Below, in pieces: positions 1 to 64,000 of a stretch of DNA of 64,000 nucleotides; the first letter of the stretch is position 1, and each line of letters starts with the position of its first letter. This stretch comes from Epithemia pelagica (taxonomy: Eukaryota; Protista; Bacillariophyta). The notes below the pieces were generated by a model, which had not been told where the DNA came from, searched no databases, and saw nothing but the letters and a program-made list of their open reading frames with translations. Location of the stretch: contig OX337228.1 of assembly GCA_946965045.2 (NCBI GenBank), forward strand, positions 992,001-1,056,000, in the 5' to 3' direction. Made by a program: the position numbers and the translations under genes.

Positions 1-766
1 ACTCCCCTTGACTTTTTTGTTATCCACGAAGACGGCGACTCTGGGTGGTCGACTCGGGTTCCAGTCTGTGATGGCAACGACAAGATCAAGAGTTTGTAAG
101 AACCGCTGACGTAGACAGTCTCCACGGGTGGATCCCTGTGACTGTGGCTGTGGCTGTCATGCGCGTCCCAATGGGAATGGTCCGACAGTGTGTACTCGAG
201 GTGCTCACTGAACGTTCAAGTTTCGTGAAATGCTCCTGTCTTCTTCTACTACCACTTGTATCGGAAAGCACGACCGGGAGGATCCGTTCCACCAAGGAAC
301 TCTTGCTTCTTCCTCCTTTTGTTGTGATTCCATTACGTGTTTGTGCGGATTCGCACACCATGTTGTTTCTTGATGTCACTTTATACGACGACAGGAAGCC
401 CGCGTAGTCAAGAACGAAGTGTGTGTCTGAGGAAAAGAGTCCATCACCCCCCAAAGTCTCCAGGAGTGAGAGATTCCAACATATCTCATAAAGAGTGGAT
501 GAATCCACTTCTCTTTTGAAACCCTTCACAACGAGGTATAGGAGACAGCTGTTCATTCATACTTTAGTCTCAGTATGTGATGGTATTAGGTAGTCGTTCA
601 GATACATACAGCCCGGATTTTTTTCAATGAAGTCTGTCAAAATCAAACGTGGATGGACTCAAAACTCCATTGTCCCTCCTACTCCCTATTCATAGCTCAG
701 TCGTACAAGTCCTATTTCTTGAGTCACTAGAGGCTGTCCCTGCAGATGCAGATCCCAATGGTCAAC

Positions 767-2008
767 CATTCGCCATTAAATCCCCTCCATTTTGGTGAGG
801 CGGCCAGACAAATCCCCAACCCTATCCTTTTTTCAATGTCGCCCGCCACTTCTCCAGGTAGCTCTAAGTATCTCTAATTGCCAACACCGTTACATCAAGG
901 TCGGCTTGCGTCCAGCTTCCTCGGATTTGGTTTCTTGTTTAGGACGAATCCTCACAAAATTGGGCAACCCTCTCGTTCACGTCTCTCACAAAACCCAAAA
1001 CCGAGGCACATGACATGAGGTATGAACCATGGACGAATCATGCTGGGCTGAATCGCTTCTAACTTCTCACTACTGCTGCTTAGTTCTAATCTTCTTGTCT
1101 CCTTTTCTTTCTTCTTACTCATCACTGCTGCAATCTTTCCTTTCGTTCATGCATAATCCTTTGGTTTTGTCTCATGTTGTACGCGTAGACTAGTAGGTAT
1201 AAGCTGCTTGTGGTCAAGTGGAATATCTATCCCTTTCCCCTTGTTGCAATTCTTTTGTTGTTTGATTGTTGGCTGGTTGGTTACTTTTATGTCTTCTGTA
1301 GGATAGATCATTCTCAATCATTTCTCAACGACCAAACATGTTGTTGTTTTTGCTTCCACACCTTACCTTCCAATTATCAGCACCTAGATCTAGAGTCATA
1401 CAGCGAATGATTCAATTCGTAGCTGTAGATGCGTGTAAGAGCTGCTCTGTCGTGTGTTCATGGTGGAACTGAGGGTCATCGACGTGCTCAAAACAGAAAA
1501 CAGATGTACAACACGCATACAGGAGGCACTTAACTCTATAGATGGCTAGCACATGAGTTCTATTTCTAGTGAATAAAGAAAAGAAGGTTTATAGTCTGTG
1601 GATGAATGCAATGAAAGTTATGGACTCATTTCGACAGAAATGAACAATGGCAAGTAATTAGCTGCTGAGCCAGAGACACAGCAGATGAGCAGACGCTCGT
1701 CCAGTGAGCAGAGCAAGCAAAAGAGACAAGTGTGAGTGAGCATGAGCAATGTAATTGTCATGGCAATCCGCAATGGATCAAGCTCACCTGGAATGCCATT
1801 AATCCGATGTGCTTTGGCAAGAGAAAAGGATTGTGTGCTTGTTACTTGTCCGACATTATGAAACAACCAACCGTCATCCACGCAGGGCCGCTGGAGAGCT
1901 GGCAAAGCCACTCATTTGAGAGCAAGCTCTTCCAAGCACGTGTCCAGGACACGCGACCGAATTTGGTCTGGCCGCCTCACCAAAATGGAGGGGATTTAAT
2001 GGCGAATG
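767..2008. repeat. Pair of perfect 43-bp inverted repeats (767-809 and 1966-2008), possibly a decayed TIR element
   Basis: cattcgccattaaatcccctccattttggtgaggcggccagac at 767-809 is the exact reverse complement of 1966-2008. No target-site duplication is evident and the interior has only stop-riddled ORFs. Confidence 0.8.
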
Positions 2009-3387
2009 TTCCTCGCAGTCCCCAGTCCCCATCTGGATCGTGGAGCGGAAGCGAACTTGTCCTGTGTCAGAATTTCTCTTCTACAGTACTATAGAAATTG
2101 TTTTGAAATCTCGTTGCTCTACAATTAGAGAGAGTACCATTCTATTAGGTGATGTTAGCCTTCTTAAGTATCCTTGTCTCATTCATTCGATACGGCTACA
2201 TGCCATCCTAGTTATTCGTGTCACGTCAATGAAGAACTCGCCACAAGCAGAGCTCCCAACTCTCAACGTCTCCGCATTGGTCATTGGAAACGTCGCACAT
2301 TCTACTTTTCCGCGGTCCTTTCGTGGAACCAAGACGGAATTCGTGAATTTGATACTTGCTGTCAGAGTCGTGTGCGTCGTGGCACCTCTTCAACCGTTGA
2401 GTAGTAGTTTAGGCGCGCAAATCCCGCGAACGGAAAATCTGGGCGTCCGGGGCAATGATTGCCGCTCTTCGGTCAGTCACATGCAACGCGTGATGGCTTC
2501 GCATCGAGTAGTTCCAAGATTTCGAAGCGAGTATTTTCACTTAGAGAATCTCGCTGTTTGTGGAAGGACAATGGATGGGGAGTGAATATTTTCCGGAGGG
2601 ACGGCCAGCGTCCCCCCCTTTACTTATTACAGCCTCATAAGCACAACGCTGGCGGGGAGAGTGTATTTAGGTTCACGACAGAGCCAGACCGTCCACTCCA
2701 GGTGTAATGTATGGAATCGTTGCGTCTGTCCAGTACGGAGGGTGTGCCAGGGTGTGGGTGGCGCTAGCAAAAGCGTGGTGAGAAAGAGCGGTTGGTGGTG
2801 GGTGTGGGTACGGTTGTCGGTGGTGCAGCCAAAGTGATCGCAGAGTTGAGAGGCCCTCGTCGAGAGAGGAAACTGTTCACCCATAGAAAGCATTTCAAGA
2901 TCGCAGACATTAAAACTATCAGAGTCACCATCTCACCGACGCACTCTTGTAACTCTTGTTTGGGGTGGACGGAACAAACAGTGTGATTGAAACGAAGTTC
3001 GATAATTTGCCAAAGAAACGAGTGTGTTTCTGTTGGTGCACCACAACTTTGGTACTGGTGAATCTTTTGGACATCAGGTAAGGATACACTTGATTTGTTG
3101 GTTTTGTAATGTTGCGGCATGGATGAAGAGCATGCAAGAGTTTGATCTTTGATCAGTCTTCCACATCACTCGAACTTTCTTGAAGTCCTGGTAATTTTTC
3201 AAGTTACCCCTTACTTGGGGGAAACGAAGCGAAATGATAAACTCGCCGTTTTTGTTGTGGTTTTCCTGCACCGATCATTGCCTGCGTGCCGTTGTGTGTG
3301 TGTGTTGTTTCGTTTTTGATATTCCCTTCGATGGGTTGGATTGGTGGTTGTCATCGTCGTTTGTTGTAGCATGTTATTGATTGTAAG

Positions 3388-6300
3388 ATGGATTCCGATG
3401 ACATTGATGTTACCTCAAATGGATGTGGATTTGTGCCATCATTGGAGTTATTATCCACCCTTCGTTGTGACACGCATGTCATACCATGGCTGTGTAGTGC
3501 TCTTGTCGAGATAAAACTGCATCATATCTCACTTTTAATGCTGTTCTTTCTCCAATCACCAGGCGGCATAAGCTGTGGATGTAACATCAGCAAAACTGCA
3601 AGTCCTCCTCTTTTGAACATTCGAGCTACCGAGTCATCTACCATTGCACGTTCTGCTGTACTTGGTAGTCCATCGTCTTCTTCCACCTCATCATTCAAGT
3701 CTTTGGCTTTCACCCTTTCAGCAGCTTCTGCTGAGAGAATGAACGCGTGCACTTTGGCTACTACATCAACCTCATCTAGTAGTAGCAGTCATCCGAAGCG
3801 AAAACTTGTTCGACCCGTGGCGTCCTCGTCCCCCTTGGACAAAATCAGAACATCTCCCGTCTGTAGCACCATGCTGGCTCCAAGAAAGTCTCAGGTCAAC
3901 GACAGTGCATCACACTCTATTGCAGAAGAAGCTCTTTCCACTGGCTCTGTGACAACTGCAAGGCATCATGTGGAAAAGGGAAACGAGAAACAAGTTCGTT
4001 TTGGAGCGAACCGAAGTGTAGCAACCATGGATGTTCCAGATACACAGGAGCAACTCGATGACGGTCAACAACCGCAACATCGATATGTCTCTCCTAGTCG
4101 TTCCATGACGAGCAATTGTAGTGGTGGAACCAAAAATCCTCTTCAATCGGGGGTGTCGCGAGACGAAGAAGAAGAGGATCATGGCATTCCGACGGCAGTA
4201 TTGGAATACAAAACCTATCGCAGTCCAGATCGAGCCAGTGATGCTCTGGTGACCAATGGGACGGACACATCAATGTCCAAGCTGGGCCACGGGGAGGACG
4301 TGCCGAGTTTATGCAGTAGTCGCAGCAACAGTGACAGTGCATCTCCAACCCTAGGAACGTCATCGGCTTTGAATCAATCCAAATTCACCAGTATTTCCAA
4401 GGCTGACAAAGTGTCCGAGAAATGCAAACCGGACACAAACGATCGCGCCACTGGAGGACGTTCGGAAGACGATGATGTAAGTGTTGTCACCCGAAAGATT
4501 TTTATTGAATTGTGATGGATCATATCCCTGACTTTTCGTATTGTTTTTAGTTCTTGTCTCCACCACCTAAGACGGCGTCATCCACAGCGGCACAGGTCTC
4601 GTCTGAATTCAAGTTCCTACCCACGTCCCCCAAGTCATCTTCCTTTTCACGTGCAACTTTCGATGAGAAGAAAGGATCGGACGAGGATGCTGTTCTTGAC
4701 AGGGAAATGGAGCACCACTCAAAGATGGGGGATGTCGTCGATGATTTTGTTCCTCAGACTCCTCGCAGTAGGGATGTGTCCACGCCGACTGACTTTGCGG
4801 AAGACTACGGAAAAGGGGGTTCGAATTGTAACTTGTTTGATACTTCGAACGTCTTGGCATGGCTCCAATCACCCACCGCGCATGGACTGTTCTCTCCCGG
4901 AGGTGGACTTGGATCCTTGATGAACACACCAGCTGGCAATGCCATGCCGCGTACACCCCGGACACCCACGGTTAGTACGTCGTTTTTCTTTTCAGATGTG
5001 GCGAGCCTACCCAAAACAACAGAAACGACCCCCAAACCGGATGGTGCCAAGTCGCAAAAGGGAGGTTCGAACATTATCTGTATATCGCCTCTTGCATCGA
5101 CTAAAGGTCGCCCGGATAACACTGTGTCGATCAACACTCCTCTAAACTTCAAAGATATCTTTGCGTCACCCAAGGAACGAGGTAAACCGTTGCCTCTATT
5201 GGGGGATACGCCCTGCAGGACGGAGCGTCCACGTGGAAAACAACGCAAGGGCAAGAGGGGTGATCCTAGTTTGGACGCTGTGCATTTGGCAGAACGTGAT
5301 CTTTACGAAGATGAAGATCTCAACGTTTTGCTACAACTGGCGTCCAATACCCCTGGAGTGGGTGACACATCCAATGGAGTGGTGTTTCGGTCACCGCCAG
5401 GCCTTAACAAAAAGGGGGACGCCGCGGAAGCAAATGGGGATAGTACATTTTCTGGGCTTGCACTGCCCATGATTGGAGGTGACAACGATGGGGAAACGAG
5501 CAACAAGACAAGACTCCAGCAAAAATCTGGTGGAAGAAGTGCCTTGACGGATGAAACGTTTGGTCTTCCGCAATTGGGAATGCGGTCAAGTTCCTCTAGT
5601 GGATCAACATCCAAAGAGATAAAGTCCAAACCTAGTACTGTCGGAAGCAGTAACAAGGTGCTGAACGATAAGTCGAACAGCAAAGAGAAGAATGTAAACT
5701 CCTCATCGGCAATGAAGTCATCTGCCAGTGGATCATTGCCCAACCCTTATCACATGGCGCCGCCCTTTCCTCCAGGCCCCGCGGACATGCATGCTTATTA
5801 CCCGATGTCAGGGATGCCACCTGTTCCACCAAATTCGACCGGAAGCATGCGTGTCGTTGTGGGAGGACAACCTCCTTCCCGCCGAAACAGCACCGGTGGA
5901 ACAAACAACAATAGTAGCAATGGAAGTGGAAAGGAGAGACAAGGGAATTCCCCTCCACCACATCCACCCTTTCATGAATACCCTCCTGCACCTGGCAATA
6001 TGCCATATCCGCCTCCACCTCCGGGTATGTTTTCCACTTATCCAGCCTACAATGGAATGGGCAGATATCCTCCATACAGTCACTATCCACCTCCTCCGCC
6101 CCGGCCGATGCCCATGTACAACGCACAGCGTCCTACATCTGCTGGAAGCGCCACGTCTACCAAAGATGTCAAACGAAAAGGCACAGGGTCGACCAAAGGA
6201 GTTGGTAGTGTTGGGCCGAAAGGAATCCCACAGGGAGTCAACAAAAGAGCAGCGCCTCCATCGATTGGGAAGCATGAGGGAGAGACTGTGGCACCGGCTG

Positions 6301-6761
6301 GTCTAGTAACATCTACAGGTATCCCATCATCTGGAGCATCATCGTCTCCAAATAAGAAACAAAAGAAGTCACCAGGAGATCGACCAACTAAGAAGAAGAA
6401 CAGATCGCCACCACTCACGGACCGAGGGGACCGCGAAAAGGCGGCGGCTACCATCCATTCCGTCAATCAAGCGAGTGGTGGAAAGAATGACCGCGCAGCA
6501 GCCTTGGCAGCTGCGATTTTACGTGGTGTGACAATGCGTCCATCTGGAAAGTGGCAAGCCCAGCTGTATTTTGCTGGCAAGTCACGATACATTGGAGTCT
6601 TTGACACAAGGGAGAAGGCCGCGTTAGCTTATGAAATTGCCCGAGAGAAGCTCAAGTCTGGTCCGTCCGAGGGAGGACTGTCGGCAAAATCTACCGAGAA
6701 TCTTGTCAATACAGCACGCAAAGCTGCGTTCGATGGTGTCAATGAAAGTTTACCCAAATGA
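3388..6761 (+). CDS. AP2/ERF-domain transcription factor (spliced)
   Basis: ORFs 3388-4515 and 4554-6761 join in phase 0 through intron 4477-4550 (GTAAGT...TTTTTAG). C-terminal AP2 domain RGVTMRPSGKWQAQLYFAGKSRYIGVFDTREKAALAYE. A possible additional in-frame intron ends at 3562. Confidence 0.9.
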
Positions 6762-7371
6762 GACAATATTGGTGAAACACGCACTACTGGAGGTTCAAAA
6801 ACAAAATATTTTGAAATGTGCTAAGAAAAAAGAAGCAGAGGATATGGATCAAAAACAGCATGTACAATCACATTGATTCCTCTCGGACTTGACAACCGTG
6901 ACGCTCTTGTGAAATGACAACGATGAAGTAGTGGTGGTTTTTATGACTACAAAACACACATTGCAGTGGACGGATTGGTTTTTTGTGATTTATGTGATGA
7001 ATGGACGAAATGATAGATTCAACTACATAGGCCTGTACTTGCCTTGTCTACCTTTGAAATTCCCGCTACACTTTTTGACGCTGTAGTTGAGGATTACCGT
7101 AAGGTTAGTGTCCGCGCACTGGTATCTTGGGTTCCACTGTGCTTTCCGGAACGGAAATAAGTCTTCGCTATGGACAGATGCTCACATTTGGTGCATTGCA
7201 TGACAGCAAAAGCACTGGAACGAAAGCCGTCATCCTGGTAGGACAGAGCGACGATTTCCAACCTTTTCCCTCTGCGATTTCCAAACTAACTACGGGTGAA
7301 CCGTTTTTGCACTTGAGGGAGGCTTCCTCCTCGGCGATGAACAACGGTAGGTCTACCGATTACCTATTCTT

Positions 7372-8429
7372 TCATGGCAATGGAGCAACACTGGTAAAGA
7401 CTTGTTGATTGGTATTCAAAAAGGGAAACTGATGAGGAACCATTCCCAGTTTCCAAAGAACAAAGGACCAGAGAATGGAATCACAGTCTCCACAGTGGGG
7501 CCAGGGATTGGCGGTGGGTAAAAACAGCAGCCCCAACGACGGCTTCATTATCCACAGGGACGGCGTGGCATACAACTTCCAAAACTCGGTCGAAGCAAAA
7601 CGAAAACTGGGAGAGCGTGGATTGTACGCCACCAACTCGGAGGAATAGAGTTGCATCCGAGGTTCATAGTGGGGCTGATGGTGCAGCCAAGCCTGAGCTG
7701 TGACAAGGGTTTGATTGATCGTCAGCCGAGAGGAGGAGGAGGAGGAGGAAGGGGAGTGGTTTGGGGGCTGTTCGAGCAAGCGCTGCCATTCGCTGTCCAC
7801 GGTGGTCATACCCTTTTTTCGTTTGGTGCGAGTCGGAAATTGCATCCACCCACCACTCGTGTCTTGGTTCCACGATTGTTGTTGTTGCAGCATGGCGTCG
7901 ATTCGACGAAACCAATGAGGGGAATCTTGAAGAACAACATGTTCATCATGATAGACAATGGTGGAACAGGACGACCACAAGGCATGATCGTTTTTTCGTT
8001 CATGTTGTTGCATGGAGGATGGTGGAATGGCGGTACTATTCCATGCCATGAACTTGATCCAAACATGTAGCATTTCTTGTTGTGGTGTTTGTCCTTCCAA
8101 ATGGGACCAGGACCTCCACCACGAGGATGGAGGCGGCAATGGCACGGTTGTCGTGACATGAATCCAGGGTAATGGTGGTTGATAGGATACGGATTGGGGC
8201 AATGGCTTGGTAAAGACCAAAAATTGAAAGTCATCCGTGTCAAAGCTGGAAGGAGGAGCAGTTGGCAGGGAAGGATTGTTTTGATTCTCCTGGGTAGTGC
8301 CGTCGTTCTGGTTCTCTGGTATGTAATGAAAGGTCACAATACAGATTTTCGTCCTGGAAGTACTCGAGTTGAATGGCAGGTTGTGTGGGGTGTGGCCTGG
8401 CCGAACAAAGTCTTTTTCCAGAGGCAGTC

Positions 8430-8490
<61 letters not shown>

Positions 8491-8952
8491 GGGACTTGTT
8501 GTGGTTGCTGCTTCGAGTGTGCTCGTTGTGGCTTGCCAAAACAATGCCATGCCTTGTCCCAACAAAAAGGAAAAGGCCATGGCAACCAACACCATTCCGA
8601 CACCCACGAGACTCTGCTCTATTCTAGGAGACCGTCTACCACCATGATTTCGGTGAGTGGTTGCTGTGGTTTGACCTGGTTGGTGTGACAACACTTCTGG
8701 TTCGGAGTGACTTGTTGTTCTTGTTGTTGTTGTTGTCCTTCCTCGTCGTGGTATTGGTTTGAAGGAGCTCATCCACGACAGGGTATTGGCAACAAACGAG
8801 TGTCGGTCCATTCTTTGGAAAGTACTGGCTGATTCTAGGTGTACTGATCTTGTGTCAATGCTTCTGTTGGTGCTGTTTGTTTCGTCGACGCGCAATGACG
8901 ATACAACGAGACGATCACACATCACACCATTGTCGCGCACACAGAATTCCAT
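7372..8952 (-). CDS. Type II membrane protein with poly-Thr stem, possibly glycosyltransferase-like
   Basis: 526-aa ORF with a single TM (LVGVGMVLVAMAFSFLLG), Thr-rich stem and globular C-terminus. Golgi-enzyme architecture. True start may be ATG 8811 or 8772. Function is a weak inference. Confidence 0.65.
8430..8490. repeat. (TTG)20 microsatellite encoding poly-Thr on the minus strand
   Basis: Uninterrupted ttg run seen directly. Confidence 0.97.
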
Positions 8953-9145
8953 CCATCAACGCCCCCAAATTGGTCTGACTGCCCCTTATATTTTTGATAC
9001 AGCCCTCTTTTACTCGGAAGTTCGTCGAGAAGGGTGATTCACCGTATCAATACGTCATCATCATAACTCTATTTTCTTTCCCTCTTGTCTTGACCCTGAA
9101 GAGCACCGAGAGAGGGAGAAGTATATTCGATACAGATAGTACAAG

Positions 9146-9637
9146 ATGATCAACTTGGCAAGGTATTACATGAAACTGTTGGTACTGTTGCCATTTTCAT
9201 GTCTGGCCTGGGTGTCGATCCCCTCGCCCTCCCGCATGGGCGTTCCATCCCTGGCAGCCACTTCTTCTGACGAGAGCAACCAGGTACAATCCATTTCCCT
9301 GCAGTCCATGTACGATTCCATGTCGGATCCCGATACCTTTGGTCAAGAAATGGCCGAATCGATCCAACGATGGTTGGATTTTGAATGGATGCCGCAAGAA
9401 ATTCACGCCAAAATGGGACAATCGTGCAAACAGTCCCTCTTGCACTGTCACCAAGACGGGGTGGACGATCTCATGTCGGTCATGATGACGGTCGCCAATG
9501 ATTTGCAAGACGATTGGGACAAGGAATACGAACAAGATGCCTTTGTCAGTTCGTGGGACGTGACGAATTACGTGTCGGATTACCTTACCAAAAAGAGTGG
9601 CATTGAAGGCTGTGAATGTTCGGCAAGGATTCATTGA
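9146..9637 (+). CDS. Small probable plastid-targeted conserved protein
   Basis: 163 aa. Signal peptide ending SCLA-W followed by a Ser/Pro-rich transit-like segment (diatom bipartite presequence pattern). Core IQRWLDFEWMPQEIH...FVSSWDVTNYVSD resembles conserved algal/cyanobacterial hypothetical proteins (from memory). Confidence 0.75.
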   Translation: MINLARYYMKLLVLLPFSCLAWVSIPSPSRMGVPSLAATSSDESNQVQSISLQSMYDSMSDPDTFGQEMAESIQRWLDFEWMPQEIHAKMGQSCKQSLLHCHQDGVDDLMSVMMTVANDLQDDWDKEYEQDAFVSSWDVTNYVSDYLTKKSGIEGCECSARIH

Positions 9638-10232
9638 AAGCATACGTGCAAGAGAGAGATTTCAGAGGCCCAAAACATTAGATGGATTTGGGGAGCACCG
9701 TTCGTGGTGGGGAGCGTCATCCTCCTTTCAACAAGAACTAAAACGCATCCCATGTGTTGTCAATGGTCACCAGCACGTGGGTGAGGTCCAACGTACACGT
9801 CTTCTTCTATGAAACCCATGATTTGTCGGAACCCTAACTCATAGACCCTTCGTAAAGCACTACCTAAAACTTAGATTTGTGGGCTAGTAGCAGACAAGAA
9901 AGAAAGATGCAAGTATTCATTCACCAGCGCACTTGTTCTTGCAGTACAGCATGGGTGGGACAGTGATTGAGTGTCCTCGTACTTAGTACTTAGTTACTTT
10001 GCGTGTTGCAGTAAGTACGACCCCCGAATCTACAGGATTGTATCGCTTGGCTACTTTTGTCAGATATGGAAGCGGGTGGCTGTTCGCTTCCTCTTGCATG
10101 GTATTCAGGATCACTCGGTACAGTTCCATGATGAGATAACGGGTCTATGAAAGTATCGGTATTGACTGTGCCTCGTTGTTGGCAATTGCACCATGTCTCC
10201 ACATCATACTCAACAGCCAAGACGATCATCCT

Positions 10233-11477
10233 TCAAGTCGACAAGGCAACGCGGACACCTTGACCGTGAGCTTGCTGTTGCAGGTTGTTTGGGGCTACGG
10301 CAACAACAGAGTTGGCACGTTGTCGTTTGGGAAGGTTGGTCCAGAGATCCAGAGAATAGTCCTTTTGGACACGCTCGTAGAGTTCTTGATCCATTCTTGT
10401 CTTGTTCCTAATGTGCTCCGTGGCATTTCGTGATAAACCTCGTAGTTCAATCTTGTTGGGTTTGTGGTTTCGGTTTTTTAGTGGGACACTGACGGCCGCG
10501 TCGACCCGCCCTTCCATCATGTAGGCCAGGAGTGGCAACGTGTCCTTGTGAAGCGTTTCGACCGTTCCAATCCAATCCACCGTTCGTGTCATGACCTGGT
10601 AGGCATGTCGACATTCGGAAGACGTCAGATTGCGTCCAAACAAGGGAAAGAGTTTGGTGGTGGCCCGTTCGCCACGGGCAAAATACAGACATTGAGGATT
10701 GGGTAAGGTAATGCGGCAAAAGTCCGCTTCATTGTTTTCTCCCTGCTCATACATATTTTTGCGACTTTTGAGATTTTGATAATTGTAAAAGCTCACGGCA
10801 TGGCTCAGTGGTTCCCGAACCGTGGACAGAACAAAAAAGGGAACGTGATTTACGTTGGCCCGTTGTCGCAAGTTGTGCAGCGCCGTTTCCAGTTCCACCA
10901 GACTGGGATCGGGGCCCAAATGAATCTCCACCACCAATGTATGGTTGCCCATACCTTCCACCACTCGTTTCATTTCCTCCAAGTTCCGGATAAAATTGGA
11001 TTGCCAAATCACTTGCACCCACCCACGTGGTTCGTACCGTTGCAAAAAGGATCGAATGGTCGTCCCCGCATTTTTGGCCACATGAAAGAAAATCAACAGT
11101 CCCGCTCGGTCCGTAAAGGTTGGCAAGGCTCGAGGAACACTCACCAGACTTGGGGGGTCAGCGGTAGCTTGCAGTGGTGTCATGTGGACGCAATCTTCCG
11201 GTGACTGTCCCGGCGTCCCCAGTCTCGAATGTCCTGAAAAGAGGAGAGAAGCCGTATTGCGGTGATGGTTCGACAGACGATAGGAGAAGAGTATCGTGGA
11301 AAACAGAGATGCTCCTGTCAAGAAAAGGGCCAGCCAGGAAGAGAAGGACGACGAGGACGATGATTGTCGTTTGGTGGCACCTCGTTCCGTCTTTCTCGTC
11401 GCTTCGCCCGACGACGATGACGACGACGTTTGTTTTCGTTTGGATAGTGCCGACATGGAATTAGCCATTGCTTTCAC
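10233..11477 (-). CDS. Golgi-type sulfotransferase family protein
   Basis: N-terminal TM, 5'-PSB motif FFHVAKNAGTTIR and 3'-PB motif VREPLSHAVSFYNY. Confidence 0.85.
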   Translation of the reverse strand: MKAMANSMSALSKRKQTSSSSSSGEATRKTERGATKRQSSSSSSFSSWLALFLTGASLFSTILFSYRLSNHHRNTASLLFSGHSRLGTPGQSPEDCVHMTPLQATADPPSLVSVPRALPTFTDRAGLLIFFHVAKNAGTTIRSFLQRYEPRGWVQVIWQSNFIRNLEEMKRVVEGMGNHTLVVEIHLGPDPSLVELETALHNLRQRANVNHVPFFVLSTVREPLSHAVSFYNYQNLKSRKNMYEQGENNEADFCRITLPNPQCLYFARGERATTKLFPLFGRNLTSSECRHAYQVMTRTVDWIGTVETLHKDTLPLLAYMMEGRVDAAVSVPLKNRNHKPNKIELRGLSRNATEHIRNKTRMDQELYERVQKDYSLDLWTNLPKRQRANSVVAVAPNNLQQQAHGQGVRVALST

Positions 11478-11704
11478 TGGAGGGATCCAATGGCGAGCCC
11501 GGTTGTAAGGTTACCTTTAATCCTTGGGAAGAAATATGACCGTTGCGACTCGAAAATTTCGTTCCGAGACATCATGTTACGTTTATGCGACTGATTGAAT
11601 CGCATTTTTATAAAGGGTCTAGACCACGAAGCTCGCAAGAAATCCTTTATGCGAGCCTTTGGAGCTCCCAATCTTTAGATTTTAGATACACAGTATTTTA
11701 CTAA

Positions 11705-11897
11705 CTCCATACCAGACTGTGTAGGTAGTTCGTCTCACATTTTTATACTACAGTAGGAATTTTTTGTACGACCGGGAAGTAGTTTCGTGCGAGTCGCGCG
11801 GTTTCCCTCTCGTGTGTGACACTTGTGTGACACTTGTGTGACACTTTGTGACATGGCTTCTAGGAATTTCTCACTACCTACACAGCTTGATAGGGAG
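11705..11897. mobile_element. Stowaway/Tc1-mariner-like MITE A
   Basis: Imperfect ~28-bp TIRs (ctccataccagactgtgtaggtagt / actacctacacagcttgatagggag). The right end reads CTCCCT on the minus strand and is followed by TA. The left TA is not intact. Confidence 0.6.
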
Positions 11898-11908
11898 TAA
11901 GTTTACTA

Positions 11909-12078
11909 CTTCCCTGTGTCTGGCCGTCCTCTCGCGTCGGGCGCGCCCGGCTTGTCGGGAGAATGACTCGACGGGCAATTGTCTTGTCGGGCGTGCGCCC
12001 TCCTCGACCATTGCCCTCCTCGTCATTCTACCCTCCGCGCCGGGTGGTCCCTCCTTGAAAGGACTCGACACCGGGAAG
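11909..12078. mobile_element. 170-bp MITE B with TA target duplication
   Basis: TA|cttccctgtgtc ... gacaccgggaag|TA; 11/12-bp TIR match. Confidence 0.65.
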
Positions 12079-12589
12079 TATTAATACTAACTCCATACCA
12101 GACTGTGTAGGTAGTTCGTCTCACATTTTTATACTACAGTAGGAATTTTTTGTACGACCGGGAAGTAGTTTCGTGCGAGTCGCGCGGTTTCCCTCTCGTG
12201 TGTGACACTTGTGTGACACTTGTGTGACACTTTGTGACATGGCTTCCAGGAATTTCTCACTACCTACACAGCTTGATAGGGAGTAAGACGCCCTCCTCGA
12301 CCATTGCCCTCCTCGTCATTCTACCCTCCGCGCCGGGCGGTCCCTCCTTGAAAGGACTCGACACCGGGAAGTATTAATACTACTAGAGGGAAAACACAGC
12401 AGGAGTGTCCTTCTCTTCAGGTAATAGGAATCGAACTTCATGTGCGGACTGGGTCACGCTCGCACACGCAACGAGACACATAGCGCCAATCCCACGACGC
12501 GACGAGCATCTTTCTCGCTCGCCATTGGTGGTGGGAACACAACACGACCGTTGCAAGGATCATTGTGACTATTTCATTGGGATAGGATC

Positions 12590-15500
12590 ATGTCGGACAA
12601 AAATGTAAGCGATACAGTGTCGCTTCAGGGAAGAGAAAGTTCTTTCTATCGTTGCGAATGGTTCTGTTGTCGTTCCTGAGCAAGCCGTCGTTTGAAACCG
12701 ATCTGTTGTGTGTCTTTGGGACATTGGAAGGTCACTGCTCATCTCTTTTTCTCGTACTTGTTGTTCTTGTTGTTTTGGTTCAATTGTTGGTCTCCCTTCT
12801 TGCAGCAAGGTAGTGGTTTCGGATTTGGATCCTTTGCATCCTTGCGAAAATCGGCGCAAGAACTTGGTGCCAAAGCAGCGGCTTCGGTGTCGGACTTGAA
12901 CCGGATCAAAAAGGAAACGGAAGGGACCGAGACGACTCAGCCGCAACTGCAACAAGAATCGAAAAGCGCCACTCAAGAAGAGAAGCAAGCAGCAGCAAAG
13001 CCATCCGAGAAAGCCCAACCGGCAACTCCAGCTGGCCTGAAGGCTGACAATGTCTCCAAGGAGGAATTGTTGGAGATTTTGTCCAAAATGAACAAAAAGG
13101 TCAAAGCCCTTGCTGCGGCGCGTCAACAATTGACGCAACAAGTCGAAGAAGAAAAGACGGAAAAGACGCGCATCATTGCCTTGGTCAAGGAAGAAATCTT
13201 GAATGAGCCACCCTTGGAGGAGGACAAGGATTTGGTCTTGCAGTTGCAAGCCGCCTGGCGAGAAAAGGAAGAACAAACGGCCCTTTCGATTCAATCGTTG
13301 CAATCGGAATTTCAGCGCATGCGAGTGCAACAACAGCATCAACAACAACAAACGGGAACCTTGCAGGATTGGCAGGTAGAAATAAAGCAATCGCTACGGG
13401 AGGAACATGGCAAAGAAGTGGACGACCTAAAGTCTCAACTCCAGCAACTACAGGAAGAGCATGTCGAAAAGAGTCAGTTGCTCGAGCAACGACAACAAGA
13501 AGTGGAACAATTGAAACATGAAATTTCTAGCATGAAAAATAGTTCTTCGTCGGGTAATGGTGAGAATGCTGACAGCAACGGGGTGCCGCCGTCCAATGAC
13601 AATGTCATTTCGAAAGAAGAGCATCAAGCCGAACTGACAATGGCCAACAAAACGGCACAAGAACAATTAGCTTCCTTCAAAGAGAAGGTTATGACCGCTC
13701 GACAAACCGAACTGGATAAGATTCGGGCCGAATTTGAGCAAGAAAAGGCCACGTTGATTCAACAATGGACAGAAAAATTGGAATCCTCTGAAACCACCGC
13801 CCAGGAGAATTTGTCGGCGCAACAACAAGCCCTCGAGGAACTAAAGAGACTGAACGAGGATTTGAAAACGCAATGCGAGGACATGACACAGGCCCAGAAA
13901 CAATTGGAAACAGAAATTGGTACTCTGCATCAACAAACCGATGCCAAAGACCAACTGTTGACGGCCAAGGATCAAGTGGTGGAGCAACTCAAAGTGTCGC
14001 ACAAAGAACAGCTGGCACAGAGAGAGGCCGAAATTAGGGCACAAATCGAACAAGAACAGAATTCGAACACAGTATCCACTGAGATGCAACAAACTCTGAA
14101 ACAATTCGAGGATCAAGTTGCTTCTTTACAAAGTCAAGTTGCGGAAAAGGATGAACTGCTTGCTTCCAAAACAAAAGAGATGGAAGAGGCATATGCTGCT
14201 GCCAAGGCCGAAATGACACAGAAAGAGGAAGAATGGCTCGCTCAACGACAGGCGTTTGAAAAGGCCAATGAGGAAAAGCTATCCAACGCATCCGCTGAGA
14301 CTCAACGAATTGTAAAGAGTCTACAGGATCAAGTTGCGTCGCTTCAGAGTCAAGTGGCAGAGAAGGAAGAGCTCCTTGCTTCGAAAACAAAAGAAATGGA
14401 AGACGCGTCTGCTACTTCCAAAGCCGAATTTGCACAGAAAGAAGAGGAATGGCTCGCTCAACGACAGGCGTTTGAAAAGGCCAATGAGGAAAAGCTATCC
14501 AACGCATCCGCTGAGACTCAACGAATTGTAAAGAGTCTACAGGATCAAGTCGCTTCGTTACAAAGTCAAGTTGCGGAAAAGGGCGAGCTGCTTGCTTCCA
14601 AAACAAAAGAGATGGAAGAGGCATCTGCTGCTGCCAAGGCCGAATTTGCACAGAAAGAAGAGGAATGGCTCGCTCAACGACAGGCGATCGAGAAGGCCAA
14701 TGAGGAAAAGCTATCCAACACTTCGGTGGAGACCCAACAAATTGTAAAGAGTCTACAAGACCAAGTTGGATCTTTACAAAGTCAATTGACGGAAAAGGAA
14801 GACCTGCTTGTTTCGAAAACAAAGGAGATGGAAGAGGCGTTGGATTCTGCCAAAGCCGAATTGTCACAGAAAGAGGAAAAATGGATCGCACAACAACAGG
14901 AGGTGGAAACTGCAAACGGAGAAAAGCTAAGAAACGCGACTAACGAGCTTCATGAGCAATATGGAAACGAAAAGAAGGACTTGGAAAATCGACTTGGCAA
15001 AATTGAGCTCCAAATGTCGGAGAAAGACAAGATTTTGTCGGAGAAGGAAAATGAGCTGGAGAAGACAAAAAGCACTCTCGATAGTCAAAAAGCCCAATGG
15101 AAAAAGGAGTCCGAAGAAAATCGCGATGCAATGGAACGTATGCATCAGGAGCGTCAAAGTGAGAGGAAGGAATTGGAAAGTCAGATAAGTGGTGTTCGAC
15201 AAGCGCTGTCTGAAAAGGAAAAAATGGTAGCCGATCGGGATAGAGAACTAGAGGAGCAAAAGGCCACATTTCAGGATCGGCCAAGAAAGATCAAAGCCGA
15301 ACTAGCCTCACAACAAGCTTCGGCGGCAGATGGTGATGAAAAGCAGGCTCTTGCCATCGAGCAACTTCAAAAGCAACAAGTAGCATTGGAAGGCGAAAAG
15401 CAATCATTGGAAGATCTCGTTGCGAATCTGAAGAGAGAAGTAGAAGATAAGGAGCGAACGCTCTCTTCCCAACTTGCGGAAATGGAGACACGTGCTCAAT

Positions 15501-18500
15501 CGGCCAGTGATGCCCAGACCGAGCTAGAGAAGGTCCATCAACAAAAGCTTGTGAAAGTTCAGGAATCTTTCGCATCCGAAAAGGCAGAACAGGTACAGCG
15601 TGTGGACCATTTGCAGAAGGAAGTAACCGATGCAACAGAACTTTTGGGGGCAAAGAAGGAAGAACTGGAATCGAGCATTGTTGCACATAAGGAGCAACTA
15701 GCTGCAGCGAGAGTTGAAGTTCAAACGCAGGCGGCCGCAGCGCTTGAGAATGAGAGAAATACATTATCAAAATCACAGGAGGAGTTCACAAAACAGCTTG
15801 GTCATCTCCAGGAACAAATTGCGGCAAAAGACAAGGAACTGATGGATATGAGCAAAGAGATAGAAAGCTCGAAAGCCAAAGCATCAGAACTTTTGAAGGT
15901 GAAACAGGAAGAACTGGATTCCACCGTTGCTGCGCATGAGAAGCAACTTGCTGCAGTCAGAACTGAAGTGCAGACACAGGCGTCCGCGGAACTCGAGAAG
16001 GAGAAAAATTCGTTAACCAATGCACAAGTTGAGCTCACAAAACAGCTTGGTCATCTCCAAGAACAAATTGCGGCCAAAGAGAAAGAGCTGGTGAAAATGC
16101 GAAAAGAGCTAGAAAGCTCGAAAGCCAAAGCATCAGAACTTTTGAAGGTGAAACAGGAAGAACTGGATTCCACCGTTGCTGCGCATGAGAAGCAACTTGC
16201 TGCAGTCAGAACTGAAGTGCAGACACAGGCGGCCGCGGAACTCGAGAAGAAGAAAAATTCGTTAACCAATGCACAAGACGAGCTCACAAAACAGCTTGGT
16301 CATCTCCAGGAACAGGTTGCGGCAAAAGAGAAAGAGCTGGTGGAAATGCGAAAAGAGCTAGAAAGCTCCAAAACTGTTCACGAGAACTCCCTCACCCAAG
16401 TGAAGTCCGAGCTCAGCGCCCATCATCAACACACTTTGAAGGAACAACAACTTGCTTCAGAAAACCAAAAGAAGAAGTTTTCTGAGCAATTGGATCATTT
16501 ACAAAAGCAGCTCTCGTCGAAAGACCTCGAGCTTAAGGCAAGAAATGATGCCCTCGAATCAACAAAGGCCAACTTTGCCGATGAGTTATCGAAAATTAAG
16601 GCGGATTTGGCGTCGAAGGAATCCGAATTGAATGACTTGAGTAAGAGGCTTCAAGAGGCTCTGGATTCCGAGCAAGGTACGCTTCAAAGTAGTGTGGATG
16701 AGCTAAACGAGGTTCACCGCAACGAAATCGCCAAGCTTTCGAAAGAAAATGCTGATTCTCTGAGCAAACTGCGAAAAGAACACGATGAAGCCCTTGGTGT
16801 GGCACAAGGGAAGCTCCAAGAGAGGATCCAAAACCTGGAAGCGGCCCATAAAGAACAGCTGGAGAACCTGTCACAGCAGAATGCAAAATCGCGGGACGAC
16901 GCACGAAAAGAACATGAGGAGAAGCTGAAAGGTGCTTTGGATGCTGCTGCTTCCAACCTACAGAAACTTAACGAAGCGAACAAGAAGCTCGAGAACGACA
17001 CCGCAGCGTTTCAAAAAGAAAAGGAAGATCTTCGTCAGAAAATGGCAGACTATGCTGATAATCTAACGTCGCAGTTCAAATCAAAACTCAAGGCACTTCA
17101 TGAAAAGGCGGCCGCTGAAGCCAAACAGTCAGCGACGGAGCATGAAGAAGCAATGGCCAAAGTGTCGGCACAGCTGCGGACGGTGTCTCTGAATACAACT
17201 GCACTCAAGAATGAAAACGAGGACCTAAGGAGTAAACTTACGAGAGCTCGGGAAGAAATGCAGATGACCGTTGAGAACAATTCAGCAACTGCAACCTCAC
17301 TCATTGAACAACAAGAAAAGCTGGAAAAGGAAAAGGGAGATTTGGAGAGTCGGTGCAAGAGGTTGGAGCAAGAAAACAAAGCGAAATCGTTGTCGCTGGA
17401 AGAGTTAAACGGTAAACTTACGGGTCTCGAACAGAACTTGAGCACCTTGTCGGAGGATCACCACGAACAAGAACTCAAATTGCAGGCTGCCGCAAGACAA
17501 GAAAACAAGTTAAAGACAACTCAAGCAGAAGTTACCGACTTGCGCGAACAACTTACGAAACTCAAGTTGGAGCATACGAAGAATTCAAATTTGGTGAACC
17601 GTTTGCAGGCAGAGAAGGACACGAATGAACGTAGTCATGGCGAACGGACAGCCCTCGTGGCAATGCTGGAAACACAGCTTTCGGAGATGAACGATAAGAA
17701 TGCCGATGTCAATGCACGATTGGAAGCGGCACTCTATGACTTGAGCCAAAAGGATGAAACCATTGTGGGGAAGGAGGAACAATTGCAGCAAATGGAAAAA
17801 GATCTTGCACAGGCAAAAGAAACTTCCAAGCGAGCATCCGATGCCTTGACAATGTCGCAGAAGAACGCGGATTCCAAGAGCAGCAAGCAAGTAGAAAACC
17901 TCCAACGAGAGATTCAACTCGTGAAACAGCAAATGGCCAAGAAAAGCGCCGCAGCTCAAAAGCTTCTTCAAGAACGAGAGGCTGAATGTGCCAATCTCCG
18001 AACCACCAACAAGGCGTTACAACAAGAGGTGGACAAGGGAACCTTGAGTGACCGAAGAATCTTTGAACTGGCCGCCAAACAAAGCAATCGCGAGTCCCAG
18101 CAGGCGGGGGAAATTGAAATTCGTGATCGCGTCATTGAGAATCTAAAAATGGCCCTGCTCGAACGGGACGGGAACTTGGCCTTTTTCGAAAAGCACGTTC
18201 AGGAAGTGGAAGGACAAATGGAAGAGTTATGCCGTGTGCAACGTCGAGAAGATGTTAATTTGGATTATCTAAAGAGTGTTGTGGTGAAATACCTGAGTTT
18301 ACCGCCCGGCTCTAGTGAACGGGCGCGTCTCCTTCCTGTCTTGGCGACCTTGTTGCAATTCAACAATGACGACTATCAAACGATTGAAGAGGGAAAGCAC
18401 AAACTCAGTTGGTGGGGCAATGTGGCTCCAACCTTGATTGGAAGCGTCGGATCTGACCTGCTTGGGACCGCGGCACCTGCCACGAATCCAGACGTTGCCG

Positions 18501-18562
18501 TGACCAACAATGGGACCTCCGCCTCCTCCAATGCACCATCGACTTCGCTACAGTTTTCATGA
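12590..18562 (+). CDS. GRIP-domain golgin (long coiled-coil trans-Golgi protein)
   Basis: Exon 1 12590-12604 (MSDKN), intron 12605-12805 (GTAAGC...TTGCAG, phase 0), exon 2 to 18562. Heptad-rich throughout. GRIP motif VNLDYLKSVVVKYLSLPPGSSERARLLPVLATLLQF. Confidence 0.92.
14111..14935 (+). repeat. Intragenic tandem repeat, 216 bp (72 aa) x ~4
   Basis: gatcaag/gaccaag anchors at 14111, 14327, 14543 and 14759. Confidence 0.93.
15650..16370 (+). repeat. Intragenic tandem repeat, 249 bp (83 aa) x ~3
   Basis: aaacagcttggtcatctcc at 15791, 16040 and 16289. Confidence 0.93.
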
Positions 18563-19100
18563 AACGAGTGAATGAATCAAAATTCCCAGTTTCACGAGGA
18601 CGGCATTGCTGCGCTGTTGACGTGACATATCGAGTATTTGACACTCGTCCTGTCACAGCGGACCATGACGGCCAAATCGAGTCCTAGGCACGCAACAAAC
18701 GAACTTGACAAGTTGTTGCAATGAGACAAAACTTGGGTAGCGACCCTATACAGTACTAGTAGAGGCCTCTTGGTTCAATGCGATGGGCAGAGAAACACAC
18801 GCATGTGGTGGTATTGTTCCTCAAACGATAACATGGCCGACTACCACCCCTGAATTGGTCTAAATCAACTCTTGCCAACAGTCCTATTTCGCAGTTCCCA
18901 TTTGCAGCTATTAGGTAGAGGACTAGACTCGTAGATGTGATGTTTCCAGTTTCCATGATGAGAGAGGGTGGTGATGGACTAAGAGCAGACAAGACACAAG
19001 ATGTGTTTGTTATGGGCCAGTTGTTGCGACCTAGGCGGCAGTCGGTAAATTCCAATGTGGAAAAGAAAGGTCCAAGTAGACTACTCCCGAGAGTGATGGG

Positions 19101-19685
19101 GTGAGTGCCAATGTCATGGTGCCAGAGGGCTTGGTCGATGTGAAACGTCTCGCGGAAAACCAATGCGATATCCAGTCACGGGATACAAAGATCCCGGTCT
19201 TTGTCACCTTTGACAAGGAGAACTTTACGGGCCCAATGGACGAAGAAGAAGAAGAAGAAGAAGCCAAAATGTTCGCCAAGCGCTCGTCCTGGTCCGTACA
19301 CTTTCCTTAGATCTTCCTCGGTATGAAGATCTAAAGCGAGGAAGATCTAGAGAAAGTGTATGGACCAGGACAAGCATTTGTCATCCATCGAGGTGTAATC
19401 GAATTGGTTGGTATGAATCACATTGAGTACATGATCAATACCAATGGTGGCTGTTCAGGAGCCATTGCATTCTTGCTGGAACAGGACGACGAGAACTACA
19501 GCAAAGCGATTGGGGTGCATGCTGGGAAGCACAATGACCTCGGCGATATCAGCATTGCTTTCAAGTTTCCAGCGCCGGGACAAGGTCCTCCAGAGAGATG
19601 CGCCTTTTGGAAGCATCAGAAGAGAATAGACTGCAGTATTCCGGAAAAAAATAGCACCCTTCCACACCTCCCTACTAGTTCATAG
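19101..19685 (+). pseudogene. Fragmented trypsin-like serine peptidase gene
   Basis: HIEYMINTNGGCSGAIAFLL...AIGVHAG matches the catalytic-Ser and downstream motifs of trypsin-fold peptidases. Upstream frames are broken by stops. Confidence 0.6.
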
Positions 19686-20213
19686 AGACAAGACCATCAA
19701 TGTATCGGCCCTTTCTCTTCCTGTCTTGAAGGACCCTGTAAAGCACACTCCAGAGAGAAGCGACTAAGATTGTCGGAGAGCGTCATACAGCAACACTCTA
19801 TGGGCCACCTCGAGGACTGCCGCAAAAAATAATGGCGGCCGTCCCCTTTGACACCACAACCAGCAAGGCTCAGGGCCCATTCTATCGACGCGATTTTGGT
19901 GCTCATGCTCACCAAAACGCGATTCGGAAGCAAAAAAACTGCTCACCGTGAGCAAATTGGAGCGCTCACCAAGTGCGATTTGCTCACTGTGAGCATCCGC
20001 GATTCGGAAGCAAATGTGTCGGTCATTGTAGGTTATTGTAAGTTTTGTGTCTGTTCCGATGCCGAATTGATAGAAACTAGAAACCGTGTTCGTTCCAAAG
20101 ATTGATGAACTCCGAAGAACAACAGTAGAAGCAACAACCGCCAGAAGAAGGATTCGACCATCAACTTTGTACGACAACAAGAGACAAGCTCCATTCGAGA
20201 CTCAAAGCCATCT

Positions 20214-21587
20214 TTGCAAAAGGACGACAACGACCCAAAGAACACGGATGTGGAACCTCAACCCACGCATAGCACTACCGGTAGTACGATTTTGCGCAAC
20301 AACCACCGTCATGCGTCCTCCACCAGCGATGCACCGTCCTCATCACCGGTCCAACACAGTCGTCACGACAAGGACGACGACGACACGCAATACAATTTGA
20401 CCAAACGTGATCGCCATCGTCAACGTCGGAATTCCTCGTGTGGATTGGGATGGTGTATGTTTGGTCGATCATCGTCGTCCTCGCAATGGCGGCGTCCTTG
20501 TCGACCCGGTACCATTCGCAAGAAAAAGTCATCCTTATCTTCACTGTCGCACAGTCCGACGGATTTGCATTATGACGGGGGTGCTTGTTCGTGGTTGGGT
20601 ATTACCTTGCATTCCTGAGTGGTTGATTATTTGCAGTGGTCTTTCCGGTCCAGTTTTGCTGCCGTCTTTATGAGTGCCGCCGTCGGATTCTTGGTCTCGA
20701 CCTTGCTCTTTGCCGCGGTCTTGTACGGATTGGGACATCATCATCCCAAGTGTTTGGGTGGCGTGGACTTTTATGAAGCATATTACTTTACCGATGCCTT
20801 TGTTTTGAGTTGGGCCACCTTTAGGCTATCTCCACCCGAGCGCCGCTATGCTGACGTATTGGGGCTTTCTGATTGGCCTCGCTATCCGGATAGCAGAATA
20901 GCGGAGCCAAACGGAAATAAACTCCACGATCTCCGTTAAAAGAACGCCGCTATCTCGCGTTGCGCGTACGCCCTCTCTTGTTTCGGTTAAAAAGGGGTGC
21001 GGCTTGCGGAATTCAATCAAGACAATCAACGAGAGCACAAAGCATAAACCAAAGATGGAGGACTCGTTGTTCTCCCTCTTCATTGTTGACTGTCATGGTG
21101 AATCATGTTGTTGTTCATGGCCAATGTAGATGTAGGTTTTAGTTTGCAGTCCAATCGTCCTATTGTATTCCCTGTCCCATTTCCGATTGATTGTCTGATA
21201 ATCAAACACACCAATAGTTTGAATGATGCATTTGTTTGATTGTTGCATTCCTTCCGATCCGTGATCCTCGAATCATCTTGCTGTGCATGGTTCTTGTCCC
21301 ATTGTAGGAAGTAGGGAACACAACAATGGAAAAAGAGATGGTAAGCGATCGTCACAAATCAATACGTGCCATTGCCATGTTTTCGACAAGTTGGCAGCAG
21401 ACGTTAATTTATTTATGCCGACGGTTATATTTTTCTCCGCTATCCGCTATTTTCCCCGCTATTCGGGGCCCCAAATAGCGGCAAAAATAGCGGATAGCAG
21501 AGCTGTTTAGCGGTTAGAGGAGATGGTGGAGTTCGATAGCAGTTTTTGGACCTTTAGCGGCCCCGGGTGAAGATAGCCTTAGTACGG
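20214..21587 (+). pseudogene. Captured 5' fragment of a K+ channel (Kir-like) gene
   Basis: In-frame TGA where W is expected (LHS*VVDYL), then TM1 and pore helix FTDAFVLSWATF. Removing the nested element restores TGG GCC ACC TTT AGT ACG|GTACGT, i.e. W-A-T-F-S-T followed by an intron donor just before the expected VGYG filter. Confidence 0.7.
20824..21578. mobile_element. Nested Tourist/Harbinger-like MITE (755 bp)
   Basis: TIR GGCTATCT(C/T)CACCCG (14/15). TSD TTA at 20821-20823 and 21579-21581. Subterminal ccgctat/atagcgg repeats. Confidence 0.9.
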
Positions 21588-21688
21588 TACGTGCACACAC
21601 ACGCACAAGACACCACCCCGACGAGTTCAAAATGGGCAACTGGGCCAACCCTGTCGCAACCTGACCAGTACGGTCGTCCCTACGTCGA

Positions 21689-22051
21689 ATGAATGACGCC
21701 ATTGAAGGAGGGAATTATACCAGCCTTCCTCCCATTCGAACCAGCAATGGACAAGAACAAGGTGGTGAAGAGAGTGAAGCTACCTTTACCAAAGCGGGTG
21801 TGTGGATACTAGCAGCCGTGCTCATGTTACTGTCCATTATTCTAATTCTCTTGGTGGTGCATATGATGTATCGTCGTCGTCACATGCAACAGCTTTTGGG
21901 TGGAGAACGACGGTTGCCCATCCTGTTGGATGAAGAAGCTTTACGAGAACGCATTGAAAAACGATACGAAACCATTGAGGTGTGGATGATCAACAAACAA
22001 GTCATGGAACATGATGAATTCTGCGAAAACTGTCTTCACGAGCTGTGCTAG
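21689..22051 (+). pseudogene. Captured N-terminal fragment of a single-TM protein resembling diatom RING-H2 ligases
   Basis: TM segment followed by ERIEKRYETIEVWMINKQVMEHDEFC, then truncation with no RING domain. Family assignment is from memory. Confidence 0.5.
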
Positions 22052-22249
22052 CAACTTCGAGTGGTGGTCCTACGAGTACGAGCTGTGCTAGCAACAGTCA
22101 TCGTCCTTTTCGGCACCACGATCGTAGATATCAACTAGCTAGAGGTAGAGGTAACTGGCGCAAAAGCTACTCTTGCTATCTTTAATTTATGGTCCCGGTC
22201 GCACATAGTCACCAATGCGCAAATCGCAAAATCGCGGGTCGATAGAATG

Positions 22250-23369
22250 GTACCCCCAAGCAGAGGTGAATAGTCGGGTCGCACATGTGTCGTGAATTCG
22301 AGGTGCATAGTCTTATTCACCCCCACGGCGCGAGGGTCCAAAATTGGCGATTTCTCGACTTTGACACAAACCACCAAAACACACCACACATTCACCACGG
22401 AGCCAATCTTGAGAGTGTCATAACATCACCCATGAACGTTCAATCCTTCACCCAAGATGACCAACATGTCTCCCTTACCCCACCGGACCATCGTGAACCT
22501 TCGGTTGCCTCCGAAACCCACCGCACCATGTCTCTCCATGGTCTGCATACCACCACCAAGAACAACCACACCAACGAGACAGATGACCGTCCTTTCCATC
22601 CATCCATGCAAGCTCTCCTTTTGATCCAACCATCCACAAGCCTCCCTTGCACCTCCACAGACCAAATGGAAGCTTCGCATTCGCTCGAAACCACAATCAA
22701 CCAGGCTTCTTCCGATTACAACGGCAAGACGACTCGTGCTTGGGGATTGTCTATTTGTTTGCTTATCACCATCCATGTCATAAACTATGGTTGATTGTTG
22801 TGTTGTTGTCTTCGTCTTTGGGGAAGCTAGATGCAACAAACGAGAGGTGATTGCTGTGTGATCTTGGTGCTTCGTATCTTTGAGCTTAATTTGTGTTGTT
22901 GTGTGTGGAGAGCGAAGACCCCAATGTTGTTGTTGTTGTCGAGTGCTGAGGGCCTTGTTTTCCATGGGATAAAGATAGGCCGATGGAATCAACGAAGGAA
23001 GGAGAGAAAGGAAGAGGGGGAACATCGTCGATGCCTGATAGAAAGGAATAATGGGTGAGAAGAAGGTTGTTTTGGGCGATGCTTCTGTTGCTGCCTACCA
23101 TGGACCTTGGTAAGCCAATGTCAACCTTTCCGCACCACCATCGAGTCATACAGTCCACATGCGCCTTGTTTTGGATGATGGTGGCCTTTGGGCAGTGATG
23201 ATGGGCCATGGACGATCGCATCACCTCCAGTGCCGTGGTGAATGCGCGGAGTGGTTGCGAGGTTTGTGTCAAAGTCGAGAGCGCAAGGGACGCGCCGTGG
23301 GGGTGAGAAAGACTTTGCACACCAGAATCGAATCACTAAACCTCATGACTCACCCCCGCTGGGGGGTAC
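22250..23369. mobile_element. Nested element with long imperfect TIRs and 8-bp TSD (Mutator- or hAT-like, non-autonomous)
   Basis: Ends GTACCCCC...GGGGGTAC (18/22 identity over the terminal 22 bp). Inner shared blocks caccccacggcgcg, ctcgactttgacacaaacc and cattcaccacgg. TSD ATAGAATG at 22242-22249 and 23370-23377. Confidence 0.82.
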
Positions 23370-23911
23370 ATAGAATGGGCTAAGCGCGACGCGATTTGGA
23401 AGAAATTTTGGTGAGCATGAGCACCAAAATCGCGCTTTTGCGCGACGATAGAATGGGCCCTCAATGACAGTAAGATCGCGCAATCGCGCATGGTAGATGG
23501 TAGTCGTCTCGGGTGTTTTGACTGGGGTCTTTCTTAGTGTCCCTGCCGAATTCTTTGTTAATTGGGTCTCTCCATTCTTATAGGCAGCGCCTTAAACCCT
23601 CCCGTAAATGCGACCAAATGTTCGGAGGGCTATAGTAGATAGCTCTTTAACTAAAGAATGATTCCTTGTTGCGCCCATCTCTACGAACTTTCACGATAGC
23701 TTCCCTTATCTCTTCCACTATGAACGAGGATGTAGTCTGCCCTTTGAACTATAGAAGATAGTGTACGTCGTGTCACGAATAGCCCCGTGCTACAATAGTC
23801 TTTTTGCAGGAAGGGGAATGACACTTTATTATTTGTGGTGGGTAGGCGCGAAGCGCGAAGGGCAGTGCTTTATTCAGGGTTGTGTAGTACAAAAGTAACA
23901 TCTATGGCATA

Positions 23912-25427
23912 CGAGCTCCACTTCGACAAAATTGCAGCCGCAGTAGCCCGTGCTTCACGCTTTCGATTCTCGGTGAGACTCCCGGCCCAACGAGATTCAG
24001 ACTCGATACATTTCCCTAAAGTAAAATGAATTGCCCCTCATGCACATTGCACATGCCGACAACCATGGTGGAGATTCTAACCACCCATTCTCCATGGTGA
24101 GGAGGCGCTAGCACAACAATCAACCCGCCTCGTCTACGAGCTCGTATGCATATGAACAGCTACTAGTACAGAACACCTACCTAACTTAGTTCATGCTTGT
24201 ATGTGTCGTAGGTTGTAGGCAATCGTTTCGTCTGCGTTCGTCGTTCATCCCCATCCTGTCTTTTGCCTTCCGCGTGTTTCCTTCGGTGGCAGGGAGTAGT
24301 TGATTGTCGCGTATGGGTTGTCGTTGCGTCGTCCGCGTGTTGTTGTCAGTGGTGTCGCCTAGTGATTCGTTCGGCGGCAGCGAGTGGTTGATTGTTGCAT
24401 TGGGTTTGTCGTTGTTGTGGTCGCCGAGAGTTTCGTGCGGCGGTAACGAGTAGTTGATTGTCGCGTTTGGGTTGTTGTTGTTGTTGCGCCAAGTGTTTCG
24501 TTCGGCCTCAGCGAGCTTCGGGTTGTTGTTGTCATTGTCACCGCTTGCTGTCGTTCACCATTGGACGAGGCTTCGATTTGTTGGGTGACGGTAACGAAAA
24601 GACAGGGAGTTGATTGTTTCGTCGCAAGGTGGAAGAAGGAGGACGACCACACCATCTTCGACTGCCGCTGCCACAGCTCCACGGCATCCCCTCCTTCTTC
24701 CACTCGAACAATTGTCGGCTGCGACAGAAGCAGTCTGTCCACCCATGGTTGCGTTTGTTTCCTTGTTTGGTCGAACCAAACTTTTGTTGTTTGTTGCGTT
24801 TGAACCAACCCGACGAGGCTTTTATTTGCTGTGCTCGGACCACGAAAAGACAAGAAGTTGATTGTTGCATGCGGACGGACGATAAGTGAATTGCTGCATT
24901 CATTGTCTCCAGTGGCGTCGTCTTCTCATCGTCACTTCCTTCGTTGTGGTTGCCGAAATTCTCGTCATGTTTGTGCTTCGGAATCCTCCAGTTGATTGCC
25001 GTGTGTCCTTGCTGCTGCTCTCCAATGCCTCATCCATCCATTTCAAAGCTTCAGGTGACTTCCCTCCCCGCAATCTTTGCTCATTCCATCGGTATCCATC
25101 TCCACAGTCGATCTTCTCGTCGCGAGCTTCCCACCCCAAAATGGAAGACTTCAAACAACCTTGCCGTAGGTCCATCAAACACGCCAACTTAATGCCGCCC
25201 TTTTCACCCATCACGGTACACTTGATTCTGAGGCATCTTGGATGGTCGGAGGAGTACTAGCACCTTTCGTTGGAGGTGCACAGCGGTTCTTGTTGTCCAT
25301 GGTTGTGTTATGCAGTGCAAAATGACCGTAGTGGTCTTCCTACGAAGCTAGAATCACTATAGAAAAAACAGTGGAAGCCTTGATAGCACGGGCTACTGCG
25401 GCTGCAATTTTGTCGAGGTGGAGCTCG
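23912..25427. mobile_element. Tc1/mariner-like non-autonomous element
   Basis: 43-bp TIRs (23912-23954, 25385-25427) with 1 mismatch; TA on both flanks. Interior has degenerate gttgattgt repeats and no intact transposase. Confidence 0.85.
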
Positions 25428-25429
25428 TA

Positions 25430-25990
25430 GTACGTGACTTTGTGATTTACTTTCACCGACTATCCAGTCATTCAGTCAAATCACTCATTTTCTCCCCTAT
25501 TTACTTTCAGTCTCCCAGTCAATCACCGACATATTTCCATACTGACTATAGTCATCTAAGTCAGTCACACCTCATTCCAGGTCCATACTTTTAGTCTCCA
25601 AGTAAGTCCCTTCTATATTCGCCACTGTATTATTAGTACCTAAGTCAATCACCTCATTGTCCTTCGAATGACTTGCCAATTCAACACTAAATTCCCCCCC
25701 AAAACGAACTAAATTAGCAATATCTCTTGACTAAGTCAATGACTAAGGGGGAAAATTACATGAATTCGCTAAGTCTAAAGTAAGTCAGGTCAGTTAGAGA
25801 GTTGTGACTATAGTACTCTAGTAGAGTAAGCTTCAATATGGTGGGGGACTATAGTCGCTTAGTCAAGTACTTATCAGGTGGAGAAATGACTACAAGTAAT
25901 TCAGTAAGTCAGTTGCGTGATGTGTAAGTTACTGCATAGTATCTAGTAAAGTAGCTACTAGATATTTTCCTGACTAATAGTCAGCTAGTC
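25430..25990. repeat. AT-rich, AGTC/GACT-saturated, decayed foldback-like sequence
   Basis: Many agtc/gact words, palindromes gactatagtc, ttgactaagtcaa and tgactaatagtca, and loose left-right symmetry. Confidence 0.55.
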
Positions 25991-26004
25991 ATGAAGAATT
26001 CAAT

Positions 26005-29000
26005 ATGTCATTACAACACAACCCTGGTTTTATTAGGGCCTGTATACGTTTCATTAGCACTAAGCTGTACAACAGAAAAGTCTCCATCGGGCCTTTTGAG
26101 TTCATGTGTTGGGGGTTTGCCTCTCTGGAACAATCGCAACACCACCAGCATGGTCCCTGGCAACAAGTTCGTTGTCCAGCAATAGAACAAACAAACAAAC
26201 AAGAGAACCAGAACAATCCGCAAGACTTGTTTGCCATGGGCTCTCCCGCCGAAGTGGCCTTTGATCCCTTTCATTTTGCGGTACAGCCGGCGGACCCCAG
26301 CAATCTGTTGCCCAGTGACTTTAGCACGACGCCAAAGTCCAAGAATCTCCACCTGTCGGGCTTGTCTCTGTCCGATGTTTTGGAACGTCCCACCAGCAGC
26401 AGCAACAACCCTAATATTCCAGCCATTGGAGGACCGAGTGATGATATCAGTCGAGGAAGTAGTAGCAAAAAGTTTTTGGTTTCGGAAAAAGCCGAGGCGG
26501 AATCCATTTTTGGACAAGCCTTTGGAGCGGATGAACATGATCATGACCGAGGCTTTGACCGTACCGAAAGTGATGGTTCTCGAAGTTTGGATGACGATAT
26601 TGATTCCTTTATGGAAGTGGTAGCCTCCAAGGGAGGAGATCATCCCACAACGACGGGGTCCATTACCACACATGCGACGACGGCTTCGCCGTGTGAACCG
26701 GAATCGCCCGCCACCAGCAACACTACAAAACTGATGGGAGACGCGCCTCGATTTTTTAGTAGTAGTAGTAGTCAACACACGCGACAAACCAAGGACTCGT
26801 CGGCGGATGAAATGACAGCTGGATCCTCCAACAACAATAATAACAACAACCACCACAACAACCACAACGCGGCGGCCTTTGATCCCTTTCAAGAGGAATC
26901 CTCCACACCCTCCTCCAACTTTTTTACCATTCATCCCCCCTCGGAAACGGGAGGATTTGAGAAAAAAGAAGGCAGTTCTCGAGGTTTGGTACGAAGTATA
27001 TCCATGAGACGACAGCGCATGGTACCCTTGGTGACCGCCACAGCACCGGCGGCTGCTGGTGCTTCTTCTTCAGCTACTGGTTCCTCGTCGTCCTCCTCCC
27101 GACCCACCCTCTTGGGAGATTCCTCGTCCCATGACCGATCGGGGAGTCTTCGTCGACAACGAAGTTTTATGATACCCAATCCCAGTCGTTCCAATTCCGA
27201 ACGATCCACTCGATCGATCCACAGTAGTTGCAGTCAAATCATGGTCGATTTTAGTACAACTCGCAGCATGTTGGGAGACCTCTCTCCGGAACAGGCCGGT
27301 CGATCCATGCAACACATTTCCTTGGATGACTTTGATACCGATGATAAACAGGGAGACGAGGACGACGACGATGCTGCTGCTCTCAATCAAATTGAAGCCA
27401 TGAATCAACGACATCGAGAGAAACTACATCGGAGTACCACCGAAGGCTTTTCCGGATGGGACACGGACAACAACACTTCTACGACCACTACCACCACCAT
27501 TACTTCCCATAACAGCAGCAGTCGAGGGAAAAGTCCCATGCGCATGAGAGAAAATATCTCGGCGCGGACCCGCAGTTTTCAAACCACTGCGCAACAACAA
27601 CAACGACTGTCGTCGTCGTCGTCGCCGTCTCGGTCTCCGACCCGCAGTAGTTCAGAGCCGGTTGTCAAACGAGAACGAACCAGTGGTGGTCCATTGAAAA
27701 GTCGTGTGGTTTCACCGTCACGACGGCGAAGCAATGGAAGTTATGATGGGTCCGACGATGGATCAGAACATTTGCGATCCCCCAACCGGGGACCCCAACA
27801 GCAACAGCAGCAACAACCCTCGAATCTTGGTCGTATATTGCAGTCTCCCAAAACATCGGAACAATCCTCGGACCACCACCACCAATTTGGTTCCAATCAT
27901 AGTGCCACTCTCAGTGAAGTCGAGGCCATGAATGAGCGACATGCCAGTCGGGCCCGTCAAATGCGCAATGCCTCTCGAACCCGACCACCCCAACGACAAG
28001 AATCATTTCGTGTGCGACGAAAGGAGTCGCGGTTTCTCACTCGTACGTCGTCCCCCCTGCGACGATCCATGGATTCTACCGACACGTCGGCGACCGCTGC
28101 CACGTCCGAAGAAGGATCCAAATCTTGCACCAAACCAGCACGTACTCCCAGTGTCGATGGTGGATATTCCTCCTCCGCTTCCGAGGATACACGAAGTCGA
28201 AGTCCTCGTCGTCGCAAGGCCGAACGACGCAAACGGAATCCTTCCACTACGACGAATACTACGACGGGTGGTAGTAGTACGACTCCCAGTACTCCCGTGG
28301 CGGCTTGTTCGTCGTCGTCCAGTAGCAACAACAACAACCAGAACAGCAACAGCAACAACAACAACAACCAGAACAGCAACACTACTCAGGATGCTGGTTT
28401 GACGCGAGAAGGTCTCGTCAATCAATCGGAAGAAGGCAGTTTGGTGATTGACGATCAGCTTGCTCAACGATTTGTGGCCGAACTCCTCGCACGCAAAACA
28501 CGTGAAAAAACGGCGCAACTCTTGGCGGCTCAAGCCGAAAGTGCCAAGTCTCCTCGACCCAACAACAAGGCATCGGTCCGGACCACCCCCGATCACTTTC
28601 CCCGACCGGCCAAAGCCAGCGAATCAAACAACATCAACAACAACAACAACAACACCAATAACAATAGCAATAGCAAGGCTTTGGTGGATGGAAAAAGTCC
28701 CAAATCGGTCAAAGACTCAGTTTCTGCGGCCCTGTTCAAAGAGTCTGGCAAAAGTCCCAAACCGGTCAAAGAACCAGTTTCTGTGGTCAAAGACTCGGCT
28801 TCTGCGGCTGTCAAAGATTCGTCTTCCGGGGGTACTGGACCATCAAGTAATGGCGGCGGTACTCCTTCGGCGGGTGCCAAACGAAACAAGAATGCCTTTC
28901 TCAAAGACTTTTTACGGGCCGTCAAGAGTGGTGATCCCGAGGCAGAAGCGGATCATGTGCGCATCATTTGTCCCGTCATTTCCCGAAAACTCAACTCGAA

Positions 29001-29658
29001 ACATGGCATGTCCTGGGGACAAGACCAAATCATGCGCATGGGTCTGGCACGGGTCGTGAAACAGATTGCTCAAGACTGCGCAACCAATGGTACGGTAGAA
29101 GAAACGTCGGATAAGCAAATGGTGGAAGAAATTATTCAAAACATGCTCAAGATCCACAACGAATCGCATCAGCAGCAGACAACGACAGCAACAGAAGGTG
29201 GGGGAAAGAATGACAAGCCAACGACGGCAAGTGCAGGAAGTAGTCTGGCAGATGGTTCGCAACCCACAATATCACAAAGACGGAGACCGGCGAATGCTTC
29301 GGCCAAATGGAAGAATCATAGTTTCAGTGAATTTGGTTCCCCGTCCGCAGCTGTTCTCGGATTGTCAGGAGATAACAGTTTGTTGGCTCCCAAGAGGAAG
29401 GAACCCAACCATCACATGAGTTCTTCCGATATGGATTTCGCCGTAGAGGCCGGTATCCCGGACATGAGGGTCAGAGAGTCATCAGTGAGAGACCGAACAT
29501 TGGTTCGAACCAACTCATCACGTTTTCGATCCTCCAGTAAGGATGGGATTCCAGAAACAGCAACTTCTTCAAAACCACATGGAAGCATACGGAGTAGTGG
29601 ACGAAGCCGCTCACCAGAGAAGCGGAACAAAGCAATGTCTTTTACATCCACAAAGTAG
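26005..29658 (+). CDS. Large Ser/Arg/Asn-rich intrinsically disordered protein of unknown function
   Basis: 1217-codon ORF; probable start ATG 26236 (MGSPAEVAFDPF). No recognisable catalytic motif. Confidence 0.8.
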   Translation: MSLQHNPGFIRACIRFISTKLYNRKVSIGPFEFMCWGFASLEQSQHHQHGPWQQVRCPAIEQTNKQENQNNPQDLFAMGSPAEVAFDPFHFAVQPADPSNLLPSDFSTTPKSKNLHLSGLSLSDVLERPTSSSNNPNIPAIGGPSDDISRGSSSKKFLVSEKAEAESIFGQAFGADEHDHDRGFDRTESDGSRSLDDDIDSFMEVVASKGGDHPTTTGSITTHATTASPCEPESPATSNTTKLMGDAPRFFSSSSSQHTRQTKDSSADEMTAGSSNNNNNNNHHNNHNAAAFDPFQEESSTPSSNFFTIHPPSETGGFEKKEGSSRGLVRSISMRRQRMVPLVTATAPAAAGASSSATGSSSSSSRPTLLGDSSSHDRSGSLRRQRSFMIPNPSRSNSERSTRSIHSSCSQIMVDFSTTRSMLGDLSPEQAGRSMQHISLDDFDTDDKQGDEDDDDAAALNQIEAMNQRHREKLHRSTTEGFSGWDTDNNTSTTTTTTITSHNSSSRGKSPMRMRENISARTRSFQTTAQQQQRLSSSSSPSRSPTRSSSEPVVKRERTSGGPLKSRVVSPSRRRSNGSYDGSDDGSEHLRSPNRGPQQQQQQQPSNLGRILQSPKTSEQSSDHHHQFGSNHSATLSEVEAMNERHASRARQMRNASRTRPPQRQESFRVRRKESRFLTRTSSPLRRSMDSTDTSATAATSEEGSKSCTKPARTPSVDGGYSSSASEDTRSRSPRRRKAERRKRNPSTTTNTTTGGSSTTPSTPVAACSSSSSSNNNNQNSNSNNNNNQNSNTTQDAGLTREGLVNQSEEGSLVIDDQLAQRFVAELLARKTREKTAQLLAAQAESAKSPRPNNKASVRTTPDHFPRPAKASESNNINNNNNNTNNNSNSKALVDGKSPKSVKDSVSAALFKESGKSPKPVKEPVSVVKDSASAAVKDSSSGGTGPSSNGGGTPSAGAKRNKNAFLKDFLRAVKSGDPEAEADHVRIICPVISRKLNSKHGMSWGQDQIMRMGLARVVKQIAQDCATNGTVEETSDKQMVEEIIQNMLKIHNESHQQQTTTATEGGGKNDKPTTASAGSSLADGSQPTISQRRRPANASAKWKNHSFSEFGSPSAAVLGLSGDNSLLAPKRKEPNHHMSSSDMDFAVEAGIPDMRVRESSVRDRTLVRTNSSRFRSSSKDGIPETATSSKPHGSIRSSGRSRSPEKRNKAMSFTSTK

Positions 29659-30213
29659 GAAGCACCCTATCGTGGTTTCCAAGATGATAAGAAATTCAAT
29701 TTGCGTTCTCACTGGATTTCTTCTGAGACGGACTTGTGTAAAGAGCTACTAGAAACTTGTGAACCTATGTATCAAATCAAACCCGTGTCATGTTTGGACT
29801 CAATGTGATTTTAGTGTGTAGTGAGTAGCTGTGAGTAGGCTTTCGACTGTCCGCTTTTCAGCACTTGTGAACTGTAAGCGTCGCTTGCTACAGATCCAGA
29901 CATGAAAACACCGGCGCAAAGAAGAAAATGCACCTCCTTATAAACCGTCAAGCACTGTCCTGTTGATCACAAGAATGAACCTACGCGTCATCCATCTTTG
30001 GATTGAACGATGCGTTAATTATTCATTATAATAATTGGCCTCTGACCCTTTACGACAATTGTACCGACAATATCATAAATCTTGATGCTGCAGATTCCAA
30101 AATAAAGCTTTCGCGCAAACAAGATGATAAGTCATCTACCTAGAAAATGTGAAACCCTCTCATGTTCAGGACAAGAATGGAACATAAGAGCGTTGTGCGT
30201 TGCCCAATTGTGT

Positions 30214-30456
30214 CTACTTCTTCTTTTTCACAAAGGCAGACAGATCCGTATCATCGTCATCATCATCGTCATCCGTAGCGTTTTTCTTTTTATTCTTCCC
30301 GTTGCTTGCTTCTTTCTTGGCCTCCATTTTGCGTTCTTTGGCCAGTCGTGCCTGGACTTTGTTGAGAGCCTTTTTCTTTTGTTGCTGCTGTGCGGCCTCA
30401 GAGTTGTCTTTGGCCTCTTCTTCTGCAATCAACTCTTTAATGGCTTTATCGTCCAT
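30214..30456 (-). CDS. Small Lys/Glu/Asp-rich protein (80 aa)
   Basis: ATG at 30456 (MDDKAIKELIAEEEAK...DLSAFVKKKK). Coding-like charged helical composition. Confidence 0.6.
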   Translation of the reverse strand: MDDKAIKELIAEEEAKDNSEAAQQQQKKKALNKVQARLAKERKMEAKKEASNGKNKKKNATDDDDDDDDTDLSAFVKKKK

Positions 30457-31268
30457 TTTCTCTAATTTTTCGTTTTTCTCTAAATACAGCACAATGAGTC
30501 AGGGCGATTGGATAAGAAGGATCTGAGAAGTCACTTCCACTTACGTGCAATCATTTGAAGCCGTATTTGGTAGCCAATAAAGAGAACAACCAAGATTCCC
30601 AGTGCCACATGAAGCGGAAAGACTTTAAAAAACCACTGAATTCATACAAGGGATTGGATGAGCAATGGTCGGCAGAGCAAGAGGCACTTTTTGCCACTCG
30701 GACAACGGGAGGAACGTACGTATACACCAACAACGGTCAACAGCGGCATGGCGAAAGCCAAGTTTTCCCATGTAAGAAAGATATTGCCGCTATCTGATCC
30801 CATGATTCAGTCGACTAGAGCCAGTTCTCTTTGTTGTCGTCGTCGTCAAGCTTGGAGGACCCTTCCTGCGATCTTTTGGAGGGAACTGATTATTTATTCG
30901 ATTCGTAACAATCACCGTAACAAAACAGCGAGAGCGGAGGTGAGAAAAATGATCGGGATTCGGGACCCAATCATTGGTCCTGAACGGGACCGATTAGAGG
31001 GTACTATCTCCCCCAAATCTCTTCCTCATTTTTACGATCTGATCCTGTCCGATCGTCCCGCGTGAAGCGCGCGGGCCCTTTCTCTGGGAGATGGGGTAAT
31101 CCTGAGCAGGTCGCTACCTTACTAGTCAGATACTGACTGTGACCTATAGGAGTTACCGAACGCTTTTTCTGAATAAAGAACACTCTAGCGACAAAAGATG
31201 ATATACTGACTGCTAGTACTATTAAAACCCACCACCACCCGGTTCATAACCGCTACATATTTGTACTG

Positions 31269-32207
31269 CTAGTCATCTTCCACTTCGATCTGAAACACTT
31301 TCGCCTCACCATTTTCAATCTTCATCTGAACCAGATTCACCACTGCTCCAAACACCTTGTGATGCCCATCCAGATCTCCTCTGTATTTCTCCTTTAAGAT
31401 ATTGTAATGTTTCAGTAAATTGTTGACAGTTTCATGTCTCGCCCTGGCATCAGCCATCATCTTGTCTTGATAGTCATTTCTTCCAGTAGGTGTGACAAAG
31501 TAGCATCCAGAATCGTTGTAACCACCATCAGCAATCACTTTCTCATTCGGTAGTAGCTCTTGAACAAGCCAGTCTCTGGCAATCCGTAGGTCTGGCCAAG
31601 CGCCACAAGGGAATGCACCATTCCACCACACTATCCAGCCAGTTTTCAGGCAGATTCCCACCTCATACCTCACACCTGCTCCCTTAAACTTGTGCGAGTA
31701 CCATTTTGGATCAAAAGGTGACGGTTCCAAAATCCTGAAGTCAGTACCATCCAAACTAATGAAACAGACCTGTCCAGGTACACAACAATCAAACCTATTG
31801 TCCCATACAATCTGTTATAAGAACAACATCAATGGTCAGATATGAGGAGGACGACTTCATGGCAAATTCATGTAGGGCCATGTACTTACATAATTAAGAC
31901 CACTACACAACAAATTTACAAACACTTTGACCCACTTCCTGTAGGTCTTCCTCGTTGTTTTGGCTATTGAGACCATAACATCCTCTGTAGCATAGACTTT
32001 CAGAAAAGCCAATGTCCACAACAAATGACGAGGCGATGCACCTTTGGGCAATGAACTGTCCAGTTCATCCCACACATGAACACAGAGCAAAGGAGACATT
32101 CCAAAGTAAGAACGAAAAGCACGTGAGAAATCAAGTGAGTGTGAGTGTCTTGCTCTACCAAGCATTGGCAGAGCCAAGTTGATGAATATTCGTTGTGTCA
32201 CCAACAT
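31269..32207 (-). CDS. DDE_Tnp_4 (Harbinger/IS5-type) transposase, 286 aa after splicing
   Basis: Intron 31889-31812 (GTAAGT...TAACAG, phase 0). HTH-like HLLWTLAFLKVY, catalytic LDGTDF, ADGGY and RARHETVN, and WYSHKF motif. Confidence 0.9.
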
Positions 32208-32547
32208 GGTGGGAGAAAACCGCTTTGGAAAATTTGTGTTTGCTCAGTGTGTGTCGCGATGCTGACCACACCTTTACTCTGATCTCGGTCTGTCTGTGTG
32301 TAGTACTGTCAGTTCATTGGAACAGGTTTTTTGGAATTTCATCACGTTCATTTGATTGGCTGGTCAGTTGAGCAGCGACACTAAACTTTGTACTGTTCTA
32401 CATATAGTGACCAATTCGAATTCGTGTCCGGTCATTGGAACCGGCCTGGAACGGTGCAGAAATCGATTCAAAAATCGTTTTCATTCAAAAACTGGAATTT
32501 CTGAATGGCCCTACCTCGCCAACATCCTATTACTTTCTACATCTTAA

Positions 32548-32770
32548 GCGACCCACATATTGCCCTTATCTTGGGTTAACTGTGGGTCGCTTGATTATAT
32601 CATTTGAACGACTAGAAAGTGTCCTGGGTCGGTTTTGAAAAAACGACCTGGCTCGAAAAAATCGACCCAGCTCGTTTTTTTAAAACCGACCCAGGACACC
32701 TTATAAGTGCCCAATTCACTTGGACGAACGACCCACGGTTGACCCAAGGTAAGGGCAATACGTGGGTCGC
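32548..32770. repeat. Nested imperfect palindrome between the two transposon genes
   Basis: Outer arms 32548-32589 and 32729-32770 (38/42, all transitions). Inner perfect 18-bp arms 32619-32636 and 32682-32699. About 8 CGACCCA/TGGGTCG words. Confidence 0.9.
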
Positions 32771-32963
32771 ACTACTTTCAGAATTGGAGCCAAATTGGGC
32801 ATGGCCTCCTCGATTGAAAAATGGAGTCCATGATGAAAACCGACCCAGTCCGGATTTTGGTGAACTGTTTTTAGGGTCATAATTAGTTTTCGTGCGAACA
32901 GACCAGTCTGGTTTTGCACTCCCTCGCGCTTTTGTTTTACGTACTAATAGTACCTATACTCCG

Positions 32964-34033
32964 ATGACCAGGTCTGGCCGCAACACTTTGGGCGAGGGTG
33001 CCCTACTTTCGTGGAATTCAAAGTCAACAGATGCCGAATTCCTTGACAAAATCGTGTCAGAAGGCTTGATTTCGGAGAGCGCCACACCCAAATCTGTGTG
33101 GCTGGAACACGCTGTTTTCCAAAAGTACAAATTGGAATCATTCAGGTCGGCACTCAACAAAGCCAAAAGAAAATACCAAGTCCACTTGAAGGATCAACAT
33201 GAGAGAGAGACTGGTCATGAGTTGGGTGGTGGTGAGACGGCCCCATCTATGGATGGAAAGGTAAGGAACCCCAATGATGGAGATCTCAAACCAGCTCCTT
33301 CTTTGTTTGGGTCGTCCAAAGGACAAGGTAAGTGCCAGTGTACACTGTTTGTTTGATTGTTGAGTCACTGTCCTTACCTGTTGTGGTTTATTGTCTTTTA
33401 TGACCAGGTGTTGCTGCCAAGGTCGCTCCTGAGTCTGTTGTCAGTGACGATGCTATGGTGAAGAAAAGGGCGGCAGGATCCATGGCATTACAGGAGACAC
33501 TACAGGTACAACTACAACAAAAGAGGAAAAAGACGAATGAAGAAGACAGTGGTAATGACATGATGAGGAATTGGGAGCCTCCTCATGTCTTGACACAGTG
33601 GGTCGACGACAAGAAACAGCGTCATTTGGTGATTTTGGTGGTGTTGCCTACAGGTATTGCACATGAAGACACAACAAATTGCTTGATTGAAGTGGATCCG
33701 AGCCAGCTACAGGTACATGTGAAGGTAATTTGGCCTGACAACGCAACTCATATCCATTATCTAACCCAACACATGCCCAGAGAGTGGCATGTCGAGGAGA
33801 AAAACCTACGAATGAAACTTGCTTTGGAAGACGCCATGAATCAGATGCGAAAAAGAGAAACAGACTTTGTCAGGTCAAAGTTTTCTCTTTCTCTTCCTTT
33901 CATGGTCCAAAGCAGGTTCGACTACGAATTTATGTACGACACAACAAACGGATTCAGAGCGTTGTTGATTTCCCTACATGAGCCGGACGCACAATTTGAA
34001 GGCGGCATGAAGCACAAGATGGTGCGTCTGTAA
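32964..34033 (+). CDS. Transposon accessory protein (ORF2), 329 aa after splicing
   Basis: Intron 33328-33407 (GTAAGT...ACCAG, phase 1) joins ORFs 32892-33356 and 33455-34033. N-terminal helical domain, basic KRKK patch and beta-rich C-terminus. Lies inside the TIRs. Confidence 0.8.
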
Positions 34034-34265
34034 ATTAATGTAGTATGATTTGGGGCGGTTGCAAAAACCGGGTGGTGGTGGGCCTAAATCTTTCTATTAG
34101 TTCTCTATTTGTCTATGTTCATAGTTTATGCTATAGTACATCGATTAAGCGTTCTGGTCGTGTTCCGCTTTGTAGTCAGTCTTTGCCTGGAATGACAGCG
34201 AGCTGCTCAGGATTACCCCAGCTCCCTGTAAATTTCCCGATCAAAATACGAGTATTGAGTTTCTA

Positions 34266-35231
34266 GTGTCTATTCTACCCCTGTACTCACATGAGGACAA
34301 AATCCTCATATGAGTACACTTTCAAAAGAAGAATATCAAATCAATCATGTACTCCTAAGTGGTTTTTAAGTTCAGATTCGTAATCTCCATACTTGAAAAC
34401 GTACCCCGTGATATTCTCATGCTTTAATTGTGATGAGTAGTGACGATACAGTATCAAAAACAGAATTCATCCATGTTGGAGCGATGGTGATTTTCTAAAC
34501 TGAGTGTTTGGAGGGGATAAAACAGAAGACAATCAACCTGATGAGTGTTATTATCCCTAGTGATGATGACCAGTTGTCCTTTGCCTGATTGAGGCATCAG
34601 ATTGAGTTGGAGCGATGGTGATTTTCTAAACTGAGTGTTTGGAGGGGATAAAACAGAAGACAATCAACCTGATGAGTGTTATTATCCCTAGTGATGATGA
34701 CCAGTTGTCCTTTGCCTGATTGAGGCATCAGATTGAGAGAATTCAGCCAAAACAAGCCTCCATCACCACAGAGGAAAATTCTGAGACCGTAACAGCATTC
34801 GACACCAATACAGGGTCAAATGCGGCGTCTGAGCCTCCTGCACCCCAACAGTTCATGTACAGGAAGCACAGACACCTTCAGGGAACCAGGAAAGTGCAGT
34901 GGGAGACTCAAATCCGCCAATGCATGTGAAGACAGTTGAACTCCCTCGACAAAATGGTTGGATTTGCCCTACATAAACTGGATGGATGCATTTTCCAACA
35001 CACGTAGTGTCTTGCCACATAAACATAGAACATAATGGTTGATTGTGGTCTATTACTTTTCTATTTTAGTTGTTCATTTTTTTGGTAGAACGGCAGATTC
35101 CCATGGTTGGGATACATTTTTTGTCGATAGCTTCGTACTGTGGTCTACGTAGATATGATTTTAGTAGGATTGTCCTCATATGAGGACAAGCGCTGTCCTC
35201 ATATGAGGACAAACCGGGGTAGAATAGACAC
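34266..35231. mobile_element. Non-autonomous TIR element with palindromic subterminal sites
   Basis: ctagtgtctattctacccc / ggggtagaatagacactag inverted ends. TSD is either TA or CTAG (ambiguous). Palindrome tgtcctcatatgaggaca occurs twice at the right end, with degenerate copies at the left end. Confidence 0.8.
34475..34736. repeat. Exact 131-bp tandem duplication
   Basis: Units begin gttggagcgatgg at 34475 and 34606. Confidence 0.93.
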
Positions 35232-35236
35232 TAGTA

Positions 35237-35831
35237 AGGGCTGGGTGTGTTCGGCTAAGTAGGCTCAGTACATTAAGCTACGTAGTACTATTTTCATCAC
35301 TGTAACAAGTGGGGCGAATGGTCACAAATCGAAAACTTGCTGCCACGAGAAACAATGCAATCCGGAAACCATCGCTCGACAATGGTGGAAGCCATCACCC
35401 CCATGGCAATAACTTCCTGAACAATTGAGCCTGCCTGAATCACTTCTAGAATAAGACTCTTTACTACTAGATCAACTATGCTTTCACTTTGATTCAGGCA
35501 CCCTTGAAAAATGAATGAGTTAGGAAGGTTTTTGGATTACATCACCACAGAAAAATGAGTATACCTTTTGATCCAACGCGACAAATCTTCTGTAGCTGCA
35601 GAACACAGTAATACTAGCAAACTCAAACAACTTACAGTAGTAGGATGTTGATGCGATGCATCGGTAAATGCATGCGGCATCAACGGATCTCGCCGTCATC
35701 GTGGAGTGTTTTTGCATCTTTTCGGACTTCCCACCATTTCAGGTATGACGTGTACTATGGGATTTTATGTACGCTACGTAGCTTTTGTACTGAACCTACT
35801 TAGCCGAACATGGATCGGCTTACCCAGCCCT
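35237..35831. mobile_element. ~600-bp MITE with ~55-bp imperfect TIRs, TA flanks
   Basis: agggctgggt..tgttcggctaagtaggctcagtaca..agctacgtag is mirrored at 35771-35831 with a 10-bp indel. TA at 35235-35236 and 35832-35833. Confidence 0.75.
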
Positions 35832-36298
35832 TACTCCACTCGCTTTCGCTGGTCGGGATGTCGGATGCGCCACTATTTATTCTTTCGATGCACTTTTGTG
35901 ACTACGTATACTTAGAGTAAGAGTGCCCGTCGGGTGACACAAAAACAGATGCAGCCTTTAAGTATCTCATACGTTGGGAAATAATGTGACACTCAGACAA
36001 GGATTTTTGTCTTGAATTGGGACAGATCTACACATACCTGCACACACTGTCAGTCAATCAGTGGATGGGTGCGCACCGGCCGGCGATTTCCAAAAAGACT
36101 TCGAATTTATGTGTGTTGCGAGCGTTCTCCAATCGTCTATCGAGAAGACACACACGAGAACATCATGCTTTGGAATCTTATCTGCTTTCTTCACTGTGCA
36201 TCGATTCACCAATAACGAGAACAACGAGAAAGACCCTTGTTTAGAAAAGTAATTGATTCGTTCAAGAGCCTATCCATGCTTGCAAGGCACTAGAGACA

Positions 36299-37311
36299 AT
36301 GGTTCGTCAAAATCCTCCTCGCCAGGCATCATCCTCTCCGTTGATGATGGAAGATGGCGGGTCTTCATCTGATTCGAATTCTGCCAGCGATCATCCGTTG
36401 GGTGACTCTAAGCCGATACCCTTTCTGAGGTATGTCAGAGCCTACAAGAGGGCCAACTTCTGGAAACGGATCTCAATGAATCATGCACCGGCCTTGTGTC
36501 AATGAACCGGTCATGCTTTGTTGAACTGTGTTTTGGCCCATCCATTTCCATCACGTGATTGCGACATTCTCATAATTGTTCTATTTCTTTTTCCCACTCA
36601 CCAACACTTTCACTTCAGACGCTTACGAGATATGCTTATCGAAAATGAAGATTCTATATCGTTTGTCCCTGGAAGTGAGTAGACCAGCACTGGTCGTGAT
36701 GCTTATTCGTCATGGTGATTGATCTCACTTCGTTTTCTTTCGTAGGACGTGCTCGAACGGGCGAGAACATCTCACTCGGACGAATCGTGGTTCATGATCG
36801 AATTAGAGTCGAAGCAACGGTCTTGCCAAAGTATTTCAATCATAGCAGTTTCGCCTCCTTGCGAAGGCAGTTGAACTACTTCAGATTTGTTCGTTTGGGC
36901 AAAGGGAGGCAACTTGAATCTACCTATGTGAATGACTGTGTGGTTGATCTGGACGATGTTCTGACGCTCAAGAGACGATCATCCACCTCCACGACTGTTA
37001 TGGAAGAACGACGAGCGAGAACAAAAGCAAACCGACGAGTCAGTGAGATCTCCGAGACTGGGATTCATGAGAAGGGACCGATACTATTCAACGAGATTTC
37101 AACATCTCCTGAACGGAAGAAAAGCTATCGGAAAGAGAATATTCCTCTTCGCGCGGATGGTCATACTTCCGGGGTCGTCATGGCTGTGGAATCTCGTGAA
37201 GGTGGGTTTTCCAATCGCAGCAGTTATAACGATCACGAAGAACTCTTGGCGGGGTGCCAAGCGTTGTTGGGTCTCTCTGGAAAGCAGTGGAACCCACATT
37301 CTGTGTCTTGA
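36299..37311 (+). CDS. Heat-shock factor (HSF-type DNA-binding domain) transcription factor
   Basis: Introns 36430-36618 (GTATGT...TTCAG) and 36675-36745 (GTGAGT...CGTAG) restore PFLRRLRDML...LPKYFNHSSFASLRRQLNYFRF. Confidence 0.88.
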
Positions 37312-37615
37312 TGTGTGTGACAAGAAGTGTCCTTTGTTTGTACTGTATTCATGTGACGAATGTTTTGTATGTATTAAGCATTTCTCTAGTAAATGGTATA
37401 TTTTTGTCAGTGACTTGTTGGTCGAGCTATTCTCGTCAGCGGTTTCCAACAGGCGAGCCAGACCCGAGCAAGGTTGTCCTGAGATGCCCAACCCTTCGGT
37501 CTCATTGAGCACGCCAAATCTGAAGATGGTCACTACCGACCGTAAAGTAGTCAGTTTGTTTACGATGATGCATATTCACACAAAACTGCATCAGAACCCC
37601 ATTCGAAATTGGCAA

Positions 37616-39181
37616 TCACTTCTTCCCTTGTGTGGTGAAAGCATACGAAGACGTAGCATGGGCACGCTGCTCAACTTCAATCGCCGCAGCCATAATGGCC
37701 GATGCTGTTTCCTCCGATGGGAGTAGTTTCGTGGTCATACCTGAGCTCGACGAAACTCCCGCGGCCTGTTGTTGTTCAAACAGTTGTTTACTAATTGGAA
37801 CCACACCCGGTAAGGAGGATCGAGAAAGTTCTCTCGAATGTTTCAAGTATGTTTCCTTGGTGTGATATTCATCGTGTAAAAGAGTCTCAATAGCATCCGT
37901 GACAATCGTGTGCGTTGCAGACTGCAAAGCCTGATCTACCAAAGGTGCTCTGGCCACTCGCTTGGAGTTGATCGGTGAGTTGGTTGAAGAAGTGCCCTTT
38001 CCTCCAACATTCCTTGAGCCGGAAGTCCGTAAGTTGAGCTTTTCGGAAGTCAAAGCATGGGCAAAGCTACGAATTTCATCGGACCTCCCTGACCTGTGCC
38101 GACCCGAATGATCTAGCTCATCACCACTGCTCGATTGAACGAGATGATCCGATCCAAACCTGGTGAGTGACCCATCCCAGGACATTCGTTTCTTCATGAT
38201 ATGCTGAGAAGAAACGGAAGTTGTGATGAAATCCGAGTTTCTGCGCCTCATGGTTGAGCTAGAGGGAGATAGCCTTCGCTTCGATTGTTGTCCAGGGGAT
38301 GATAACGAGAAAGAGGGTGGATTCTCCACCTTTTCGGTTGGTGGTGCTTTGTACTCAAACATAGCTTTTTCCGGAAGTGCCGATAGCCTGGCATCCGTTG
38401 GAGACTCTCCAAACCGAATAGCTTCGCATAACTTCCATTCTCCTTTGATGAACTTGGGGTGACGAAAGACTTCCACATTGATCACCATATCTTCTTCATA
38501 GTCCGATTTCGGTTCTGCTGTCGGAGAGGGCGGGTGGTTATCAACTTCGTGTAGAATTCGACTGAATCCCCAGTCATGCAAAAGCAACAGGAACTCCTGC
38601 CATGACGAACATTCAAAGTATTTTGGCATAAGTTCGTCGGTAAATTTCTTGGCTCGCGTAGCAAAGAATTTTCCATCCGGTAAGAATGCTATAATGTCTT
38701 CGTTGTTTGGATCTAGAGCCAGTGACATGAGGATGGTTGGGAAAGTTTTTGCTTTACTTGCATCCGGCTGCTCTGGTAGCATGAGAGGCGTGGTATTAGC
38801 GCTAGGTTTGGAGGGGTTATCGCTCTTTCTATCTGGGTCATCCTTAGCATCGTCTTGTGTTAGCCCTCCGTGTGACGAAGCCGAGACTGCTCGAAGATGT
38901 TGGTGATTCTCCTTACAACTTTCTATGTTTTGTCTCGCAGCTCGAGTTTTTTCTTCCTCGATCAAGTCAGCGAGCTGCGCTGTTGCCGCTTGAATCAAGG
39001 CAGACAATCCTGAAGGTATATCACGCCTCTTGTGAGACTCTGTGATGGATTCACCACTCCCCGTTTCATCAAACGATACGCTGTGACCTCTGGCAACGGT
39101 TTCGTCGTCATTGTCGGCTGACGACGAGGGCGAAATGGATGGCTGTTGCGTCTTTCTAGCTTTCTTCCGTAATGTTGGCAT
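37616..39181 (-). CDS. HSF-type DNA-binding domain transcription factor
   Basis: TFPTILMSL...IIAFLPDGKFF...MPKYFECSSWQEFLLLLHDWGFSRI...FRHPKFIKG. Confidence 0.85.
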   Translation of the reverse strand: MPTLRKKARKTQQPSISPSSSADNDDETVARGHSVSFDETGSGESITESHKRRDIPSGLSALIQAATAQLADLIEEEKTRAARQNIESCKENHQHLRAVSASSHGGLTQDDAKDDPDRKSDNPSKPSANTTPLMLPEQPDASKAKTFPTILMSLALDPNNEDIIAFLPDGKFFATRAKKFTDELMPKYFECSSWQEFLLLLHDWGFSRILHEVDNHPPSPTAEPKSDYEEDMVINVEVFRHPKFIKGEWKLCEAIRFGESPTDARLSALPEKAMFEYKAPPTEKVENPPSFSLSSPGQQSKRRLSPSSSTMRRRNSDFITTSVSSQHIMKKRMSWDGSLTRFGSDHLVQSSSGDELDHSGRHRSGRSDEIRSFAHALTSEKLNLRTSGSRNVGGKGTSSTNSPINSKRVARAPLVDQALQSATHTIVTDAIETLLHDEYHTKETYLKHSRELSRSSLPGVVPISKQLFEQQQAAGVSSSSGMTTKLLPSEETASAIMAAAIEVEQRAHATSSYAFTTQGKK

Positions 39182-40413
39182 TGTTTCGGAAATGCTTCAT
39201 GGAGGAGTCTTTCCCATTTCGCCACAAAACAGTTTAGCCAACAGTCACAAATCGTGAAGCCAAAAACTAGGCAAAGCAAGTCATATGGCTTGATGTCCAG
39301 CGATGGTCATTGCCACGAAATGGCGTTATAGTCCGAGGGTACACTGGAATAGATATGGCTTATTAAATCGTTCATCGGCACTCTGTAGGGTGCAAATGTC
39401 CTCGATAATCGCCGCTGTCTTCTGTCTTGCCCGTTGCGCGCATTCCTGCGTTCGCACTTGTCGCACTTCGCACTCTTCACTCCATTCAGTCGAGTCCCGA
39501 ACGACATGGACAAGTCACGAACATCCTCCTTCAAAACTGGGTACTCCTACCTACCTATTCGACCTCTATTCGACCTCTATTCGACCTAGGAGTATTCGCT
39601 ATTCGACGATGAAGAATGAAGACAAGATGATAGGAGTATCTAATTATAATATTCGTAGGAGTAGACACTCATTTTTTCGTTTCTTCGCTTCTCCCATCTT
39701 GGATAACAATAAAACATGGCTATGGCATGTGCGGTATGAATTACGGATACGGCTCCACCAGTAAAAGGTACATGCTTGATGCTTGTGGCTCCATTATTTG
39801 CAGTCACTACAGATGTTGCGTTCACGTCCTTCTTGTTGGGAACCAATGATGTACTTTCCGAGAACAAAGGAATCGAGAGAAAATGGAGCATGCGTTCCAC
39901 TACCTCTCTAGAGTAGAGGCCCATTCCATGACCGAGACCCTAATCTACATGTAGGTGCTCCAATAAGGAGGTGCAGTCGGAAACAAGCAATGTGCTCCTG
40001 GAACAGGAAACAGGATGCAGTCTTTTGATTTGTCACATGTTCTCCTTGGTTGTCCCGTCACGGAACTGAGAACTGATGCACTGGCAAGCTACTCGTAATA
40101 GAGGCAGATCCTAGAACTAGAAAGTAGCTGTGGATGTGTGTGCATGTGTCGTTCTTCTTCGTTACACCGGTTCTCTATTGGTAGTATTGTAGCTAGAACC
40201 ATGATGATGATGATGATGATGATGATGGTGGTGGAGAGTGGCGACGAAGTTTCGTGGCGGACGCCCCTTGTCATTGATCCAATGTAGGTATTGATACTGG
40301 GGACGGTCACGGTTGTGGTTTCCCCCACTCCCCAACAATCATCAACCACCATGACAGAACCAAGATTCGTCCCCGCAAGCCTGGTCTTCCTCCGTTTCGT
40401 GGTGGACGACTGT

Positions 40414-41097
40414 TCAACGTCGATTCCGTTGCGTGGTTGCCATACCACTACTGTCTTGTTGTTGTTGTTGTGGTTGTTGTTGTTGTTGTTGTCGCGGTGA
40501 ATACGGAAGATATGGAAGGAGAGAGACGTAGAACAATGGAAGGTTCTCATCGACGTCCGTTCGTGTCGGAGTGAGGCTGCTGCTGTTGTGGTTGTTGTTG
40601 TTATGGCTGTCGCGGCCCTCGAGTTGTTCTTGTGCTTGTTGTTCTTCCTCCCACCGCAGCAGGGTCGTTGCAGCGTGGGAAAGATCCACATGGGCACTGC
40701 AACTTGTTGGTGGTGATGAAGATGCTTCTTCTTTGGTTCGGCACTGGACAGTGGCGGATGCATAAAAAATGGTTCGAAAGACGAGCGGCAAGTTGGCAAA
40801 GTCTTGTCGTCGTTGTGTTGTGGCACCAAGACGTTTCAGGAGTTGGACAAATTCGTGTCGGTCCAATTGGCCGTCCCCATTCTCATCCACGACATGGATC
40901 AATGTATAAAGAAAGGTTTGATAGGAAAAGAAAGGAGGATTCTCCATTCTCTGGGAGTCGACCCAAGGATGGTCGGTCGCAGGGTCAGAAGAGATCCCTC
41001 CCACTTGGATCACCCCGAAAAGAAGAAGAAGAAGAATCCATACCACTCCTTGGAGGATGAATCCAGTCCAAACAACTCCTCTACGACTCGTGGTCAT
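40414..41097 (-). CDS. Secreted/membrane EF-hand protein (possibly frameshifted near 40540)
   Basis: N-terminal hydrophobic segment and EF-hand loop DENGDGQLDRHEF. An overlapping frame continues to 40089 with a hydrophobic tail. Confidence 0.6.
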   Translation of the reverse strand: MTTSRRGVVWTGFILQGVVWILLLLLFGVIQVGGISSDPATDHPWVDSQRMENPPFFSYQTFLYTLIHVVDENGDGQLDRHEFVQLLKRLGATTQRRQDFANLPLVFRTIFYASATVQCRTKEEASSSPPTSCSAHVDLSHAATTLLRWEEEQQAQEQLEGRDSHNNNNHNSSSLTPTRTDVDENLPLFYVSLLPYLPYSPRQQQQQQPQQQQQDSSGMATTQRNRR

Positions 41098-41966
41098 GAC
41101 AGCCCTTTGCTTCCTTTGAAGAATAGACATTATCCTCAAGGTGGAGGACGAGAAGATGCTCCAAACAGTGGCCGAGAACTCGATTCAACATTAGTTTGTG
41201 AGAACACATCCCGTGGAAAGTTTGTGGTGCCTGCCAGCTCGGACTCCCGCCATGACCAACGGATCGAAAAAAGTTTATCTCGTGCACGTGCACGCAATGG
41301 TGCAATCTCGTTGGGCAATGGCGCTGCACAGCGCCATTGAACGAAGTACTACTATTGTATTCGGAAGGGAGACGACCATGCGATATCTCCGATTAAGGTA
41401 ACGCACGCACGCCGATAGTCATGCAGGCGCGCGGAAGTCCACCCACAAAAAATCAAAAGAAACGCATGATTCATTCCACAGTCGGTAAAAGAGAAGAAGG
41501 TGGAGCGGTGCGCTCTCTCAAGAAACGAGAAGGAGATGCTCCACCAGCACACCACCACCACCACAGATAGCACCATCTACACATCAAATAATCGCCTTCG
41601 ATTCGTCTTTGGGATCGTGTTGCGCGTTGCCTTTCCGTTGCGGCCATTGAAAGTGTCATCGTGCTCCTGCTTTTGTGTGTGTATTTCCGGTGTTTGTTTT
41701 CACTTTCAGCTGCAGCAGGAAGAAACCAACATTCACAATTTGCATTGGTGTAGAATCACCATCAAATAATCATCTGTCACGTCTCCTCTCTCCGCAATGG
41801 CCAGAGACTGTGTCCCAACCACGATCCACCATTGACGACGACAACCACCATCACAACTCGTGTCTGGAATTTTCCCACACAACCAACAAGACAAGTTTTT
41901 GAACTCCAGACCAAGAGCAAGTGGTTTCAGTTTGTTTTGGATTGTTGCGAGAACGACGGCTGAAAC

Positions 41967-44900
41967 ATGGATTCCTTCTCGACAACAACGACAACGACAT
42001 CATCACCGACGGCTTCGAATCCAGCGCTCAAGGAAAGTCCTTCGACGGCATCCTTTTATGCCTCGTCTCCCGAACTGTCCGTCGGTCCGCGAGGAACGAC
42101 GACCACAACCGTACGCCCAGGACCCTCTCGACGTGTCACACCGACAGCAGGAGGAGGAGGAGGTGAGGAAGATTCCTCGTCGTCCTTGGTAGCCGCAATG
42201 GGACAATCGCACTATCCACAACAACAACAGCAGCAACAACCACCACATGTTCCACCACCGCCGCCTTCCATGTTGCCCTTTCGATCGAATCCGTCTCTCA
42301 GTCATTCGACGCGAAGTGTCGATTCGTCCGAAGGCGAAGAGGCCAGTGTGGGTAGTTTTGTTCGAACCCATCCTCCCTTGCATTCTCCTCTGCATCCTGC
42401 ACCACCACCACCGCAATCCTCTCCGCAACATGCTAACCACAACAACAACAACAATATGTTTTATCCGCGGCACGAACGATTGCCCAGCTTTGACAGTTTG
42501 GGAAGTTCCGGCTCCTTTTTGCATGTCGGAGCCGCCTCGAATCGCACGTCACCTCATCATGCTCCCGGAGGAGGAGGAGGATTTTTTCCACAACATCCAC
42601 AACAGCAACACGCCTATCCACCCACGCTCAACATTGGGCACTTGCCCTATCATGAACGACGAAGACTCATGGAACAACGGCAGCGACAACAACAACAACA
42701 ACAAGAAGGTGGTGATGCTCCCCATGGTCCCTCTCGAATCATGGCCGTGAACCATGCACCACCTTATCCACCAGCAGCACCACCATCCTCCTCCTCCTAT
42801 GCGTTGGGTGCCCCTCCTCCACGTCCTCCCAGTAGTACGAGTGCGGGTGGAGGAATTCCTCCTCCTCCTCCGCTTTCTCCACTTTCTCCACAAGCCGCAC
42901 CGTATGGACGATCCACACTCAATGCCTTTCCACCACCACCCTATCCGTATCCTCCTCGAGAAGCGGCTGCTCCACCACCACCACACCCAGTATTGGCGGT
43001 GCCACCCTTGTCTCATTATGCTCCACCGCAAACACAACCACTGGCACCACCACCACCGTCCTTGACCAAACCGGTGCCACCCGTCGATGGTACTACTACC
43101 CACCAGCACCACCACAAGTCCTCTTCTTCCTCGGCGGCGTCCTATCCCTTTCCCTATCCACCACCTCCCCGAGGCTATGCGACGGGTCCCATTCCTCCTC
43201 CTCCGTCTCTGTACAACACGACCGTACCCTCACATCCACCGCACTATGTCATGGGAGGTTCCGTGTCGTCGTTTGAATCCATGGACTTGTTGTTGTTTCA
43301 ACAGCAACAACAACAGCAGCAAGGACGACAGGTGCCACCACCGCCGCCTCCGCCACCCCCACCACCGCCATTGTCCAATCCACGGCCCTCGTCGTCATCC
43401 TCCTCATCCTCGTCCTCATCGTCCTCCAGTGAAGAGGAGGAAGAAGAAGAGGGTAGCACGGACGACGACGACGAAACGAGCAGTGAAGAGTCGTGGCAAC
43501 GAGAACGGACCCAACGGACGGGCAATTTCTTTTCCCGCTTGTTTGGAGGTCAGAAAAAACAATCACAGCCATCTTTCTCGACACAACGAAACCAACCAGA
43601 ACAACAACAACAATCGTCACAACCTACGGTGGATGACTATCATCGAAACAACCAAGCCTTTTTGCGACGACTCGAACAATCCAAGCAACAACAAAGTCAG
43701 AATACTACGACGAGTCCCGATGTCTTTGCACATTTTCGCAGCGTTCCACACAGTCCTCGATCGAGTTCGCCCGTGGGTGGACGAACGCCGCCCCTGAGTC
43801 GGGGAACCCACAAACGATTGACAGCCATTGAACACGACGATTGGGAGGAGACGGCGGATCGTCGACGGCCGCGTCGACGTGGTGGTGGTGAGGAAACGGA
43901 ACGGACGCCATTGTTGCCACCCTCGGGCATTAGTTCCAAAGAATCCATGGATCGACAACACCAACAACACCAACCATCCTCCTATCGATACATGTCCGCA
44001 CAAACCAATGCCCAACCACAACAACCACAGTTGCAGTCGCCGGGGATTTACGAACCACCCTCGGGGCAACGGTCCTTTGAAGCTCCCAGTGATCGAACGC
44101 AACTCGTATGGAAACGAGATCAAGAACGATTAATGGAACAGGATCGACAAGCCTTGTTGCATCAATGGACGACCAAATCATCGACCTTATCGTCGTCAGC
44201 AGGGCCCTTTTCGGAGCGGTTGCTGGGCATGGTCAAATTTGTACGATGGGCCGAAGCCTTTTTGGCCAATCTTCCCCTGACCATTGGTGGAATCGCCTTG
44301 AGCATTGCCCTTCTCGGTGTTGTCTGGTTCAAATTTGTCGAAGAAACCGTGGACACTTGTCAACCCGTTCATTTTCATTCCAGTCAATGTACCTTTCCGG
44401 AATTTGCCGGCTGCTTTTATTGCGATACCAGCAATCGCATCTATCAAATTGCCCTTCATTTTCATCAAACGTGTTCGGCGGTGGCGGGCTTGTTGATTGT
44501 CTTGGTACTCTGCAAACTCGTCTTGGCCCGATTGGTGGTGTTTGATGAATTGAGTTCGCCCACGACGGCCACACCGGCGGGTCTCATTTGCATGACCATT
44601 GATGTCGTCTTTGCGGGTCGAGGGTTGGTGGGAGAAATGGCTGTCTTGACCGCCAGTAGTATTCATTTGGGTTTGGCTGTCTGGTTTATTTACATGGCCT
44701 TGGTGTATCATATCATGCCCGAACCTAGTTGGTTCCCTAACACGGTCAGCATTGGTGCCAGTGCCGTCAAGACGTGGCTGTACTATCCCATGGCGGGACA
44801 TTTCCTCATGGCCGTGTCCTTGTCGCTCAACTTTTTGTTTTTTCCCATTAGTTTGATTCGAGTGGCGATTAATCGAAAAATTTCGGCCACGGTCGCTTGG

Positions 44901-45815
44901 ATGCAAATGACGGCTCCCAATGTGAGTTTGTGTGCCTTGGCACTCATGGCACAACCATCCTTTACGGAAGAACATCCGGATGAAACTACCTTTCAAGTCG
45001 TTCACCGGATGGTCTACCTACCCTGCATGCATTTCTTGTTTGGAATGTGCATGTTGGGTATGTTTGCCAGTGTCTTGAGTTTGGCGGTCCGATGGCGTGA
45101 GTTTTCCAAGTTGCCCTTTTCCCCGGCTCACGCCGCCTTTTGTGCGCCCACCTTGTCGCATGCCAATGCCATTCAATCCTATCGAAGTGCGGTCGATGCC
45201 TTTTCGACTCTGGCACCGGGCAGTCCTCTCAAGATTGTCTTGTATTGCTATTGGGTCTTTGTCTTGGTATGCTGTACCGTCATTACCGTGTGCATTGCTA
45301 TTCGATTTCTCTGCAAACTTCCCGAATGGACGCACATTGATACGACGGATGAAGTAGAGCCACCGGCACCGGGGGAAACGGCCATGATATCCTCTCATTT
45401 GTTGTCGACGGGCGAAACCTTGGTCCAACCCTTTGTCAGTCCCGCCATTTTGCAGGCCAATGAAACGGGAGCCTTGGTCTTTTCCCGCAATCAAGCCGGC
45501 AATCAAATCTTTCGTCGAACTCGAAAGGTGACCGCCTTGGGGTTTGAACCAATCATGAGCGAATTGCAAATGGACTTTGAACGAGAGTTGTTGTTGGAAT
45601 GGGTGGCCCAAAATCCACCCCGCCGTCGTCATCGGACCTTGTCGGTTCCCGGTGTCGAGTATTATGGCAGTGATAGTTTGGGAACGGGCAATTCCGGAGT
45701 CTTTTCGGGAGAAGGGTCGTCGCCCTGGGCGGCGGCTCGGCCCCGGGCCAATACCTCCTCACCCTATGTGGCCCCAAAAAAGACGGTGGTTGCACGGAGT
45801 ACCAGTGGAGCGTGA
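41967..45815 (+). CDS. SLAC1/TDT (TehA/malate transporter-like) anion channel with long Pro/Gln-rich N-terminus
   Basis: About 10 hydrophobic segments. Motifs DELSSPTTATPAGLICMT, PEPSWFPNTVSIG and FSPAHAAFCAPTLSHANA. Confidence 0.85.
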   Translation: MDSFSTTTTTTSSPTASNPALKESPSTASFYASSPELSVGPRGTTTTTVRPGPSRRVTPTAGGGGGEEDSSSSLVAAMGQSHYPQQQQQQQPPHVPPPPPSMLPFRSNPSLSHSTRSVDSSEGEEASVGSFVRTHPPLHSPLHPAPPPPQSSPQHANHNNNNNMFYPRHERLPSFDSLGSSGSFLHVGAASNRTSPHHAPGGGGGFFPQHPQQQHAYPPTLNIGHLPYHERRRLMEQRQRQQQQQQEGGDAPHGPSRIMAVNHAPPYPPAAPPSSSSYALGAPPPRPPSSTSAGGGIPPPPPLSPLSPQAAPYGRSTLNAFPPPPYPYPPREAAAPPPPHPVLAVPPLSHYAPPQTQPLAPPPPSLTKPVPPVDGTTTHQHHHKSSSSSAASYPFPYPPPPRGYATGPIPPPPSLYNTTVPSHPPHYVMGGSVSSFESMDLLLFQQQQQQQQGRQVPPPPPPPPPPPPLSNPRPSSSSSSSSSSSSSSEEEEEEEGSTDDDDETSSEESWQRERTQRTGNFFSRLFGGQKKQSQPSFSTQRNQPEQQQQSSQPTVDDYHRNNQAFLRRLEQSKQQQSQNTTTSPDVFAHFRSVPHSPRSSSPVGGRTPPLSRGTHKRLTAIEHDDWEETADRRRPRRRGGGEETERTPLLPPSGISSKESMDRQHQQHQPSSYRYMSAQTNAQPQQPQLQSPGIYEPPSGQRSFEAPSDRTQLVWKRDQERLMEQDRQALLHQWTTKSSTLSSSAGPFSERLLGMVKFVRWAEAFLANLPLTIGGIALSIALLGVVWFKFVEETVDTCQPVHFHSSQCTFPEFAGCFYCDTSNRIYQIALHFHQTCSAVAGLLIVLVLCKLVLARLVVFDELSSPTTATPAGLICMTIDVVFAGRGLVGEMAVLTASSIHLGLAVWFIYMALVYHIMPEPSWFPNTVSIGASAVKTWLYYPMAGHFLMAVSLSLNFLFFPISLIRVAINRKISATVAWMQMTAPNVSLCALALMAQPSFTEEHPDETTFQVVHRMVYLPCMHFLFGMCMLGMFASVLSLAVRWREFSKLPFSPAHAAFCAPTLSHANAIQSYRSAVDAFSTLAPGSPLKIVLYCYWVFVLVCCTVITVCIAIRFLCKLPEWTHIDTTDEVEPPAPGETAMISSHLLSTGETLVQPFVSPAILQANETGALVFSRNQAGNQIFRRTRKVTALGFEPIMSELQMDFERELLLEWVAQNPPRRRHRTLSVPGVEYYGSDSLGTGNSGVFSGEGSSPWAAARPRANTSSPYVAPKKTVVARSTSGA

Positions 45816-46322
45816 GGTGATACCACCCACGAAGGATCTTCGAAAAAAGTCCGTCGAGCATTGCAGTGGTGGTTGTGGTCCTTTCTCTCGTCCCGTGCGC
45901 GCGGTACCTACTCGAGTAGAACACACTTGTTTCCCATGGTCCGCTACCGGCAGGGCCTACTACAAAGATATGGGTCACGACGCCCGTAATTCTAGTGTCT
46001 CTCTGGACTTATGTTTTACCGACTCATTGGAATAGGATTTTACCTGTGAGTTTGCACCCTCAAACAGTGTTCCATGGTACCCCAGAACATCCATGTAGCA
46101 TCGGGGGTTGCTTGGCGTGGAGTTTCTGACGTGGAGTGTTTCCTGACCCAACCGTGTCGTCGAGCGGAGAAACCAAAGAAGCAACATATGCCAGTGACGG
46201 TCCTCCCCCACAAGAATGGAATGCTCCCAGTGGGACCGTCGGTTCGTTAGGTAACGTTTGAGAGCACTAAAAAAAAACGCCATGGCACGGAGATTGCACG
46301 TCTTCTCGTGACCGTTGCAACC

Positions 46323-46323
<1 letters not shown>

Positions 46324-46354
<31 letters not shown>

Positions 46355-46396
46355 ACTCTCCATGGGGTATCCTACTAGGACGGAACATCCATCTAT

Positions 46397-46434
<38 letters not shown>
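46324..46434. repeat. Two (AG)n microsatellites: (AG)14 at 46324-46351 and (AG)18 at 46399-46434
   Basis: Seen directly, between two convergent genes. Confidence 0.95.
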
Positions 46435-46437
<3 letters not shown>

Positions 46438-46698
46438 CAGAGTGTTTCTCCAGAACGAGCCTTCCAATATCTCCGCCCCGCAGCAGCAACGACAAGAAGA
46501 GGTGTGAGCGTGCGTTTGTTGTTTGGAACCACGCAATGACGACGTCGACGACAGTTCCAGAGGCCCCCACAGAGTTTCTCCCATCCAACTCCAAGACGCG
46601 CGGGCGTGATACCATCGACAGGATGTAGACGTGTTGTTGCACGGCAAAAGAGTTGTGTTGTTGTGGTTGTGTTAAACTTTTTCGGTGTCGCGTTCTCA

Positions 46699-48003
46699 TC
46701 AACACCCCGATGACGGGATGTGATCTTGAAGGGCACAAATCGAGGCTTGGCAGGTGTCTGGATTCGGATGAGCTCCAAAACAGGCGGGTTCATGAAGGGA
46801 GGGAAACACGAGTTTGGCTTCGGGACAATGTTGGAGCAGGGTTTCTCGATCGGCCCACGTCAAGTGCGCCAGAGTTCCCGACACGATGCGAGGAATGTGC
46901 TGGAGTTGGCCCTTCTTGTCGTGGTGGTTGCTGTTGGTCGTCAAATTGGTGACACCGCCCCAGACATGAGTTTGTGCCGGCGTCGCCAAGCGTACGGCCG
47001 GCCCTGCGGAGGAGGAGTTGTGGGAATGGCGGTTCATGTGGTCCACGACATGCAAGGTCCACAAATGTTCGGCCGTCTTTGTACCGAGTGTGAGTTGGTG
47101 TTGCGTGGCATGGTCCAGGATGCGCAACATGACGGATCGTCGTCGAAACGAATGTGTGGATCCATCTCCACCATGACCATAATGTTGCGTCCAGGGTGTA
47201 CCCAGGTAATCCACCGTGGCCCAGTCCAGAGAGACTGATGGATCAAAATGATTGCTACAAAAGGCACCATTGCCAGTAAACAACAAGACCTGTTCGGCCA
47301 GCAGGGCCTCCCAAAACCAACGACTGCTCGTGATATGCTTGGGTTTCAGTCGTCCAAATTGCTGTTGCAGCAGCTGCTGCAAGTCATTGGGAATGGGAGT
47401 AAAAACGATGCGATCATGACCCTGCTCGTACCAGGACCGAATGGTGGGATGCCACGCCAGGACGGTTTGGTGAAAAAAGTCGCCATGATAAATCACTTGA
47501 ATCTTCCACGATGGGGGTAGGTTGACGAGAGCATTTTGAATCATGGCCGTGTACCGCAAATGAAACCAGTGCGGAGCTCGAAACAACAATGTCGCCGCCA
47601 CACCTTCCGTAGTAGTTGTAGTTGACGTGGTGGAAGTGGAGTGACTGGTCGTCGTCGTCGTGTCTTGGCGAAAAGGAATGCGATCCAGTGGGACCGTTGG
47701 AGGAACGATAGTACTACGAGCAGACTTGTCGTCGTCGTTGTTGTTCTCCTCCTGTTCACGACAGGCTGTGGTCGAACCCGACGGCTGCGACCACACGGCC
47801 GATGACGACAACGACGAATGATGGCCATTCGGGAGGAGGAGTTGCTGTTGGCGGTGCAGCAATCCCACCAACAAAATCCATTGAATGGCAATAATGAGGA
47901 GCAAGCAGCCGGACTGCTTCGGTGCACGAATACCACCACCACCACAACATCGGTCCACCCCAAGAGTAGTAGCAGCAGCCGCACGAACCCTCACGGCTGC
48001 CAT
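46699..48003 (-). CDS. DUF5672-like type II membrane protein (putative glycosyltransferase fold)
   Basis: TM anchor; NLPPSWKIQV, FWEALLAEQVLLF, DYLGTPW and GGDGSTHSFRRRSVML motifs. Confidence 0.75.
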   Translation of the reverse strand: MAAVRVRAAAATTLGVDRCCGGGGIRAPKQSGCLLLIIAIQWILLVGLLHRQQQLLLPNGHHSSLSSSAVWSQPSGSTTACREQEENNNDDDKSARSTIVPPTVPLDRIPFRQDTTTTTSHSTSTTSTTTTTEGVAATLLFRAPHWFHLRYTAMIQNALVNLPPSWKIQVIYHGDFFHQTVLAWHPTIRSWYEQGHDRIVFTPIPNDLQQLLQQQFGRLKPKHITSSRWFWEALLAEQVLLFTGNGAFCSNHFDPSVSLDWATVDYLGTPWTQHYGHGGDGSTHSFRRRSVMLRILDHATQHQLTLGTKTAEHLWTLHVVDHMNRHSHNSSSAGPAVRLATPAQTHVWGGVTNLTTNSNHHDKKGQLQHIPRIVSGTLAHLTWADRETLLQHCPEAKLVFPSLHEPACFGAHPNPDTCQASICALQDHIPSSGC

Positions 48004-48152
48004 GGTGTGCTCGTCCGGTCACGGACAAAAAATGACTTTGGACCAAAACTAGTAGGGGTATTATGTTGGCAGCAGATAATCGAGTCCCTAATCGAGGGTC
48101 GCCAGTCAGTCACGCAATCGGGAAGTTCACGTAACTTTTGTGCGATCGCGAA

Positions 48153-50564
48153 ATGAATGTGGCGACGACGAGGAGAACAATAGAAGAGAGACAAGAAACA
48201 ATCCTCATCATCATGCCATTGTCGTCGTCGGCTGCTGCTGCCAGCGGCCAGGAGAAGAACGAGAAGACGGTGGGGGAGGCTGGACGACAAGTACGAGGAG
48301 GAGGAGTTGTTTGGTCCTTGTGTTTGTCCCTCCAAACTCCGAGTGCGGAGAAACCGGCGCCGGCAAACACAACGAAACGGCGTCGTGGCAAACCAAAGCC
48401 ACCACCACCACCAGGTACTCCACCCATTCGTGGGACGACGCGATGCATTGTACAACTCGCACCCACCACTTTGGTATCGACCTTGTTTCAAGCAGCACAC
48501 GACCAATTTGTCGTGTTGCCACACAAGAATACGGATCCAACCACAGACACGGTGCAGTTGCAAGTGACGGGCCTTCAATTTGGATTTCCACCCCAACGAT
48601 TGGATCCATCTAATACTACTTCAAACCAGCAAACCTTGGAGAAAGCGGGCCTTTTAAATCAAGAAAAAATTATCGTCACCATTGCATGGGTCCCCAAGAA
48701 GACGAAGAAGAACCAACCATCGAACGTGGAGACGACCCACGAAACAACAACCACAACCACCAGTGTCGAGAACACCATTCCACATTCCAACAAAGAACAA
48801 GACGAAGAACAAGACAGTCCGACCACCAAGACGAGACGAACCAGTCGTCGTGCGGCGGCGCAAAAAGCGACCGAATCCTTTGCCCAAGTCATTCGAGCCC
48901 AAGAAGAACAGGCACTGCAGCAACAAGCAACCACCCGCACCAAACGCCGCAACCCCAACAATTCCCCCTCCAAAAAGGCATCTCCTTCCTCACCCAGCAA
49001 TAGCAAACCCAATCCCAAATTTGCCGCATCGAGTACGACGGGTCGACGATTACAAGATGGCGCGACTGTCGTACCTCGAAAACGTTCTCGGCCTACTAGT
49101 AATAGTACTAGCAGCAACGTCGTGGGGGCGGCGAGGGACGATCCTTCCATGGCCCTGTTGGGAACCTTGGAGCAACCTTCCCACACGCGTCATGGACGAC
49201 TCATGAGACAAGGATGGAAACAGGCCGTGAATGACCGATACGAACAAAACAAGGCCGTGGCACGGGTCGCCGCATGGGCCATTCCCCACGCAGTGCGCTG
49301 GGTGGTGGAACCGCCCGTGCCACCACAAAACGACGGCAACAAGGACGACAACAACGATACGACAAATACCACGACGCCACGAACCTTGCATGTCAGCTTT
49401 CCCAAGGGTGTCCAAGGACGAGGCACGTACCAGGAATCGGTCGATTACTTGCCTGTCTCCGTCTTGAAACAAGTGATTGCCTCCATTCATCCAACCAATC
49501 GGGAAACCTTGCGACCCTCCAACCTGGCTCTGCTGTCACCCCGAGTGTTGTGGTCCCTGGCCTATCATGATTGGTGCACACCACACCATGATTTGTTGGA
49601 CCAGGAAGAATCGTCCTCAACGACACGAGTCCGAACCATGGAAGGTGCCTTGCAATCCCTCTTGCCCGACTTGGACTGGTCCTTTTTGCGACGACGCCCA
49701 CAAGAATTATCGGCCAAGGCCAAGGAAAATCTGCGGCAACAACAAGAGCAACAACAACAAGAACAACAACAATCACAAGCGGAGAATTGGCAAGCTGCGG
49801 CAGCCGCAATTCTGTCCGTGGAACAAGCCATGAATCAAGTAGAGGTGCTGGATCAACACCATCGTCAGGCCCAAATTCTCCAAGCCGTCGAACGGCGTCA
49901 CCAACCACAACAACCACATGATGGTGATCCGAACTCATCGTGGTCGATTGTGACACCCTCCGAAGTGGATCAACAAGAATTGTTGGCCTGCATCCAAGAA
50001 CAATTGCCACCCGCCGAGTGGAAGCTCTCGACAGAGGACATTGTGGAGCAGTTGATTCAGTCCTCGATTCGAAATTGGCGAGAATTGGCCAATGTCGAGT
50101 CGGCCACCACCTTGGCCCAGCAATTGCTGACAGCCGGCACGTTGACTCCACCAATTACAATCGGTATGGAGGTGGCCGTTCCCATGGTCCAAGAATGGAT
50201 CGAACGATCCCAACAAGAGTCGGTGGAAGAAATTATTTTGGAAGTGTGCGATGGCAATCTAGCCGCGGTGGAATTGCTTCGGGACGAGGCTCAAACGGGA
50301 ACACCTCAAGATTTGGCGCAGTGGCGATTCATTGTTCCCGAATTGCATTCCTTGTTACGCGAACGTCGGCAACAACAAGTGGAGACGGGAATGGACCAAG
50401 CAACCAACAACAACAATCCCAACCACCACCATGTACCGGAACTCCCGTCTCTGTCGGATTTGGAAAAATGGTGCCATCAGGCTCATCAAGCCATTGATCA
50501 ATTCCCATGGTTGAAACAAATTGTCACTCCACTACTGGCGGTCGCGGAGATTCCGGAACCATGA
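48153..50564 (+). CDS. Unknown protein with N-terminal UBX/ubiquitin-like domain
   Basis: Long ORF with ATG at 48153. LQFGFPPQRL...TLEKAGLLNQEKIIV resembles UBX/OTU1-type ubiquitin-like folds. Confidence 0.7.
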   Translation: MNVATTRRTIEERQETILIIMPLSSSAAAASGQEKNEKTVGEAGRQVRGGGVVWSLCLSLQTPSAEKPAPANTTKRRRGKPKPPPPPGTPPIRGTTRCIVQLAPTTLVSTLFQAAHDQFVVLPHKNTDPTTDTVQLQVTGLQFGFPPQRLDPSNTTSNQQTLEKAGLLNQEKIIVTIAWVPKKTKKNQPSNVETTHETTTTTTSVENTIPHSNKEQDEEQDSPTTKTRRTSRRAAAQKATESFAQVIRAQEEQALQQQATTRTKRRNPNNSPSKKASPSSPSNSKPNPKFAASSTTGRRLQDGATVVPRKRSRPTSNSTSSNVVGAARDDPSMALLGTLEQPSHTRHGRLMRQGWKQAVNDRYEQNKAVARVAAWAIPHAVRWVVEPPVPPQNDGNKDDNNDTTNTTTPRTLHVSFPKGVQGRGTYQESVDYLPVSVLKQVIASIHPTNRETLRPSNLALLSPRVLWSLAYHDWCTPHHDLLDQEESSSTTRVRTMEGALQSLLPDLDWSFLRRRPQELSAKAKENLRQQQEQQQQEQQQSQAENWQAAAAAILSVEQAMNQVEVLDQHHRQAQILQAVERRHQPQQPHDGDPNSSWSIVTPSEVDQQELLACIQEQLPPAEWKLSTEDIVEQLIQSSIRNWRELANVESATTLAQQLLTAGTLTPPITIGMEVAVPMVQEWIERSQQESVEEIILEVCDGNLAAVELLRDEAQTGTPQDLAQWRFIVPELHSLLRERRQQQVETGMDQATNNNNPNHHHVPELPSLSDLEKWCHQAHQAIDQFPWLKQIVTPLLAVAEIPEP

Positions 50565-50730
50565 GAATACCATGCCAGATGGTACCATCAAAACCCCATT
50601 CTCCAGTTTCAGACCCATTGTTCATACGAGATTTCTTTGTGTGTTTGTTGGATGGTTCGTTATGCTTGTTCAAGCGTCACTGGTCCTTGTTTGATGATAG
50701 GATTGCGTTCGCTTGTCATTTCCCCCAAGA

Positions 50731-51971
50731 TAGTAGAGGCAGTCCAGGACTTGTGGCTCATTCGCTCTGAAACTCCTTGGTCAGTCGATTACAAGACAGG
50801 GGAGTTTAATAATATCAATAGACATTTAAAACCTTCAGTTTCGCCCGAGGGCGGAAGCACAAATCATGGGGTCATGGTTTGTCATTGTCTAAAATGAAAC
50901 GCATTGTAGATGTGTGTGTGTCGACCTTGGACGTTTCTTTCTATAGTACCACATGTTCGTTCTTAACGCCATTCGTAAGGAACGCGTTTTAAGCACTAGC
51001 GAGCAACTAATTTACTACTCGCATAAAATTTATGGGATTAGTGATTATGCTCGCTTATACTGCTCGCGCCTTAACCGTGTTTGAAAACAGATCGTTTTAA
51101 CTTCGAGTACAAATTTATTGATAGTGAGAATTTTTTGTCATCTTAGTCGCTCTTTTTTAACTTGAGCGACCGCCTGCGACGACCATGAGAGACAATGAGG
51201 ACGGACAATGAAAATGGCATGGATCATCTTCCAGTGATGCCAAGCCAGGTGAGAATGGATGAAATAAAGCCATATGATCAAGACAGATGGTATGTGGAGG
51301 CCAAAGTTGACGAAGGAAAGATGCAATGTGTCGAAAAAGGGTCAATGGTATGAAGCTGGAAAAACATGGTCTGAGAGAGAGAAATGGCAAATGCTCATCG
51401 GAGGCATTTGCAAATCACATGTAAAGGCACAGTCCTATAGTTCATGTTATTTTACACCAGAATGGAAGGTCTTGGCATTTGTTATTGGCTATTGACTGTG
51501 TCCGTAGCATTCAAAGTTGGGCCATGGTCGATGGATTCAAAAAATCATGAAAATTGCTGAAATTTTGACGGCCAAAACCACGGTGATCATGTGAAAATTA
51601 GTGTAGACTATCATATATCAATGTGTTTGGAATTTCAAGTTCTACCAAAAGCAAGCTATAAGAAACACAACAAATTGAAATTGACAAAGATAGGACGACT
51701 TGAAATTATGGGAGTAGTGTATTTACTACTCAAAATTATGCGAGTAGTGTATTTACTGCCCGATTACGAATGGCGTTAATAGATACTACTACTCTTTGAC
51801 AGCAGTCAGATACAGATGTGCTTGCGACAACAAAAACCAGCCACAAGAATGCGCCATGGATCCAATCCCCGCAAAGGACGGAGGCAGGAGTAAGGCTGTT
51901 GGAATAATGAGACAGGTTGTTCCACGGGTTTTTGTGTCATCCTCACGCTTCCTTGTTCGGGTCCTCGTCGT
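50731..51971. repeat. Copy 1 of a diverged direct repeat (interrupted by a TIR element)
   Basis: Colinear with 54251-54927, sharing blocks tccttggtcag, gagggcggaagcacaaa, tagatactactactctttgacagcagtcag, gatgtgcttgcgacaacaaaa, gttgttccacggg and gttcgggtcctcgtcgt. Confidence 0.88.
50967..51775. mobile_element. 809-bp non-autonomous TIR element at a TTAA (or TA) site
   Basis: TTAA|CGCCATTCGTAA...TTACGAATGGCG|TTAA. Subterminal aaattatg(g/c)gagtagt repeats. The empty site is visible in repeat copy 2 (~54480). Confidence 0.88.
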
Positions 51972-53382
51972 ATTCATCATAGTAATCAGGCACCCTGGCA
52001 TTTGCACGTGCCCACCATGGAACGGTTGGGCGTTCGCCGTATATTTCACCCAATTGATCGGCAAGGCGTTGCAACATCATTTCATCTTCTTCTGCCTTTG
52101 CTTTCTTCTTTTCCCTGTCTGACATGTCAAATCCTGCCAAGTCTTGGTCAGCAACTTGAGGCAATGAAATCCACAAACGTTTATTGTCCGTGTAATTACG
52201 CTCGTTGGGTGAATCAAGCAGCTGCAAGAAGTCATCCCAGGCCTTGCTGCCATGGGCATAGACTTTGGATGTTATTGTGAATTCGTCGGAAAAGAAGAAA
52301 AGTTCCCACTTTGTATTGCAATCGGTTGCAAGAAGGACAACAGCTTTCTTGAAGGCGCTTGCTGTAGACAGAGACAATAGCTGCCACAAATGCTGCCCAA
52401 GCTTCAGAGGGTACCTAGTGGTCTTGAGTTCGACAAGTCCCCTTGCAAAGTCAAAGGTCGAACCTTTGTTGATGTCAGTTGCAGTGCCGATTAAAATATC
52501 ACTCGTTCCCGTGGCACTTTTGCGATTTCCATGTACTTTTGGGAGTTTCGCACCAGTAACTTCCTTGAAGTCATACACACTGGTCGACCTCAAGAAATTT
52601 TCTTTCAGCCATTCAACTGCCCCTTGAGTACCTGCTTGTTTGCCCTTATCCCATGTATCTCCCTCTCTTGTTCGAACGGTCCAGTGGAACGGCTGGGGAT
52701 CTTCAAAGGACCCGGTGGAATGAACAACCTGTTTCATCCGATGATGCTTGACATGATAAGCGGCTAGAATTGACTCTACCCAGTCTGTCGAAGCCTTTGA
52801 CATGTCCTTATTTTGGGTTTTATCATCGTTCTGATTTCTAAGTAACTCTGATATTTCTGTCATTTCCTTGGCTTCTCACGCAGTCCATTTTATGAATCAC
52901 AATTGGAGTGATTGTTTACATGTTAGCAAAGAGAAATGAAAGAAGAAATTCAACAAGACACGAACGAACCAAATCTGAAACACTTCTTACCCTTTACTTG
53001 CTGTGGAGGACCCAATATGTACGTCCCATCGTTCAGTGAACCCACCACAATCCGCGCATCCAGGTACAACCAAAAGGATGTGAGATTGTGCTCTCATCAA
53101 ATACCAAGTTCCACAGAAAACGTTATCTAAAACACTTACCGTAGGCTTGAATCTATTGCTCAAACTCATCGCTTTTGCAGTAGAAAATCCGACTCGTTCC
53201 AGCTGACTACTGCTCATGCCAAGCAGCGAGTATGACTCTTTAAATTCCTGTTCCATAAGTTTGTTTGCTGCCGTATCAACATCGTCCTCATCAACGTTTC
53301 TCTTCCTCAACCAGTCTTTCAAGTCGTCGACTGAATCAAACCTTACGTTGTCCTCTGTTTCGTCCATCGTGGTTGCTGTCAT
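51943..53382 (-). CDS. Crinkler/CR-type protein: SAM-like header plus PD-(D/E)xK restriction-endonuclease-fold domain
   Basis: Exon 1 (53382-53140, SVDDLKDWL...LLGMS...LSNRFK) ends at a GTAAGT donor. C-terminal exon has GTSD...VELKT...Q..QLLSLS...VVLLATD...WELF. Exact splicing is uncertain. Confidence 0.7.
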
Positions 53383-53403
53383 ATGGTTTTGGGTTTTTTG
53401 CCC

Positions 53404-53487
53404 GCTGTGAAAAGAGGTATACAGGAAAACTGCAACCGCTGAGTGGCTGTGAAAAGAGGTTCACAGGAAAACTGCAACCGCTGAGTG
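53404..53487. repeat. 42-bp tandem duplication upstream of the CR-type gene
   Basis: gctgtgaaaagagg..caggaaaactgcaaccgctgagtg at 53404 and 53446. Confidence 0.9.
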
Positions 53488-53499
53488 GAACAGGACAGT

Positions 53500-54250
53500 A
53501 TACCCCCTTGCGGAGGGTGAGTCGCACGGTCGAGCCTTTGTGCGTTCCTATTATACTCACCCCACGGCGCGAGGTGTATGCTCTCGATACTGACACAAAG
53601 CACCTCACGCCCTCCACTCATTCAGTATGGTGGCAGAGGTGCAGTGGTCGGAATCAAGGTCTTTCATGTCCACCCCCTCTCACAAACGTCGTCGTCGGTC
53701 TCAAAAGGCCGTGCGAGAGTCGTGTGCAGATGGATTTGTCCTTACGCGAGTTGGTAATACTGCCAACAACACAAGAAAGGGTATTGCAAAAAATCCACCT
53801 TCCCTCTCCAACGAACCAAGCCGCTCCTCGACCGAAGACACTGCTTCCGTTCCTCCTTCGGCGTCCTCGAACGTCCCCCCATCTTCTGTCGTTGCCTACG
53901 AAACACCAAACCCGCAGAAACAAGCTCCCCAAGAGGGAGCAGCATTATCAGAACCCTCCACCTTCTTGGACCTTGCTGCAGCAAACGATCTGTCAACAAT
54001 CCCCTCATCCCATGGCAGTACTGTCTCGATTATTCGCCTTCAAGGCCTGCGCCTTTCTCCGTCTCATCCGTCTCTTTCAACGCAAAACCTTCCTCGACCT
54101 ATGCGCGACTCACTCTCTGAAAGGAACACAGCGAAAAAAAAGGGATTGGCACGGAACTTACCCTGAACATCCGGGTTGGTTTTACGAACTAGAGGGTCGT
54201 TAAGCGGTCTAGGTAGACCTATATTCCTTTGGTAGTGTGAACGAATGCAC
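53500..54250 (+). mobile_element. Single, truncated terminus related to the 22250-23369 element family
   Basis: atacccccttgcggagggtgagt ... caccccacggcgcgagg ... ctcgatactgacacaaagcacc resembles the ends of 22250-23369. No partner TIR found. Confidence 0.55.
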
Positions 54251-54927
54251 TAGTTGAGAGGCAGGACTTCTGGTTCATCCGCTCTTGAAGTCCTTGGTCA
54301 GTGGTTTACAAGAGAGGAGTTTTAATAATATCAATGGGCATTGAAAAGCCTTCAATTTTGCCTGAGGGCGGAAGCACAAAATCATGGGGTCATGGTTTGC
54401 AATTGTCTAGAATGAAACGCATTGTAGATGTGTTTGTGTCGACCTTGGACGTTTTTTTCTATAGTACCACATGTTCTTTCTTACTAGATACTACTACTCT
54501 TTGACAGCAGTCAGCATGATGATGATGAATGTACGCCTCGGATCCATTTCATTGTGAGGAAAAAGAGAACATGGGATCTGTTCTGGAGCTGGACGACGAC
54601 AAGATTCCGATACAGATGTGCTTGCGACAACAAAACCAGCCACAAGAATGCGCCATGGATCCAATCAAAGCAACGGACGGAGGATCGAGATTGTGTGCCT
54701 CGATCCTAGTAGTGTGGTTGCTGGAATAATCATTGTCTCGTATTCTCCAAATGCACTCTACTTCTTCTTCCTCTTGGTTGTCGTCGTCTTGAGCGACAGG
54801 GGATGATGAGAGTAGAACAAGTTGTTCCACGGGCTTTTGTGCGACGTAGCTGCGATTGGAGAGTCACACACTAACACATTTTCTTCTCCAGTGGCGGCCA
54901 TGCTCACGCGTTCGGGTCCTCGTCGTC
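54251..54927. repeat. Copy 2 of the diverged direct repeat, including the D-LDH 3' UTR and last codons
   Basis: See copy 1. Confidence 0.88.
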
Positions 54928-56961
54928 GTCCTCGTCGTTATGGAGAAAAATTTTGCCGGGATTCATGAGATTGGAGGGATCCAAGGCTTGTTTGACCAGT
55001 TTCATGGTATGGAGTGTGTCGGCCGAATATTGTTGTTGCAAATAATGTCGTTTACTGATCCCAATGCCATGTTCTCCCGTACAAGTTCCTCCCGCGGCCA
55101 AGGTCCGTTGAATCAACCTGGTTTGAATCCGCTGCAACTTTTGCCAATACTCGTGGGCCTCGGGATTGTTTTTCCCAAGGTATTGGTCGGGAACGGCCAA
55201 GATGCAATGAAAATTGCCATCGCCGGCATGTCCAAAACAGGGTCCCAAAACGCCGTCTTCCTGGGCCACGTCGTGCGCCGTGGCCACCAAGACGTTGGCC
55301 AATTGGGACAGGGGGACACAGGCATCGGTGACCACGGCTTGGGCATTGGCACCTCCTCCCGCAGCAATGGCATTGTAATACAAACTATGTCGAGCCTTCC
55401 ACAATTCGTGACGATCCTGAACATCGTAGGCCAATTCAAAGACCTGACGACGAGAACTAGAAGAAGATGCCGTGTCGCCGTCGTCGTCGTCCGTAGGTTC
55501 CTGTACCAAAAGATCTCGCACTAATTCCACTTGTTCGTGTAAGGCGGCTTCTGTCACGGCCGCCAATTCCAAAAACAAGGCGGGTTGTTGTGCGGCACTG
55601 GTCGTCGTTGTACTGGTTAGTTCACCCGTGGCCTTGTTGTTGTCGTCCTTGTCGTCATGAGGAGGATGACTAGCTTGTTGTTGTCGCGAGTGTTCAAAGA
55701 CTTGCATGGCGGTGGCATCCAAGAGTTCACATCGGACCAAATCGACACTGCATTGCAACAGCAACGAGACGGCTTGGGCGGCTTGGTGGAGGGTGGGAAA
55801 GGTACAAAAGACGGCCACCAAGTGGGCCGGTACCGGATGCAATTTCACCGTCAATTGTGTAATAATTCCCAAGGTTCCTTCACTGCCAATCAACAGGGAC
55901 GTCAAGTCGTAGCCCGCGGCATTTTTCAACGCCTTGCTCCCCGTTTCAATCACCAGGGGAAGACGATGGTCGTCGTCGTCCTGGTTGGGAGGAATGTTGC
56001 CGTCTGGTTTGTTGTTCTTGTGGTTGTTGCGAGTGGAAGAGGATGCTGTTCCATTCGAATACTGTGCCAAGACGGCTGTGACACTCAGGACATTGTCCTT
56101 CATGGTTCCCCACTTGACCGTGGTGGTCCCCGAAGCACCCGTGGCGGCCATGCCTCCCAGCGTAGCATCGGCTCCTGGATCGACCGAAAACAAGTAACCA
56201 CTGGATTTCAAGGCGGCTTGCAATTGCAAGCGTGTGACACCGGCATCGACCACGGCATACGCATCACTGTCGTCAGCATGGGGATTGGGAAGAACATGAA
56301 TGGTCGTCATGTACTTGGCCACATCAATCGAGAGGGTATCCGGTTGAACGGCAGCCACATGACCTTCCAAGGACGTGCCGGCTCCAAAGGGAATCATGGC
56401 AATGTCATGTTGAAGACAATAGTGCACAACCTGTTGCACCTCGTGGGTCGATCGACAATACACAATCAAGGATGGTGGTTGACTGACATGATGCGATTCG
56501 CCTCGTCCATGACGATGCAATTCGTACCGATTGGTCGAAAATTCCAGGTCAGGAAAGTGTCGTGGCATGTCGACAAGAGCCTCTCGACGACGACGACGAG
56601 AAGAAGATGATGATGATTCGTCCATGGCGGTTGTTGCGGTGGTGGTCGGAGGCACTTCCTTTGTATTAGGAGAGGAGGCAAAGCTTCGTCTTATTAATCT
56701 TCTTGGAGAGTCTTGTTGTTGTTGCTGTTGTTTTTGTGAGAATGGATGATTCCTTCTGGGACCATTAGAATAGGAATAATGGTGGAATCCCCCAACCACC
56801 ACTGTTGGGAACGGGCAACGACAACCTATCGTTGTCATCGTCCTTGTTGTTGTTCCTGTGGAGCGCTTCTGCTGTACTACCAGCATCCGGCCGCCAGGAC
56901 CCATTCGTCGTGCTGATAGTGTTGCAAAGTGCTGGGCCATGCTTCTGCTGAAGCTCTTCAT
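54904..56961 (-). CDS. LDHD: FAD-linked D-lactate dehydrogenase (cytochrome), probably mitochondrial
   Basis: PFGAGTSLEGH, DPGADATLGGMAATGASG, GSEGTLGII, GHAGDGNFH, GTCTGEHGIG and MNPGKI motifs. Arg/Ser-rich presequence from ATG 56961. Confidence 0.9.
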   Translation of the reverse strand: MKSFSRSMAQHFATLSARRMGPGGRMLVVQQKRSTGTTTRTMTTIGCRCPFPTVVVGGFHHYSYSNGPRRNHPFSQKQQQQQQDSPRRLIRRSFASSPNTKEVPPTTTATTAMDESSSSSSRRRRREALVDMPRHFPDLEFSTNRYELHRHGRGESHHVSQPPSLIVYCRSTHEVQQVVHYCLQHDIAMIPFGAGTSLEGHVAAVQPDTLSIDVAKYMTTIHVLPNPHADDSDAYAVVDAGVTRLQLQAALKSSGYLFSVDPGADATLGGMAATGASGTTTVKWGTMKDNVLSVTAVLAQYSNGTASSSTRNNHKNNKPDGNIPPNQDDDDHRLPLVIETGSKALKNAAGYDLTSLLIGSEGTLGIITQLTVKLHPVPAHLVAVFCTFPTLHQAAQAVSLLLQCSVDLVRCELLDATAMQVFEHSRQQQASHPPHDDKDDNNKATGELTSTTTTSAAQQPALFLELAAVTEAALHEQVELVRDLLVQEPTDDDDGDTASSSSSRRQVFELAYDVQDRHELWKARHSLYYNAIAAGGGANAQAVVTDACVPLSQLANVLVATAHDVAQEDGVLGPCFGHAGDGNFHCILAVPDQYLGKNNPEAHEYWQKLQRIQTRLIQRTLAAGGTCTGEHGIGISKRHYLQQQYSADTLHTMKLVKQALDPSNLMNPGKIFLHNDEDDDEDPNA

Positions 56962-56994
56962 GATGATGATGATGATCCTTCTATGGATCCACCT

Positions 56995-57229
56995 TGCGAG
57001 TAGTGGAAAAGAACGGCGGTCTCTTTCCCATTGAGCAATCCGTAAAAGGATACTTGTTCTGATAATCACTATTATGTTAGGCCTAAATTCTCACTAAACT
57101 CACTACGATCTTTTCTTCAATATCTTGGATGAGTCATTCCATCCATTCGTTCACATCTACGTCGCTCATCATTCGTGATTGATGAGTCTTGTTGCCGAGT
57201 ATAAGCTTGCTACCCCAGCTATCCTCGCA
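56995..57229 (-). repeat. 3' LTR (235 bp)
   Basis: TG...CA with 6-bp terminal inverted repeat TGCGAG/CTCGCA. Identical to 63896-64000 over the 105 bp visible. Confidence 0.95.
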
Positions 57230-57240
57230 CTCCCTCTCAA
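57230..57240 (-). other. Polypurine tract
   Basis: TTGAGAGGGAG immediately precedes the 3' LTR on the element strand. Confidence 0.85.
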
Positions 57241-57254
57241 GCGCAATATCTCGG

Positions 57255-59241
57255 CTACCATCCACACAGTAGCTTCCGAATTGTTTCAAATGTATCTTTC
57301 GTCAGACCCTTTGTCATTATGTCTGCCCGTTGTTTCGATGTCTCGATCTTTTCAACCGTGACTCGATTCGGCTTTAAGTGCGATCGAAACCAGTGCATTC
57401 GAATCGCATAGAACTTTGATCTTGGTGTGAACCTGCCCGGCTCCATGTTCGCGAGCGTCAGGGCACCATTGTTATCTTCCCACACTGTGGTCTTGAATTT
57501 CGTGCTCTGCTCTTCTGTCATGCCGACACCTCGTGCCACAGTTTTCAGAAGTTCCAGAAGAGGCAACACAGATTTCATCGCCACACTGAGCGCTGTGTAT
57601 TCCGCCTCCATTGTTGATGTTGCAATATCCGATTGCAACTTGCTTTGCCAAATGACTGGACAGTTTGCGATGCAGATGGCAAACCCAGTTCGGCTCTTGA
57701 CACATGACGGATCCATCTTATCCTCATGTGGCCACAGACCCGCAAAGTCTGCATCAACGTAACAATCAACGTTGAGATTGTCGTAAGTTGGACGGAGGAT
57801 GAGTCCTTTCTCCATTGTCCCTTTCAAGTATTGTCTGATCCTTTCTAACGCTTCTTCGTGTGTTGTCTTAGGATCATGGGTGTATCGTGCACATTGACTG
57901 ACGGCATATGTGATGTCGGGTCTTGAATGTGCTTGCAAGTATTGCAGCATTCCAATGACACTTGGATAGCTGAATTTGCACTGTGCTGGAGTCCCATTTT
58001 TGTTTGCCACCAGAGGATCCTTCGATGCTGGTGTCCGTTTCATGGGTTTGTCTCCAATGTGAAGTGCCTCCACAATTCGCTTGATCAGGCCCTTCTGCGT
58101 CAACGTGATAGTACCATCACTTTCGTTGCGTTCAATGTGTACGCCGAGAAATCCGGCTACACTGTCTTCGATCTCGAGTGTCACGTTCTGTTGATTCTGG
58201 AGTTTCCCAAGAAACTCATCAATCCACTCGCGTTTGGGGCTGTAAATCAATGTGTCGTCCACATAGACCAGCACGATTATTTTGTCGGACATGAACAGAC
58301 ACGGGTCAATGTGTTCCTGCGACTTGAGTCCGACTTGTTTCAAGACTTTCCCTGGTTGTGCAAACCCTCTCGGCATCTCAACATACACGCCACTTTTCTT
58401 TTGTTCTTCTTCTGTCATCTTGTCCCAATTGGGATCCTTGTCAATCGGCGCATGTACAAATGCTGCCGTGAAATCAACTTGTACCGTGGACAGATTCAAA
58501 ATGATGGAAAGAATCATCATCAGGCGCACAGTCGTCCAATTCACAACGGGTGCAAACGTGTCGAAGAAATCGACTCCTTCGACTTGTTTGTCCCCCCGTG
58601 CACAAAACCGTGCTTTCAATTTGCGTACGGATCCATCGGGATACCGTTTGCACTTGAACGCCCACGTGCCAGGTAAGACATTCATCCATGTCTCTCTTGC
58701 CACGACTTCCCATGCTTTCATCTTCTCATGAAGCGTGTTGTATTCTTTCTTGCAAGCCTCCCAGTACCCGTCTTTGTCGGGACCGTTCATGGCTTGTTCC
58801 CATGAGGGATTGTCTGCAGCATCGGCCTTGGTTGCCAATGCCATAGGATGCATCTCTTCAATCCAGCGTGTGTCCGGATCTGTATGACGATCCAGCCACA
58901 GGTCCATGGCCAATAGGTCTTTGGATTTGGACGCGATTGCGCTGGTCAGAGTGTCCCAGGTAAGGGATTGGAGGAACTGTGCATTCAACAGCTTTCGTCT
59001 CACCTTTTGCCTTGGCCTTGTTGACCCACGAGGAAAGTAAGCAGTCGATGCCCACAATCGCTCATCGAACAAGTGACGATTGGGACGACGTTCTCTTTTG
59101 CCCCTTCCATGTGATTCTGGATCGGGTTCGGCAAAGTGCCTATTACGGCGTTCAATCTCTTCTTGTCTTGTCGTGCTGTCATCGTCTGAGTCGTCTTCAA
59201 AAACGATCTCATGTTCTTCCTCGTCGGCTTCTCCCTCTGGA
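57255..59241 (-). pseudogene. pol: pol 3' part: reverse transcriptase plus RNase H (in-frame RT deletion; out of frame with PR-IN)
   Basis: WAFKCKR, KARFCARG, VDFTAAF, YVDD, YVDADFAG, EAEY, EDNNG and ADIMTKGL are present. The copia SLYGL(K/R)Q block is missing (KVLK-QVGLK). Confidence 0.9.
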
Positions 59242-62050
59242 CTCCCTCTGGAGGCAACAATTCACCATTTGGAGCTCCCTCTGGAGGTAACAATCCACCT
59301 GTTGGATCTTGGCCTGTTGGATCTTGGCTTGGCAATTCACCGGGTTCTGGAGGCGGTTCTGGTCCTTGCCCTCGCTCTGTTGGCTGTTCCAGTGGAGGTT
59401 GGAATCGAACATGGTTCCTTGCAGCTCGGCCATGGTTCCTTGCAGCTCGGCCTCTCCCCCCGTCAACAGACGTTGGAACAGGAACAATGGGTAAAGGTGG
59501 AGTGGGCAATGGACAAGGAGGACGTGGCTGACGTTGGGCATGCCGTTCCGCAATCTCGGAATCGGTCATCCACTCGTCGCCAAGCTCCAAATTACCATCA
59601 TCATCGTCTTCGTCAGGCAGGTTAGATTCAGTGCCCGCCGCCAGCAGGCGTTGCCAAAAATCACCGTTCAAATTTGGCTCATCTAAGAGCCCGCCAGAAT
59701 CGGCATTAGGGACCGTAGAGAATAAATCATCGTAGACCACATGATACTGTGAGCTGATGAATCCCGAGCGAAGATTGAGTATACGACCAGCAGTAGTAGA
59801 ATGGTCGGGCGAAATCCCAAGAAACTGACCACGTCGTGCCTTGGCTTGCCATTTAGGCAACTTCTTTCCGTCTTGAAGTTTGGGGTCCAGGACGTATACA
59901 GGACATCCCCATACGTGACTCCGCTGAAGGTGGTGAAAATCGGAGAATGTGATGCCAGAGAAGATTTCGAGTGGAGCGATGTTCGTCCGGCGATTCGGAA
60001 GGTGGTTCCAGAGCCAGACGGCGTGCTCAACAGCAAAGGGCCAAAGATGCAAATGCATTTGCTCGGGCCAGTGAATGGTCGCGTGTAGTAACATAGTACG
60101 GGCCCAAGACATCGTGGTCTTTACTGCCCTTTCCGCGACTCCATTCTGGTGATGTGCCCCAACACCTGAGAAGCTGATACGTTGACCACATCCGTGTACA
60201 TGGTTCAGAAATTCTTCTCGGCCAAACGGCGCATTATCGGCGCGGTACTCTCGTATCTTGACACCGTATTCATCCGCGAACCGCTCAAACTTCTTCTTTG
60301 AACTGATCGTCTCACCAACTCGAAGGGACACTTGGTTCGCCAAGAAGATCATGCCAGAGGCATGGTCGACAAACAGAGTTCCCCCTCTATACTGTTCTTC
60401 GGTCCTCTCTTTTCGATACGTGTGAGGAAGGCGTCCACGAATCGTTGATTCGTATTGATCAATCGAAACACAATCTCCTGGTTGAAGGTGCTCCCTCTTG
60501 AGCATACTGTCTTTCCCATCCACCAATCCACCGTGATTCGAATGAGGCGTCCGACGATGTTGCTTCCCGAGCATACAAGCTGCGCACAAAGGTATGACGC
60601 AACTTGTTGTCTTCGCTTCTTTTGTCTCCAGCACTAACCGTCGACTGTTTGCTTTTGGATCTCGACAGAGCGTCTGAATCCATTGCATGTTGGCATGGCC
60701 AAGCTTCCAGTGCCACAGCAAGAGCTCCCTTTGCGATGCCGTCAAGTTCTGGTTAGTCTCGTCGGCCACATTCATCAAGCCACTGTGATTTGCCGTGGAC
60801 AAGGCCGACTTGACGGAATAGCCATCACCCAGCATCGTTGCATCTTCGAAGGTAAGTCCCATTTGATTCACATTCCCTGTGAGCATAAAGGGAAGATTAC
60901 TACCGGAGTTATATGGAAATTCTAACCATGTCCCATCCGGGATTTGCAACTGCGTTTTCTTGTGGTCGAGTACCAGTTTTCCAGCTTGCTGTTCTTCGAA
61001 GAATGTTTGCGGGCTGAACAAACGAATCGAGGCTTCTGGTACGTAGTATGCTTTCGTCTTGATCGTTCGAGCTACTCCCATAACATCTCTAACCATCCAT
61101 TGGACCGTGCCAAAACCTCGGACTGCTGTTGTTCCAGACAATCCATTCAACGATGAGATTTCGGCCGGTTGAATTGGTCCGACGAAGTCTTGGAGATTTG
61201 GCGTCAACGATTTGGACGCTCCGGAATCGATCACAATGGGAAGCACGTCTTGTTCTCGTTGACTCATGTACACCGTCATGCGACGGGACAATTCGCCAAT
61301 AGTCTCACTATTCAAACCAGAACAATCAACCTGATTTAACGGGACAGTGACGGCTTGAAAACTTTTCAGTTGTCCAAAATTGGCTGCTGCAACCATGCTT
61401 TGTCGCAACATCAGTTTCCAAGGGGTCTTTCGTCTTGTAAGGTCAGCACCAAGCCACGCCCCATGACTCAACAATTTGATTGTCTGCCACTGACGAACTG
61501 GATCGACTTGTGGTAGCAAGGAATCGTCCTTCAGGGCCAAACTCCAAAGCGACAATCCACCAAAGAGTTGGTCTCGAAGAGTCTTCGTCGTGTCGTTTGT
61601 CGCTCCCTCTAGAGACGACGTTCTCGGTTTGGTCCAGTTGTCCCAGTCGTCCGTGTTGTACCAAAGACAAGGACGGTTGTTTCGCCAGATCACACGATGG
61701 ACTCGACGTCTTGCTTTCATTTTGAGGCCATAGGAGCGTACCGACTGTCTCAGACGAGGTTTCGGCGGTCTTGGTGGAGTGCTCACAGCACGAGCAGCTG
61801 TGGCTCCAGACTTGGAGTCTTGCTCGACCAAGCTCATGGCACAACAAAGGCCTGTGAACAAGGCGAGATACAGTAGGAATAACCACGGCAGATAAAGCCA
61901 AAATAGGTCCCCCATCCCCCTCATGAGCGCACAGTCGAGTAAGGATGAGAAGATAGAGGTCGCCCAGGTTTCCCTCCTGGGACCATAGCGATGATAGGGG
62001 CGGCCTACACCAGATGGACCGTCCAAAGACGCCACCCAGCGGCCACCCCA
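59242..62050 (-). CDS. pol: pol 5' part: spacer, aspartic protease, integrase
   Basis: IVIDSGAS protease; WHWKLGH...CAAC HHCC zinc finger; SIDQ / RADN / AER catalytic DDE. Confidence 0.92.
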
Positions 62051-63793
62051 TCAGGAGAAATGCTCCACGAGACTGCGGAGCGACTGGTCGACGGAGCGAG
62101 CCACGTTTGCGACTGCAGCATCGAACTCAGCGCGATTGACAGTAGAACCAGCCACAGTACCAGTCGCTCCGGTGAGCGTGCTGGTCGTGCTGGCGCCGTC
62201 GGCTCGCGCGGCATGAGCACTCGCGTCTTGGTTGGAAGAATGCGTCCGATCCGGAACCCAGCGATGCGTGCGATGGTTGTAGAACATATGTTTTCCATCA
62301 ATCACGCGTCGATTTCGCTCGTCCGACTTTGGAGGCGCCCACTTTCCGGATGCACCACCTGCTCCAGAATTTGAGGAACTCGTCCCATTGGCTGCCTTCT
62401 TAGAACCAAACTTGTCTTTGTTCGCAGCAATCTTCTGTTCGTTGCGGGGTTCCGTGCACTTCGGTGCTGTATGTCCCGGCTTTCCACAATTCCAACAAAT
62501 TGGTTGGGACTTGCCATTGCCCGAAGAGGCAGTATTGGCAGCTTTCTTGGCATCTTCTTGGGCATTGAACACGGAGTTCTTTCCCTTCGTTTTAGAACCG
62601 TGCCAGTCATTACTGCTGCATAATTCATTATACTTAGTTTCGGCTAAGCGAAGCAAAACATCAACTTCCAATCCACCAGTGTCATGAGGATCACCTTGAA
62701 GTTTACCAATGTCCCGTGCCATTGTGTAAGTTTGCTCGATATAGCGGAAATAGGAGTTAAATTTGCCAACGGATGAAGTTTGCATGACCTTTAGCACTTG
62801 CTGATTAAAACGCTCTGGAACTTTCTTGACCCATTTCAAGCGCTTGTGTGCACCACGGATTAAACTTACAACACGAAGAACATTTTCACCTTGAAACTCA
62901 TTGATCTTCAAATTCTTAACCAAGTCTTTCAAATGATCAATAGCGGCTTCCGAACTTGAAACCAGAATGTTCATCATAATGACAAAGAGCAGCAGACCCC
63001 CTTGTTGAATGGTAGGGTAAGTCTCAAACTGTTCGTAGCATTTTTCAAACAGACTTTGAGTCATGTTATTTTCCAGATGCTTGTAGGTTAGTACCAAATT
63101 CTCCCGGTACCAATCCTTCTTGGTCCAGCGGCGATACCATTCACAACTGGCTGCAACTTCATCGGGAGTAACTTCCTCATAATTTAAATATAGATCTACA
63201 GTACGAGACTCAATACTCCGGGATCCCTTCGACTTGGGGAACACAATCGTGAACACGTCATGCATATCGTAAACCATATGCGTGTCCTTGGTCTTGGAAA
63301 TCATGATGGCAGTGTTATAACACTCATCCAACTTCTTTTCATCGGTCAAACTCATACTCGTGAAAGTATATTTCGTTTGCGATGTCTTCACGGCTTCCTT
63401 GAAGAGATCTTGTTTCTTCTCCGAGGACATCTTCTCCCTGTTCTCTTTCCGATATAGAGGTCCTTGATCCGCGACACCATATCCCCTTGAACCTGGTTCC
63501 ACCAGCTCAACTGCCAGTCCCCCAACCATGAATTGGGTATCTGTATCTAACGGGTAGTCATCGCTCTTTGAACTCTTATCCGAATTGTTTTCATCGCTTT
63601 TTCTTCTTTGTCTTCTCTCATTAAGACCCTGAAGCGTTTTGTCGAGTGTTCGGAATCCAAAGTCGGACTCCCGATTGCCGGTTCCAGTCTGGTCTTCCGC
63701 TGAGGCGTCTTGATAGTCCTCATCGTCTCCCGTGTTAGCCGGTGCAGCACCTGAAGCGGGTGAAACATTTGCCGAGTCTTCTGCTCGCGCCAT
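62051..63793 (-). CDS. gag: gag polyprotein
   Basis: ATG 63793; CCHC knuckle CWNCGKPGHTAPKC; ends in TGA at 62053-62051. Confidence 0.92.
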   Translation of the reverse strand: MARAEDSANVSPASGAAPANTGDDEDYQDASAEDQTGTGNRESDFGFRTLDKTLQGLNERRQRRKSDENNSDKSSKSDDYPLDTDTQFMVGGLAVELVEPGSRGYGVADQGPLYRKENREKMSSEKKQDLFKEAVKTSQTKYTFTSMSLTDEKKLDECYNTAIMISKTKDTHMVYDMHDVFTIVFPKSKGSRSIESRTVDLYLNYEEVTPDEVAASCEWYRRWTKKDWYRENLVLTYKHLENNMTQSLFEKCYEQFETYPTIQQGGLLLFVIMMNILVSSSEAAIDHLKDLVKNLKINEFQGENVLRVVSLIRGAHKRLKWVKKVPERFNQQVLKVMQTSSVGKFNSYFRYIEQTYTMARDIGKLQGDPHDTGGLEVDVLLRLAETKYNELCSSNDWHGSKTKGKNSVFNAQEDAKKAANTASSGNGKSQPICWNCGKPGHTAPKCTEPRNEQKIAANKDKFGSKKAANGTSSSNSGAGGASGKWAPPKSDERNRRVIDGKHMFYNHRTHRWVPDRTHSSNQDASAHAARADGASTTSTLTGATGTVAGSTVNRAEFDAAVANVARSVDQSLRSLVEHFS

Positions 63794-63883
63794 TGTTCTC
63801 ACCTTCTCTCTGTCCTATCTTGCCAGAGCACTCACTTCCTTGACACCGTACGACCTTGGGAAACCTTCTACAGCGTAATACTT

Positions 63884-63895
63884 GGGCTCAGAACC
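63884..63895 (-). other. Primer-binding site, half-tRNA type
   Basis: GGTTCTGAGCCC directly abuts the 5' LTR. It is one mismatch from GGTTATGAGCCC, the complement of the tRNAi-Met anticodon stem-loop. Confidence 0.7.
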
Positions 63896-64000
63896 TGCGA
63901 GTAGTGGAAAAGAACGGCGGTCTCTTTCCCATTGAGCAATCCGTAAAAGGATACTTGTTCTGATAATCACTATTATGTTAGGCCTAAATTCTCACTAAAC
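63896..64000 (-). repeat. 5' LTR (partial)
   Basis: Identical to 56995-57099. Confidence 0.95.

Follow-up and report, generated by a model that had tools for sequence, protein, structure and literature searches.

Which protein assists the transposase of a Harbinger-type transposon when no Myb-like partner gene can be recognized in the element is the question raised by a locus of Epithemia pelagica, which was analysed as a window of 64,000 nucleotides (assembly GCA_946965045.2, contig OX337228.1, positions 992,001 to 1,056,000 of the forward strand; coordinates below are those of the window). The pairing of a transposase with a Myb-like partner counts as a hallmark of PIF/Harbinger elements, and the requirement for two proteins underlies the co-domestications HARBI1/NAIF1, HDP1/HDP2 and ALP1/ALP2. 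That Harbinger requires its transposase and a second element-encoded protein was described previously (PMC9179366; PMC2836001). An earlier note on this locus, made from the DNA letters, proposed that the partner gene, ORF2, encodes an alpha-crystallin/HSP20-like domain instead of Myb/SANT.

Element boundaries and copies

The whole mobile element spans positions 31087–34225 (3,139 bp, no strand assigned), where homology to 10 other genomic copies begins and ends. These further copies, present in the same assembly, are 98.8–99.8% identical across exactly this span, and all 11 are flanked by copy-specific, perfect 3-bp target site duplications (TSDs), with CTG found five times, CAG three times, and CGG, TTG and CCG once each, thus mostly CWG. 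In the window, the CTG at 31084–31086 equals the CTG at 34226–34228, and the other 10 copies carry their own matching triplets at the equivalent junctions. In 11 of 11 copies, each of the four exons has an open frame and the GT/AG sites persist, with indels that are only in-frame. The exact ORF2 exon-2 protein variant P0162 was found on 16 contigs, and its cluster comprises 42 sequence variants. The element is a young, recently active, multi-copy, cut-and-paste transposon of the PIF/Harbinger (DDE_Tnp_4) kind; a search of it against Rfam gave no match.

The 11-copy comparison corrects the anatomy given earlier. The element had been placed at 31226–34084, which is wrong at both ends; the TAA taken for its target duplication (31223–31225 and 34085–34087) is internal sequence that occurs in every copy, and the 17-bp repeat taken for its terminal inverted repeat (TIR) is an inner block of an imperfect TIR of about 170 bp, lying some 140 bp inside the element. 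The corrected ends are relevant wherever the transposon family is annotated or reconstructed.

Terminal inverted repeats

The left TIR (31087–31253, plus strand, about 170 bp; inverted-repeat pair I2) and the right TIR (34057–34225, minus strand) were delimited by inverted-repeat search and by alignment of the two ends, which revealed three conserved blocks over about 170 bp. The terminal block of the left TIR (31087–31138) starts with GGAGATGGGGTAATCCTGAGCAG, and that of the right TIR (34174–34225) reads GGAGCTGGGGTAATCCTGAGCAG on the minus strand, the ends of the element being of the form GGAG.TGGGGTAATCC. These terminal 52 nt are 81% complementary, in keeping with the TIRs of PIF/Harbinger elements. 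The inner blocks, at 31228–31244 (plus strand) and 34066–34082 (minus strand), form a perfect 17-bp inverted repeat whose 17-mer occurs only twice in the window; the left one, which is internal in all copies, lies 24 nt past the transposase stop, and the right one 32 nt past the ORF2 stop codon. Repeated short motifs that might serve as binding sites were sought in the ends, and none was clear; only ACTGACT was seen, three times.

A nested arrangement, with an inner Harbinger flanked by a TAA TSD inside an outer MITE, was considered for the present family and rejected, since the inner and outer parts are found together in every copy. Because of this joint occurrence, the outer position of the copy-specific TSDs, and RNA contigs that cross the right inner block and reach 34113–34117, we conclude that the family moves as a single unit. 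A nesting event of ancient date may be the origin of the inner and outer structure.

The two genes and their transcription

The transposase is encoded on the minus strand by exon 1 (32207–31890, 106 codons, an open frame that starts with the ATG at 32207 and specifies the N-terminal region) and exon 2 (31811–31272, 180 codons, with the stop at 31271–31269), separated by a GT..AG intron of 78 nt (31889–31812). Exon 2 of this 286-aa protein holds the catalytic core and matches PF13359 (DDE_Tnp_4) with E=1.5e-8 and 34.8 bits (cut-off 24.8) over model positions 1–157 of 158. The columns of the catalytic triad (DG.D,.D.GY and RA.HE..N) are conserved in seven lineages, among which the second D is lost only in the degenerate copy L022. 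Exon 1 is homologous in L001, L005, L006, L021, L022 and L023.

ORF2 is divergent from the transposase and has 329 codons on the plus strand. Exon 1 (32964–33327), which includes a conserved N-terminal helical motif, is followed by a GT..AG intron of 80 nt (33328–33407) and by the open frame of exon 2 (33408–34030, stop 34031–34033), which encodes basic stretches (KKR at 33461–33469 and KRKK at 33521–33532, plus strand) and then the C-terminal domain. Among close relatives, K40 and K41 are invariant.

The transposon is transcribed, and both introns are spliced. In a contig from run X3, the joint 31811->31890 skips the 78 nt of the transposase intron, with flanks of 120 and 167 nt, and a 903-nt contig from run X1 has the joint 33327->33408, by which the 80 nt of the ORF2 intron are skipped. 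X1 and X3 are marine metatranscriptome runs filed under different studies; the RNA evidence consists of assembled contigs of environmental libraries that are 98–100% identical to the window, as distinct from reads of the source strain. The intact, spliced transposase on the minus strand that had been read from the letters is borne out by exons, intron, DDE_Tnp_4 match and RNA joint, which all agree, and the same holds for the intact, spliced ORF2 of 329 aa placed head-to-head with it, given the open frames in 11 copies and the RNA joints.

Fold of the C-terminal domain of ORF2

According to AF2 and structure searches, the C-terminal part of ORF2 (33572–33985, plus strand) is a seven-stranded beta-sandwich that is HSP20-like (ACD/CS-type), with a helical insertion of 37 residues (33737–33847, plus strand) between strands 4 and 5, which in the model occupies the place of the strand-6 dimerisation loop of small HSPs. 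A profile search for relatives of the domain yielded 172 unnamed representatives at E≤1e-3, and AF2 on an alignment of 54 sequences gave a model of the domain with a pLDDT of 90.9 and a pTM of 0.81. A fold obtained from a shallow alignment of five sequences was discarded; owing to the poor quality of that model (pLDDT 40), the fold is based on a single model from the deep alignment.

When this model was compared with 48,161 PDB representatives using VIA-align, the best 44 rows were all small-HSP ACDs or CS domains. The best match was the ACD of 4rzk (Z 10.6, rmsd 3.6, 86 of 87 residues aligned), and the CS domains of PIH1D1, Sgt1, Shq1 and p23 scored Z values of 10.3, 9.1, 8.5 and 7.3, respectively. 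Nearly all of the best 50 Foldseek hits were small HSPs, with borderline E values (best 1.8e-3, none ≤1e-3). Neighbours of the domain in the ESM Atlas were HSP20 (PF00011) and PIH1_CS clusters, one of the latter from a haptophyte. At the level of sequence profiles, the small HSP 4rzk was the sole PDB match, with the correct strand order and E=0.55. The PF00011 (HSP20) model gave no hit to the protein of the window at E≤10 and none to 54 family members at E≤0.1, and the PF04969 (CS) model matched neither the window protein nor the 54 family members or seven full-length relatives. Pfam as a whole gave no match to any piece of ORF2 or to these 54 and seven relatives.

The model therefore points to an alpha-crystallin/CS fold for the C-terminal domain of ORF2, an assignment that holds at the fold level. 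Since no Pfam match to HSP20, CS or Myb was found, ACD and CS are inseparable for the modelled sandwich, which scores alike with both (Z 10.6 vs 10.3). The proposal of an ACD-like C-terminus, for which structure prediction had been suggested as a check, consequently stands as far as the predicted fold is concerned, on the basis of AF2, VIA, Foldseek and Atlas, and falls with respect to membership of the HSP20 or CS sequence families. The motifs on which it was based do fit the model: LPxGv follows strand 3, LPf.V follows strand 7, and G.R.l.v.L forms the last strand.

The N-terminal motif and the Myb question

A motif of about 55 residues in exon 1 of ORF2 (approximately 33006–33179, plus strand) is conserved in 13 sequences, including full-length relatives that consist of a single ORF. 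It includes three segments predicted to be helical as well as conserved aromatic residues, and it occurs together with the sandwich in the natural single-ORF relatives P0066, P0150, P0124, P0132, P0104, P0145 and P0148. The helices and basic stretch that had been noticed ahead of the sandwich are thus recovered as this conserved, predicted helical motif and the KKR and KRKK stretches.

Pfam models for Myb, SANT and trihelix domains gave no match at E≤1 in ORF2 exon 1 or the seven full-length relatives, and Myb or SANT models gave none at E≤1 in ORF2 exon 2 or the intergenic ORFs. YqaJ was searched for in all ORFs of the element and was not found either, in agreement with the earlier observation that neither a Myb/SANT nor a YqaJ motif is visible. 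That ORF2 stands "instead of" a Myb/SANT partner therefore holds in the sense of an absent Pfam match. Profile searches of the PDB with the N-terminal motif returned nothing significant (a poly(A) polymerase, E=0.054, and a FadR/GntR winged helix, E=0.36), and a word search with the alignment of the motif found nothing. The Protein Atlas feature search with the motif produced CDC45-like rows, which had low recognition and were regarded as noise, and no usable hit otherwise. The motif is possibly HTH-like, or it may form a DNA-binding bundle of helices of some other kind.

Linkage and spread of the gene pair

The same gene pairing recurs in related elements of other algae, red algae included. 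In each of the eight lineages whose flanking DNA was long enough, a homologous DDE_Tnp_4 transposase is present within 3 kb of the partner gene; the linked loci are L001, L005, L006–L008, L021 (Gracilaria domingensis), L022 (Agarophyton chilense) and L023, and P0041, P0058 and P0088 were left out because their contigs are too short. Orientation is divergent in seven of the eight, the window family counted. The suggested check whether ORF2 homologues always lie divergently from DDE_Tnp_4 genes thus came out positive for the linkage, with one exception in orientation.

Across the linked lineages, from the source genome to the red algae, the partner proteins are 14–28% identical. The identities of the transposases, compared pair by pair, correlate with those of the partners (Mantel r=0.69, reached by 9 of 5040 permutations), a correlation that is largely due to two close pairs. 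In comparison with L001, dN is 0.25–0.40 in all four exons, and since synonymous sites are saturated no dN/dS ratio is given. A literature search found no paper that describes a crystallin-fold partner of Harbinger.

Possible role of ORF2 in transposition

Building on the anatomy, copy number, TSDs, splicing, fold, linkage and co-divergence described above, we infer that ORF2 functions as a transposase cofactor. We consider it somewhat probable that the element is an autonomous two-gene Harbinger in which ORF2 is the obligatory second protein of the clade and fulfils the role of the Myb partner. Both genes would be transcribed divergently from the shared central region, and ORF2 would be a three-part protein, composed of the helical motif, a basic NLS-like linker and the HSP20-like sandwich, that takes over the job of the Myb-like partner in canonical Harbingers. 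The N-terminal motif may recognise the long subterminal repeats, the linker may carry the complex into the nucleus, and the sandwich could be a protein–protein module that binds the transposase, associates with itself, or both, leading to transpososome assembly.

The sandwich could also be thought to work as a CS/p23 co-chaperone domain, whose task would be to recruit host Hsp90/Hsp70 for folding of the transposase or transpososome assembly, and not DNA binding or import of the enzyme. The CS domains of PIH1D1, Sgt1, Shq1 and p23 are Hsp90 co-chaperone or assembly-factor modules that match ACDs in score, and the Atlas neighbours include a PIH1_CS cluster of a haptophyte. However, we find this unlikely, as the motifs that follow strands 3 and 7 and the one in the last strand resemble the HSP20 consensus and not that of CS (by our reading of the alignment and the profile match to 4rzk), a PF04969 sequence match is absent, and no account would be given of the basic linker and the conserved motif at the N-terminus. 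That motif might itself be a very divergent Myb/SANT-like three-helix domain, ORF2 then being an ordinary Myb-like partner with an acquired C-terminal sandwich. Its length, three predicted helical segments, conserved aromatic residues and location, which is that of the DNA-binding domain in canonical partners, would suit such an origin, but this is improbable in view of the lack of Myb, SANT or trihelix matches in exon 1 and the seven full-length relatives, and of a PDB profile search that offered no Myb structure and, as its best, non-significant suggestion, a GntR-type winged helix.

By analogy with the Arabidopsis IDM complex, ORF2 might work against the host's silencing of the element or against methylation of the element's DNA. 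HDP1, HDP2, IDM1, IDM2, IDM3 and MBD7 co-purify (PMC5339849), and a family that is young, intact and transcribed would agree with such a function. Yet yeast two-hybrid and split-luciferase assays gave no interaction of HDP1 or HDP2 with either IDM2 or IDM3 (PMC5339849), which makes the parallel an indirect one; as no relation of ORF2 to plant ACD proteins was detected by sequence, we regard this function as very unlikely. It is even harder to believe that the element carries ORF2 as a passenger, captured from a host and without a role in transposition: in eight of eight testable lineages the partner is linked with a transposase of one and the same clade in spite of the low identity of the partner proteins, it co-diverges with the transposase, it is intact in 11 of 11 young copies, and the element has no other second gene, which Harbinger-type elements normally need.

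Returning to the role of ORF2 as a transposase cofactor, it can be envisaged, as a tentative extension, that in a whole PIF/Harbinger clade (diatom-like and red algae) the Myb-like cofactor has been replaced by an HSP20-fold adaptor with its own DNA-binding motif, the sandwich being the module for transposase binding or transpososome assembly. If true, this would be a transposon-borne counterpart of the partnership between ACD proteins and Harbinger-derived proteins in the plant IDM complex.

Comparison with known systems

The element resembles canonical PIF/Harbinger transposons (PIF, Ping/Pong, Harbinger3_DR) in having a DDE_Tnp_4 transposase with a D-D-E triad, TIRs and a 3-bp TSD. Unlike in these, a Myb/SANT domain is not detectable in the second protein, whose C-terminal part is a predicted HSP20-like sandwich; further differences are the TSD (mostly CWG vs TWA), the long, imperfect TIRs (about 170 bp vs the usual 25–50 bp) and the short transposase (286 aa). 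ISL2EU elements, which are PHIS relatives with a YqaJ-nuclease partner, share with the present element a DDE_Tnp_4-type transposase and a non-Myb second gene; they differ from it in the YqaJ domain and in their TSD, which is 2 bp vs 3 bp here. As in canonical elements, two genes are encoded, both of which are presumably needed (PMC9179366; PMC2836001).

With small HSP ACDs (PF00011) and CS domains (PF04969; p23, Sgt1, PIH1D1, Shq1, NudC), the modelled sandwich shares the seven-stranded topology (Z 7–10.6 over 80–100 aligned residues), and the short motifs that follow its strands 3 and 7 are like those of small HSPs. Unlike these proteins, ORF2 is transposon-encoded and has the 37-residue insertion, the N-terminal motif and the basic linker. 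The IDM complex of Arabidopsis also brings a Harbinger-type transposase fold and ACD-fold proteins together in one assembly (PMC5339849), but HDP1/HDP2 and IDM2/IDM3 are domesticated host genes at separate loci, and HDP2 retains a Myb-like domain, which is not detectable in ORF2.

A clade with a chaperone-type sandwich partner would show that a protein of another architecture can take the place of the cofactor. Being young, intact, transcribed and present in multiple copies, the element offers a direct test system for a sandwich-type cofactor. Furthermore, 172 hitherto unnamed protein clusters gain names, including hypothetical proteins of Gracilaria and Agarophyton.

Central region of the element

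The region between the divergent genes (32208–32963) is presumed to be a bidirectional promoter, and its ORFs gave no match to Pfam. It contains a palindrome of 223 bp (32548–32770; inverted repeat I1) with 109-nt arms that are 79% complementary. This palindrome is also present outside the element, beside copy L017.

Gene models and transcripts

The transposase gene lies on the minus strand, with its ATG at 32207, a donor GT at 31889-31888, an acceptor AG at 31813-31812 and a stop codon at 31271-31269. Its open frame comprises 106 + 180 codons, and exon 2 covers the Pfam domain DDE_Tnp_4 from end to end (E=1.5e-8). ORF2, the partner gene on the plus strand, starts at 32964 and stops at 34031-34033, with an intron delimited by a donor at 33328 and an acceptor whose last base is 33407. 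Its frame remains open over 121 codons, a split codon and a further 207, which adds up to the 329 residues claimed in an earlier note on this DNA. Both gene models are real and spliced as predicted, since RNA contigs assembled from environmental libraries (marine metatranscriptomes) carry exactly the two predicted joints. A contig from run X3, identical (100%) over 120 + 167 nt either side of the transposase joint, connects 31811 to 31890 and skips 78 nt bordered by CT..AC on the plus strand, i.e. GT..AG for a minus-strand gene. The ORF2 joint (33327 to 33408; 80 nt skipped, GT..AG) is present in a 903-nt contig from run X1. Thus, the spliced transposase and the spliced ORF2 of the earlier note are both confirmed by transcripts. 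Examination of the ORFs in the 756-bp intergenic region yielded no further gene, and no Rfam match was obtained anywhere in the element.

Element ends and recent transposition

The terminal inverted repeat of the earlier note is a genuine, perfect 17-mer (31228-31244 and 34066-34082, its only two occurrences in the window), but it is not the terminus. A second, outer pair of inverted repeats is located at 31086-31138 and 34174-34226. Over about 170 bp the two ends of the element can be aligned, and this alignment contains a conserved block at the terminus, a short one in the middle and, innermost, the 17-mer. RNA contigs for ORF2 continue through the inner repeat to 34113-34117, which fits a 3' UTR lying inside the element. 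With both genes transcribed outward, the 17-mer recurs in mRNA sense as AACCGGGTGGTGGTGGG (minus-strand sense at 31228-31244) after both stop codons, at 24 and 32 nt, and lies within or adjoining both 3' UTRs. It could serve as a shared RNA or processing signal, besides being a block of the TIR.

Other copies were retrieved through an exact-protein index. The window belongs to contig ctg1332l of ENA assembly ERZ21939226, as locus L012 of that contig is 100% identical to it over 3.9 kb. Ten further loci of this assembly carry the element, with 98.8–99.8% identity to the window across 31087-34225 and unrelated sequence outside. A perfect 3-bp direct duplication is found at the junctions of all 11 copies and differs between copies: CTG in the window, L010, L011, L013 and L015, CAG in L014, L018 and L019, and CGG, TTG and CCG in L016, L017 and L020, respectively. 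These copy-specific duplications at the 31087/34225 junctions are direct evidence for transposition of the whole unit of 3,139–3,145 bp, with a 3-bp target duplication that is mostly CWG. The TAA triplets previously taken for the target duplication are internal and common to all copies. A smaller Harbinger element nested in a MITE was also considered and may be an ancient origin of this structure, but the present family clearly moves as one unit. In the relatives L006 and L005, TIRs occur about 270–320 bp past the stop codons, a position that suits the outer ends better. By their own inverted repeats (24 nt at 5288-5311 and 8843-8866 in L006; 36 nt at 5307-5342 and 8811-8846 in L005), these distant relatives are elements of about 3.5–3.6 kb.

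The family reflects a recent amplification of an autonomous element. In 11/11 copies the four exons are open and every splice site is retained. L010 has diverged most; the nine remaining copies are distinguished from the window by a small number of substitutions and a single 6-bp indel, which keeps the frame, in exon 1 of ORF2. Sixteen contigs encode the exact ORF2 exon-2 product P0162 and ten encode P0163, and the 90% cluster holds 42 sequence variants. The glycine-rich spacer of exon 1 (33219-33222) has an in-frame length polymorphism of 3 or 6 bp: 6 bp are missing in the window and L017, 3 bp in L010, and an additional TGG is present at 33222 in the environmental RNA contig from run X1.

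Linkage and co-divergence of partner and transposase

Linkage was scored only in family members with enough flanking DNA, three further contigs being too short. A homologue of the window transposase adjoins the partner gene in all eight lineages, the window family included. Whether the two genes are always divergent, as the earlier note asked, is answered in part: they are so in seven lineages, but in tandem, 2.2 kb apart, in L022 (Agarophyton chilense CBFFQO010029554.1, partner CAN8071263.1), where the transposase is degenerate, with a stop codon and loss of the second catalytic aspartate. The divergent loci comprise L001 (54–66% identity), L005, L006-L008 (transposase precomputed as DDE_Tnp_4), L021 (Gracilaria domingensis VCMS01000372.1, partner KAI0556935.1; 1.3 kb apart) and L023 (2.9 kb apart, with a retrotransposon integrase fragment between the genes). 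The red-algal 'hypothetical proteins' KAI0556935.1 and CAN8071263.1 are members of the ORF2 family beside the same transposase type.

Between lineages, partner identity (14–34%) is far below transposase identity (33–56%). The two identity matrices correlate (Mantel r=0.69, a value reached by 9/5040 permutations), with a signal that comes largely from two close pairs. Between the window and L001, dN is 0.25–0.40 in all four exons, with saturated synonymous sites and no obtainable ratio, and purifying selection on all four exons would fit these sequence comparisons. L001 is a degenerate element on the same contig as the window, some 80–90 kb away, and the frame of its first ORF2 exon is broken by a stop at the conserved tryptophan codon; a piggyBac-type transposase gene (DDE_Tnp_1_7, 702 aa, 7412-9520) is found about 700 bp beyond it.

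Domain structure of ORF2

Pfam and profile searches and folding were done on the separate exons of the 329-aa and 286-aa products. Exon 1 of ORF2 encodes the motif S....LL..m..G.i.....P..V......F..Y.L..FR...NR.K...G, which also precedes the C-terminal domain in L001, L005 and L006. Since motif and C-terminal sandwich occur in one protein in natural single-ORF relatives (P0066, P0150, P0124, P0132, P0104, P0145 and P0148), the two-domain architecture is family-wide and independent of the splice model. The motif had no match in Pfam, nothing usable in an Atlas feature search and nothing significant in the PDB; the best PDB row, a FadR/GntR regulator aligned in its winged-helix domain (52 positions, E=0.36), is a lead only. 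Between motif and sandwich lie the basic stretches KKR and KRKK, in which two lysines are invariant among close relatives.

Exon 2 and its sub-pieces gave no Pfam match even at E<=10, and a word search recovered no more than five close relatives, whereas an exhaustive profile search at E<=1e-3 gave 172 representatives, none of which has a name. The common pattern in a 54-sequence alignment (A3) is W.P.....W.D, followed by a hydrophobic strand with LPSGV at its end and a V.V...G..L.v.V.WP hairpin, then about 35 variable helical residues, S...I.LPF.V, G.R.LYV.L and P..Y. AlphaFold produced a useless model with a five-sequence alignment (pLDDT 40), and with A3 a model of pLDDT 90.9 and pTM 0.81, in which the series of seven strands is interrupted after strand 4 by a helical insertion (model residues 65-101) that precedes strand 5. 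Foldseek against the PDB returned almost only small heat-shock proteins and USP19 CS domains (best E 1.8e-3, none <1e-3). In a Foldseek-independent alignment against all representatives the first 44 rows were all ACD or CS domains, with Z scores of 10.6 for the Sulfolobus Hsp20.1 ACD (86/87 residues aligned) and 9.9 for Hsp16.5 among the small HSPs, and 10.3 for PIH1D1, 9.1 for Sgt1, 8.5 for Shq1 and 7.3 for p23 among the CS domains; 19 chains had Z>=8, over the tool's stated background of 7–8. ESM Atlas neighbours were PF00011 clusters and one PIH1_CS cluster, and the sole PDB sequence-profile row was a small HSP (two stretches in the expected strand order, E=0.55). From these agreeing structure comparisons we conclude that the domain, as modelled once with a quality dependent on A3, has an HSP20-like sandwich fold. 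The crystallin-type C-terminus of the earlier note therefore holds as a predicted fold, but by sequence the domain falls outside the HSP20 and CS families as defined by Pfam, and ACD and CS are not distinguished by the structure scores. Read against the small-HSP consensus, the helical insertion would occupy the position of the strand-6 dimerisation loop of non-metazoan small HSPs.

Classification and possible role of ORF2

The element is of PIF/Harbinger type by transposase domain, catalytic triad, TIRs and 3-bp duplication. ISL2EU elements have a YqaJ partner; none was matched here, as the earlier note had said, and the element is for this reason not ISL2EU. To move, PIF/Harbinger elements need, besides the transposase, another protein that they encode themselves (PMC2836001), typically a Myb-like one (PMC9179366), whereas ORF2 is not Myb-like by sequence. 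Its lack of Myb/SANT stands as far as Pfam is concerned, but a very divergent Myb N-terminal domain with an added sandwich remains a rival reading. ORF2 may fill the slot of the second protein, in which the motif would recognize the long TIRs with their three blocks, nuclear import would be mediated by the basic linker, and the sandwich, together with the helical insertion peculiar to this family, would act as a protein–protein module that holds the transposase and/or self-associates.

Given the CS-like scores, a CS-type link to Hsp90 is a less likely alternative to such a module. ORF2 as passenger cargo is another, against which the linkage in eight lineages speaks. The anti-silencing role proposed in the earlier note also remains, by analogy with Arabidopsis, where HDP1 and HDP2 are recovered in the same purifications as IDM2 and IDM3; the parallel is indirect, however, as the two HDP proteins contact neither IDM protein in yeast two-hybrid or split-luciferase assays (PMC5339849). 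Literature on Harbinger together with alpha-crystallin/HSP20 or with diatoms consisted only of these IDM papers and unrelated texts, and a Harbinger partner of this fold is undescribed in the full texts covered, which is weak evidence as they include few subscription journals and lack most Repbase reports. New are the corrected boundaries, a family of two genes that is intact and transcribed, the N-terminal motif with its conservation, the red-algal members and the co-divergence test.

Intergenic and flanking repeats

Every copy has an intergenic palindrome of 223 bp (32548-32770; 109-nt arms, 79% complementary). Related sequence flanks L017 just outside both ends (2034-2097 and 5265-5419), as if this copy had inserted into an independent member of a MITE-like family. 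As a related 59-bp stretch is also present between the two genes of the distant relative L001 (5305-5362), the palindrome may have belonged to the promoter region for long and not be an insertion. Immediately outside the left end of L020 the left terminal block is directly repeated over 65 bp (2036-2100), and about 250 bp right of the window element a 132-bp unit occurs in two perfect tandem copies (34475-34606 and 34606-34737, together 34475-34737).

Follow-up and report, generated by a model that had tools for sequence, protein, structure and literature searches.

The window, the whole 64,000-nt stretch of DNA analysed here, carries on its minus strand a Ty1/copia LTR retrotransposon, with the order PR-IN-RT-RH and an RVT_2-type reverse transcriptase (RT). 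Its features are collected in Table 1. The terminal features of such elements are present (TG...CA LTRs, a primer-binding site and a polypurine tract), and the window includes 105 nt of the 5′ LTR. Domains follow the order Pol_BBD, gag_pre-integrs, SH3 and then RVT_2 (E 1e-21), and RNase H was recognised from the translation. Among the Pfam matches to protease, GAG-pre-integrase and SH3, the first two score under the curated cut-offs. At 21 loci, GGTTATGAGCCC directly follows CA, which is the form of the primer-binding site found in the relatives. The pol of the window copy is broken: near 59231 it shifts frame, at a point where 11 nt are absent from the sister contigs, and its RT lacks 24 residues present in the sister protein P0135. 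No tRNA genes were found within the window.

Table 1. Features of the retrotransposon and of its gag-pol junction (positions in the window)
Feature	Position	Strand	Remarks
3′ part of 5′ LTR	63896..64000	-	105 nt, 100% identical to 56995-57099; ends ...CTCGCA; continues beyond the window edge
Primer-binding site	63884..63895	-	one base away from the relatives' shared form; C at position 5 in the window
gag	62054..63793	-	580 aa, one CCHC knuckle; ORF spans 63814..62051
In-frame UGA separating gag from pol	62051..62053	-	putative readthrough codon
6-nt post-stop spacer	62045..62050	-	UGGGGU here, CUN- or AAU-start among relatives; here can pair with 62001-61992, burying the stop
Core hairpin 1, conserved	62002..62044	-	+10..+52: GGNC lower stem, 3-nt 3′ bulge, variable upper stem
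CCCCU tract	61996..62000	-	adjoins stem 1 on its 3′ side; candidate pseudoknot partner for the hairpin 2 loop
Hairpin 2	61963..61981	-	CCCAG-GAGGGAAAC-CUGGG
In-frame spacer ahead of protease	61253..62050	-	266 codons; hydrophobic, then Arg/Lys-rich; first in-frame AUG at 61924
pol part one: protease, integrase	59231..61252	-	Pfam matches
pol part two: RT-RNase H	57255..59240	-	different frame in the window copy; terminates at UAG
Polypurine tract	57230..57238	-	
3′ LTR	56995..57229	-	about 235 nt; ends TGCGAG...CTCGCA

The host of the element is likely a diatom. Named relatives come from Epithemia (Gag 49%) and from Nitzschia and Cylindrotheca (pol 48-53%), and the best-matching cluster of a neighbouring host gene is mostly Bacillariophyta; a diatom host and diatom relatives are what is expected of a CoDi (diatom copia) element. 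Further copies were taken from sequencing-run contigs and protein clusters. No Gag relatives were found when metagenomes were searched, alignment searches for relatives gave nothing in viral contigs or prokaryote genomes, and no fused Gag-Pol was seen among the longer proteins, which is weak evidence. A quick tree, built without reference CoDi sequences, had low resolution, and degraded rows produced long branches in it. It does not give the direction of change; two elements discussed below (L084 and L088) form one clade.

On the minus strand, positions 62059-62042 read UUC UCC UGA UGG GGU GGC. Gag and pol are thus split by a single UGA (62053-62051) within one frame, as originally predicted, and the frame after it stays open for 1016 codons (62050..59000), in line with the more than 1000 that had been claimed. 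The same prediction named a sense codon in sister copies as the sign of a simple nonsense mutation. We therefore checked the deepest contigs from three runs, X1-X3 (two samples), and found positions 62051-62053 unchanged. The small-share runs X4-X6 did not enter the assessment of habitat; in X4 a single contig is identical over 61955-62113, and the X5 contigs do not span the stop. UGA is also retained in a contig about 10% diverged (19 differences in 189 nt), in which 2 listed changes fall in 61995-62053 versus 14 listed in 62054-62150 (p 0.03). Both junction changes are structure-friendly, one turning U.G into C-G at +9 and the other a UUUG loop into UUCG.

Among 45 metagenome relatives with gag and protease, 26 have a single in-frame stop, and it is UGA every time; an open spacer was part of the selection of these 26 loci. 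By comparison, of 9 elements only 3 use UGA as the first stop downstream of protease. At the stop site itself, AGA was read in L096 and L097, two near-identical copies that are degraded. Since the sister copies keep UGA and the stop of the relatives is always UGA, we ruled out a simple nonsense mutation. A general use of UGA as a sense codon was ruled out as well: a host gene ends in UGA, and 333 UGG occur in 17,682 open post-stop codons.

For comparison of the junction we used 22 non-redundant elements with a median protease identity of 45%. The nucleotide at +4 is C in 16 of them, A in 5 and U only in the window copy, which is without the leaky +4 C and has an atypical UGA-U context. G is found at +11 in 20/22 and C at +13 in 17/22. 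CUN follows UGA in 13 elements, CUA in 5 of the 22; the window itself reads UGA-UGG, so the CUA/CGG of type II signals is not found there. UG at +4/+5 occurs in the window alone (1/22). The overlapping UGAUG does open a 202-codon ORF there, as had been noted, and a termination-reinitiation event could make an alternative protein from it, with the hairpin serving that purpose. However, the off-frame AUGs near the stop of the other 21 elements open only 4-49 codons, and such reinitiation would yield no Pol. As a family feature it was ruled out, UG at +4/+5 being private to the window's family, and as an explanation of the junction it is barely conceivable.

The predicted hairpin was recovered in the window: it begins at the U of UGA and has a folding energy of −39.5 kcal/mol (z −4.0), a stability that none of 200 shuffled sequences reached. 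The same hairpin was found in a 241-nt context (z −2.5). A stop embedded in the stem, in contrast, holds for the window copy and not elsewhere: the shared signal is UGA, about 6 nt and a hairpin from +10, the start of which is nearly fixed (+9 to +11). Over the elements, the mean fold z was −1.87 directly after the stop and −0.72 to +0.36 in 8 flanking windows. At the level of single elements, 10/22 missed z < −2, and L026, L028, L040, L044 and L064 had z >= 0. In 10/22 elements, the best pairing partner of the 5′ arm is the 3′ region of the same element, compared with 0-3 at control offsets. Compensatory changes in the stem, which had been proposed as a check, were seen in 30 two-sided-change cells versus 12.9 after shuffling (reached in 0 of 500 shuffles), counted in the 16 of 22 elements selected because they fold. 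Two other pair measures were not above shuffles, namely pairs with two-sided change (313/500) and further pair types (73/500). Length changes of the hairpin are mostly in threes, and the position pairing with +11 stays in phase in 20/26 (p 7e-6). Rfam gave one chance-level match near the junction and none at E <= 1 over the 7.1-kb element (56900-64000).

At this junction, the UGA is conserved, the hairpin covaries, and length changes from the stop to the first AUG keep the frame. UGA readthrough is, with good probability and as judged from the sequences, the best explanation for the gag-pol junction of this likely diatom Ty1/copia element. Most ribosomes would halt at the in-frame UGA and release Gag, whereas a minority likely continue past it and produce Gag-spacer-Pol, so that readthrough would set the Gag:Gag-Pol ratio. 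The UGA would be decoded by a near-cognate tRNA; those for UGA are Trp, Cys or Arg. The conserved hairpin about 6 nt past the stop likely aids this step by acting at the mRNA entry of the ribosome. In the window's family, where UGA-UGGGGU replaces UGA-C, the stem may extend over the stop, and the extension would be melted once the stop reaches the A site. An undescribed recoding signal in diatom retrotransposons, as first proposed, is thus supported by UGA conservation and stem covariation, with the details of the stop in the stem and of UGAUG amended.

The gag-to-protease spacer of the relatives spans 46-367 codons and is hydrophobic/basic, and its hydrophobicity is moderately frame-specific (13/22 in frame versus 8 and 2 off frame). 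A search of the ESM Atlas with the spacer gave no usable match, which indicates neither absence nor novelty. In 19/22 elements, including that of the window, an in-frame AUG precedes protease. Pol might therefore start at its own downstream AUG, by reinitiation, internal entry or a weak internal promoter such as that found at the Tca2 junction (PMC2194720), with the hairpins serving that or packaging. Yet the first AUG lies anywhere between codon 4 and 116 and is missing in three elements (L046, L064 and L076). A separate start also leaves unexplained the constant in-frame UGA, the frame-keeping hairpin length and the hairpin 2 distance, mostly upstream of the first AUG. We consider it quite improbable. 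A minor splice that excises the stop and fuses gag with pol is very unlikely. Splicing sets the gag/pol ratio of Drosophila copia (PMC2194720), but a spliced transcript would need no in-frame UGA, nor indels that preserve the frame within the removed part, and the conserved UGA-C and GG at +10/11 suit a decoding context.

A codon that is constantly UGA with a stem-loop about 6 nt downstream would also suit selenocysteine, the hairpin resembling a Sec redefinition element. Such stem-loops exist in some selenoprotein mRNAs and are touched on in the parts of PMC3159437 available to us. However, no SECIS was found: a search of 56900-64000 gave no match to any Rfam family at E <= 1, although a SECIS of an undescribed type would escape it. 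The site lies in the linker at the C-terminal end of Gag rather than in a redox motif. Moreover, the inserted residue seems not to matter, because one fused element and a group with a putative −1 frameshift exist. Selenocysteine is accordingly highly implausible. In that sister group (L084/L088), a −1 slippery-like heptamer, reading G_GGA_AAA in L084 and followed after 5-6 nt by a hairpin, stands in place of the in-frame UGA.

A second hairpin was found in 8 of 38 junction regions scanned, plus one imperfect case. Its 5-8 bp stems covary in these 8 elements, and the pattern occurred 0 times in 98,680 nt of background; 23 loci in viral contigs served solely as negative controls. It lies +69 to +93 from the stop, always at a multiple of 3, and its loop reads RAGGGANAY. 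In our model this loop may form a pseudoknot with the CCCU tract. The hairpins could instead act in RNA stability (as a shield of a stop that looks premature from nonsense-mediated decay) or packaging, any readthrough then coming from codon context alone, which is compatible with readthrough as the explanation of the stop. For hairpin 2, the purine-rich loop, the presence in only 8/38 regions and the distance of 69-93 nt suit such a role, but the nearly fixed start of hairpin 1 does not, nor does the −1 group, whose hairpin has the spacing expected of recoding stimulators. We regard this role as unlikely.

A more far-reaching reading, doubtful at present, is that a large diatom-type copia lineage has a two-part recoding RNA absent from Rfam, consisting of a bulged hairpin 6 nt after UGA and a pseudoknot between the AGGG loop of hairpin 2 and the CCCU tract. 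In the window's family the CCCC tract would alternatively pair with the post-stop GGGG, giving a switch flipped by the ribosome. As the −1 sister group has its hairpin at equal distance, the lineage would have swapped readthrough and frameshifting, and in the product Gag would be linked to protease by a hydrophobic stretch that may bind membranes.

Few LTR retrotransposons have gag and pol in one frame with a stop between them. The strategy is already known from Tca2, Tj1, MuLV and alphaviruses; the RNA signal at the diatom-type copia junction is apparently undescribed. We found no report of programmed readthrough in diatoms or stramenopiles, in a search with the gag-pol survey of Gao et al. 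2003 and Repbase/GyDB outside its scope, so absence from print is not established. The word 'diatom' does not occur in the accessible parts of two recoding reviews. The main text on CoDi elements lacks the word 'readthrough' and describes neither the codon nor a structure, though ORF details may be given in its Additional file 1 (PMC2806351). The signal would offer a starting point for work on programmed readthrough in stramenopiles. In annotation, such elements look broken and gene callers begin pol at arbitrary AUGs, yet the stop is probably part of the design. As the whole lineage offers natural variants with compensatory pairs, it becomes possible to delimit a readthrough-stimulating structure and to test it in a diatom that can be transformed.

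The following comparisons draw on the parts of each source available to us. Type II signals of alphaviruses, tobraviruses and furoviruses likewise have a conserved 3′ stem after a short spacer, and their UGA-CUA/CGG context is matched in part, by the CUA of 5/22 elements (PMC3159437). Their stems start after 7-12 nt and mostly enclose loops of at least 100 nt, whereas here a compact hairpin follows after about 6 nt. Known exceptions, UGA-UGG in sorghum chlorotic spot virus and UGA-AUG in Drosophila, resemble the UGA-UGG of the window and the UGA-AAU of relatives (PMC3159437). The fission-yeast elements Tj1, Tosmo1-3 and Tcry1 also have an in-frame TGA between gag and pol followed by a conserved CT; they are Ty3/gypsy elements, with a conserved GAA ahead of the stop that is absent here and no 3′ structure described (bioRxiv 10.1101/2022.12.06.519325). 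The stop of Tj1 was reported to be essential for transposition, and relatives of these elements use a −1 frameshift or one ORF (same source). In MuLV, the Gag:Gag-Pol ratio is set by a structure immediately downstream of the gag stop, as proposed here, but this retrovirus has UAG-G, an 8-nt spacer and a compact pseudoknot (PMC2194720, PMC3159437). Tca2 (pCal) of Candida albicans also belongs to copia, keeps gag-UGA-pol in a single frame and has a predicted structure past the stop (PMC2194720). In yeast, this one tested copia case showed no readthrough despite its predicted pseudoknot, its junction was found to conceal a weak promoter, and the signal stayed unexplained (PMC2194720). Tca2 has an 8-nt purine-rich spacer before its predicted pseudoknot, in contrast to the 6 nt, mostly CUN/AAU (pyrimidine/AU) and followed by a simple hairpin, found here. 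The diatom-type elements further differ from Tca2 in a hairpin whose compensatory changes extend over elements sharing about 45% identity, and in the hydrophobic/basic spacer of 46-367 codons.

The window carries a Ty1/copia element of 7 kb on its minus strand. As originally noted, gag and pol share one frame that is interrupted by a single UGA and stays open for more than 1000 codons thereafter (see table). RT-RNase H lies 3′ of protease and integrase in a different frame, because this copy contains 11 extra nucleotides near 59231 that are absent from sister contigs. In addition, 24 residues of RT are missing (gap near 58340). The LTRs are identical over the visible 105 nt, yet the frame change and the 24-codon RT gap are present, and the copy is therefore probably young and non-autonomous. 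Its primer-binding site seems similar to the half-tRNA-iMet sites known from elements of the Ty5/copia type. A diatom is the likely host: the named relatives belong to Epithemia, Nitzschia and Cylindrotheca, and the cluster matched by a neighbouring gene is mostly Bacillariophyta. The 3′ LTR end (56995) falls inside the 5′ end of a host FAD-linked D-lactate dehydrogenase-like ORF (54904-57090, minus strand, stop-to-stop frame), so the element has inserted at the start of this gene or immediately before it.

Features of the copia element in window coordinates
Feature	Position	Strand	Remark
End of 5′ LTR	63896-64000	minus	105 nt, no mismatch to 3′ LTR
Primer-binding site	63884-63895	minus	differs at one base from that of 21 related loci
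gag	ATG at 63793	minus	580 aa, CCHC knuckle
Single in-frame UGA	62053-62051	minus	separates gag from pol
Pol frame, first part		minus	1016 open codons after UGA in the frame of gag; protease at codon 273, then integrase
Coding spacer, UGA to protease	61253-62050	minus	in frame with gag
CCCU tract after hairpin 1	61996-62000	minus	potential partner of hairpin 2 loop
Hairpin 2	61963-61981	minus	loop RAGGGANAY
Frame change before RT	59231-59241	minus	window copy

A sense codon in sister copies had been named as the sign of a simple nonsense mutation. However, the stop was unchanged in the deepest contigs across the junction, from one organism (three runs, two samples), and UGA was kept in a second contig, ~20x shallower and 10% diverged. 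In the latter, two changes were listed in 61995-62053 (a U.G pair to C-G and loop UUUG to UUCG), compared to 14 over the 97 nt lying 5′ of it (p 0.03). In the sister protein cluster (39 members), seven of the 15 members listed are 580-aa Gags with an EHFS end, and most full-length Gag homologues, to ~35% identity, terminate a few residues from the same C-terminal helix. UGA retention in sister contigs and relatives rules out a lesion. In the host, UGA acts as an ordinary stop rather than a scattered sense codon. Selenocysteine insertion at this UGA is very improbable.

A metagenome scan for protease relatives gave at least 79 loci, of which 45 among those listed also contained gag. Within these listed matches, the gag stop was in frame and the sole stop before the protease in 26 of 45, and all 26 used UGA. 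In contrast, the first stop 3′ of the protease was UGA in 3/9. The other junctions were -1 overlaps of pol (five), a fusion (one) and loci broken downstream (13). Among the broken loci, the UGA-hairpin model still matched five (E < 0.01), and AGA replaced UGA in two degraded ones (L096:1389 and L097:1723), with the downstream context retained. From the matches listed, 27 elements (median protease identity 45%) were collapsed at 75% protease identity to 22, window included. Counting the U of UGA as +1, these have C (16), A (5) or U (the window alone) at +4, G at +10 in 16, G at +11 in 20 and C at +13 in 17; no conserved letters were found 5′ of the stop.

The predicted 62-nt hairpin folds as drawn (-39.5 kcal/mol, z -4.0), and the window has the common core of this stem-loop (hairpin 1, +10 to +52, 3′ bulge included). 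The proposal that the stop is embedded in the hairpin holds for the window, because its short spacer UGGGGU is able to pair alternatively with CCCCUAUCA 3′ of the stem, but not as a shared feature. In the 22 elements, the 70 nt from the stop were more stable than shuffles (mean z -1.87; below -2 in 12), while eight flanking windows gave mean z of -0.72 to +0.36. Without selection, arm +10 to +20 had its own downstream region as best partner in 10/22 and among the top three in 16/22, with 0-3 best-partner cases at control offsets. When 16 of the 22, picked for folding, were aligned on sequence alone, 77% of cells were pairing versus 61% when shuffled. The compensatory changes anticipated for the stem were found there alongside the conserved UGA, with 30 cells altered on both sides versus 12.9 (0/500 shuffles as high); two further covariation measures on this alignment were no better than shuffles. 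In the lower stem GG-N-C, the N pair occurs as G-C, C-G and U-A. A covariance model of the 16 elements, applied to 99 of 102 loci as well as the window, had its sole window match at 61991-62053. It also matched 15 held-out loci (E < 0.01), always beginning with UGA, but only three of these (L024, L042, L053) lacked an evident near relative among the training elements. The 23 phage control loci gave no match to the model. No Rfam family matched the element.

Hairpin 1 varies in length, and the partner of +11 was in codon phase in 20 of 26 paired junctions (28 examined; p 7e-6). Distances from the stop to hairpin 2, a second stem-loop, were 69, 69, 72, 75, 78, 84, 87 and 93 nt. The first in-frame AUG after the stop is scattered from codon 4 to 116 and is absent before the protease in three elements, two with intact pol frames of >1200 codons. 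Frame-keeping lengths and scattered or absent AUGs are evidence for ribosomes passing the stop. Translation of Pol from its own AUG or an internal promoter is unlikely, splicing still more so, and reinitiation at UGAUG the least credible. Ahead of the first AUG, 968 codons are stop-free against an off-frame expectation of 33.5, but this is partly a product of locus selection and carries little weight. In the coding spacer, most close pairs had an excess at third positions, and 10/22 elements contained an R(H/Q)Y-x-L-like motif. Across relatives it spans 46-367 codons, with a hydrophobic stretch followed by a basic R(H/Q)Y-x-L-x-x-R-like motif, and it also occurs in the fused element L089; the window spacer had no Atlas match. 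We consider it probable that occasional UGA readthrough would yield Gag-spacer-Pol, with the hairpin ~6 nt downstream as a putative stimulator; conservation, covariation and frame-keeping are observed, while decoding, efficiency and hairpin role are what we infer here.

Hairpin 2, with covarying 5-8 bp stems, was found in 8/38 junction regions (one more imperfect) and not in 98,680 nt of background. Its bearers share 35-65% protease identity, and in many Pol N-termini it is visible as a PGR(E/D)TQG-like peptide. Directly 3′ of stem 1, 7/8 bearers have a CCCU/CCUU tract, versus 3/18 others (Fisher p 0.001; background rate 6.5% per 10 nt). The AGGG loop and this tract could form a 4-5 bp pseudoknot, which is a lead, as the test was defined after sight of the sequences and kinship was uncorrected. 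The hairpins may instead serve RNA stability or packaging.

In four related copia elements with pol in the -1 frame, L084 (2550-2620), L085, L087 and L095, gag ends in G_GGA_AAA, 5 nt before a hairpin; in a fifth, L088 (3605-3680), it ends in G_AAU_UUU, 6 nt before one. Fold z of hairpins in this group was -4.1, -2.5 and -2.0. These slippery-like heptamers, each with its hairpin, are candidate signals for -1 frameshifting within the same broad lineage; homology of the hairpins to hairpin 1 would be hypothetical.

Within the literature accessible to our searches, readthrough in diatom elements was not reported. The gag-UGA-pol arrangement of the window element is real. The readthrough strategy itself is already known: gag-stop-pol readthrough is described for MuLV, Tca2 (PMC2194720) and Tj1/Tosmo (bioRxiv 10.1101/2022.12.06.519325). 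Tca2 has the same gag-UGA-pol layout, and 300 nt of its junction gave no readthrough in yeast (PMC2194720), which is a real caution for the readthrough reading. UGA-C with a 3′ stem is the type II viral readthrough signal (PMC3159437); of the 22 elements, 16 have C at +4 and the window itself has U.
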